Positions 1 to 64,000 of a DNA stretch of 64,000 nucleotides are shown here, in pieces (position 1 is the first letter of the stretch; each line of letters begins with the position of its first letter). A program made the position numbers and the translations under genes. The stretch comes from Auanema rhodensis. Its lineage: Eukaryota > Animalia > Nematoda. Under the pieces are notes generated by a model. It was not told the origin of the DNA. It searched no databases and worked only from the letters and a program-made list of their open reading frames with translations. The stretch is taken from assembly GCA_964057225.1 (NCBI GenBank), contig CAXKVF010000074.1, positions 682,001 through 746,000 of the forward strand. The letters are read 5' to 3'.

Positions 1-3000
1 TTTATTCATATTGGTTCATGGTAACCATGACTTTGAAATTTACGTGAACTTTAATTTATGCTAATTAAATGTACACGTGATGTGCACTTGGTATGTAACT
101 CGCTTCACGTGAAAGATAAAGAGATGCGGTTTTCAAAATTAGATTCCCCATGTCCATATTAGTCTAAAAACAAATTTTTATTGATATTGGTTCATGGTAA
201 CCATGACTTTGAAATTTACGTGAACTTTAATTTAAGCTAATTAAATGTACACGTGATGTGCACTTGGTATGTAACTCGCTTCACGTGAAAGATAAAGAGA
301 TGCGGTTTTCAAAATTAGATTCCCCATGTCCATATTAGTCTAAAAACAAATTTTTATTGATATTGCTTCATGGTAACCATGACTTTGAAATTTACGTGAA
401 CTTTAATTTATGCTAATTAAATGTACACGTGATGTGCACTTGGTATGTAACTCGCTTCACGTGAAAGATAAAGAGATGCGGTTTTCAAAATTAGATTCCC
501 CATGTCCATATTAGTCTAAAAACAAATTTTTATTGATATTGGTTCATGGTAACCATGACTTTGAAATTTACGTGAACTTTAATTTATGCTAATTAAATGT
601 ACACGTGATGTGCACTTGGTATGTAACTCGCTTCACGTGAAAGATAAAGAGATGCGGTTTTCAAAATTAGATTCCCCATGTCCATATTAGTCTAAAAACA
701 AATTTTTATTGATATTGGTGCATGGTAACCATGACTTTGAAATTTACGTGAACTTTAATTTATGCTAATTAAATGTACACGTGATGTGCACTTGGTATGT
801 AACTCGCTTCACGTGAAAGATAAAGAGATGCGGTTTTCAAAATTAGATTCCCCATGTCCATATTAGTCTAAAAACAAATTTTTATTGATATTGGTGAATG
901 GTAACCATGACTTTGAAATTTACGTGAACTTTAATTTATGCTAATTAAATGTACACGTGATGTGCACTTGGTATGTAACTCGCTTCACGTGAAAGATAAA
1001 GAGATGCGGTTTTCAAAATTAGATTCCTCATGTCCATATTAGTCTAAAAACAAATTTTTATTGATATTGGTTCATGGTAACCATGACTTTGAAATTTACG
1101 TGAACTTTAATTTATGCTAATTAAATGTACACGTGATGTGCACTTGGTATGTAACTCGCTTCACGTGAAAGATAAAGAGATGCGGTTTTCAAAATTAGAT
1201 TCCCCATGTCCATATTAGTCTAAAAACAAATTTTTATTGATATTGGTTCATGGTAACCATGACTTTGAAATTTACGTGAACTTTAATTTATGCTAATTAA
1301 ATGTACACGTGATGTGCACTTGGTATGTAACTCGCTTCACGTGAAAGATAAAGAGATGCGGTTTTCAAAATTAGATTCCCCATGTCCATATTAGTCTAAA
1401 AACAAATTTTTATTGATATTGGTTCATGGTAACCATGACTTTGAAATTTACGTGAACTTTAATTTATGCTAATTAAATGTACACGTGATGTGCACTTGGT
1501 ATGTAACTCGCTTCACGTGAAAGATAAAGAGATGCGGTTTTCAAAATTAGATTCCCCATGTCCATATTAGTCTAAAAACAAATTTTTATTGATATTGGTG
1601 CATGGTAACCATGACTTTGAAATTTACGTGAACTTTAATTTATGCTAATTAAATGTACACGTGATGTGCACTTGGTATGTAACTCGCTTCACGTGAAAGA
1701 TAAAGAGATGCGGTTTTCAAAATTAGATTCCCCATGTCCATATTAGTCTAAAAACAAATTTTTATTGATATTGGTTCATGGTAACCATGACTTTGAAATT
1801 TACGTGAACTTTAATTTATGCTAATTAAATGTACACGTGATGTGCACTTGGTATGTAACTCGCTTCACGTGAAAGATAAAGAGATGCGGTTTTCAAAATT
1901 AGATTCCCCATGTCCATATTAGTCTAAAAACAAATTTTTATTGATATTGGTGCATGGTAACCATGACTTTGAAATTTACGTGAACTTTAATTTATGCTAA
2001 TTAAATGTACACGTGATGTGCACTTGGTATGTAACTCGCTTCACGTGAAAGATAAAGAGATGCGGTTTTCAAAATTAGATTCCCCATGTCCATATTAGTC
2101 TAAAAACAAATTTTTATTGATATTGGTTCATGGTAACCATGACTTTGAAATTTACGTGAACTTTAATTTATGCTAATTAAATGTACACGTGATGTGCACT
2201 TGGTATGTAACTCGCTTCACGTGAAAGATAAAGAGATGCGGTTTTCAAAATTAGATTCCCCATGTCCATATTAGTCTAAAAACAAATTTTTATTGATATT
2301 GGTTCATGGTAACCATGACTTTGAAATTTACGTGAACTTTAATTTATGCTAATTAAATGTACACGTGATGTGCACTTGGTATGTAACTTGCTTCACGTGA
2401 AAGATAAAGAGATGCGGTTTTCAAAATTAGATTCCCCATGTCCATATTAGTCTAAAAACAAATTTTTATTCATATTGGTTCATGGTAACCATGACTTTGA
2501 AATTTACGTGAACTTTAATTTATGCTAATTAAATGTACACGTGATGTGCACTTGGTATGTAACTCGCTTCACGTGAAAGATAAAGAGATGCGGTTTTCAA
2601 AATTAGATTCCCCATGTCCATATTAGTCTAAAAACAAATTTTTATTGATCATGGTTCATGGTAACCATGACTTTGAAATTTACGTGAACTTTAATTAATG
2701 CTAATTAAATGTACACGTGATGTGCACTTGGTATGTAACTCGCTTCACGTGAAAGATAAAGAGATGCGGTTTTCAAAATTAGATTCCCCATGTCCATATT
2801 AGTCTAAAAACAAATTTTTATTGATATTGGTTCATGGTAACCATGACTTTGAAATTTACGTGAACTTTAATTTATGCTAATTAAATGTACACGTGATGTG
2901 CACTTGGTATGTAACTCGCTTCACGTGAAAGATAAAGAGATGCGGTTTTCAAAATTAGATTCCCCATGTCCATATTAGTCTAAAAACAAATTTTTATTGA

Positions 3001-6000
3001 TATTGGTTCATGGTAACCATGACTTTGAAATTTACGTGAACTTTAATTAATGCTAATTAAATGTACACGTGATGTGCACTTGGTATGTAACTCGCTTCAC
3101 GTGAAAGATAAAGAGATGCGGTTTTCAAAATTAGATTCCCCATGTCCATATTAGTCTAAAAACAAATTTTTATTGATATTGCTTCATGGTAACCATGACT
3201 TTGAAATTTACGTGAACTTTAATTTATGCTAATTAAATGTACACGTGATGTGCACTTGGTATGTAACTCGCTTCACGTGAAAGATAAAGAGATGCGGTTT
3301 TCAAAATTAGATTCCCCATGTCCATATTAGTCTAAAAACAAATTTTTATTGATATTGGTGAATGGTAACCATGACTTTGAAATTTACGTGAACTTTAATT
3401 TATGCTAATTAAATGTACACGTGATGTGCACTTGGTATGTAACTCGCTTCACGTGAAAGATAAAGAGATGCGGTTTTCAAAATTAGATTCCCCATGTCCA
3501 TATTAGTCTAAAAACAAATTTTTATTGATATTGGTTCATGGTAACCATGACTTTGAAATTTACGTGAACTTTAATTTATGCTAATTAAATGTACACGTGA
3601 TGTGCACTTGGTATGTAACTTGCTTCACGTGAAAGATAAAGAGATGCGGTTTTCAAAATTAGATTCCCCATGTCCATATTAGTCTAAAAACAAATTTTTA
3701 TTCATATTGGTTCATGGTAACCATGACTTTGAAATTTACGTGAACTTTAATTTATGCTAATTAAATGTACACGTGATGTGCACTTGGTATGTAACTCGCT
3801 TCACGTGAAAGATAAAGAGATGCGGTTTTCAAAATTAGATTCCCCATGTCCATATTAGTCTAAAAACAAATTTTTATTGATATTGGTTCATGGTAACCAT
3901 GACTTTGAAATTTACGTGAACTTTAATTAATGCTAATTAAATGTACACGTGATGTGCACTTGGTATGTAACTCGCTTCACGTGAAAGATAAAGAGATGCG
4001 GTTTTCAAAATTAGATTCCCCATGTCCATATTAGTCTAAAAACAAATTTTTATTGATATTGCTTCATGGTAACCATGACTTTGAAATTTACGTGAACTTT
4101 AATTTATGCTAATTAAATGTACACGTGATGTGCACTTGGTATGTAACTCGCTTCACGTGAAAGATAAAGAGATGCGGTTTTCAAAATTAGATTCCCCATG
4201 TCCATATTAGTCTAAAAACAAATTTTTATTGATATTGGTTCATGGTAACCATGACTTTGAAATTTACGTGAACTTTAATTAATGCTAATTAAATGTACAC
4301 GTGATGTGCACTTGGTATGTAACTCGCTTCACGTGAAAGATAAAGAGATGCGGTTTTCAAAATTAGATTCCCCATGTCCATATTAGTCTAAAAACAAATT
4401 TTTATTGATATTGCTTCATGGTAACCATGACTTTGAAATTTACGTGAACTTTAATTTATGCTAATTAAATGTACACGTGATGTGCACTTGGTATGTAACT
4501 CGCTTCACGTGAAAGATAAAGAGATGCGGTTTTCAAAATTAGATTCCCCATGTCCATATTAGTCTAAAAACAAATTTTTATTGATATTGGTTCATGGTAA
4601 CCATGACTTTGAAATTTACGTGAACTTTAATTTATGCTAATTAAATGTACACGTGATGTGCACTTGGTATGTAACTCGCTTCACGTGAAAGATAAAGAGA
4701 TGCGGTTTTCAAAATTAGATTCCCCATGTCCATATTAGTCTAAAAACAAATTTTTATTGATATTGGTGCATGGTAACCATGACTTTGAAATTTACGTGAA
4801 CTTTAATTTATGCTAATTAAATGTACACGTGATGTGCACTTGGTATGTAACTCGCTTCACGTGAAAGATAAAGAGATGCGGTTTTCAAAATTAGATTCCC
4901 CATGTCCATATTAGTCTAAAAACAAATTTTTATTGATATTGGTGAATGGTAACCATGACTTTGAAATTTACGTGAACTTTAATTTATGCTAATTAAATGT
5001 ACACGTGATGTGCACTTGGTATGTAACTCGCTTCACGTGAAAGATAAAGAGATGCGGTTTTCAAAATTAGATTCCTCATGTCCATATTAGTCTAAAAACA
5101 AATTTTTATTGATATTGGTTCATGGTAACCATGACTTTGAAATTTACGTGAACTTTAATTTATGCTAATTAAATGTACACGTGATGTGCACTTGGTATGT
5201 AACTCGCTTCACGTGAAAGATAAAGAGATGCGGTTTTCAAAATTAGATTCTCCATGTCCATATTAGTCTAAAAACAAATTTTTATTGATATTGGTTCATG
5301 GTAACCATGACTTTGAAATTTACGTGAACTTTAATTGATGCTAATTAAATGTACACGTGATGTGCACTTGGTATGTAACTCGCTTCACGTGAAAGATAAA
5401 GAGATGCGGTTTTCAAAATTAGATTCCCCATGTCCATATTAGTCTAAAAACAAATTTTTATTGATATTGCTTCATGGTAACCATGACTTTGAAATTTACG
5501 TGAACTTTAATTTATGCTAATTAAATGTACACGTGATGTGCACTTGGTATGTAACTCGCTTCACGTGAAAGATAAAGAGATGCGGTTTTCAAAATTAGAT
5601 TCCCCATGTCCATATTAGTCTAAAAACAAATTTTTATTGATATTGGTTCATGGTAACCATGACTTTGAAATTTACGTGAACTTTAATTTATGCTAATTAA
5701 ATGTACACGTGATGTGCACTTGGTATGTAACTCGCTTCACGTGAAAGATAAAGAGATGCGGTTTTCAAAATTAGATTCCCCATGTCCATATTAGTCTAAA
5801 AACAAATTTTTATTGATATTGGTTCATGGTAACCATGACTTTGAAATTTACGTGAACTTTAATTTATGCTAATTAAATGTACACGTGATGTGCACTTGGT
5901 ATGTAACTCGCTTCACGTGAAAGATAAAGAGATGCCGTTTTCAAAATTAGATTCCCCATGTCCATATTAGTCTAAAAACAAATTTTTATTGATATTGGTT

Positions 6001-9000
6001 CATGGTAACCATGACTTTGAATTTTACGTGAACTTTAATTTATGCTAATTAAATGAACACGTGATGTGCACTTGGTATGTAACTCGCTTCACGTGAAAGA
6101 TAAAGAAATGCGGTTTTCAAAATTAGATTCCCCATGTCCATATTAGTCTAAAAACAAATTTTTATTGATATTGGTTCATGGTAACCATGACTTTGAAATT
6201 TACGTGAACTTTAATTTATGCTAATTAAATGTACACGTGATGTGCACTTGGTATGTAACTCGCTTCACGTGAAAGATAAAGAGATGCGGTTTTCAAAATT
6301 AGATTCCCCATGTCCATATTAGTCTGAAAACAAATTTTTATTGATATTGCTTCATGGTAACCATGACTTTGAAATTTACGTGAACTTTAATTTATGCTAA
6401 TTAAATGTACACGTGATGTGCACTTGGTATGTAACTCGCTTCACGTGAAAGATAAAGAGATGCGGTTTTCAAAATTAGATTCCCCATGTCCATATTAGTC
6501 TAAAAACAAATTTTTATTGATATTGCTTCATGGTAACCATGACTTTGAAATTTACGTGAACTTTAATTTATGCTAATTAAATGTACACGTGATGTGCACT
6601 TGGTATGTAACTCGCTCCACGTGAAAGATAAAGAGATGCGGTTTTCAAAATTAGATTCCCCATGTCCATATTAGTCTAAAAACAAATTTTTATTGATATT
6701 GGTGCATGGTAACCATGACTTTGAAATTTACGTGAACTTTAATTTATGCCAATTAAATGTACACGTGATGTGCACTTGGTATGTAACTCGCTTCACGTGA
6801 AAGATAAAGAGATGCGGTTTTCAAAATTAGATTCCCCATGTCCATATTAGTCTAAAAACAAATTTTTATTGATATTTGTGCATGGTAACCATGACTTTGA
6901 AATTTACGTGAACTTTAATTTATGCCAATTAAATGTACACGTGATGTGCACTTGGTATGTAACTCGCTTCACGTGAAAGATAAAGAGATGCGGTTTTCAA
7001 AATTAGATTCCCCATGTCCATATTAGTCTAAAAACAAATTTTTATTGATATTTGTGCATGGTAACCATGACTTTGAAATTTACGTGAACTTTAATTTATG
7101 CTAATTAAATGTACACGTGATGTGCACTTGGTATGTAACTCGCTTCACGTGAAAGATGAAGAGATGCGGTTTTCAAAATTAGATTCCCCATGTCCATATT
7201 AGTCTAAAAACAAATTTTTATTGATATTGGTTCATGGTAACCATGACTTTGAAATTTACGTGAACTTTAATTTATGCTAATTAAATGTACACGTGATGTG
7301 CACTTGGTATGTAACTCGCTTCACGTGAAAGATAAAGAGATGCGGTTTTCAAAATTAGATTCCCCATGTCCATATTAGTCTAAAAACAAATTTTTATTGA
7401 TATTGGTGCATGGTAACCATGACTTTGAAATTTACGTGAACTTTAATTTATGCTAATTAAATGTACACGTGATGTGCACTTGGTATGTAACTCGCTTCAC
7501 GTGAAAGATAAAGAGATGCGGTTTTCAAAATTAGATTCCCCATGTCCATATTAGTCTAAAAACAAATTTTTATTGATATTGGTTCATGGTAACCATGACT
7601 TTGAAATTTACGTGAACTTTAATTTATGCTAATTAAATGTACACGTGATGTGCACTTGGTATGTAACTCGCTTCACGTGAAAGATAAAGAGATGCGGTTT
7701 TCAAAATTAGATTCCCCATGTCCATATTAGTCTAAAAACAAATTTTTATTGATATTGGTGCATGGTAACCATGACTTTGAAATTTACGTGAACTTTAATT
7801 TATGCTAATTAAATGTACACGTGATGTGCACTTGGTATGTAACTCGCTTCACGTGAAAGATAAAGAGATGCGGTTTTCAAAATTAGATTCCCCATGTCCA
7901 TATTAGTCTAAAAACAAATTTTTATTGATATTGGTTCATGGTAACCATGACTTTGAAATTTACGTGAACTTTAATTTATGCTAATTAAATGTACACGTGA
8001 TGTGCACTTGGTATGTAACTCGCTTCACGTGAAAGATAAAGAGATGCGGTTTTCAAAATTAGATTCCCCATGTCCATATTAGTCTAAAAACAAATTTTTA
8101 TTGATATTGGTTCATGGTAACCATGACTTTGAAATTTACGTGAACTTTAATTTATGCTAATTAAATGTACACGTGATGTGCACTTGGTATGTAACTCGCT
8201 TCACGTGAAAGATAAAGAGATGCGGTTTTCAAAATTAGATTCCCCATGTCCATATTAGTCTAAAAACAAATTTTTATTGATATTGGTTCATGGTAACCAT
8301 GACTTTGAAATTTACGTGAACTTTAATTTATGCTAATTAAATGTACACGTGATGTGCACTTGGTATGTAACTCGCTTCACGTGAAAGATAAAGAGATGCG
8401 GTTTTAAAAATTAGATTCCCCATGTCCATATTAGTCTAAAAACAAATTTTTATTGATATTGGTGCATGGTAACCATGACTTTGAAATTTACGTGAACTTT
8501 AATTTATGCTAATTAAATGTACACGTGATGTGCACTTGGTATGTAACTCGCTTCACGTGAAAGATAAAGAGATGCGGTTTTCAAAATTAGATTCCCCATG
8601 TCCATATTAGTCTAAAAACAAATTTTTATTGATATTGCTTCATGGTAACCATGACTTTGAAATTTACGTGAACTTTAATTTATGCTAATTAAATGTACAC
8701 GTGATGTGCACTTGGTATGTAAATCGCTTCACGTGAAAGATAAAGAGATGCGGTTTTCAAAATTAGATTCCCCATGTCCATATTAGTCTAAAAACAAATT
8801 TTTATTGATATTGGTTCATGGTAACCATGACTTTGAAATTTACGTGAACTTTAATTTATGCTAATTAAATGTACACGTGATGTGCACTTGGTATGTAACT
8901 CGCTTCACGTGAAAGATAAAGAGATGCGGTTTTCAAAATTAGATTCCCCATGTCCATATTAGTCTAAAAACAAATTTTTATTGATATTAGTTCATGGTAA

Positions 9001-12000
9001 CCATGACTTTGAAATTTACGTGAACTTTAATTTATGCTAATTAAATGTACACGTGATGTGCACTTGGTATGTAACTCGCTTCACGTGAAAGATAAAGAGA
9101 TGCGGTTTTCAAAATTAGATTCCCCATGTCCATATTAGTCTAAAAACAAATTTTCATTGATATTGGTTCATGGTAACCATGACTTTGAAATTTACGTGAA
9201 CTTTAATTTATGCTAATTAAATGTACACGTGATGTGCACTTGGTATGTAACTCGCTTCACGTGAAAGATAAAGAGATGCGGTTTTCAAAATTAGATTCCC
9301 CATGTCCATATTAGTCTAAAAACAAATTTTTATTGATATTGGTTCATGGTAACCATGACTTTGAAATTTACGTGAACTTTAATTTATGCTAATTAAATGT
9401 ACACGTGATGTGCACTTGGTATGTAACTCGCTTCACGTGAAAGATAAAGAGATGCGGTTTTCAAAATTAGATTCCCCATGTTCATATTAGTCTAAAAACA
9501 AATTTTTATTGATATTGGTTCATGGTAACCATGACTTTGAAATTTACGTGAACTTTAATTTATGCTAATTAAATGTACACGTGATGTGCACTTGGTATGT
9601 AACTCGCTTCACGTGAAAGATAAAGAGATGCGGTTTTCAAAATTAGATTCCCCATGTCCATATTAGTCTAAAAACAAATTTTTATTGATATTGGTTCATG
9701 GTAACCATGACTTTGAAATTTACGTGAACTTTAATTTATGCTAATTAAATGTACACGTGATGTGCACTTGGTATGTAACTCGCTTCACGTGAAAGATAAA
9801 GAGATGCGGTTTTCAAAATTAGATTCCCCATGTCCATATTAGTCTAAAAACAAATTTTTATTGATATTAGTTCATGGTAACCATGACTTTGAAATTTACG
9901 TGAACTTTAATTTATGCTAATTAAATGTACACGTGATGTGCACTTGGTATGTAACTCGCTTCACGTGAAAGATAAAGAGATGCGGTTTTCAAAATTAGAT
10001 TCCCCATGTCCATATTAGTCTAAAAACAAATTTTCATTGATATTGGTTCATGGTAACCATGACTTTGAAATTTACGTGAACTTTAATTTATGCTAATTAA
10101 ATGTACACGTGATGTGCACTTGGTATGTAACTCGCTTCACGTGAAAGATAAAGAGATGCGGTTTTCAAAATTAGATTCCCCATGTCCATATTAGTCTAAA
10201 AACAAATTTTTATTGATATTGGTTCATGGTAACCATGACTTTGAAATTTACGTGAACTTTAATTTATTCTAATTAAATGTACACGTGATGTGCACTTGGT
10301 ATGTAACTCGCTTCACGTGAAAGATAAAGAGATGCCGTTTTCAAAATTAGATTCCCCATGTCCATATTAGTCTAAAAACAAATTTTTATTGATATTGGTT
10401 CATGGTAACCATGACTTTGAATTTTACGTGAACTTTAATTTATGCTAATTAAATGTACACGTGATGTGCACTTGGTATGTAACTCGCTTCACGTGAAAGA
10501 TAAAGAAATGCGGTTTTCAAAATTAGATTCCCCATGTCCATATTAGTCTAAAAACATATTTTTATTGATATTGGTTCATGGTAACCATGACTTTGAAATT
10601 TACGTGAACTTTAATTTATGCTAATTAAATGTACACGTGATGTGCACTTGGTATGTAACTCGCTTCACGTGAAAGATAAAGAGATGCGGTTTTCAAAATT
10701 AGATTCCCCATGTCCATATTAGTCTAAAAACAAATTTTTATTGATATTGCTTCATGGTAACCATGACTTTGAAATTTACGTGAACTTTAATTTATGCTAA
10801 TTAAATGTACACGTGATGTGCACTTGGTATGTAACTCGCTTCACGTGAAAGATAAAGAGATGCGGTTTTCAAAATTAGATTCCCCATGTCCATATTAGTC
10901 TAAAAACAAATTTTTATTGATATTGCTTCATGGTAACCATGACTTTGAAATTTACGTGAACTTTAATTTATGCTAATTAAATGTACACGTGATGTGCACT
11001 TGGTATGTAACTCGCTCCACGTGAAAGATAAAGAGATGCGGTTTTCAAAATTAGATTCCCCATGTCCATATTAGTCTAAAAACAAATTTTTATTGATATT
11101 GGTGCATGGTAACCATGACTTTGAAATTTACGTGAACTTTAATTTATGCTAATTAAATGTACACGTGATGTGCACTTGGTATGTAACTCGCTTCACGTGA
11201 AAGATAAAGAGATGCGGTTTTCAAAATTAGATTCCCCATGTCCATATTAGTCTAAAAACAAATTTTTATTGATATTTGTGCATGGTAACCATGACTTTGA
11301 AATTTACGTGAACTTTAATTTATGCTAATTAAATGTACACGTGATGTGCACTTGGTATGTAACTCGCTTCACGTGAAAGATGAAGAGATGCGGTTTTCAA
11401 AATTAGATTCCCCATGTCCATATTAGTCTAAAAACAAATTTTTATTGATATTGGTTCATGGTAACCATGACTTTGAAATTTACGTGAACTTTAATTTATG
11501 CTAATTAAATGTACACGTGATGTGCACTTGGTATGTAACTCGCTTCACGTGAAAGATAAAGAGATGCGGTTTTCAAAATTAGATTCCCCATGTCCATATT
11601 AGTCTAAAAACAAATTTTTATTGATATTGGTGCATGGTAACCATGACTTTGAAATTTACGTGAACTTTAATTTATGCTAATTAAATGTACACGTGATGTG
11701 CACTTGGTATGTAACTCGCTTCACGTGAAAGATAAAGAGATGCGGTTTTCAAAATTAGATTCCCCATGTCCATATTAGTCTAAAAACAAATTTTTATTGA
11801 TATTGGTTCATGGTAACCATGACTTTGAAATTTACGTGAACTTTAATTTATGCTAATTAAATGTACACGTGATGTGCACTTGGTATGTAACTCGCTTCAC
11901 GTGAAAGATAAAGAGATGCGGTTTTCAAAATTAGATTCCCCATGTCCATATTAGTCTAAAAACAAATTTTTATTGATATTGGTGCATGGTAACCATGACT

Positions 12001-15000
12001 TTGAAATTTACGTGAACTTTAATTTATGCTAATTAAATGTACACGTGATGTGCACTTGGTATGTAACTCGCTTCACGTGAAAGATAAAGAGATGCGGTTT
12101 TCAAAATTAGATTCCCCATGTCCATATTAGTCTAAAAACAAATTTTTATTGATATTGGTTCATGGTAACCATGACTTTGAAATTTACGTGAACTTTAATT
12201 TATGCTAATTAAATGTACACGTGATGTGCACTTGGTATGTAACTCGCTTCACGTGAAAGATAAAGAGATGCGGTTTTCAAAATTAGATTCCCCATGTCCA
12301 TATTAGTCTAAAAACAAATTTTTATTGATATTGGTTCATGGTAACCATGACTTTGAAATTTACGTGAACTTTAATTTATGCTAATTAAATGTACACGTGA
12401 TGTGCACTTGGTATGTAACTCGCTTCACGTGAAAGATAAAGAGATGCGGTTTCCAAAATTAGATTCCCCATGTCCATATTAGTCTAAAAACAAATTTTTA
12501 TTGATATTGGTTCATGGTAACCATGACTTTGAAATTTACGTGAACTTTAATTTATGCTAATTAAATGTACACGTGATGTGCACTTGGTATGTAACTCGCT
12601 TCACGTGAAAGATAAAGAGATGCGGTTTTCAAAATTAGATTCCCCATGTCCATATTAGTCTAAAAACAAATTTTTATTGATATTGCTTCATGGTAACCAT
12701 GACTTTGAAATTTACGTGAACTTTAATTTATGCTAATTAAATGTACACGTGATGTGCACTTGGTATGTAACTCGCTTCACGTGAAAGAAAAAGAGATGCG
12801 GTTTTCAAAATTAGATTCCCCATGTCCATATTAGTCTAAAAACAAATTTTTATTGATATTGGTTCATGGTAACCATGACTTTGAAATTTACGTGAACTTT
12901 AATTTATGCTAATTAAATGTACACGTGATGTGCACTTGGTATGTAACTCGCTTCACGTGAAAGATAAAGAGATGCGGTTTTCAAAATTAGATTCCCCATG
13001 TCCATATTAGTCTAAAAACAAATTTTTATTGATATTGGTTCATGGTAACCATGACTTTGAAATTTACGTGAACTTTAATTTATGCTAATTAAATGTACAC
13101 GTGATGTGCACTTGGTATGTAACTCGCTTCACGTGAAAGATAAAGAGATGCGGTTTTCAAAATTAGATTCCCCATGTTCATATTAGTCTAAAAACAAATT
13201 TTTATTGATATTGGTTCATGGTAACCATGACTTTGAAATTTACGTGAACTTTAATTTATGCTAATTAAATGTACACGTGATGTGCACTTGGTATGTAACT
13301 CGCTTCACGTGAAAGATAAAGAGATGCGGTTTTCAAAATTAGATTCCCCATGTCCATATTAGTCTAAAAACAAATTTTTATTGATATTGGTTCATGGTAA
13401 CCATGACTTTGAAATTTACGTGAACTTTAATTTATGCTAATTAAATGTACACGTGATGTGCACTTGGTATGTAACTCGCTTCACGTGAAAGATAAAGAGA
13501 TGCGGTTTTCAAAATTAGATTCCCCATGTCCATATTAGTCTAAAAACAAATTTTTATTGATATTAGTTCATGGTAACCATGACTTTGAAATTTACGTGAA
13601 CTTTAATTTATGCTAATTAAATGTACACGTGATGTGCACTTGGTATGTAACTCGCTTCACGTGAAAGATAAAGAGATGCGGTTTTCAAAATTAGATTCCC
13701 CATGTCCATATTAGTCTAAAAACAAATTTTCATTGATATTGGTTCATGGTAACCATGACTTTGAAATTTACGTGAACTTTAATTTATGCTAATTAAATGT
13801 ACACGTGATGTGCACTTGGTATGTAACTCGCTTCACGTGAAAGATAAAGAGATGCGGTTTTCAAAATTAGATTCCCCATGTCCATATTAGTCTAAAAACA
13901 AATTTTTATTGATATTGGTTCATGGTAACCATGACTTTGAAATTTACGTGAACTTTAATTTATTCTAATTAAATGTACACGTGATGTGCACTTGGTATGT
14001 AACTCGCTTCACGTGAAAGATAAAGAGATGCCGTTTTCAAAATTAGATTCCCCATGTCCATATTAGTCTAAAAACAAATTTTTATTGATATTGGTTCATG
14101 GTAACCATGACTTTGAATTTTACGTGAACTTTAATTTATGCTAATTAAATGTACACGTGATGTGCACTTGGTATGTAACTCGCTTCACGTGAAAGATAAA
14201 GAAATGCGGTTTTCAAAATTAGATTCCCCATGTCCATATTAGTCTAAAAACATATTTTTATTGATATTGGTTCATGGTAACCATGACTTTGAAATTTACG
14301 TGAACTTTAATTTATGCTAATTAAATGTACACGTGATGTGCACTTGGTATGTAACTCGCTTCACGTGAAAGATAAAGAGATGCGGTTTTCAAAATTAGAT
14401 TCCCCATGTCCATATTAGTCTAAAAACAAATTTTTATTGATATTGCTTCATGGTAACCATGACTTTGAAATTTACGTGAACTTTAATTTATGCTAATTAA
14501 ATGTACACGTGATGTGCACTTGGTATGTAACTCGCTTCACGTGAAAGATAAAGAGATGCGGTTTTCAAAATTAGATTCCCCATGTCCATATTAGTCTAAA
14601 AACAAATTTTTATTGATATTGCTTCATGGTAACCATGACTTTGAAATTTACGTGAACTTTAATTTATGCTAATTAAATGTACACGTGATGTGCACTTGGT
14701 ATGTAACTCGCTCCACGTGAAAGATAAAGAGATGCGGTTTTCAAAATTAGATTCCCCATGTCCATATTAGTCTAAAAACAAATTTTTATTGATATTGGTG
14801 CATGGTAACCATGACTTTGAAATTTACGTGAACTTTAATTTATGCTAATTAAATGTACACGTGATGTGCACTTGGTATGTAACTCGCTTCACGTGAAAGA
14901 TAAAGAGATGCGGTTTTCAAAATTAGATTCCCCATGTCCATATTAGTCTAAAAACAAATTTTTATTGATATTTGTGCATGGTAACCATGACTTTGAAATT

Positions 15001-18000
15001 TACGTGAACTTTAATTTATGCTAATTAAATGTACACGTGATGTGCACTTGGTATGTAACTCGCTTCACGTGAAAGATGAAGAGATGCGGTTTTCAAAATT
15101 AGATTCCCCATGTCCATATTAGTCTAAAAACAAATTTTTATTGATATTGGTTCATGGTAACCATGACTTTGAAATTTACGTGAACTTTAATTTATGCTAA
15201 TTAAATGTACACGTGATGTGCACTTGGTATGTAACTCGCTTCACGTGAAAGATAAAGAGATGCGGTTTTCAAAATTAGATTCCCCATGTCCATATTAGTC
15301 TAAAAACAAATTTTTATTGATATTGGTGCATGGTAACCATGACTTTGAAATTTACGTGAACTTTAATTTATGCTAATTAAATGTACACGTGATGTGCACT
15401 TGGTATGTAACTCGCTTCACGTGAAAGATAAAGAGATGCGGTTTTCAAAATTAGATTCCCCATGTCCATATTAGTCTAAAAACAAATTTTTATTGATATT
15501 GGTTCATGGTAACCATGACTTTGAAATTTACGTGAACTTTAATTTATGCTAATTAAATGTACACGTGATGTGCACTTGGTATGTAACTCGCTTCACGTGA
15601 AAGATAAAGAGATGCGGTTTTCAAAATTAGATTCCCCATGTCCATATTAGTCTAAAAACAAATTTTTATTGATATTGGTGCATGGTAACCATGACTTTGA
15701 AATTTACGTGAACTTTAATTTATGCTAATTAAATGTACACGTGATGTGCACTTGGTATGTAACTCGCTTCACGTGAAAGATAAAGAGATGCGGTTTTCAA
15801 AATTAGATTCCCCATGTCCATATTAGTCTAAAAACAAATTTTTATTGATATTGGTTCATGGTAACCATGACTTTGAAATTTACGTGAACTTTAATTTATG
15901 CTAATTAAATGTACACGTGATGTGCACTTGGTATGTAACTCGCTTCACGTGAAAGATAAAGAGATGCGGTTTTCAAAATTAGATTCCCCATGTCCATATT
16001 AGTCTAAAAACAAATTTTTATTGATATTGGTTCATGGTAACCATGACTTTGAAATTTACGTGAACTTTAATTTATGCTAATTAAATGTACACGTGATGTG
16101 CACTTGGTATGTAACTCGCTTCACGTGAAAGATAAAGAGATGCGGTTTCCAAAATTAGATTCCCCATGTCCATATTAGTCTAAAAACAAATTTTTATTGA
16201 TATTGGTTCATGGTAACCATGACTTTGAAATTTACGTGAACTTTAATTTATGCTAATTAAATGTACACGTGATGTGCACTTGGTATGTAACTCGCTTCAC
16301 GTGAAAGATAAAGAGATGCGGTTTTCAAAATTAGATTCCCCATGTCCATATTAGTCTAAAAACAAATTTTTATTGATATTGCTTCATGGTAACCATGACT
16401 TTGAAATTTACGTGAACTTTAATTTATGCTAATTAAATGTACACGTGATGTGCACTTGGTATGTAACTCGCTTCACGTGAAAGAAAAAGAGATGCGGTTT
16501 TCAAAATTAGATTCCCCATGTCCATATTAGTCTAAAAACAAATTTTTATTGATATTGGTTCATGGTAACCATGACTTTGAATTTTACGTGAACTTTAATT
16601 TATGCTAATTAAATGTACACGTGATGTGCACTTGGTATGTAACTCGCTTCACGTGAAAGATAAAGAGATGCGGTTTTCAAAATTAGATTCCCCATGTCCA
16701 TATTAGTCTAAAAACAAATTTTTATTGATATTGCTTCATGGTAACCATGACTTTGAAATTTCCGTGAACTTTAATTTATGCTAATTAAATGTACACGTGA
16801 TGTGCACTTGGTATGTAACTCGCTTCACGTGAAAGATAAAGAGATGCGGTTTTCAAAATTAGATTCCCCATGTCCATATTAGTCTAAAAACAAATTTTTA
16901 TTGATATTGGTTCATGGTAACCATGACTTTGAAATTTACGTGAACTTTAATTTATGCTAATTAAATGTACACGTGATGTGCACTTGGTCTGTAACTCGCT
17001 TCACGTGAAAGATAAAGAGATGCGGTTTTCAAAATTAGATTCCCCATGTCCATATTAGTCTAAAAACAAATTTTTATTGATATTAGTTCATGGTAACCAT
17101 GACTTTGAAATTTACGTGAACTTTAATTTATGCTAATTAAATGTACACGTGATGTGCACTTGGTATGTAACTCGCTTCACGTGAAAGATAAAGAGATGCG
17201 GTTTTCAAAATTAGATTCCCCATGTCCATATTAGTCTAAAAACAAATTTTCATTGATATTGGTTCATGGTAACCATGACTTTGAAATTTACGTGAACTTT
17301 AATTTATGCTAATTAAATGTACACGTGATGTGCACTTGGTATGTAACTCGCTTCACGTGAAAGATAAAGAGATGCGGTTTTCAAAATTAGATTCCCCATG
17401 TCCATATTAGTCTAAAAACAAATTTTTATTGATATTGGTTCATGGTAACCATGACTTTGAAATTTACGTGAACTTTAATTTATGCTAATTAAATGTACAC
17501 GTGATGTGCACTTGGTATGTAACTCGCTTCACGTGAAAGATAAAGAGATGCGGTTTTCAAAATTAGATTCCCCATGTTCATATTAGTCTAAAAACAAATT
17601 TTTATTGATATTGGTTCATGGTAACCATGACTTTGAAATTTACGTGAACTTTAATTTATGCTAATTAAATGTACACGTGATGTGCACTTGGTATGTAACT
17701 CGCTTCACGTGAAAGATAAAGAGATGCGGTTTTCAAAATTAGATTCCCCATGTCCATATTAGTCTAAAAACAAATTTTTATTGATATTGGTTCATGGTAA
17801 CCATGACTTTGAAATTTACGTGAACTTTAATTTATGCTAATTAAATGTACACGTGATGTGCACTTGGTATGTAACTCGCTTCACGTGAAAGATAAAGAGA
17901 TGCGGTTTTCAAAATTAGATTCCCCATGTCCATATTAGTCTAAAAACAAATTTTTATTGATATTAGTTCATGGTAACCATGACTTTGAAATTTACGTGAA

Positions 18001-21000
18001 CTTTAATTTATGCTAATTAAATGTACACGTGATGTGCACTTGGTATGTAACTCGCTTCACGTGAAAGATAAAGAGATGCGGTTTTCAAAATTAGATTCCC
18101 CATGTCCATATTAGTCTAAAAACAAATTTTCATTGATATTGGTTCATGGTAACCATGACTTTGAAATTTACGTGAACTTTAATTTATGCTAATTAAATGT
18201 ACACGTGATGTGCACTTGGTATGTAACTCGCTTCACGTGAAAGATAAAGAGATGCGGTTTTCAAAATTAGATTCCCCATGTCCATATTAGTCTAAAAACA
18301 AATTTTTATTGATATTGCTTCATGGTAACCATGATTTTGAAATTTACGTGAACTTTAATTTATGCTAATTAAATGTACACGTGATGTGCACTTGGTATGT
18401 AACTCGCTTCACGTGAAAGATAAAGAGATGCGGTTTTCAAAATTAGATTCCCCATGTCTATATTAGTCTAAAAACAAATTTTTATTGATATTAGTTCATG
18501 GTAACCATGACTTTGAAATTTACGTGAACTTTAATTTATGCTAATTAAATGTACACGTGATGTGCACTTGGTATGTAACTCGCTTCACGTGAAAGATAAA
18601 GAGATGCGGTTTTCAAAATTAGATTCCCCATGTCCATATTAGTCTAAAAACAAATTTTTATTGATATTGGTTCATGGTAACCATGACTTTGAATTTTACG
18701 TGAACTTTAATTTATGCTAATTAAATGTACACGTGATGTGCACTTGGTATGTAACTCGCTTCACGTGAAAGATAAAGAGATGCGGTTTTCAAAATTAGAT
18801 TCCCCATGTCCATATTAGTCTAAAAACAAATTTTTATTGATATTGCTTCATGGTAACCATGACTTTGAAATTTCCGTGAACTTTAATTTATGCTAATTAA
18901 ATGTACACGTGATGTGCACTTGGTATGTAACTCGCTTCACGTGAAAGATAAAGAGATGCGGTTTTCAAAATTAGATTCCCCATGTCCATATTAGTCTAAA
19001 AACAAATTTTTATTGATATTGGTTCATGGTAACCATGACTTTGAAATTTACGTGAACTTTAATTTATGCTAATTAAATGTACACGTGATGTGCACTTGGT
19101 ATGTAACTCGCTTCACGTGAAAGATAAAGAGATGCGGTTTTCAAAATTATATTCCCCATGTCCATATTAGTCTAAAAACAAATTTTTATTGATATTGGTG
19201 CATGGTAACCATGACTTTGAAATTTACGTGAACTTTAATTTATGCTAATTAAATGTACATGTGATGTGCACTTGGTATGTAACTCGCTTCACGTGAAAGA
19301 TGAAGAGATGCGGTTTTCAAAATTAGATTCCCCATGTCCATATTAGTCTAAAAACAAATTTTTATTGATATTGCTTCATGGTAACCATGACTTTGAAATT
19401 TACGTGAACTTTAATTTATGCTAATTAAATGTACACGTGATGTGCACTTGGTATGTAACTCGCTTCACGTGAAAGATAAAGAGATGCGGTTTTCAAAATT
19501 AGATTCCCCATGTCCATATTAGTCTAAAAACAAATTTTTATTGATATTGCTTCATGGTAACCATGACTTTGAAATTTACGTGAACTTTAATTTATGCTAA
19601 TTAAATGTACACGTGATGTGCACTTGGTATGTAACTCGCTTCACGTGAAAGATAAAGAGATGCGGTTTTCAAAATTAGATTCCCCATGTCCATATTAGTC
19701 TAAAAACAAATTTTCATTGATATTGCTTCATGGTAACCATGACTTTGAAATTTCCGTGAACTTTAATTTATGCTAATTAAATGTACACGTGATGTGCACT
19801 TGGTATGTAACTCGCTTCACGGGAAAGATAAAGAGATGCGGTTTTCAAAATTAGATTCCCCATGTCCATATTAGTCTAAAAACAAATTTTTATTGATATT
19901 GGTTCATGGTAACCATGACTTTGAAATTTACGTGAACTTTAATTTATGCTAATTAAATGTACACGTGATGTGCACTTGGTATGTAACTCGCTTCACGTGA
20001 AAGATGAAAAGATGCGGTTTTCAAAATTAGATTCCCCATGTCCATATTAGTCTAAAAACAAATTTTTATTGATATTGGTGCATGGTAACCATGACTTTGA
20101 AATTTACGTGAACTTTAATTTATGCTAATTAAATGTACACGTGATGTGCACTTGGTATGTAACTCGCTTCACGTGAAAGATAAAGAGATGCGGTTTTCAA
20201 AATTAGATTCCCCATGTCCATATTAGTTTAAAAACAATTTTTTATTGATATTGGTGCATGGTAACCATGACTTTGAAATTTACGTGAACTTTAATTTATG
20301 CTAATTAAATGTACACGTGATGTGCACTTGGTATGTAACTCGCTTCACGTGAAAGATAAAGAGATGCGGTTTTCAAAATTAGATTCCCCATATCCATATT
20401 AGTTTAAAAACAAATTTTTATTGATATTGGTGCATGGTAACCATGACTTTGAAATTTACGTGAACTTTAATTTATGCTAATTAAATGTACACGTGATGTG
20501 CACTTGGTATGTAACTCGCTTCACGTGAAAGATAAAGAGATGCGGTTTTCAAAATTAGATTCCCCATGTCCATATTAGTCTAAAAACAAATTTTCATTGA
20601 TATTGCTTCATGGTAACCATGACTTTGAAATTTCCGTGAACTTTAATTTATGCTAATTAAATGTACACGTGATGTGCACTTGGTATGTAACTCGCTTCAC
20701 GTGAAAGATAAAGAGATGCGGTTTTCAAAATTAGATTCCCCATGTCCATATTAGTCTAAAAACAAATTTTTATTGATATTGGTGCATGGTAACCATGACT
20801 TTGAAATTTACGTGAACTTTAATTTATGCTAATTAAATGTACACGTGATGTGCACTTGGTATGTAACTCGCTTCACGTGAAAGATAAAGAGATGCGGTTT
20901 TCAAAATTAGATTCCCCATATCCATATTAGTTTAAAAACAAATTTTTATTGATATTGGTGCATGGTAACCATGACTTTGAAATTTACGTGAACTTTAATT

Positions 21001-22079
21001 TATGCTAATTAAATGTACACGTGATGTGCACTTGGTATGTAACTCGCTTCACGTGAAAGATAAAGAGATGCGGTTTTCAAAATTAGATTCCCCATGTCCA
21101 TATTAGTCTAAAAACAAATTTTCATTGATATTGCTTCATGGTAACCATGACTTTGAAATTTCCGTGAACTTTAATTTATGCTAATTAAATGTACACGTGA
21201 TGTGCACTTGGTATGTAACTCGCTTCACGTGAAAGATAAAGAGATGCGGTTTTCAAAATTAGATTCCCCATGTCCATATTAGTCTAAAAACAAATTTTTA
21301 TTGATATTGGTGCATGGTAACCATGACTTTGAAATTTACGTGAACTTTAATTTATGCTAATTAAATGTACACGTGATGTGCACTTGGTATGTAACTCGCT
21401 TCACGTGAAAGATAAAGAGATGCGGTTTTCAAAATTAGATTCCCCATGTCCATATTAGTTTAAAAACAATTTTTTATTGATATTGGTGCATGGTAACCAT
21501 GACTTTGAAATTTACGTGAACTTTAATTTATGCTAATTAAATGTACACGTGATGTGCACTTGGTATGTAACTCGCTTCACGTGAAAGATAAAGAGATGCG
21601 GTTTTCAAAATTAGATTCCCCATATCCATATTAGTTTAAAAACAAATTTTTATTGATATTGGTGCATGGTAACCATGACTTTGAAATTTACGTGAACTTT
21701 AATTTATGCTAATTAAATGTACACGTGATGTGCACTTGGTATGTAACTCGCTTCACGTGAAAGATGAAGAGATGCGGTTTTCAAAATCAGATTCCCCATG
21801 TCCATATTAGTCTAAAAACAAATTTTTATTGATATTGGTGCATGGTAACCATGACTTTGAAATTTACGTGAACTTTAATTTATTCTAATTAAATGTACAT
21901 GTGATGTGCACTTGGTATGTAACTCGCTTCACGTGAAAGATGAAGAGATGCGGTTTTCAAAATTAGATTCCCCATGTCCATATTAGTCTAAAAACAAATT
22001 TTTATTGATATTGGTTCATGGTAACCATGACTTTGAAATTTACGTGAACTTTAATTTATGCTAATTAAATGTACACGTG
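1..22079. repeat. 176-bp tandem satellite array, segment 1 (~125 monomers)
   Basis: ttggttcatg starts at 11 and 187 (period 176). The 60-nt line pattern recurs every 2640 bp (15x176) from 61 to 21181. Only scattered substitutions. Confidence 0.99.
9156..16547. repeat. Tandem duplication of a 21-monomer (3,696-bp) block; boundaries approximate
   Basis: Rare variants recur at +3696: 9482/13178, 10268/13964, 10557/14253, 12453/16149, 12789/16485. Confidence 0.9.
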
Positions 22080-22087
22080 TTCGGACG

Positions 22088-22093
22088 TTTATT
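22088..22093 (-). promoter_or_regulatory. AATAAA polyadenylation-like signal at 3' end of the short insert
   Basis: tttatt on + strand, 8 nt from the element end; positionally conserved with 37923-37928. Confidence 0.6.
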
Positions 22094-22270
22094 GTTCAGT
22101 ATTACAGGTTTTAACGTTAAGTATAGTACGAGAAGATATGCATTAGTTCCATACAATATGAACATAAAGATAATAACATAAAAAATTACAAATATCAGTG
22201 AAGTATAGTTAGAAAAAGAGTGTTAGGGTTGCAGTTAGCTCATCATACCTATCCGCATATGCATCGTATA

Positions 22271-22445
22271 TGTCAACGTCTCTTTTTTAAGCAGGGGTTT
22301 GTTCAGTTTGAGAAACTGACCTCTCTTTAAAAGCTAACCAGGTGCGGTGGAACTTAGAAATAAGTCAAGCCCGTTCTGGAAGTCAGAGGTAACTAGCACC
22401 CGATCCGTATGGCTAATGCCCATAAGATTCAATGGTGAAGTAACA
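22271..22445 (-). other. Conserved 3'-UTR core, copy 2 (candidate structured RNA element)
   Basis: About 88% identical by manual alignment over ~109 nt (22337-22445) to 37547-37655, with further short shared motifs down to 22271; flanks align poorly. Confidence 0.6.
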
Positions 22446-22561
22446 GTGAAAAAAAAGTATGGGTAAAGAGAATAGTTGATCAAATGACACATAGACGAAG
22501 ATAATAGAAGAGTTGCAATAACCCAAATAGTACAGAGCAAGTAAAAGAAACAATTGAAATA

Positions 22562-25500
22562 ACGTGATGTGCACTTGGTATGTAACTCGCTTCACGTGAA
22601 AGATAAAAAGATGCGGTTTTCAAAATTAGATTCCCCATGTCCATATTAGTCTAAAAACAAATTTTTATTGATATTGCTTCATGGTAACCATGACTTTGAA
22701 ATTTACGTGAACTTTAATTTATGCTAATTAAATGTACACGTGATGTGCACTTGGTATGTAACTCGCTTCACGTGAAAGATAAAGAGATGTGGTTTTCAAA
22801 ATTAGATTCCCCATGTCCATATTAGTCTAAAAACAAATTTTTATTGATATTGGTTCATGGTAACCATGACTTTGAAATTTACGTGAACTTTAATTGATGC
22901 TAATTAAATGTACACGTGATGTGCACTTGGTATGTAACTCGCTTCACGTGAAAGATAAAGAGATGCGGTTTTCAAAATTAGATTCCCCATGTCCATATTA
23001 GTCTAAAAACAAATTTTTATTGATATTGCTTCATGGTAACCATGACTTTGAAATTTACGTGAACTTTAATTTATGCTAATTAAATGTACACGTGATGTGC
23101 ACTTGGTATGTAACTCGCTTCACGTGAAAGATAAAGAGATGCGGTTTTCAAAATTAGATTCCCCATGTCCATATTAGTCTAAAAACAAATTTTTATTGAT
23201 ATTGGTTCATGGTAACCATGACTTTGAAATTTACGTGAACTTTAATTGATGCTAATTAAATGTACACGTGATGTGCACTTGGTATGTAACTCGCTTCACG
23301 TGAAAGATAAAGAGATGCGGTTTTCAAAATTAGATTCCCCATGTCCATATTAGTCTAAAAACAAATTTTTATTGATATTGCTTCATGGTAACCATGACTT
23401 TGAAATTTACGTGAACTTTAATTTATGCTAATTAAATGTACACGTGATGTGCACTTGGTATGTAACTCGCTTCACGTGAAAGATAAAGAGATGCAGTTTT
23501 CAAAATTAGATTCCCCATGTCCATATTAGTCTAAAAACAAATTTTCATTGATATTGGTTCATGGTAACCATGACTTTGAAATTTACGTGAACTTTAATTT
23601 ATGCTAATTAAATGTACACGTGATGTGCACTTGGTATGTAACTCGCTTCACGTGAAAGATAAAGAGATGCGGTTTTCAAAATTAGATTCCCCATGTCCAT
23701 ATTAGTCTAAAAACAAATTTTTATTGATATTGCTTCATGGTAACCATGACTTTGAAATTTACGTGAACTTTAATTTATGCTAATTAAATGTACACGTGAT
23801 GTGCACTTGGTATGTAACTCGCTTCACGTGAAAGATAAAGAGATGCGGTTTTCAAAATTAGATTCCCCATGTCCATATTAGTCTAAAAACAAATTTTTAT
23901 TGATATTGGTTCATGGTAACCATGACTTTGAATTTTACGTGAACTTTAATTTATGCTAATTAAATGTACACGTGATGTGCACTTGGTATGTAACTCGCTT
24001 CACGTAAAAGATAAAGAGATGCGGTTTTCAAAATTAGATTCCCCATGTCCATATTAGTCTAAAAACAAATTTTTATTGATATTGCTTCATGGTAACCATG
24101 ACTTTGAAATTTCCGTGAACTTTAATTTATGCTAATTAAATGTACACGTGATGTGCACTTGGTATGTAACTCGCTTCACGTGAAAGATAAAGAGATGCGG
24201 TTTTCAAAATTAGATTCCCCATGTCCATATTAGTCTAAAAACAAATTTTTATTGATATTGGTTCATGGTAACCATGACTTTGAAATTTACGTGAACTTTA
24301 ATTTATGCTAATTAAATGTACACGTGATGTGCACTTGGTATGTAACTCGCTTCACGTGAAAGATAAAGAGATGCGGTTTTCAAAATTATATTCCCCATGT
24401 CCATATTAGTCTAAAAACAAATTTTTATTGATATTGCTTCATGGTAACCATGACTTTGAAATTTCCGTGAACTTTAATTTATGCTAATTAAATGTACACG
24501 TGATGTGCACTTGGTATGTAACTCGCTTCACGTGAAAGATGAAGAGATGCGGTTTTCAAAATTAGATTCCCCATGTCCATATTAGTCTAAAAACAAATTT
24601 TTATTGATATTGGTGCATGGTAACCATGACTTTGAAATTTACGTGAACTTTAATTTATGCTAATTAAATGTACACGTGATGTGCACTTGGTATGTAACTC
24701 GCTTCACGTGAAAGATAAAGAGATGCGGTTTTCAAAATTAGATTCCCCATGTCCATATTAGTTTAAAAACAATTTTTTATTGATATTGGTGCATGGTAAC
24801 CATGACTTTGAAATTTACGTGAACTTTAATTTATGCTAATTAAATGTACACGTGATGTGCACTTGGTATGTAACTCGCTTCACGTGAAAGATAAAGAGAT
24901 GCGGTTTTCAAAATTAGATTCCCCATATCCATATTAGTTTAAAAACAAATTTTTATTGATATTGGTGCATGGTAACCATGACTTTGAAATTTACGTGAAC
25001 TTTAATTTATGCTAATTAAATGTACACGTGATGTGCACTTGGTATGTAACTCGCTTCACGTGAAAGATGAAGAGATGCGGTTTTCAAAATCAGATTCCCC
25101 ATGTCCATATTAGTCTAAAAACAAATTTTTATTGATATTGGTGCATGGTAACCATGACTTTGAAATTTACGTGAACTTTAATTTATGCTAATTAAATGTA
25201 CATGTGATGTGCACTTGGTATGTAACTCGCTTCACGTGAAAGATGAAGAGATGCGGTTTTCAAAATTAGATTCCCCATGTCCATATTAGTCTAAAAACAA
25301 ATTTTTATTGATATTGGTTCATGGTAACCATGACTTTGAAATTTACGTGAACTTTAATTTATGCTAATTAAATGTACACGTGATGTGCACTTGGTATGTA
25401 ACTCGCTTCACGTGAAAGATAAAGAGATGCGGTTTTCAAAATTAGATTCCCCATGTCCATATTAGTCTAAAAACAAATTTTTATTGATATTAGTTCATGG

Positions 25501-28500
25501 TAACCATGACTTTGAAATTTACGTGAACTTTAATTTATGCTAATTAAATGTACACGTGATGTGCACTTGGTATGTAACTCGCTTCACGTGAAAGATAAAG
25601 AGATGCGGTTTTCAAAATTAGATTCCCCATGTCCATATTAGTCTAAAAACAAATTTTTATTGATATTGGTTCATGGTAACCATGACTTTGAAATTTACGT
25701 GAACTTTAATTGATGCTAATTAAATGTACACGTGATGTGCACTTGGTATGTAACTCGCTTCACGTGAAAGATAAAGAGATGCGGTTTTCAAAATTAGATT
25801 CCCCATGTCCATATTAGTCTAAAAACAAATTTTTATTGATATTGGTTCATGGTAACCATGACTTTGAAATTTACGTGAACTTTAATTAATGCTAATTAAA
25901 TGTACACGTGATGTGCACTTGGTATGTAACTCGCTTCACGTGAAAGATAAAGAGATGCGGTTTTCAAAATTAGATTCCCCATGTCCATATTAGTCTAAAA
26001 ACAAATTTTTATTGATATTGCTTCATGGTAACCATGACTTTGAAATTTACGTGAACTTTAATTTATGCTAATTAAATGTACACGTGATGTGCACTTGGAA
26101 TGTAACTCGCTTCACGTGAAAGATAAAGAGATGCGGTTTTCAAAATTAGATTCCCCATGTCCATATTAGTCTAAAAACAAATTTTTATTGATATTGCTTC
26201 ATGGTAACCATGACTTTGAAATTTACGTGAACTTTAATTTATGCTAATTAAATGTACACGTGATGTGCACTTGGTATGTAACTCGCTTCACGTGAAAGAT
26301 AAAGAGATGCGGTTTTCAAAATTAGATTCCCCATGTCCATATTAGTCTAAAAACAAATTTTCATTGATATTGGTTCATGGTAACCATGACTTTGAAATTT
26401 ACGTGAACTTTAATTTATGCTAATTAAATGTACACGTGATGTGCACTTGGTATGTAACTCGCTTCACGTGAAAGATAAAGAGATGCGGTTTTCAAAATTA
26501 GATTCCCCATGTCCATATTAGTCTAAAAACAAATTTTTATTGATATTGCTTCATGGTAACCATGACTTTGAAATTTACGTGAACTTTAATTTATGCTAAT
26601 TAAATGTACACGTGATGTGCACTTGGTATGTAACTCGCTTCACGTGAAAGATAAAGAGATGCGGTTTTCAAAATTAGATTCCCCATGTCCATATTAGTCT
26701 AAAAACAAATTTTTATTGATATTGGTTCATGGTAACCATGACTTTGAATTTTACGTGAACTTTAATTTATGCTAATTAAATGTACACGTGATGTGCACTT
26801 GGTATGTAACTCGCTTCACGTGAAAGATAAAGAGATGCGGTTTTCAAAATTAGATTCCCCATGTCCATATTAGTCTAAAAACAAATTTTCATTGATATTG
26901 GTTCATGGTAACCATGACTTTGAAATTTACGTGAACTTTAATTTATGCTAATTAAATGTACACGTGATGTGCACTTGGTATGTAACTCGCTTCACGTGAA
27001 AGATAAAGAGATGCGGTTTTCAAAATTAGATTCCCCATGTCCATATTAGTCTAAAAACAAATTTTTATTGATATTGCTTCATGGTAACCATGACTTTGAA
27101 ATTTACTTGAACTTTAATTTATGCTAATTAAATGTACACGTGATGTGCACTTGGTATGTAACTCGCTTCACGTGAAAGATAAAGAGATGCGGTTTTCAAA
27201 ATTAGATTCCCCATGTCCATATTAGTCTAAAAACAAATTTTTATTGATATTGGTTCATGGTAACCATGACTTTGAATTTTACGTGAACTTTAATTTATGC
27301 TAATTAAATGTACACGTGATGTGCACTTGGTATGTAACTCGCTTCACGTGAAAGATAAAGAGATGCGGTTTTCAAAATTAGATTCCCCATGTCCATATTA
27401 GTCTAAAAACAAATTTTTATTGATATTGCTTCATGGTAACCATGACTTTGAAATTTCCGTGAACTTTAATTTATGCTAATTAAATGTACACGTGATGTGC
27501 ACTTGGTATGTAACTCGCTTCACGTGAAAGATAAAGAGATGCGGTTTTCAAAATTAGATTCCCCATGTCCATATTAGTCTAAAAACAAATTTTTATTGAT
27601 ATTGGTTCATGGTAACCATGACTTTGAATTTTACGTGAACTTTAATTTATGCTAATTAAATGTACACGTGATGTGCACTTGGTATGTAACTCGCTTCACG
27701 TGAAAGATAAAGAGATGCGGTTTTCAAAATTAGATTCCCCATGTCCATATTAGTCTAAAAACAAATTTTTATTGATATTGGTTCATGGTAACCATGACTT
27801 TGAAATTTACGTGAACTTTAATTAATGCTAATTAAATGTACACGTGATGTGCACTTGGTATGTAACTCGCTTCACGTGAAAGATAAAGAGATGCGGTTTT
27901 CAAAATTAGATTCCCCATGTCCATATTAGTCTAAAAACAAATTTTTATTGATATTGCTTCATGGTAACCATGACTTTGAAATTTACGTGAACTTTAATTT
28001 ATGCTAATTAAATGTACACGTGATGTGCACTTGGTATGTAACTCGCTTCACGTGAAAGATAAAGAGATGCGGTTTTCAAAATTAGATTCCCCATGTCCAT
28101 ATTAGTCTAAAAACAAATTTTTATTGATATTGGTTCATGGTAACCATGACTTTGAATTTTACGTGAACTTTAATTTATGCTAATTAAATGTACACGTGAT
28201 GTGCACTTGGTATGTAACTCGCTTCACGTGAAAGATAAAGAGATGCGGTTTTCAAAATTAGATTCCCCATGTCCATATTAGTCTAAAAACAAATTTTCAT
28301 TGATATTGGTTCATGGTAACCATGACTTTGAAATTTACGTGAACTTTAATTTATGCTAATTAAATGTACACGTGATGTGCACTTGGTATGTAACTCGCTT
28401 CACGTGAAAGATAAAGAGATGCGGTTTTCAAAATTAGATTCCCCATGTCCATATTAGTCTAAAAACAAATTTTTATTGATATTGCTTCATGGTAACCATG

Positions 28501-31500
28501 ACTTTGAAATTTACGTGAACTTTAATTTATGCTAATTAAATGTACACGTGATGTGCACTTGGTATGTAACTCGCTTCACGTGAAAGATAAAGAGATGCGG
28601 TTTTCAAAATTAGATTCCCCATGTCCATATTAGTCTAAAAACAAATTTTTATTGATATTGGTTCATGGTAACCATGACTTTGAATTTTACGTGAACTTTA
28701 ATTTATGCTAATTAAATGTACACGTGATGTGCACTTGGTATGTAACTCGCTTCACGTGAAAGATAAAGAGATGCGGTTTTCAAAATTAGATTCCCCATGT
28801 CCATATTAGTCTAAAAACAAATTTTTATTGATATTGCTTCATGGTAACCATGACTTTGAAATTTCCGTGAACTTTAATTTATGCTAATTAAATGTACACG
28901 TGATGTGCACTTGGTATGTAACTCGCTTCACGTGAAAGATAAAGAGATGCGGTTTTCAAAATTAGATTCCCCATGTCCATATTAGTCTAAAAACAAATTT
29001 TTATTGATATTGGTTCATGGTAACCATGACTTTGAAATTTACGTGAACTTTAATTTATGCTAATTAAATGTACACGTGATGTGCACTTGGTATGTAACTC
29101 GCTTCACGTGAAAGATAAAGAGATGCGGTTTTCAAAATTATATTCCCCATGTCCATATTAGTCTAAAAACAAATTTTTATTGATATTGCTTCATGGTAAC
29201 CATGACTTTGAAATTTACTTGAACTTTAATTTATGCTAATTAAATGTACACGTGATGTGCACTTGGTATGTAACTCGCTTCACGTGAAAGATGAAGAGAT
29301 GCGGTTTTCAAAATTAGATTCCCCATGTCCATATTAGTCTAAAAACAAATTTTTATTGATATTGGTGCATGGTAACCATGACTTTGAAATTTACGTGAAC
29401 ATTAATTTATGCTAATTAAATGTACACGTGATGTGCACTTGGTATGTAACTCGCTTCACGTGAAAGATAAAGAGATGCGGTTTTCAAAATTAGATTCCCC
29501 ATGTCCATATTAGTCTAAAAACAAATTTTTATTGATATTGGTTCATGGTAACCATGACTTTGAAATTTACGTGAACTTTAATTTATGCTAATTAAATGTA
29601 CACGTGATGTGCACTTGGTATGTAACTCGCTTCACGTGAAAGATAAAGAGATGCGGTTTTCAAAATTATATTCCCCATGTCCATATTAGTCTAAAAACAA
29701 ATTTTTATTGATATTGCTTCATGGTAACCATGACTTTGAAATTTACTTGAACTTTAATTTATGCTAATTAAATGTACACGTGATGTGCACTTGGTATGTA
29801 ACTCGCTTCACGTGAAAGATGAAGAGATGCGGTTTTCAAAATTAGATTCCCCATGTCCATATTAGTCTAAAAACAAATTTTTATTGATATTGGTGCATGG
29901 TAACCATGACTTTGAAATTTACGTGAACTTTAATTTATGCTAATTAAATGTACACGTGATGTGCTCTTGGTATGTAACTCGCTTCACGTGAAAGATAAAG
30001 AGATGCGGTTTTCAAAATTAGATTCCCCATGTCCATATTAGTCTAAAAACAAATTTTTATTGATATTGGTTCATGGTAACCATGACTTTGAATTTTACGT
30101 GAACTTTAATTTATGCTAATTAAATGTACACGTGATGTGCACTTGGTATGTAACTCGCTTCACGTGAAAGATAAAGAGATGCGGTTTTCAAAATTAGATT
30201 CCCCATGTCCATATTAGTCTAAAAACAAATTTTTATTGATATTGCTTCATGGTAACCATGACTTTGAAATTTACGTGAACTTTAATTTATGCTAATTAAA
30301 TGTACACGTGATGTGCACTTGGTATGTAACTCGCTTCACGTGAAAGATAAAGAGATGCGGTTTTCAAAATTAGATTCCCCATGTCCATATTAGTCTAAAA
30401 ACAAATTTTCATTGATATTGCTTCATGGTAACCATGACTTTGAAATTTCCGTGAACTTTAATTTATGCTAATTAAATGTACACGTGATGTGCACTTGGTA
30501 TGTAACTCGCTTCACGGGAAAGATAAAGAGATGCGGTTTTCAAAATTAGATTCCCCATGTCCATATTAGTCTAAAAACAAATTTTTATTGATATTGGTTC
30601 ATGGTAACCATGACTTTGAAATTTACGTGAACTTTAATTTATGCTAATTAAATGTACACGTGATGTGCACTTGGTATGTAACTCGCTTCACGTGAAAGAT
30701 GAAGAGATGCGGTTTTCAAAATCAGATTCCCCATGTCCATATTAGTCTAAAAACAAATTTTTATTGATATTGGTGCATGGTAACCATGACTTTGAAATTT
30801 ACGTGAACTTTAATTTATGCTAATTAAATGTACACGTGATGTGCACTTGGTATGTAACTCGCTTCACGTGAAAGATAAAGAGATGCGGTTTTCAAAATTA
30901 GATTCCCCATGTCCATATTAGTCTAAAAACAAATTTTTATTGATATTGCTTCATGGTAACCATGACTTTGAAATTTACGTGAACTTTAATTTATGCTAAT
31001 TAAATGTACACGTGATGTGCACTTGGTATGTAACTCGCTTCACGTGAAAGATAAAGAGATGCGGTTTTCAAAATTAGATTCCCCATGTCCATATTAGTCT
31101 AAAAACAAATTTTCATTGATATTGCTTCATGGTAACCATGACTTTGAAATTTCCGTGAACTTTAATTTATGCTAATTAAATGTACACGTGATGTGCACTT
31201 GGTATGTAACTCGCTTCACGGGAAAGATAAAGAGATGCGGTTTTCAAAATTAGATTCCCCATGTCCATATTAGTCTAAAAACAAATTTTTATTGATATTG
31301 GTTCATGGTAACCATGACTTTGAAATTTACGTGAACTTTAATTTATGCTAATTAAATGTACACGTGATGTGCACTTGGTATGTAACTCGCTTCACGTGAA
31401 AGATGAAAAGATGCGGTTTTCAAAATCAGATTCCCCATGTCCATATTAGTCTAAAAACAAATTTTTATTGATATTGGTGCATGGTAACCATGACTTTGAA

Positions 31501-32751
31501 ATTTACGTGAACTTTAATTTATGCTAATTAAATGTACATGTGATGTGCACTTGGTATGTAACTCGCTTCACGTGAAAGATGAAGAGATGCGGTTTTCAAA
31601 ATTAGATTCCCCATGTCCATATTAGTCTAAAAACAAATTTTTATTGATATTGCTTCATGGTAACCATGACTTTGAAATTTACGTGAACTTTAATTTATGC
31701 TAATTAAATGTACACGTGATGTGCACTTGGTATGTAACTCGCTTCACGTGAAAGATAAAGAGATGCGGTTTTCAAAATTAGATTCCCCATATCCATATTA
31801 GTTTAAAAACAAATTTTTATTGATATTGGTGCATGGTAACCATGACTTTGAAATTTACGTGAACTTTAATTTATGCTAATTAAATGTACACGTGATGTGC
31901 ACTTGGTATGTAACTCGCTTCACGTGAAAGATAAAGAGATGCGGTTTTCAAAATTAGATTCCCCATGTCCATATTAGTCTAAAAACAAATTTTCATTGAT
32001 ATTGCTTCATGGTAACCATGACTTTGAAATTTCCGTGAACTTTAATTTATGCTAATTAAATGTACACGTGATGTGCACTTGGTATGTAACTCGCTTCACG
32101 GGAAAGATAAAGAGATGCGGTTTTCAAAATTAGATTCCCCATGTCCATATTAGTCTAAAAACAAATTTTTATTGATATTGCTTCATGGTAACCATGACTT
32201 TGAAATTTACTTGAACTTTAATTTATGCTAATTAAATGTACACGTGATGTGCACTTGGTATGTAACTCGCTTCACGTGAAAGATGAAAAGATGCGGTTTT
32301 CAAAATTAGATTCCCCATGTCCATATTAGTCTAAAAACAAATTTTTATTGATATTGGTGCATGGTAACCATGACTTTGAAATTTACGTGAACTTTAATTT
32401 ATGCTAATTAAATGTACACGTGATGTGCACTTGGTATGTAACTCGCTTCACGTGAAAGATAAAGAGATGCGGTTTTCAAAATTAGATTCCCCATGTCCAT
32501 ATTAGTTTAAAAACAATTTTTTATTGATATTGGTGCATGGTAACCATGACTTTGAAATTTACGTGAACTTTAATTTATGCTAATTAAATGTACACGTGAT
32601 GTGCACTTGGTATGTAACTCGCTTCACGTGAAAGATAAAGAGATGCGGTTTTCAAAATTAGATTCCCCATATCCATATTAGTTTAAAAACAAATTTTTAT
32701 TGATATTGGTGCATGGTAACCATGACTTTGAAATTTACGTGAACTTTAATT
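22562..32751. repeat. 176-bp tandem satellite array, segment 2 (~58 monomers)
   Basis: Same monomer and orientation; register preserved at 22621/25261/27901/30541. Confidence 0.99.
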
Positions 32752-33299
32752 GACCTCCCACTCGTCAGTTGACCTCCCACTCGTCACAGTTGACCTCCCA
32801 CTCGTCTCAGTTGACCTCCCACTCGTCAGTTGACCTCCCACTCGTCAGTTGACCTCCCACTTGTCAGTTGACCTCCCTCACTCGTCAGTTGACCTCCCTC
32901 ACTCGTCAGTTGACCTCCCTCACTCGTCAGTTGACCTCCCACTCGTCAGTTGACCTCCCACTCGTCAGTTGACCTCCCACTCGTCAGTTGACCTCCCTCA
33001 CTCGTCAGTTGACCTCCCACACTCGTCAGTTGACCTCCCTCACTCGTCAGTTGACCTCCCTCACTCGTCAGTTGACCTCCCACACTCGTCAGTTGACCTC
33101 CCTCACTCGTCAGTTGACCTCTCACTCGTCAGTTGACCTCCCTCACTCGTCAGTTGACCTCCCACTCGTCAGTTGACCTCCCTCACTCGTCAGTTGACCT
33201 CCCTCACTCGTCAGTTGACCTCCCTGACTCGTCAGTTGACCTCCCTCACTCGTCAGTTGACCTCCCACTCGTCAGTTGACCTCCCACTCGTCAGTTGAC
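32751..33299 (+). repeat. 5'-terminal minisatellite of the LINE: 27 units of 19/21 bp (tgacctccc[tc/ac]actcgtcagt)
   Basis: Units counted from 32751 to 33295 plus a final tgac; length variants differ by 2-nt insertions (tc, ac, ca, ct). Confidence 0.97.
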
Positions 33300-33499
33300 T
33301 TCCGCTGTTTGGATCCGGATCCGTTTCTGTCAAGGAAATTTTCGTCGGACTGGCTTTGTCAAGGTGCGCTCTCTTTCGTATCGCATTTTAGTTTTATCAT
33401 TATTTCCTTTCTCTCGTATTTGTTTCTTTTTTATTTTCCACTTCAGTGTTTATTCTTATTCTTTCTTACTTCCCTTCTTTTACTCCCTCGTTTTTCAAT

Positions 33500-34561
33500 A
33501 TGTCTTTCGTGACTAATGATTTTCTTACAAATGCTCTTCAAAATTTCTCAAAGTCTCTCGAGAACTCTTTTTCAAAATTGTCAAATGATATAAAAAATGA
33601 GCTTAACTGTATGAAAATTAGTATCACGTCGCATGAGGCTCGCTTAAAAACTATCGAAACGGATTTCAAATCCCGCTTAGATAAGTTAGAGCAAACTTTT
33701 AACTCATTTCAAACCACTAGCAACCTTAACTCTACCTGTGTTCCAACTTTTTCCCCACTCAATGTAGCATGTCATTTTCAAAAATTACGATCAGAGGAGA
33801 CAAAGTACCTCTACCGTGCCAAAAGAGCCCTTTGGTTTCGAGTGCCATTAAATTCAACAGAATTTCCAACTGAACCTCTGTTGTTACTAAAACTTATTAT
33901 CGAGAAATCTCAGGACACCACTTTGTCTTCTTTGATCGATAGCAATCAAATTACTATTGCACGTTCAACTCTCAAATCTAATTCCCCTGGCCCTCTCATA
34001 ATTACGTGTCCATCGGTAGATTTACGTGACAAGATTATCCAAGTTATCAAATTCAATAAATCAAAATGCTTCGATTTCCTCTCAAAAACGTTTTTGCGAC
34101 GAGATTATCTCCCCTTCGAAATTGAACTGGAGAAAAACTTGCGAAAAGAAGCAAAAATCAAGAATGAAAATAACACTGAAAAGACTTTTCTTGTACGGGA
34201 TCTCAAAATTATTGAAGTCCCCCGTAAATCTACCAATGTTACTTCGCATGCCATAAACACTCTCTCTGTCACTGTGGACACTCAACCAGCTGAAACCCCT
34301 TCAGTAGTTGATGCCGTTTGCAGTTCAATCTTAAAACCAATTTCTTCTCTCATCTCCAGCCCCCCTCGTAAATCTGGTAGACCCAGTCGGTCTAACAATA
34401 GGCAGGTGTCTGTACCAACAGATAAAAATCATTCAATAAGCCCAAGAAGGAGAAAAAATCCGCCTCGGGTAGTTAAACCAACTGGACCTAATACCAGATC
34501 TATGAATAGTCCTTCTGCATCATCTTCTGTTGTTTTGTCCAATAACGGGTCCTTTCGTTGA
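33500..34561 (+). CDS. LINE ORF1 protein (353 aa from first ATG): N-terminal coiled coil, probable RRM/CTD-like nucleic-acid-binding core, basic S/P/R-rich tail
   Basis: Open frame 33446-34561 with first ATG at 33500 (MSFVTN). Heptad-like segment LQNFSKSLENSFSKLSNDIKNEL...RLDKLEQTF; GPLIITCPS..LRDKII and FLRRDY...E..LRKEAK...VRDLKI motifs; lies directly upstream of ORF2. No CCHC knuckle visible. Confidence 0.88.
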   Translation: MSFVTNDFLTNALQNFSKSLENSFSKLSNDIKNELNCMKISITSHEARLKTIETDFKSRLDKLEQTFNSFQTTSNLNSTCVPTFSPLNVACHFQKLRSEETKYLYRAKRALWFRVPLNSTEFPTEPLLLLKLIIEKSQDTTLSSLIDSNQITIARSTLKSNSPGPLIITCPSVDLRDKIIQVIKFNKSKCFDFLSKTFLRRDYLPFEIELEKNLRKEAKIKNENNTEKTFLVRDLKIIEVPRKSTNVTSHAINTLSVTVDTQPAETPSVVDAVCSSILKPISSLISSPPRKSGRPSRSNNRQVSVPTDKNHSISPRRRKNPPRVVKPTGPNTRSMNSPSASSSVVLSNNGSFR

Positions 34562-34565
34562 TCCA

Positions 34566-37394
34566 ATGTTATCGTCAACACCTGTTCTCGTCTCTAACCA
34601 CACTTACATTTCTGTTCACTGTTACAATGCACGCTCAATTCTCAACAAACTTCATCTTCTCCCAGTTATCATCTCTCCCAATTCTCCTGATATAATTGCT
34701 ATATCAGAGTCCTGGCTTTACCCCCAATTTAACACTAATCTTCTTCCGTTAGGTGACATCTATAATATCCTCAGGGCTGATAGATGTTCATCACGGGGTG
34801 GTGGTGTACTACTTTTCATCAAAAAACATATTACTTTTCGTCTTCTTTCCTGCTCTTGTAATTCATCTACCATACAGTTTATAAATATTCTCATCACATC
34901 TTTCAATTCTATTTTTTCTGTTTGTTACCGCTCTCCATCATCATCCAGTTTAGATTTCTCAAACTATCTTTGTGATCTACAAAATCATTTAGTTAATCGG
35001 TCTCTCTATCTCACTGGTGATCTTAATTTCCCTAAAATAAACTGGGATCTTGGTATATGTTCTCAACCTACTCCTTCTAGTAGAATTCTACTCCAATTTC
35101 TCAATCACAATTGTCTAAACCAGCTAGTAAATTTTCCTACTAGAGGTGAAAATATTCTTGACTATATAATTACAAATAACGTTCGTTGTGTCAACAATAT
35201 CAAGCGATCTGGTCCACTTGGAGCTTCGGATCATTTTTCCATCACCTTTCATATACTTTCAAAATCTGAAAATTTTCATCTACAAGATTTACATAGTGCT
35301 GAATCCACATCTCTCTCCATGTTATCAGACCGCAATTTCCTTTTGGCTGATTATGAACGTATCAATAGGCAACTGGTCAACATCGACTTCTGTTCTGAAC
35401 TTTCAGGTCTTACTCCACTCCAATCGTATTCAAAGTTTATCTCTATTCTACATTCAATCATTGACATTTATGTTCCTAAAAAACAACCGAGGAAAAATAA
35501 AAAAGCGGATCGTAACATTGCAAAACTCAGAAATCAAATTAACAGGCTAAGTTGCTCTTTATATCTATCTGACGAGATTCGCCGTAAAAATCTTTCAGTA
35601 AAATTGGACAAACTAATAAAAATCAAATGTGCTTTAGAGGAAGAGCGTATTGCTGCCTTAAAAAACTCCAAGCTTTTTTATCGTTTTTGTAAGGCCCGAT
35701 TAAATGGTAAAACATCTGACATTCCAAACCTCACTGTCAACAATGTGTCAGTTTCTTTAGATATTGATAAAGTGTCAGCATTTGCCGAGGTTTTCACGGT
35801 TTCTCCTCTTTCTCCTCTTGTCTCTCAGGAAAACACTCATGTTTCCGTCTCTTCTTCTTCCAGTCATACCATTGATTTCATGGATATAACACCTGAATTG
35901 GTCTACAAAACTCTTCATAGTCTTCCACTCAGGGTTTCCACATCTCCGGATGGTATTCCATATTACTTTCTTAAACAATGTGCTTTTACTCTGGCTAATC
36001 CATTAGCTTTTATTTTTCACAATTTGTTAGTTACCTCAACTTGTCCTCCTGATTGGAAGTTAGCCTGGATTCGTCCCATTTTCAAAACGGGCCGACCTGA
36101 AAATCCAAGTAACTACCGCCCAATTTCACTCACTTCCAGTCTTTCAAAAATCTTTGAACGTATAATACGTACTCCACTTCTTAATTTTGGTATTTCCAAT
36201 GGTGCCATATCTCAGAATCAACACGCCTTCCTTCCTAAAAGAAGCACTGTTTCTGCAATTCTGAGTAGCCACATCTCTTTCAGATCATCATTGGACTGTA
36301 ATACTCCGGTTTTTGTAGCTTATATCGACTTTTCAAAAGCCTTGGATCTTATACAACATTCTACTCTTTTTTCAAAACTCAAGTCCATTGGTATTCAAGG
36401 CCCACTTCATTCCTTTCTCCAAAGTTTCATCTCTGGTAGGTTTTTTTCAGTTATGGTCAATAATTCCTTATCACCACCTAAACAACTCACTTGTGGTGTA
36501 CCACAAGGTACAGTTCTTGGTCCTCTGTTGTTTTTATTTTACATAAATGACATAACATCCAATTTTCCTAATGATGTCAGCTCCATTCTCTATGCAGATG
36601 ATTTGAAGCTCTACAGCAAAAACCCTACTAGTTTACAGCGGGCTCTTGATCAATTAAAATTATGGTGCGACTCAAACGGGATGGCCGTTAACATCTCTAA
36701 ATCTAAAATAATGGTTATGTCAAATAAACCAATTAGTAATCCTGAAAACTTCGCTTTCACTTTTGGTAACTTTAACCTATCTTCAGTAGATTGTTACAAA
36801 GATCTTGGAGTATTCACAGATTACAATCTCTCCTTCTCAAACCACATAAACAAAATCACAAGTGAAGCAGCAAAAAAATGTAAAATAATTTTACGTTGTT
36901 TCTACTCCAAATCGCCTTCTCTTATGTACAACTTATTCTGTACTTACATAAGACCAATATTGGAATATGCTTCTATTATCTGGTCCCCACAAGATTCTAA
37001 AGACAAAGACCGGATTGAATATGTTCAAAAAAAGTTTCTGCGCGCAGTTTTCATGCGCTCAGGATCTAAAATGAGCTATGAAGATCAACTGTCTTTGTTA
37101 GGGGGGCAAAAGTTATTTTTCAGAAGACTAGTTTTCGATTTAATTTTTTATTTTAACCAAATAAAACAACCAATTTCAGAGAATACTTTGAAAATTTTTA
37201 AGCTCAAAAAATTCACACACTCACTAAGGCGTCACGAATGGACTGTGGATTTTCCAAACGTCCAGAAGACTCAAACTAGAAGAGGTATCGAGTACAGAGC
37301 CATAGAACTCTGGAATTCAATACCATCAAACATTGTGAGTCTTGAAAAAGCTCCCAAATTTCGCAAACATCTTCAACTTTTCCTTAGCGATTAG
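34566..37394 (+). CDS. LINE ORF2 protein (942 aa from first ATG): apurinic-like endonuclease + reverse transcriptase
   Basis: EN motifs YNARS, DIIAISESWL, RGGGVLL, GDLNFP, PTRGENILD, SDH. RT motifs PDGI, NYRPISLTS, IDFSKALD, GVPQGTVLGPLLF, YADD (36591-36602), YKDLGV. CR1-type C-terminus YIRPILEYAS..WSP, IEYVQKK, LWNSIP. No RNase H or CCHC seen. Confidence 0.97.
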   Translation: MLSSTPVLVSNHTYISVHCYNARSILNKLHLLPVIISPNSPDIIAISESWLYPQFNTNLLPLGDIYNILRADRCSSRGGGVLLFIKKHITFRLLSCSCNSSTIQFINILITSFNSIFSVCYRSPSSSSLDFSNYLCDLQNHLVNRSLYLTGDLNFPKINWDLGICSQPTPSSRILLQFLNHNCLNQLVNFPTRGENILDYIITNNVRCVNNIKRSGPLGASDHFSITFHILSKSENFHLQDLHSAESTSLSMLSDRNFLLADYERINRQLVNIDFCSELSGLTPLQSYSKFISILHSIIDIYVPKKQPRKNKKADRNIAKLRNQINRLSCSLYLSDEIRRKNLSVKLDKLIKIKCALEEERIAALKNSKLFYRFCKARLNGKTSDIPNLTVNNVSVSLDIDKVSAFAEVFTVSPLSPLVSQENTHVSVSSSSSHTIDFMDITPELVYKTLHSLPLRVSTSPDGIPYYFLKQCAFTLANPLAFIFHNLLVTSTCPPDWKLAWIRPIFKTGRPENPSNYRPISLTSSLSKIFERIIRTPLLNFGISNGAISQNQHAFLPKRSTVSAILSSHISFRSSLDCNTPVFVAYIDFSKALDLIQHSTLFSKLKSIGIQGPLHSFLQSFISGRFFSVMVNNSLSPPKQLTCGVPQGTVLGPLLFLFYINDITSNFPNDVSSILYADDLKLYSKNPTSLQRALDQLKLWCDSNGMAVNISKSKIMVMSNKPISNPENFAFTFGNFNLSSVDCYKDLGVFTDYNLSFSNHINKITSEAAKKCKIILRCFYSKSPSLMYNLFCTYIRPILEYASIIWSPQDSKDKDRIEYVQKKFLRAVFMRSGSKMSYEDQLSLLGGQKLFFRRLVFDLIFYFNQIKQPISENTLKIFKLKKFTHSLRRHEWTVDFPNVQKTQTRRGIEYRAIELWNSIPSNIVSLEKAPKFRKHLQLFLSD

Positions 37395-37546
37395 CTTGCA
37401 CTTTCATTATTAATGTTTTTCGTCTGCTTATGATATTTTGTTCTCTAATTATTATTTCAATATGTCTTCTACAAATATCTATGCAAACTATGTTCTTCAT
37501 GTATCATTTTTTGTTTTCAACCACATCCTTGTTCCCTTTGCTACAA

Positions 37547-37727
37547 TGTTACTTCACCATGGACTCTATAGGCATTAGCCATACGAATCTGGTGATAGTT
37601 ACCTCTGATTACCAGAACGGGCTCGACTTTTTCTCTAAGTTCCACCGCACCTGGTAAAAGTAAAAATGAGGTCAGGTCATATTTTTTGAACTGAACAAAT
37701 CCCTTGTTTACCAAGGATGGGTTGACA
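37547..37727 (+). other. Conserved 3'-UTR core, copy 1 (candidate structured RNA element)
   Basis: Relatively GC-rich island in an AT-rich UTR, conserved with 22271-22445 (-); shared potential pairings tctg/caga, actt/aagt, agcc/ggct, ggtg/cacc, acctc/gaggt. Confidence 0.6.
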
Positions 37728-37922
37728 ACTATGACACATAGATTTACTTGTTTAGAATATATATTTTCTACTGACATAATTGATTCAATAATTATTCTTA
37801 TCTCTATACAATTAATGTTTTCATGTCAATCAATTTATATAATCATGTTCATATTGTAAGGAACTTCTTTTATCCACTTTCTTTTTTCAAAACTGCTATT
37901 GTTATAACCTGTGATAAAGAAC

Positions 37923-37928
37923 AATAAA
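37923..37928 (+). promoter_or_regulatory. AATAAA polyadenylation-like signal at LINE 3' end
   Basis: aataaa 7 nt before the element end; conserved in the related short insert. Confidence 0.6.
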
Positions 37929-38339
37929 CCTTGACTAATTTATGCTAATTAAATGTACACGTGATGTGCACTTGGTATGTAACTCGCTTCACGTGAAAGA
38001 TGAAGAGATGCGGTTTTCAAAATCAGATTCCCCATGTCCATATTAGTCTAAAAACAAATTTTTATTGATATTGGTGCATGGTAACCATGACTTTGAAATT
38101 TACGTGAACTTTAATTTATTCTAATTAAATGTACATGTGATGTGCACTTGGTATGTAACTCGCTTCACGTGAAAGATGAAGAGATGCGGTTTTCAAAATT
38201 AGATTCCCCATGTCCATATTAGTCTAAAAACAAATTTTTATTGATATTGGTTCATGGTAACCATGACTTTGAAATTTACGTGAACTTTAATTTATGCTAA
38301 TTAAATGTACACGTGATGTGCACTTGGTATGTAACTCGC

Positions 38340-41150
38340 TTCACGTGAAAGATAAAGAGATGCGGTTTTCAAAATTAGATTCCCCATGTCCATATTAGTC
38401 TAAAAACAAATTTTTATTGATATTGCTTCATGGTAACCATGACTTTGAAATTTACGTGAACTTTAATTTATGCTAATTAAATGTACACGTGATGTGCACT
38501 TGGTATGTAACTCGCTTCACGTGAAAGATAAAGAGATGCGGTTTTCAAAATTAGATTCCCCATGTCCATATTAGTCTAAAAACAAATTTTTATTGATATT
38601 GGTTCATGGTAACCATGACTTTGAAATTTACGTGAACTTTAATTGATGCTAATTAAATGTACACGTGATGTGCACTTGGTATGTAACTCGCTTCACGTGA
38701 AAGATAAAGAGATGCGGTTTTCAAAATTAGATTCCCCATGTCCATATTAGTCTAAAAACAAATTTTTATTGATATTGCTTCATGGTAACCATGACTTTGA
38801 AATTTACGTGAACTTTAATTTATGCTAATTAAATGTACACGTGATGTGCACTTGGTATGTAACTCGCTTCACGTGAAAGATAAAGAGATGCGGTTTTCAA
38901 AATTAGATTCCCCATGTCCATATTAGTCTAAAAACAAATTTTTATTGATATTGGTTCATGGTAACCATGACTTTGAAATTTACGTGAACTTTAATTGATG
39001 CTAATTAAATGTACACGTGATGTGCACTTGGTATGTAACTCGCTTCACGTGAAAGATAAAGAGATGCGGTTTTCAAAATTAGATTCCCCATGTCCATATT
39101 AGTCTAAAAACAAATTTTTATTGATATTGCTTCATGGTAACCATGACTTTGAAATTTACGTGAACTTTAATTTATGCTAATTAAATGTACACGTGATGTG
39201 CACTTGGTATGTAACTCGCTTCACGTGAAAGATAAAGAGATGCGGTTTTCAAAATTAGATTCCCCATGTCCATATTAGTCTAAAAACAAATTTTTATTGA
39301 TATTGGTTCATGGTAACCATGACTTTGAATTTTACGTGAACTTTAATTTATGCTAATTAAATGTACACGTGATGTGCACTTGGTATGTAACTCGCTTCAC
39401 GTAAAAGATAAAGAGATGCGGTTTTCAAAATTAGATTCCCCATGTCCATATTAGTCTAAAAACAAATTTTTATTGATATTGCTTCATGGTAACCATGACT
39501 TTGAAATTTCCGTGAACTTTAATTTATGCTAATTAAATGTACACGTGATGTGCACTTGGTATGTAACTCGCTTCACGTGAAAGATAAAGAGATGCGGTTT
39601 TCAAAATTAGATTCCCCATGTCCATATTAGTCTAAAAACAAATTTTTATTGATATTGGTTCATGGTAACCATGACTTTGAAATTTACGTGAACTTTAATT
39701 TATGCTAATTAAATGTACACGTGATGTGCACTTGGTATGTAACTCGCTTCACGTGAAAGATAAAGAGATGCGGTTTTCAAAATTAGATTCCCCATGTCCA
39801 TATTAGTCTAAAAACAAATTTTTATTGATATTGCTTCATGGTAACCATGACTTTGAAATTTACGTGAACTTTAATTTATGCTAATTAAATGTACACGTGA
39901 TGTGCACTTGGTATGTAACTCGCTTCACGTGAAAGATAAAGAGATGCGGTTTTCAAAATTAGATTCCCCATGTCCATATTAGTCTAAAAACAAATTTTTA
40001 TTGATATTGGTTCATGGTAACCATGACTTTGAAATTTACGTGAACTTTAATTGATGCTAATTAAATGTACACGTGATGTGCACTTGGTATGTAACTCGCT
40101 TCACGTGAAAGATAAAGAGATGCGGTTTTCAAAATTAGATTCCCCATGTCCATATTAGTCTAAAAACAAATTTTTATTGATATTGCTTCATGGTAACCAT
40201 GACTTTGAAATTTACGTGAACTTTAATTTATGCTAATTAAATGTACACGTGATGTGCACTTGGTATGTAACTCGCTTCACGTGAAAGATAAAGAGATGCG
40301 GTTTTCAAAATTAGATTCCCCATGTCCATATTAGTCTAAAAACAAATTTTTATTGATATTGGTTCATGGTAACCATGACTTTGAAATTTACGTGAACTTT
40401 AATTGATGCTAATTAAATGTACACGTGATGTGCACTTGGTATGTAACTCGCTTCACGTGAAAGATAAAGAGATGCGGTTTTCAAAATTAGATTCCCCATG
40501 TCCATATTAGTCTAAAAACAAATTTTTATTGATATTGCTTCATGGTAACCATGACTTTGAAATTTACGTGAACTTTAATTTATGCTAATTAAATGTACAC
40601 GTGATGTGCACTTGGTATGTAACTCGCTTCACGTGAAAGATAAAGAGATGCGGTTTTCAAAATTAGATTCCCCATGTCCATATTAGTCTAAAAACAAATT
40701 TTTATTGATATTGGTTCATGGTAACCATGACTTTGAATTTTACGTGAACTTTAATTTATGCTAATTAAATGTACACGTGATGTGCACTTGGTATGTAACT
40801 CGCTTCACGTAAAAGATAAAGAGATGCGGTTTTCAAAATTAGATTCCCCATGTCCATATTAGTCTAAAAACAAATTTTTATTGATATTGCTTCATGGTAA
40901 CCATGACTTTGAAATTTCCGTGAACTTTAATTTATGCTAATTAAATGTACACGTGATGTGCACTTGGTATGTAACTCGCTTCACGTGAAAGATAAAGAGA
41001 TGCGGTTTTCAAAATTAGATTCCCCATGTCCATATTAGTCTAAAAACAAATTTTTATTGATATTGGTTCATGGTAACCATGACTTTGAAATTTACGTGAA
41101 CTTTAATTTATGCTAATTAAATGTACACGTGATGTGCACTTGGTATGTAA
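38340..41150. repeat. Tandem duplication of an 8-monomer (1,408-bp) block; boundaries approximate
   Basis: Variants recur at +1408: 38645/40053, 38997/40405, 39403/40811. Confidence 0.85.
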
Positions 41151-44100
41151 CTCGCTTCACGTGAAAGATAAAGAGATGCGGTTTTCAAAATTATATTCCC
41201 CATGTCCATATTAGTCTAAAAACAAATTTTTATTGATATTGCTTCATGGTAACCATGACTTTGAAATTTCCGTGAACTTTAATTTATGCTAATTAAATGT
41301 ACACGTGATGTGCACTTGGTATGTAACTCGCTTCACGTGAAAGATGAAGAGATGCGGTTTTCAAAATTAGATTCCCCATGTCCATATTAGTCTAAAAACA
41401 AATTTTTATTGATATTGGTGCATGGTAACCATGACTTTGAAATTTACGTGAACTTTAATTTATGCTAATTAAATGTACACGTGATGTGCACTTGGTATGT
41501 AACTCGCTTCACGTGAAAGATAAAGAGATGCGGTTTTCAAAATTAGATTCCCCATGTCCATATTAGTTTAAAAACAATTTTTTATTGATATTGGTGCATG
41601 GTAACCATGACTTTGAAATTTACGTGAACTTTAATTTATGCTAATTAAATGTACACGTGATGTGCACTTGGTATGTAACTCGCTTCACGTGAAAGATAAA
41701 GAGATGCGGTTTTCAAAATTAGATTCCCCATATCCATATTAGTTTAAAAACAAATTTTTATTGATATTGGTGCATGGTAACCATGACTTTGAAATTTACG
41801 TGAACTTTAATTTATGCTAATTAAATGTACACGTGATGTGCACTTGGTATGTAACTCGCTTCACGTGAAAGATGAAGAGATGCGGTTTTCAAAATCAGAT
41901 TCCCCATGTCCATATTAGTCTAAAAACAAATTTTTATTGATATTGGTGCATGGTAACCATGACTTTGAAATTTACGTGAACTTTAATTTATGCTAATTAA
42001 ATGTACATGTGATGTGCACTTGGTATGTAACTCGCTTCACGTGAAAGATGAAGAGATGCGGTTTTCAAAATTAGATTCCCCATGTCCATATTAGTCTAAA
42101 AACAAATTTTTATTGATATTGGTTCATGGTAACCATGACTTTGAAATTTACGTGAACTTTAATTTATGCTAATTAAATGTACACGTGATGTGCACTTGGT
42201 ATGTAACTCGCTTCACGTGAAAGATAAAGAGATGCGGTTTTCAAAATTAGATTCCCCATGTCCATATTAGTCTAAAAACAAATTTTTATTGATATTAGTT
42301 CATGGTAACCATGACTTTGAAATTTACGTGAACTTTAATTTATGCTAATTAAATGTACACGTGATGTGCACTTGGTATGTAACTCGCTTCACGTGAAAGA
42401 TAAAGAGATGCGGTTTTCAAAATTAGATTCCCCATGTCCATATTAGTCTAAAAACAAATTTTTATTGATATTGGTTCATGGTAACCATGACTTTGAAATT
42501 TACGTGAACTTTAATTGATGCTAATTAAATGTACACGTGATGTGCACTTGGTATGTAACTCGCTTCACGTGAAAGATAAAGAGATGCGGTTTTCAAAATT
42601 AGATTCCCCATGTCCATATTAGTCTAAAAACAAATTTTTATTGATATTGCTTCATGGTAACCATGACTTTGAAATTTACGTGAACTTTAATTTATGCTAA
42701 TTAAATGTACACGTGATGTGCACTTGGTATGTAACTCGCTTCACGTGAAAGATAAAGAGATGCGGTTTTCAAAATTAGATTCCCCATGTCCATATTAGTC
42801 TAAAAACAAATTTTTATTGATATTGGTTCATGGTAACCATGACTTTGAAATTTACGTGAACTTTAATTAATGCTAATTAAATGTACACGTGATGTGCACT
42901 TGGTATGTAACTCGCTTCACGTGAAAGATAAAGAGATGCGGTTTTCAAAATTAGATTCCCCATGTCCATATTAGTCTAAAAACAAATTTTTATTGATATT
43001 GCTTCATGGTAACCATGACTTTGAAATTTACGTGAACTTTAATTTATGCTAATTAAATGTACACGTGATGTGCACTTGGAATGTAACTCGCTTCACGTGA
43101 AAGATAAAGAGATGCGGTTTTCAAAATTAGATTCCCCATGTCCATATTAGTCTAAAAACAAATTTTTATTGATATTGCTTCATGGTAACCATGACTTTGA
43201 AATTTACGTGAACTTTAATTTATGCTAATTAAATGTACACGTGATGTGCACTTGGTATGTAACTCGCTTCACGTGAAAGATAAAGAGATGCGGTTTTCAA
43301 AATTAGATTCCCCATGTCCATATTAGTCTAAAAACAAATTTTCATTGATATTGGTTCATGGTAACCATGACTTTGAAATTTACGTGAACTTTAATTTATG
43401 CTAATTAAATGTACACGTGATGTGCACTTGGTATGTAACTCGCTTCACGTGAAAGATAAAGAGATGCGGTTTTCAAAATTAGATTCCCCATGTCCATATT
43501 AGTCTAAAAACAAATTTTTATTGATATTGCTTCATGGTAACCATGACTTTGAAATTTACGTGAACTTTAATTTATGCTAATTAAATGTACACGTGATGTG
43601 CACTTGGTATGTAACTCGCTTCACGTGAAAGATAAAGAGATGCGGTTTTCAAAATTAGATTCCCCATGTCCATATTAGTCTAAAAACAAATTTTTATTGA
43701 TATTGGTTCATGGTAACCATGACTTTGAATTTTACGTGAACTTTAATTTATGCTAATTAAATGTACACGTGATGTGCACTTGGTATGTAACTCGCTTCAC
43801 GTGAAAGATAAAGAGATGCGGTTTTCAAAATTAGATTCCCCATGTCCATATTAGTCTAAAAACAAATTTTCATTGATATTGGTTCATGGTAACCATGACT
43901 TTGAAATTTACGTGAACTTTAATTTATGCTAATTAAATGTACACGTGATGTGCACTTGGTATGTAACTCGCTTCACGTGAAAGATAAAGAGATGCGGTTT
44001 TTAAAATTAGATTCCCCATGTCCATATTAGTCTAAAAACAAATTTTTATTGATATTGCTTCATGGTAACCATGACTTTGAAATTTACTTGAACTTTAATT

Positions 44101-46099
44101 TATGCTAATTAAATGTACACGTGATGTGCACTTGGTATGTAACTCGCTTCACGTGAAAGATAAAGAGATGCGGTTTTCAAAATTAGATTCCCCATGTCCA
44201 TATTAGTCTAAAAACAAATTTTTATTGATATTGGTTCATGGTAACCATGACTTTGAATTTTACGTGAACTTTAATTTATGCTAATTAAATGTACACGTGA
44301 TGTGCACTTGGTATGTAACTCGCTTCACGTGAAAGATAAAGAGATGCGGTTTTCAAAATTAGATTCCCCATGTCCATATTAGTCTAAAAACAAATTTTTA
44401 TTGATATTGCTTCATGGTAACCATGACTTTGAAATTTCCGTGAACTTTAATTTATGCTAATTAAATGTACACGTGATGTGCACTTGGTATGTAACTCGCT
44501 TCACGTGAAAGATAAAGAGATGCGGTTTTCAAAATTAGATTCCCCATGTCCATATTAGTCTAAAAACAAATTTTTATTGATATTGGTTCATGGTAACCAT
44601 GACTTTGAATTTTACGTGAACTTTAATTTATGCTAATTAAATGTACACGTGATGTGCACTTGGTATGTAACTCGCTTCACGTGAAAGATAAAGAGATGCG
44701 GTTTTCAAAATTAGATTCCCCATGTCCATATTAGTCTAAAAACAAATTTTTATTGATATTGGTTCATGGTAACCATGACTTTGAAATTTACGTGAACTTT
44801 AATTAATGCTAATTAAATGTACACGTGATGTGCACTTGGTATGTAACTCGCTTCACGTGAAAGATAAAGAGATGCGGTTTTCAAAATTATATTCCCCATG
44901 TCCATATTAGTCTAAAAACAAATTTTTATTGATATTGCTTCATGGTAACCATGACTTTGAAATTTACGTGAACTTTAATTTATGCTAATTAAATGTACAC
45001 GTGATGTGCACTTGGTATGTAACTCGCTTCACGTGAAAGATAAAGAGATGCGGTTTTCAAAATTAGATTCCCCATGTCCATATTAGTCTAAAAACAAATT
45101 TTTATTGATATTGGTTCATGGTAACCATGACTTTGAATTTTACGTGAACTTTAATTTATGCTAATTAAATGTACACGTGATGTGCACTTGGTATGTAACT
45201 CGCTTCACGTGAAAGATAAAGAGATGCGGTTTTCAAAATTAGATTCCCCATGTCCATATTAGTCTAAAAACAAATTTTTATTGATATTGGTTCATGGTAA
45301 CCATGACTTTGAAATTTACGTGAACTTTAATTTATGCTAATTAAATGTACACGTGATGTGCACTTGGTATGTAACTCGCTTCACGTGAAAGATAAAGAGA
45401 TGCGGTTTTCAAAATTATATTCCCCATGTCCATATTAGTCTAAAAACAAATTTTTATTGATATTGCTTCATGGTAACCATGACTTTGAAATTTACTTGAA
45501 CTTTAATTTATGCTAATTAAATGTACACGTGATGTGCACTTGGTATGTAACTCGCTTCACGTGAAAGATGAAGAGATGCGGTTTTCAAAATTAGATTCCC
45601 CATGTCCATATTAGTCTAAAAACAAATTTTTATTGATATTGGTGCATGGTAACCATGACTTTGAAATTTACGTGAACTTTAATTTATGCTAATTAAATGT
45701 ACACGTGATGTGCACTTGGTATGTAACTCGCTTCACGTGAAAGATAAAGAGATGCGGTTTTCAAAATTAGATTCCCCATGTCCATATTAGTCTAAAAACA
45801 AATTTTTATTGATATTGGTTCATGGTAACCATGACTTTGAAATTTACGTGAACTTTAATTTATGCTAATTAAATGTACACGTGATGTGCACTTGGTATGT
45901 AACTCGCTTCACGTGAAAGATAAAGAGATGCGGTTTTCAAAATTATATTCCCCATGTCCATATTAGTCTAAAAACAAATTTTTATTGATATTGCTTCATG
46001 GTAACCATGACTTTGAAATTTACTTGAACTTTAATTTATGCTAATTAAATGTACACGTGATGTGCACTTGGTATGTAACTCGCTTCACGTGAAAGATGA

Positions 46100-49000
46100 A
46101 GAGATGCGGTTTTCAAAATTAGATTCCCCATGTCCATATTAGTCTAAAAACAAATTTTTATTGATATTGGTGCATAGTAACCATGACTTTGAAATTTACG
46201 TGAACTTTAATTTATGCTAATTAAATGTACACGTGATGTGCACTTGGTATGTAACTCGCTTCACGTGAAAGATAAAGAGATGCGGTTTTCAAAATTAGAT
46301 TCCCCATGTCCATATTAGTCTAAAAACAAATTTTTATTGATATTGGTTCATGGTAACCATGACTTTGAATTTTACGTGAACTTTAATTTATGCTAATTAA
46401 ATGTACACGTGATGTGCACTTGGTATGTAACTCGCTTCACGTGAAAGATAAAGAGATGCGGTTTTCAAAATTAGATTCCCCATGTCCATATTAGTCTAAA
46501 AACAAATTTTTATTGATATTGGTGCATGGTAACCATGACTTTGAAATTTACGTGAACTTTAATTTATGCTAATTAAATGTACACGTGATGTGCACTTGGT
46601 ATGTAACTCGCTTCACGTGAAAGATAAAGAGATGCGGTTTGCAAAATTAGATTCCCCATGTCCATATTAGTCTAAAAACAAATTTTTATTGATATTGGTG
46701 CATGGTAACCATGACTTTGAAATTTACGTGAACTTTAATTTATGCTAATTAAATGTACATGTGATGTGCACTTGGTATGTAACTCGCTTCACGTGAAAGA
46801 TGAAGAGATGCGGTTTTCAAAATTAGATTCCCCATGTCCATATTAGTCTAAAAACAAATTTTTATTGATATTGGTTCATGGTAACCATGACTTTGAAATT
46901 TACGTGAACTTTAATTTATGCTAATTAAATGTACACGTGATGTGCACTTGGTATGTAACTCGCTTCACGTGAAAGATAAAGAGATGCGGTTTTCAAAATT
47001 AGATTCCCCATGTCCATATTAGTCTAAAAACAAATTTTTATTGATATTAGTTCATGGTAACCATGACTTTGAAATTTACGTGAACTTTAATTTATGCTAA
47101 TTAAATGTACACGTGATGTGCACTTGGTATGTAACTCGCTTCACGTGAAAGATAAAGAGATGCGGTTTTCAAAATTAGATTCCCCATGTCCATATTAGTC
47201 TAAAAACAAATTTTTATTGATATTGGTTCATGGTAACCATGACTTTGAAATTTACGTGAACTTTAATTTATGCTAATTAAATGTACACGTGATGTGCACT
47301 TGGTATGTAACTCGCTTCACGTGAAAGATAAAGAGATGCGGTTTTCAAAATTAGATTCCCCATGTCCATATTAGTCTAAAAACAAATTTTTATTGATATT
47401 GCTTCATGGTAACCATGACTTTGAAATTTACGTGAACTTTAATTTATGCTAATTAAATGTACACGTGATGTGCACTTGGTATGTAACTCGCTTCACGTGA
47501 AAGATAAAGAGATGCGGTTTTCAAAATTAGATTCCCCATGTCCATATTAGTCTAAAAACAAATTTTTATTGATATTGGTTCATGGTAACCATGACTTTGA
47601 AATTTACGTGAACTTTAATTAATGCTAATTAAATGTACACGTGATGTGCACTTGGTATGTAACTCGCTTCACGTGAAAGATAAAGAGATGCGGTTTTCAA
47701 AATTAGATTCCCCATGTCCATATTAGTCTAAAAACAAATTTTTATTGATATTGCTTCATGGTAACCATGACTTTGAAATTTACGTGAACTTTAATTTATG
47801 CTAATTAAATGTACACGTGATGTGCACTTGGTATGTAACTCGCTTCACGTGAAAGATAAAGAGATGCGGTTTTCAAAATTAGATTCCCCATGTCCATATT
47901 AGTCTGAAAACAAATTTTTATTGATATTGGTTCATGGTAACCATGACTTTGAATTTTACGTGAACTTTAATTTATGCTAATTAAATGTACACGTGATGTG
48001 CACTTGGTATGTAACTCGCTTCACGTGAAAGATAAAGAGATGCGGTTTTCAAAATTAGATTCCCCATGTCCATATTAGTCTAAAAACAAATTTTCATTGA
48101 TATTGGTTCATGGTAACCATGACTTTGAAATTTACGTGAACTTTAATTTATGCTAATTAAATGTACACGTGATGTGCACTTGGTATGTAACTCGCTTCAC
48201 GTGAAAGATAAAGAGATGCGGTTTTCAAAATTAGATTCCCCATGTCCATATTAGTCTAAAAACAAATTTTTATTGATATTGCTTCATGGTAACCATGACT
48301 TTGAAATTTACTTGAACTTTAATTTATGCTAATTAAATGTACACGTGATGTGCACTTGGTATGTAACTCGCTTCACGTGAAAGATAAAGAGATGCGGTTT
48401 TCAAAATTAGATTCCCCATGTCCATATTAGTCTAAAAACAAATTTTTATTGATATTGGTTCATGGTAACCATGACTTTGAATTTTACGTGAACTTTAATT
48501 TATGCTAATTAAATGTACACGTGATGTGCACTTGGTATGTAACTCGCTTCACGTGAAAGATAAAGAGATGCGGTTTTCAAAATTAGATTCCCCATGTCCA
48601 TATTAGTCTAAAAACAAATTTTTATTGATATTGCTTCATGGTAACCATGACTTTGAAATTTCCGTGAACTTTAATTTATGCTAATTAAATGTACACGTGA
48701 TGTGCACTTGGTATGTAACTCGCTTCACGTGAAAGATAAAGAGATGCGGTTTTCAAAATTAGATTCCCCATGTCCATATTAGTCTAAAAACAAATTTTTA
48801 TTGATATTGGTTCATGGTAACCATGACTTTGAAATTTACGTGAACTTTAATTTATGCTAATTAAATGTACACGTGATGTGCACTTGGTATGTAACTCGCT
48901 TCACGTGAAAGATAAAGAGATGCGGTTTTCAAAATTAGATTCCCCATGTCCATATTAGTCTAAAAACAAATTTTTATTGATATTGGTGCATGGTAACCAT

Positions 49001-52000
49001 GACTTTGAAATTTACGTGAACTTTAATTTATGCTAATTAAATGTACACGTGATGTGCACTTGGTATGTAACTCGCTTCACGTGAAAGATAAAGAGATGCG
49101 GTTTTCAAAATTAGATTCCCCATGTCCATATTAGTTTCAAAACAAATTTTTATTGATATTGGTGCATGGTAACCATGACTTTGAAATTTACGTGAACTTT
49201 AATTTATGCTAATTAAATGTACACGTGATGTGCACTTGGTATGTAACTCGCTTCACGTGAAAGATGAAGAGATGCGGTTTTCAAAATTAGATTCCCCATG
49301 TCCATATTAGTCTAAAAACAAATTTTTATTGATATTGGTGCATGGTAACCATGACTTTGAAATTTACGTGAACTTTAATTTATGCTAATTAAATGTACAC
49401 GTGATGTGCAATTGGTATGTAACTCGCTTCACGTGAAAGATGAAGAGATGCGGTTTTCAAAATTAGATTCCCCATGTCCATATTAGTCTAAAAACAAATT
49501 TTTATTGATATTGGTTCATGGTAACCATGACTTTGAAATTTACGTGAACTTTAATTTATGCTAATTAAATGTACACGTGATGTGCACTTGGTATGTAACT
49601 CGCTTCACGTGAAAGATAAAGAGATGCGGTTTTCAAAATTAGATTCCCCATGTCCATATTAGTCTAAAAACAAATTTTTATTGATATTGGTGCATAGTAA
49701 CCATGACTTTGAAATTTACGTGAACTTTAATTTATGCTAATTAAATGTACACGTGATGTGCACTTGGTATGTAACTCGCTTCACGTGAAAGATAAAGAGA
49801 TGCGGTTTTCAAAATTAGATTCCCCATGTCCATATTAGTCTAAAAACAAATTTTTATTGATATTGGTTCATGGTAACCATGACTTTGAATTTTACGTGAA
49901 CTTTAATTTATGCTAATTAAATGTACACGTGATGTGCACTTGGTATGTAACTCGCTTCACGTGAAAGATAAAGAGATGCGGTTTTCAAAATTAGATTCCC
50001 CATGTCCATATTAGTCTAAAAACAAATTTTTATTGATATTGGTGCATGGTAACCATGACTTTGAAATTTACGTGAACTTTAATTTATGCTAATTAAATGT
50101 ACACGTGATGTGCACTTGGTATGTAACTCGCTTCACGTGAAAGATAAAGAGATGCGGTTTGCAAAATTAGATTCCCCATGTCCATATTAGTCTAAAAACA
50201 AATTTTTATTGATATTGGTGCATGGTAACCATGACTTTGAAATTTACGTGAACTTTAATTTATGCTAATTAAATGTACATGTGATGTGCACTTGGTATGT
50301 AACTCGCTTCACGTGAAAGATGAAGAGATGCGGTTTTCAAAATTAGATTCCCCATGTCCATATTAGTCTAAAAACAAATTTTTATTGATATTGGTTCATG
50401 GTAACCATGACTTTGAAATTTACGTGAACTTTAATTTATGCTAATTAAATGTACACGTGATGTGCACTTGGTATGTAACTCGCTTCACGTGAAAGATAAA
50501 GAGATGCGGTTTTCAAAATTAGATTCCCCATGTCCATATTAGTCTAAAAACAAATTTTTATTGATATTAGTTCATGGTAACCATGACTTTGAAATTTACG
50601 TGAACTTTAATTTATGCTAATTAAATGTACACGTGATGTGCACTTGGTATGTAACTCGCTTCACGTGAAAGATAAAGAGATGCGGTTTTCGAAATTAGAT
50701 TCCCCATGTCCATATTAGTCTAAAAACAAATTTTTATTGATATTGGTTCATGGTAACCATGACTTTGAAATTTACGTGAACTTTAATTTATGCTAATTAA
50801 ATGTACACGTGATGTGCACTTGGTATGTAACTCGCTTCACGTGAAAGATAAAGAGATGCGGTTTTCAAAATTAGATTCCCCATGTCCATATTAGTCTAAA
50901 AACAAATTTTTATTGATATTGCTTCATGGTAACCATGACTTTGAAATTTACGTGAACTTTAATTTATGCTAATTAAATGTACACGTGATGTGCACTTGGT
51001 ATGTAACTCGCTTCACGTGAAAGATAAAGAGATGCGGTTTTCAAAATTAGATTCCCCATGTCCATATTAGTCTAAAAACAAATTTTTATTGATATTGGTT
51101 CATGGTAACCATGACTTTGAAATTTACGTGAACTTTAATTAATGCTAATTAAATGTACACGTGATGTGCACTTGGTATGTAACTCGCTTCACGTGAAAGA
51201 TAAAGAGATGCGGTTTTCAAAATTAGATTCCCCATGTCCATATTAGTCTAAAAACAAATTTTTATTGATATTGCTTCATGGTAACCATGACTTTGAAATT
51301 TACGTGAACTTTAATTTATGCTAATTAAATGTACACGTGATGTGCACTTGGTATGTAACTCGCTTCACGTGAAAGATAAAGAGATGCGGTTTTCAAAATT
51401 AGATTCCCCATGTCCATATTAGTCTGAAAACAAATTTTTATTGATATTGGTTCATGGTAACCATGACTTTGAATTTTACGTGAACTTTAATTTATGCTAA
51501 TTAAATGTACACGTGATGTGCACTTGGTATGTAACTCGCTTCACGTGAAAGATAAAGAGATGCGGTTTTCAAAATTAGATTCCCCATGTCCATATTAGTC
51601 TAAAAACAAATTTTCATTGATATTGGTTCATGGTAACCATGACTTTGAAATTTACGTGAACTTTAATTTATGCTAATTAAATGTACACGTGATGTGCACT
51701 TGGTATGTAACTCGCTTCACGTGAAAGATAAAGAGATGCGGTTTTCAAAATTAGATTCCCCATGTCCATATTAGTCTAAAAACAAATTTTTATTGATATT
51801 GCTTCATGGTAACCATGACTTTGAAATTTACTTGAACTTTAATTTATGCTAATTAAATGTACACGTGATGTGCACTTGGTATGTAACTCGCTTCACGTGA
51901 AAGATAAAGAGATGCGGTTTTCAAAATTAGATTCCCCATGTCCATATTAGTCTAAAAACAAATTTTTATTGATATTGGTTCATGGTAACCATGACTTTGA

Positions 52001-53140
52001 ATTTTACGTGAACTTTAATTTATGCTAATTAAATGTACACGTGATGTGCACTTGGTATGTAACTCGCTTCACGTGAAAGATAAAGAGATGCGGTTTTCAA
52101 AATTAGATTCCCCATGTCCATATTAGTCTAAAAACAAATTTTTATTGATATTGCTTCATGGTAACCATGACTTTGAAATTTCCGTGAACTTTAATTTATG
52201 CTAATTAAATGTACACGTGATGTGCACTTGGTATGTAACTCGCTTCACGTGAAAGATAAAGAGATGCGGTTTTCAAAATTAGATTCCCCATGTCCATATT
52301 AGTCTAAAAACAAATTTTTATTGATATTGGTTCATGGTAACCATGACTTTGAAATTTACGTGAACTTTAATTTATGCTAATTAAATGTACACGTGATGTG
52401 CACTTGGTATGTAACTCGCTTCACGTGAAAGATAAAGAGATGCGGTTTTCAAAATTAGATTCCCCATGTCCATATTAGTCTAAAAACAAATTTTTATTGA
52501 TATTGGTGCATGGTAACCATGACTTTGAAATTTACGTGAACTTTAATTTATGCTAATTAAATGTACACGTGATGTGCACTTGGTATGTAACTCGCTTCAC
52601 GTGAAAGATAAAGAGATGCGGTTTTCAAAATTAGATTCCCCATGTCCATATTAGTTTCAAAACAAATTTTTATTGATATTGGTGCATGGTAACCATGACT
52701 TTGAAATTTACGTGAACTTTAATTTATGCTAATTAAATGTACACGTGATGTGCACTTGGTATGTAACTCGCTTCACGTGAAAGATGAAGAGATGCGGTTT
52801 TCAAAATTAGATTCCCCATGTCCATATTAGTCTAAAAACAAATTTTTATTGATATTGGTGCATGGTAACCATGACTTTGAAATTTACGTGAACTTTAATT
52901 TATGCTAATTAAATGTACACGTGATGTGCAATTGGTATGTAACTCGCTTCACGTGAAAGATGAAGAGATGCGGTTTTCAAAATTAGATTCCCCATGTCCA
53001 TATTAGTCTAAAAACAAATTTTTATTGATATTGGTTCATGGTAACCATGACTTTGAAATTTACGTGAACTTTAATTTATGCTAATTAAATGTACACGTGA
53101 TGTGCACTTGGTATGTAACTCGCTTCACGTGAAAGATAAA
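46100..53140. repeat. Tandem duplication of a 20-monomer (3,520-bp) block; boundaries approximate
   Basis: Variants recur at +3520: 46176/49696, 46641/50161, 47906/51426, 49138/52658, 49411/52931. Confidence 0.9.
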
Positions 53141-56100
53141 GAGATGCGGTTTTCAAAATTAGATTCCCCATGTCCATATTAGTCTAAAAACAAATTTTTA
53201 TTGATATTAGTTCATGGTAACCATGACTTTGAAATTTACGTGAACTTTAATTTATGCTAATTAAATGTACACGTGATGTGCACTTGGTATGTAACTCGCT
53301 TCACGTGAAAGATAAAGAGATGCGGTTTTCAAAATTAGATTCCCCATGTCCATATTAGTCTAAAAACAAATTTTTATTGATATTGGTTCATGGTAACCAT
53401 GACTTTGAAATTTACGTGAACTTTAATTGATGCTAATTAAATGTACACGTGATGTGCACTTGGTATGTAACTCGCTTCACGTGAAAGATAAAGAGATGCG
53501 GTTTTCAAAATTAGATTCCCCATGTCCATATTAGTCTAAAAACAAATTTTTATTGATATTGCTTCATGGTAACCATGACTTTGAAATTTACGTGAACTTT
53601 AATTTATGCTAATTAAATGTACACGTGATGTGCACTTGGTATGTAACTCGCTTCACGTGAAAGATAAAGAGATGCGGTTTTCAAAATTAGATTCCCCATG
53701 TCCATATTAGTCTAAAAACAAATTTTTATTGATATTGGTTCATGGTAACCATGACTTTGAAATTTACGTGAACTTTAATTAATGCTAATTAAATGTACAC
53801 GTGATGTGCACTTGGTATGTAACTCGCTTCACGTGAAAGATAAAGAGATGCGGTTTTCAAAATTAGATTCCCCATGTCCATATTAGTCTAAAAACAAATT
53901 TTTATTGATATTGGTTCATGGTAACCATGACTTTGAAATTTACGTGAACTTTAATTTATGCTAATTAAATGTATACGTGATGTGCACTTGGTATGTAACT
54001 CGCTTCACGTGAAAGATAAAGAGATGCGGTTTTCAAAATTAGATTCCCCATGTCCATATTAGTCTAAAAACAAATTTTTATTGATATTGGTTCATGGTAA
54101 CCATGACTTTGAAATTTACGTGAACTTTAATTTATGCTAATTAAATGTACACGTGATGTGCACTTGGTATGTAACTCGCTTCACGTGAAAGATAAAGAGA
54201 TGCGGTTTTCAAAATTAGATTCCCCATGTCCATATTAGTCTAAAAACAAATTTTTATTGATATTGGTGCATGGTAACCATGACTTTGAAATTTACGTGAA
54301 CTTTAATTTATGCTAATTAAATGTACACGTGATGTGCACTTGGTATGTAACTCGCTTCACGTGAAAGATAAAGAGATGCGGTTTTCAAAATTAGATTCCC
54401 CATGTCCATATTAGTTTCAAAACAAATTTTTATTGATATTGGTGCATGGTAACCATGACTTTGAAATTTACGTGAACTTTAATTTATGCTAATTAAATGT
54501 ACACGTGATGTGCACTTGGTATGTAACTCGCTTCACGTGAAAGATGAAGAGATGCGGTTTTCAAAATTAGATTCCCCATGTCCATATTAGTCTAAAAACA
54601 AATTTTTATTGATATTGGTGCATGGTAACCATGACTTTGAAATTTACGTGAACTTTAATTTATGCTAATTAAATGTACACGTGATGTGCAATTGGTATGT
54701 AACTCGCTTCACGTGAAAGATGAAGAGATGCGGTTTTCAAAATTAGATTCCCCATGTCCATATTAGTCTAAAAACAAATTTTTATTGATATTGGTTCATG
54801 GTAACCATGACTTTGAAATTTACGTGAACTTTAATTTATGCTAATTAAATGTACACGTGATGTGCACTTGGTATGTAACTCGCTTCACGTGAAAGATAAA
54901 GAGATGCGGTTTTCAAAATTAGATTCCCCATGTCCATATTAGTCTAAAAACAAATTTTTATTGATATTAGTTCATGGTAACCATGACTTTGAAATTTACG
55001 TGAACTTTAATTTATGCTAATTAAATGTACACGTGATGTGCACTTGGTATGTAACTCGCTTCACGTGAAAGATAAAGAGATGCGGTTTTCAAAATTAGAT
55101 TCCCCATGTCCATATTAGTCTAAAAACAAATTTTTATTGATATTGGTTCATGGTAACCATGACTTTGAAATTTACGTGAACTTTAATTGATGCTAATTAA
55201 ATGTACACGTGATGTGCACTTGGTATGTAACTCGCTTCACGTGAAAGATAAAGAGATGCGGTTTTCAAAATTAGATTCCCCATGTCCATATTAGTCTAAA
55301 AACAAATTTTTATTGATATTGCTTCATGGTAACCATGACTTTGAAATTTACGTGAACTTTAATTTATGCTAATTAAATGTACACGTGATGTGCACTTGGT
55401 ATGTAACTCGCTTCACGTGAAAGATAAAGAGATGCGGTTTTCAAAATTAGATTCCCCATGTCCATATTAGTCTAAAAACAAATTTTTATTGATATTGGTT
55501 CATGGTAACCATGACTTTGAAATTTACGTGAACTTTAATTAATGCTAATTAAATGTACACGTGATGTGCACTTGGTATGTAACTCGCTTCACGTGAAAGA
55601 TAAAGAGATGCGGTTTTCAAAATTAGATTCCCCATGTCCATATTAGTCTAAAAACAAATTTTTATTGATATTGCTTCATGGTAACCATGACTTTGAAATT
55701 TACGTGAACTTTAATTTATGCTAATTAAATGTACACGTGATGTGCACTTGGTATGTAACTCGCTTCACGTGAAAGATAAAGAGATGCGGTTTTCAAAATT
55801 AGATTCCCCATGTCCATATTAGTCTAAAAACAAATTTTTATTGATATTGGTTCATGGTAACCATGACTTTGAAATTTACGTGAACTTTAATTAATGCTAA
55901 TTAAATGTACACGTGATGTGCACTTGGTATGTAACTCGCTTCACGTGAAAGATAAAGAGATGCGGTTTTCAAAATTAGATTCCCCATGTCCATATTAGTC
56001 TAAAAACAAATTTTTATTGATATTGCTTCATGGTAACCATGACTTTGAAATTTACGTGAACTTTAATTTATGCTAATTAAATGTACACGTGATGTGCACT

Positions 56101-59100
56101 TGGTATGTAACTCGCTTCACGTGAAAGATAAAGAGATGCGGTTTTCAAAATTAGATTCCCCATGTCCATATTAGTCTAAAAACAAATTTTTATTGATATT
56201 GGTTCATGGTAACCATGACTTTGAATTTTACGTGAACTTTAATTTATGCTAATTAAATGTACACGTGATGTGCACTTGGTATGTAACTCGCTTCACGTGA
56301 AAGATAAAGTGATGCGGTTTTCAAAATTAGATTCCCCATGTCCATATTAGTCTAAAAACAAATTTTCATTGATATTGGTTCATGGTAACCATGACTTTGA
56401 AATTTACGTGAACTTTAATTTATGCTAATTAAATGTACACGTGATGTGCACTTGGTATGTAACTCGCTTCACGTGAAAGATAAAGAGATGCGGTTTTCAA
56501 AATTAGATTCCCCATGTCCATATTAGTCTAAAAACAAATTTTTATTGATATTGCTTCATGGTAACCATGACTTTGAAATTTACGTGAACTTTAATTTATG
56601 CTAATTAAATGTACACGTGATGTGCACTTGGTATGTAACTCGCTTCACGTGAAAGATAAAGAGATGCGGTTTTCAAAATTAGATTCCCCATGTCCATATT
56701 AGTCTAAAAACAAATTTTTATTGATATTGGTGCATGGTAACCATGACTTTGAAATTTACGTGAACTTTAATTTATGCTAATTAAATGTACACGTGATGTG
56801 CAATTGGTATGTAACTCGCTTCACGTGAACGATGAAGAGATGCGGTTTTCAAAATTAGATTCCCCATGTCCATATTAGTCTAAAAACAAATTTTTATTGA
56901 TATTGGTTCATGGTAACCATGACTTTGAAATTTACGTGAACTTTAATTTATGCTAATTAAATGTACACGTGATGTGCACTTGGTATGTAACTCGCTTCAC
57001 GTGAGAGATAAAGAGATGCGGTTTTCAAAATTAGATTCCCCATGTCCATATTAGTCTAAAAACAAATTTTTATTGATATTGGTTCATGGTAACCATGACT
57101 TTGAAATTTACGTGAACTTTAATTTATGCTAATTAAATGTACACGTGATGTGCACTTGGTATGTAACTCGCTTCACGTGAAAGATAAAGAGATGCGGTTT
57201 TCAAAATTAGATTCCCCATGTCCATATTAGTCTAAAAACAAATTTTTATTGATATTGGTGCATGGTAACCATGACTTTGAAATTTACGTGAACTTTAATT
57301 TATGCTAATTAAATGTACACGTGATGTGCACTTGGTATGTAACTCGCTTCACGTGAAAGATGAAGAGATGCGGTTTTCAAAATTAGATTCCCCATGTCCA
57401 TATTAGTCTAAAAACAAATTTTTATTGATATTGGTGCATGGTAACCATGACTTTGAAATTTACGTGAACTTTAATTTATGCTAATTAAATGTACACGTGA
57501 TGTGCACTTGGTATGTAACTCGCTTCACGTGAAAGATAGAGAGATGCGGTTTTCAAAATTAGATTCCCCATGTCCATATTAATCTACAAACAAATTTTTA
57601 TTGATATTGGTGTATGGTAACCATGACTTTGAAATTTACGTGAACTTTAATTTATGCTAATTAAATGTACACGTGATGTGCACTTGGTATGTAACTCGCT
57701 TCACGTGAAAGATAAAGAGATGCGGTTTTCAAAATTAGATTCCCCATGTCCATATTAGTCTAAAAACAAATTTTTATTGATATTGGTTCATGGTAACCAT
57801 GACTTTGAAATTTACGTGAACTTTAATTTATGCTAATTAAATGTATACGTGATGTGCACTTGGTATGTAACTCGCTTCACGTGAAAGATAAAGAGATGCG
57901 GTTTTCAAAATTAGATTCCCCATGTCCATATTAGTCTAAAAACAAATTTTTATTGATATTGGTTCATGGTAACCATGACTTTGAAATTTACGTGAACTTT
58001 AATTTATGCTAATTAAATGTACACGTGATGTGCACTTGGTATGTAACTCGCTTCACGTGAAAGATAAAGAGATGCGGTTTTCAAAATTAGATTCCCCATG
58101 TCCATATTAGTCTAAAAACAAATTTTTATTGATATTGGTGCATGGTAACCATGACTTTGAAATTTACGTGAACTTTAATTTATGCTAATTAAATGTACAC
58201 GTGATGTGCACTTGGTATGTAACTCGCTTTACGTGAAAGATGAAGAGATGCGGTTTTCAAAATTAGATTCCCCATGTCCATATTAGTCTAAAAACAAATT
58301 TTTATTGATATTGGTGCATGGTAACCATGACTTTGAAATTTACGTGAACTTTAATTTATGCTAATTAAATGTACACGTGATGTGCACTTGGTATGTAACT
58401 CGCTTCACGTGAAAGATAAAGAGATGCGGTTTTCAAAATTAGATTCCCCATGTCCATATTAGTCTAAAAACAAATTTTTATTGATATTGGTGCATGGTAA
58501 CCATGACTTTGAAATTTACGTGAACTTTAATTTATGCTAATTAAATGTACACGTGATGTGCACTTGGTATGTAACTCGCTTCACGTGAAAGATAAAGAGA
58601 TGCGGTTTTCAAAATTAGATTCCCCATGTCCATATTAGTCTAAAAACAAATTTTTATTGATATTGGTTCATGGTAACCATGACTTTGAAATTTACGTGAA
58701 CTTTAATTTATGCTAATTAAATGTATACGTGATGTGCACTTGGTATGTAACTCGCTTCACGTGAAAGATAAAGAGATGCGGTTTTCAAAATTAGATTCCC
58801 CATGTCCATATTAGTCTAAAAACAAATTTTTATTGATATTGGTTCATGGTAACCATGACTTTGAAATTTACGTGAACTTTAATTTATGCTAATTAAATGT
58901 ACACGTGATGTGCACTTGGTATGTAACTCGCTTCACGTGAAAGATAAAGAGATGCGGTTTTCAAAATTAGATTCCCCATGTCCATATTAGTTTAAAAACA
59001 AATTTTTATTGATATTGGTGCATGGTAACCATGACTTTGAAATTTACGTGAACATTAATTTATGCTAATTAAATGTACACGTGATGTGCACTTGGTATGT

Positions 59101-62100
59101 AACTCGCTTCACGTGAAAGATAAAAAGATGCGGTTTTCAAAATTAGATTCCCCATGTCCATATTAGTCTAAAAACAAATTTTTATTGATATTGGTTCATG
59201 GTAACCATGACTTTGAAATTTACGTGAACTTTAATTTATGCTAATTAAATGTACACGTGATGTGCACTTGGTATGTAACTCGCTTCACGTGAAAGATGAA
59301 GAGATGCGGTTTTCAAAATTAGATTCCCCATGTCCATATTAGACTAAAAACAAATTTTTATTGATATTGGTTCATGGTAACCATGACTTTGAAATTTACG
59401 TGAACTTTAATTTATGCTAATTAAATGTACACGTGATGTGCACTTGGTATGTAACTCGCTTCACGTGAAAGATAAAGAGATGCGGTTTTCAAAATTAGAT
59501 TCCCCATGTCCATATTAGTCTAAAAACAAATTTTTATTGATATTGGTTCATGGTAACCATGACTTTGAAATTTACGTGAACTTTAATTAATGCTAATTAA
59601 ATGTACACGTGATGTGCACTTGGTATGTAACTCGCTTCACGTGAAAGATAAAGAGATGCGGTTTTCAAAATTAGATTCCCCATGTCCATATTAGTCTAAA
59701 AACAAATTTTTATTGATATTGGTTCATGGTAACCATGACTTTGAAATTTACGTGAACTTTAATTTATGCTAATTAAATGTATACGTGGTGTGCACTTGGT
59801 ATGTAACTCGCTTCACGTGAAAGATAAAGAGATGCGGTTTTCAAAATTAGATTCCCCATGTCCATATTAGTCTAAAAACAAATTTTTATTGATATTGGTG
59901 CATGGTAACCATGACTTTGAAATTTACGTGAATTTTAATTAATGCTAATTAAATGTACACGTGATGTGCACTTGGTATGTAACTCGCTTCACGTGAAAGA
60001 TAAAGAGATGCGGTTTTCAAAATTAGATTCCCCATGTCCATATTAGTCTAAAAACAAATTTTTATTGATATTGCTTCATGGTAACCATGACTTTGAAATT
60101 TACGTGAACTTTAATTTATGCTAATTAAATGTACACGTGATGTGCACTTGGTATGTAACTCGCTTCACGTGAAAGATAAAGAGATGCGGTTTTCAAAATT
60201 AGATTCCCCATGTCCATATTAGTCTAAAAACAAATTTTTATTGATATTGCTTCATGGTAACCATGACTTTGAAATTTACGTGAACTTTAATTTATGCTAA
60301 TTAAATGTACACGTGATGTGCACTTGGTATGTAACTCGCTTCACGTGAAAGATAAAGAGATGCGGTTTTCAAAATTAGATTCCCCATGTCCATATTAGTC
60401 TAAAAACAAATTTTTATTGATATTGGTTCATGGTAACCATGACTTTGAATTTTACGTGAACTTTAATTTATGCTAATTAAATGTACACGTGATGTGCACT
60501 TGGTATGTAACTCGCTTCACGTGAAAGATAAAGAGATGCGGTTTTCAAAATTAGATTCCCCATTTCCATATTAGTCTAAAAACAAATTTTCATTGATATT
60601 GGTTCATGGTAACCATGACTTTGAAATTTACGTGAACTTTAATTTATGCTAATTAAATGTACACGTGATGTGCACTTGGTATGTAACTCGCTTCACGTGA
60701 AAGATAAAGAGATGCGGTTTTCAAAATTAGATTCCCCATGTCCATATTAGTCTAAAAACAAATTTTTATTGATATTGCTTCATGGTAACCATGACTTTGA
60801 AATTTACGTGAACTTTAATTTATGCTAATTAAATGTACACGTGATGTGCACTTGGTATGTAACTCGCTTCACGTGAAAGATAAAGAGATGCGGTTTTCAA
60901 AATTAGATTCCCCATGTCCATATTAGTCTAAAAACAAATTTTTATTGATATTGGTGCATGGTAACCATGACTTTGAAATTTACGTGAACTTTAATTTATG
61001 CTAATTAAATGTACACGTGATGTGCACTTGGTATGTAACTCGCTTCACGTGAAAGATAAAGAGATGCGGTTTTCAAAATTAGATTCCCCATGTCCATATT
61101 AGTCTAAAAACAAATTTTTATTGATATTGGTGCATGGTAACCATGACTTTGAAATTTACGTGAACTTTAATTTATGCTAATTAAATGTACACGTGATGTG
61201 CACTTGGTATGTAACTCGCTTCACGTGAAAGATAAAGAGATGCGGTTTTCAAAATTAGATTCCTCATGTCCATATTAGTCTAAAAACAAATTTTTATTGA
61301 TATTGGTGCATGGTAACCATGACTTTGAAATTTACGTGAACTTTAATTTATGCTAATTAAATGTACACGTGATGTGCAATTGGTATGTAACTCGCTTCAC
61401 GTGAAAGATGAAGAGATGCGGTTTTCAAAATTAGATTCCCCATGTCCATATTAGTCTAAAAACAAATTTTTATTGATATTGGTTCATGGTAACCATGACT
61501 TTGAAATTTACGTGAACTTTAATTTATGCTAATTAAATGTACACGTGATGTGCACTTGGTATGTAACTCGCTTCACGTGAAAGATAAAGAGATGCGGTTT
61601 TCAAAATTAGATTCCCCATGTCCATATTAGTCTAAAAACAAATTTTTATTGATATTGGTGCATGGTAACCATGACTTTGAAATTTACGTGAACTTTAATT
61701 TATGCTAATTAAATGTACACGTGATGTGCACTTGGTATGTAACTCGCTTCACGTGAAAGATAAAGAGATGCGGTTTTCAAAATTAGATTCCCCATGTCCA
61801 TATTAGTATAAAAACAAATTTTTATTGATATTGGTGCATGGTAACCATGACTTTGAAATTTACGTGAACTTTAATTTATGCTAATTAAATGTACACGTGA
61901 TGTGCACTTGGTATGTAACTCGCTTCACGTGAAAGATGAAGAGATGCGGTTTTCAAAATTAGATTCCCCATGTCCATATTAGTCTAAAAACAAATTTTTA
62001 TTGATATTGGTGCATGGTAACCATGACTTTGAAATTTACGTGAACTTTAATTTATGCTAATTAAATGTACACGTGATGTGCACTTGGTATGTAACTCGCT

Positions 62101-64000
62101 TCACGTGAAAGATAAAGAGATGCGGTTTTCAAAATTAGATTCCCCATGTCCATATTAATCTACAAACAAATTTTTATTGATATTGGTGCATGGTAACCAT
62201 GACTTTGAAATTTACGTGAACTTTAATTTATGCTAATTAAATGTACACGTGATGTGCACTTGGTATGTAACTCGCTTCACGTGAAAGATAAAGAGATGCG
62301 GTTTTCAAAATTAGATTCCCCATGTCCATATTAGTCTAAAAACAAATTTTTATTGATATTGGTTCATGGTAACCATGACTTTGAAATTTACGTGAACTTT
62401 AATTTATGCTAATTAAATGTATACGTGATGTGCACTTGGTATGTAACTCGCTTCACGTGAAAGATAAAGAGATGCGGTTTTCAAAATTAGATTCCCCATG
62501 TCCATATTACTCTAAAAACAAATTTTTATTGATATTGGTTCATGGTAACCATGACTTTGAAATTTACGTGAACTTTAATTTATGCTAATTAAATGTACAC
62601 GTGATGTGCACTTGGTATGTAACTCGCTTCACGTGAAAGATGAAGAGATGCGGTTTTCAAAATTAGATTCCCCATGTCCATATTAGTCTAAAAACAAATT
62701 TTTATTGATATTGGTGCATGGTAACCATGACTTTGAAATTTACGTGAACTTTAATTTATGCTAATTAAATGTACACGTGATGTGCACTTGGTATGTAACT
62801 CGCTTCACGTGAAAGATAAAGAGATGCGGTTTTCAAAATTAGATTCCCCATGTCCATATTAGTCTAAAAACAAATTTTTATTGATATTGGTGCATGGTAA
62901 CCATGACTTTGAAATTTACGTGAACTTTAATTTATGCTAATTAAATGTACACGTGATGTGCACTTGGTATGTAACTCGCTTCACGTGAAAGATAAAGAGA
63001 TGCGGTTTTCAAAATTAGATTCCCCATGTCCATATTAGTCTAAAAACAAATTTTTATTGATATTGGTTCATGGTAACCATGACTTTGAAATTTACGTGAA
63101 CTTTAATTTATGCTAATTAAATGTATACGTGATGTGCACTTGGTATGTAACTCGCTTCACGTGAAAGATAAAGAGATGCGGTTTTCAAAATTAGATTCCC
63201 CATGTCCATATTAGTCTAAAAACAAATTTTTATTGATATTGGTGCATGGTAACCATGACTTTGAAAATTACGTGAACTTTAATTTATGCTAATTAAATGT
63301 ACACGTGATGTGCACTTGGTATGTAACTCGCTTCACGTGAAAGATGAAGAGATGCGGTTTTTAAAATTAGATTCCCCATGTCCATATTAGTCTAAAAACA
63401 AATTTTTATTGATATTGGTGCATGGTAACCATGACTTTGAAATTTACGTGAACTTTAATTTATGCTAATTGAATGTACACGTGATGTGCACTTGGTATGT
63501 AACTCGCTTCACGTGAAAGATAAAGAGATGCGGTTTTCAAAATTAGATTCCCCATGTCCATATTAGTCCAAAAACAAATTTTTATTGATATTGGTGCATG
63601 GTAACCATGACTTTGAAATTTACGTGAACTTTAATTTATGCTAATTAAATGTACACGTGATGTGCACTTGGTATGTAACTCGCTTCACGTGAAAGATAAA
63701 GAGATGCGGTTTTCAAAATTAGATTCCCCATGTCCATATTAGTTTAAAAACAAATTTTTATTGATATTGGTGCATGGTAACCATGACTTTGAAATTTACG
63801 TGAACATTAATTTATGCTAATTAAATGTACACGTGATGTGCACTTGGTATGTAACTCGCTTCACGTGAAAGATAAAGAGATGCGGTTTTCAAAATTAGAT
63901 TCCCCATGTCCATATTAATCTACAAACAAATTTTTATTGATATTGGTGCATGGTAACCATGACTTTGAAATTTACGTGAACTTTAATTTATGCTAATTAA

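Follow-up and report, generated by a model that had tools for sequence, protein, structure and literature searches.

Host element and the island in its 3' UTR

The window analysed here is a stretch of 64,000 nt from the nematode Auanema rhodensis (contig CAXKVF010000074.1, positions 682,001 to 746,000 of the forward strand), and positions are counted from its first letter. It contains a full-length non-LTR retrotransposon, copy A, with two open reading frames and a 5' array of short units (Table 1). The 3' UTR of copy A extends to 37935, where the surrounding 176-bp satellite resumes. The element combines an apurinic-type endonuclease with a reverse transcriptase and lacks RNase H, as is characteristic of the CR1/L2 group. 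The closest database relatives of ORF2 are environmental proteins of at most 35% identity. Distant relatives carry a Lipase_GDSL_2 or a weak PHD match, and ORF1 of copy A has no match in Pfam. The 19/21-bp unit of the 5' array, TTGACCTCCCACTCGTCAG, includes TGACCTC, which is the complement of a GAGGTCA in the 3' UTR (37668-37674, at the border of helix H3 and arm III described below). By our own estimate about 0.17 chance matches are expected, and this 7-nt match between array (32750-33303) and island is probably not meaningful. The last bases of copy A, CTTGAC, resemble the start of the array unit.

An earlier note on this DNA had pointed to a block of about 109 nt in the 3' UTR of the LINE that recurs with roughly 88% identity on the opposite strand of the window. 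This similarity was confirmed. When 37547-37655 of copy A is aligned to the reverse complement of 22337-22445, 98 of the 108 aligned positions are identical (90.7%) and two 1-nt indels are required. Identity is about 89% once the indels are counted. The shared motifs said to follow the block were located in both copies, with GAGGTCAG at 37668 in copy A and 22316 in copy B, AACTGAACAAA at 37689 and 22298, and GTTGACA at 37721 and 22271, respectively. The surrounding UTR had been described as barely alignable. Indeed, a single identity measure gives 0.59 upstream and 0.57 downstream compared to 0.90 in the island, and values of 0.57-0.59 represent the noise floor of this measure for AT-rich DNA here. 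Copy B is 5'-truncated, and in other copies of its subfamily C the end of ORF2 is found upstream of the island. The conserved unit proper spans 37547-37698, with conservation reaching 37727 only among the closest subfamilies. In copy A, 152 nt separate the ORF2 stop from the island, and 237 nt lie between the island and the end of the element.

Table 1. Features of the LINE, its structured island and the helices of the consensus fold, in positions of the window.
Feature	Position	Strand	Evidence or remark
5' array of 19/21-bp units, copy A	32750-33303		
ORF1 of copy A, 371 aa	33446-34561	+	ORF list; no Pfam match
ORF2 of copy A, apurinic-type endonuclease and reverse transcriptase	34530-37394	+	Pfam RVT_1 1.1e-31, Exo_endo_phos_2 9.2e-8
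Structured island, copy A, four-way junction of about 152 nt, 3' UTR of full-length LINE	37547-37698	+	model R1, 173.8 bits
Island, copy B (5'-truncated, subfamily C, inserted in satellite)	22299-22445	-	model R1, 143.1 bits
P1 closing helix	37547-37550 (UGUU) with 37694-37697 (AACA)	+	3 of 4 pairs changed on both sides
Arm I, whole	37551-37599	+	
Arm I, H1	37551-37558 with 37591-37599, one bulge	+	6 of 8 pairs changed on both sides
Arm I, H2 hairpin, loop AUUA	37562-37573 with 37578-37589	+	7 of 11 pairs changed on both sides
Arm II, whole	37601-37672	+	
Arm II, H3	37601-37606 with 37667-37672	+	6 of 6 pairs changed on both sides
Arm II, H4	37609-37615 with 37651-37657	+	5 of 7 pairs changed on both sides
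Arm II, H5a, 3 bp	37618-37620 with 37645-37647	+	invariant
Arm II, H5b	37625-37629 with 37637-37641	+	2 of 5 pairs changed on both sides
Arm III hairpin, CAG...CUG base, variable distal stem of 5-7 bp in all	37673-37693	+	3 of 3 base pairs changed on both sides
3'-terminal module	37845-37935	+	ATGTTCATATTGTAAGGAAC 37845-37864, AACCTGTGATAAAGAACAATAAAC 37906-37929, then CTTGAC; element end 37935

Distribution of the island across subfamilies

A BLAST-type search of the 181-Mb genome recovered the island in four subfamilies, A to D, at 77-100% identity. The covariance model R1, built from 15 sequences with a hand-checked structure, produced at least 149 genome matches, every one of full model length and scoring between 55.8 and 174.5 bits. 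Following this search, 41 short islands and six 1.9-kb contexts were fetched, and at least 11 subfamilies (A to K) are represented among the collected islands. The end of ORF2 is recognisable in subfamilies A-D and G-K as an open frame, 183-370 codons long, that stops 89-210 nt upstream of the island. The sampled copy of subfamily F is decayed. Across subfamilies, the island lies about 190-285 nt from the 3' end of the element.

Conservation along the elements is strongly focused. Mean pairwise identity among ten subfamilies tops at 0.62-0.69 over 37566-37645, compared to 0.40-0.59 in the 3' region of ORF2 and 0.11-0.32 in the remaining UTR. A conservation peak in a multi-copy alignment was among the checks proposed earlier, and the island provides such a peak at a level above the coding region. 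A second, smaller peak is found at the 3' terminus.

Some copies of the island are regularly spaced, with distances of 1351/1703 bp (G000:C4:2668488-2673038), 1272 bp (C79:475418-476851) or about 3260 bp (C3:10704578-10714748; 3.26-3.5 kb on the contig). Such regular spacing implies that truncated LINE tails were amplified inside higher-order tandem repeats. Beyond this genome, the ten contigs carrying the nearest ORF2 relatives (at most 35% identity) contain no match to model R1 or R2, and a 3' flank longer than 300 nt is present in a single contig of the ten. Metagenome contigs were also scanned with a pattern, and the seven matches are all chance by model score, including a partially aligning one that is GC-rich. 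Because the contigs searched hold almost no 3' flank, the lack of a match outside the genome says little.

A covarying four-way junction

The consensus fold consists of the closing helix P1 and three arms, with the helices at the junction separated by at most one unpaired base. P1 is invariant in subfamilies A-D, and CAUU/AAUG and other pairs take its place in distant subfamilies. H3 varies between subfamilies, with forms including ACCUC/GAGGU, AUCUC/GAGAU, UUCAU/AUGAA, ACUAC/GUAGU and AUCAC/GUGAU. Arm III forms a hairpin of differing sequence in the single-sequence folds of A, B, D, E, F and H. The segments AGAACGGGCU and CCG(C/U)ACCU, which make up H5a and the internal loops of arm II, are near-invariant in all subfamilies, and so are the CAUUAG top and the UA stem of the H2 hairpin. 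Helices that change yet still pair around fixed letters are the pattern of a scaffold that would present specific bases to a partner.

Several stems proposed in the earlier note are recovered in this fold, with acctc/gaggt corresponding to H3, ggtg paired with the 5' cacc to H1 and actt/aagt to H5b, all three of which covary. Two further proposals found no support. The hairpin tctg-attac-caga is lost in subfamilies B and D, and its caga is part of H4. The AGCC of the proposed agcc/ggct pairing already serves in the covarying H2 hairpin as its 3' strand.

Support for the fold comes from the alignment A3 (57 sequences, 56 distinct rows), which was fitted to the model so that its pair counts lean towards the model: standard pairs are found in 91.8% of cells compared to 28-39% after sliding the 3' partners by 1-3 columns, and both sides have changed in 32 of 47 pairs, with contributions from every helix but H5a. 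The covariation score of A3 is 0.436 versus at most 0.092 for slid partners and 0.191 for shuffles, and 0 of 500 shuffles reach 0.436. We also scanned all 8,646 possible antiparallel stacks of 4 bp in A3, requiring a minimum of 88% standard pairs and two or more pairs with changes on both sides for a stack to pass. This leaves only 12 stacks, of which 11 are helices of the model and one pairs H5b in another register (columns 84-87 with 102-105). None of the passing stacks among the 8,646 is a crossing (pseudoknot) stack, and the pseudoknot-like crossing suggested earlier is hence not borne out at the level of helices.

Analyses without the fitted alignment agree in part. On a sequence-only MAFFT alignment of 18 representatives, RNAalifold recovered H2, H4, H5a and H5b with 12 of 23 pairs compensated. 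H1, H3, P1 and arm III were not recovered from this alignment, because MAFFT misaligns the rewritten strands. The complete four-way architecture appears in single-sequence minimum-energy folds of A, B, D, E, F and H. The folds of C, G, I, J and K depart partly from the model and keep parts of it. Folding-energy z-scores are modest and range from -0.1 to -4.4. Mutual information and single-column covariation over all column pairs did not separate the model pairs from others, as shared ancestry among few clades dominates such scans of single pairs and makes them uninformative. The number of independent events is limited by about 11 lineages, so that cell counts overstate the evidence. Within this limit, the covariation pattern is clear at the level of helices.

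Comparison of the genomic copies thus shows a fold kept by natural selection through matched helix changes over at least 11 diverged subfamilies. As in R2-type 3' UTRs, a multi-helix fold with compensatory changes is combined with low sequence identity. The broader proposal, a structured RNA of several helices lying far upstream of the terminus in the LINE 3' UTR, has therefore held up in the form of a covarying four-way junction on the sense strand.

The similarity could alternatively have arisen without any RNA function, if the island had been passed between families as a tract of gene conversion or recombination, or as a patch that mutates slowly. Such an origin might explain why F and G share 82% identity in the island with an ORF2 region at noise level (the F frame being decayed and ORF2 nucleotide identity saturated), and many copies reside in homogenising tandem arrays. 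However, the 11 subfamilies diverge in a graded manner, with scores as low as 55.8 bits, and matched changes rewrite the helices while the loops stay fixed. Gene conversion cannot make compensatory pairs such as those seen in A3 (32 of 47), which largely refutes this origin, the possibility that the earlier note had asked to be checked. We consider a tract or patch devoid of RNA function very unlikely.

Strand, coding potential and known RNA families

The paired cells contain G.U 117 times and A.C 48 times. An excess of G.U over A.C indicates that the sense strand, and hence the LINE's own RNA, folds. This excess also argues against the island acting as double-stranded DNA, for instance as a promoter or protein-binding site. 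A short encoded peptide would be the related alternative, as a single frame stays open over most of the island in 7 of 11 subfamilies. The same frame is interrupted by stops in F, H, I and J, though, and three of these have an open ORF2 end upstream. Variable columns of the island are distributed over the codon positions as 36/40/39 without an excess at third positions. A codon-type substitution pattern, which had been named as a check, is hence absent. Subfamilies further differ by 1-nt and 2-nt indels in the island. By our reading, nearly all island differences between A and D change the amino acid, and the sole clean synonymous change between the two is half of a compensated base pair. These stops, indels and substitutions led us to reject a coding island, and they bear out the earlier claim of non-coding constraint. 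Both a peptide and a duplex-DNA function appear extremely improbable.

No known RNA family was recognised in the island. A cmscan against Rfam 15 over 37300-38000 on both strands gave 0 matches at E up to 10, with self-cleaving ribozymes and the tRNA-like and SRP-like RNAs among the families covered, and none of six other subfamily loci had a match at the Rfam gathering score. The literature, queried both by topic and with sequence strings, yielded no description of the fold, and string matches were by chance only and mostly in unrelated papers. A tRNA or tRNA-like structure was rejected given that ARAGORN reported 0 genes in 37300-38000. A tandem array of SL1-like spliced-leader RNA genes was observed at G000:C3:6741531-7099372, with a spacing in multiples of about 252 bp. 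Its matches cover the full model at 54-62 bits, below the Rfam cut-off of 75, and the array is in keeping with a nematode genome.

Non-LTR elements are known to contain ribozymes, with twister variants described from Schistosoma (PMC8501958) and one of the HDV-like type from L1Tc (PMC3383444). The compact multi-helix fold with invariant unpaired nucleotides might hence be a new self-cleaving ribozyme or a processing signal at which the transcript is cut. The junction, however, is almost without unpaired nucleotides, and the invariant bases are located in the internal loops of one arm. A cut at the island would also separate the transcript from the 3' terminal module that priming requires. The LINE ribozymes known so far are located at the 5' end. 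Along with the empty Rfam search, these observations make self-cleavage or transcript processing decidedly unlikely. Instead of being a simple docking site for a protein, the four-way junction could also belong to a new functional RNA class, either as a self-processing ribozyme or as an RNA that recruits a host factor by imitating a host RNA. Its active or mimicking core would then consist of the invariant loops of arm II, and a whole group of nematode LINEs would share the fold. We regard a new class of this kind as unlikely.

The 3' terminus and insertion sites

Separate from the island, the terminal blocks ATGTTCATATTGTAAGGAAC and AACCTGTGATAAAGAACAATAAAC are common to subfamilies A-D, F, G and I-K. 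A weak RNAalifold prediction pairs ATGTTCATATTGTAAGGAAC with AACCTGTGATAAAGAACAATAAAC around a variable loop. The two blocks may represent a classical terminal recognition structure. Tails of (AAAC)n or (AAAT)n close the elements of subfamilies I, J and K, and the terminus of copy A, ...AATAAACCTTGAC, has no repeat run.

Insertion sites were read from 3' junctions in the window (32741-32752 and 37930-37945) and at loci L001-L039. Copies of A and B, as well as one sampled K copy, are mostly inserted at ...CTTTAA/TTTATGC of the 176-bp satellite, with the slash marking the junction. Copies of C and D and one sampled I copy are found in the opposite orientation at /ACGTGTACA of the satellite, a junction also written /ACGTGTACATTT. 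A few A and B copies occupy other sites beginning with TAA or TTA, and copy A has a possible target duplication of TAA/TAATT. The sampled copies of F, H and J lie elsewhere. A search for a copy of the target site inside the UTR of copy A was negative, as no word of at least 11 nt is shared with the satellite, and the one such word in ORF1 is a chance match. Fixed positions in the satellite could reflect LINEs with site preference or amplified satellite blocks already carrying the insert. The island is common to subfamilies with different insertion sites, which suggests that it serves a common step, such as RNP assembly or template choice, rather than target choice.

Two sampled copies have unusual neighbours. 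A copy of subfamily G (L131:1530-1615, 1760-1862; G000:C3:10703378-10705323) abuts a 5S-like tandem repeat, for which the 5S rRNA match has 29 bits (E 6.5e-4) and is below the Rfam cut-off. At locus L015 (G000:C4:14916193-14919379), a B copy outside the satellite is followed on the opposite strand by a sequence that by eye resembles part of a tRNA gene, ctaccaactgagctatcgacgg.

A putative docking module for the element's own protein

The island is very probably a part of the RNA that the element needs for copying itself, judging from how its fold has been maintained. More specifically, we suggest with a probability of roughly 0.55 that it acts as a docking module for the element's own protein, which would recognise its own RNA for target-primed reverse transcription (TPRT). 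The invariant loops, positioned by the helices, would form the docking site, and the protein binding there would most likely be ORF2p. The freshly translated protein might thereby seize the RNA that encodes it and take this RNA as template for TPRT. The terminal blocks, along with the short-repeat tail, would probably position the start of cDNA synthesis. We favour docking because of four precedents, found in L2-clade LINEs, R2, SART1 and CR1. Recognition of a structured LINE 3' UTR by the element's own protein is already established.

In the L2-clade LINEs UnaL2 and ZfL2-1/2, the cognate ORF2p binds a stem-loop of the 3' tail (PMC4176376). The likeness to our elements includes the location of a structure in the 3' UTR, with sequence kept in loops and structure kept in stems, as well as ends made of short repeats instead of poly(A), which here are the (AAAC)n and (AAAT)n tails of I, J and K. 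In contrast, UnaL2 and ZfL2 have a single hairpin at the terminus, whereas a four-way junction of about 150 nt lies 190-285 nt upstream here, and separate conserved terminal blocks are present in addition. The R2 protein of Bombyx and Drosophila selectively binds its structured 3' UTR as the template for TPRT (PMC11194090). R2 shares with our elements a multi-helix fold of a few hundred nt or less and specific repeated targets. R2 differs in having a single ORF with a restriction-like endonuclease and 28S rDNA as its target, compared to two ORFs, Exo_endo_phos and a satellite target here, and there is no relation by sequence or Rfam.

Further precedents point in the same direction. In the summary that PMC7265360 gives with reference to Osanai 2004, SART1 proteins recognise the SART1 3' UTR in trans, and this UTR contains internal stem-loops. 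SART1 of the R1 clade is similar to our elements in having recognition structures inside a long 3' UTR and a tandem-repeat target. The poly(A) and separate stem-loops of SART1 set it apart from the closed four-way junction. The CR1 3' UTR carries a conserved hairpin that was proposed as the RT recognition site, together with an octamer microsatellite (PMC4316615). A 3' UTR structure conserved across subfamilies and a microsatellite tail are thus shared with CR1. The hairpin of CR1 is single and terminal and belongs to an amniote lineage, however, and the likeness is one of structure.

A truly selected fold might also act at another step of the life cycle. Candidate steps include packaging by ORF1p, nuclear export or localisation, protection of the non-polyadenylated RNA from decay, or bicistronic translation. 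The covariation fits such roles equally well, since it gives no indication of the binding partner. The known RT-recognition hairpins of stringent LINEs sit at the terminus. The island is instead internal, 237 nt from the end of copy A, and the separate terminal module could be the entry site of the RT. The terminal blocks ATGTTCATATTGTAAGGAAC/AACCTGTGATAAAGAACAATAAAC alone could perform RT recognition, which weighs against docking at the island. Protection from decay meets its own difficulties, as at a distance of 190-285 nt the island cannot protect the 3' end of the RNA against 3' exonucleases, and no U-rich triple-helix loop is apparent by eye. Moreover, our literature search found no precedent for any of these roles in LINE 3' UTRs. 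We consider a role in one of these other steps possible but less likely, and docking of the element's own protein remains our preferred explanation.

What sets the island apart is that about 150 nt fold into a closed four-way junction and that this junction is internal, beside a terminal module. How a LINE protein chooses its own RNA is, to our knowledge, well worked out only for few elements (R2, L2-type, SART1, L1). The at least 11 natural variants in one genome constitute a mutational map of the parts that must pair and of the bases that are kept. The island is also a clear construct for work on binding, TPRT and retrotransposition, and a candidate for a new RNA family in Rfam. Should template specificity reside in the module, cargo RNAs could be directed to the LINE enzyme by tagging them with it. 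On the docking reading, a LINE that ends in short repeats need not depend on a terminal hairpin alone for its recognition.
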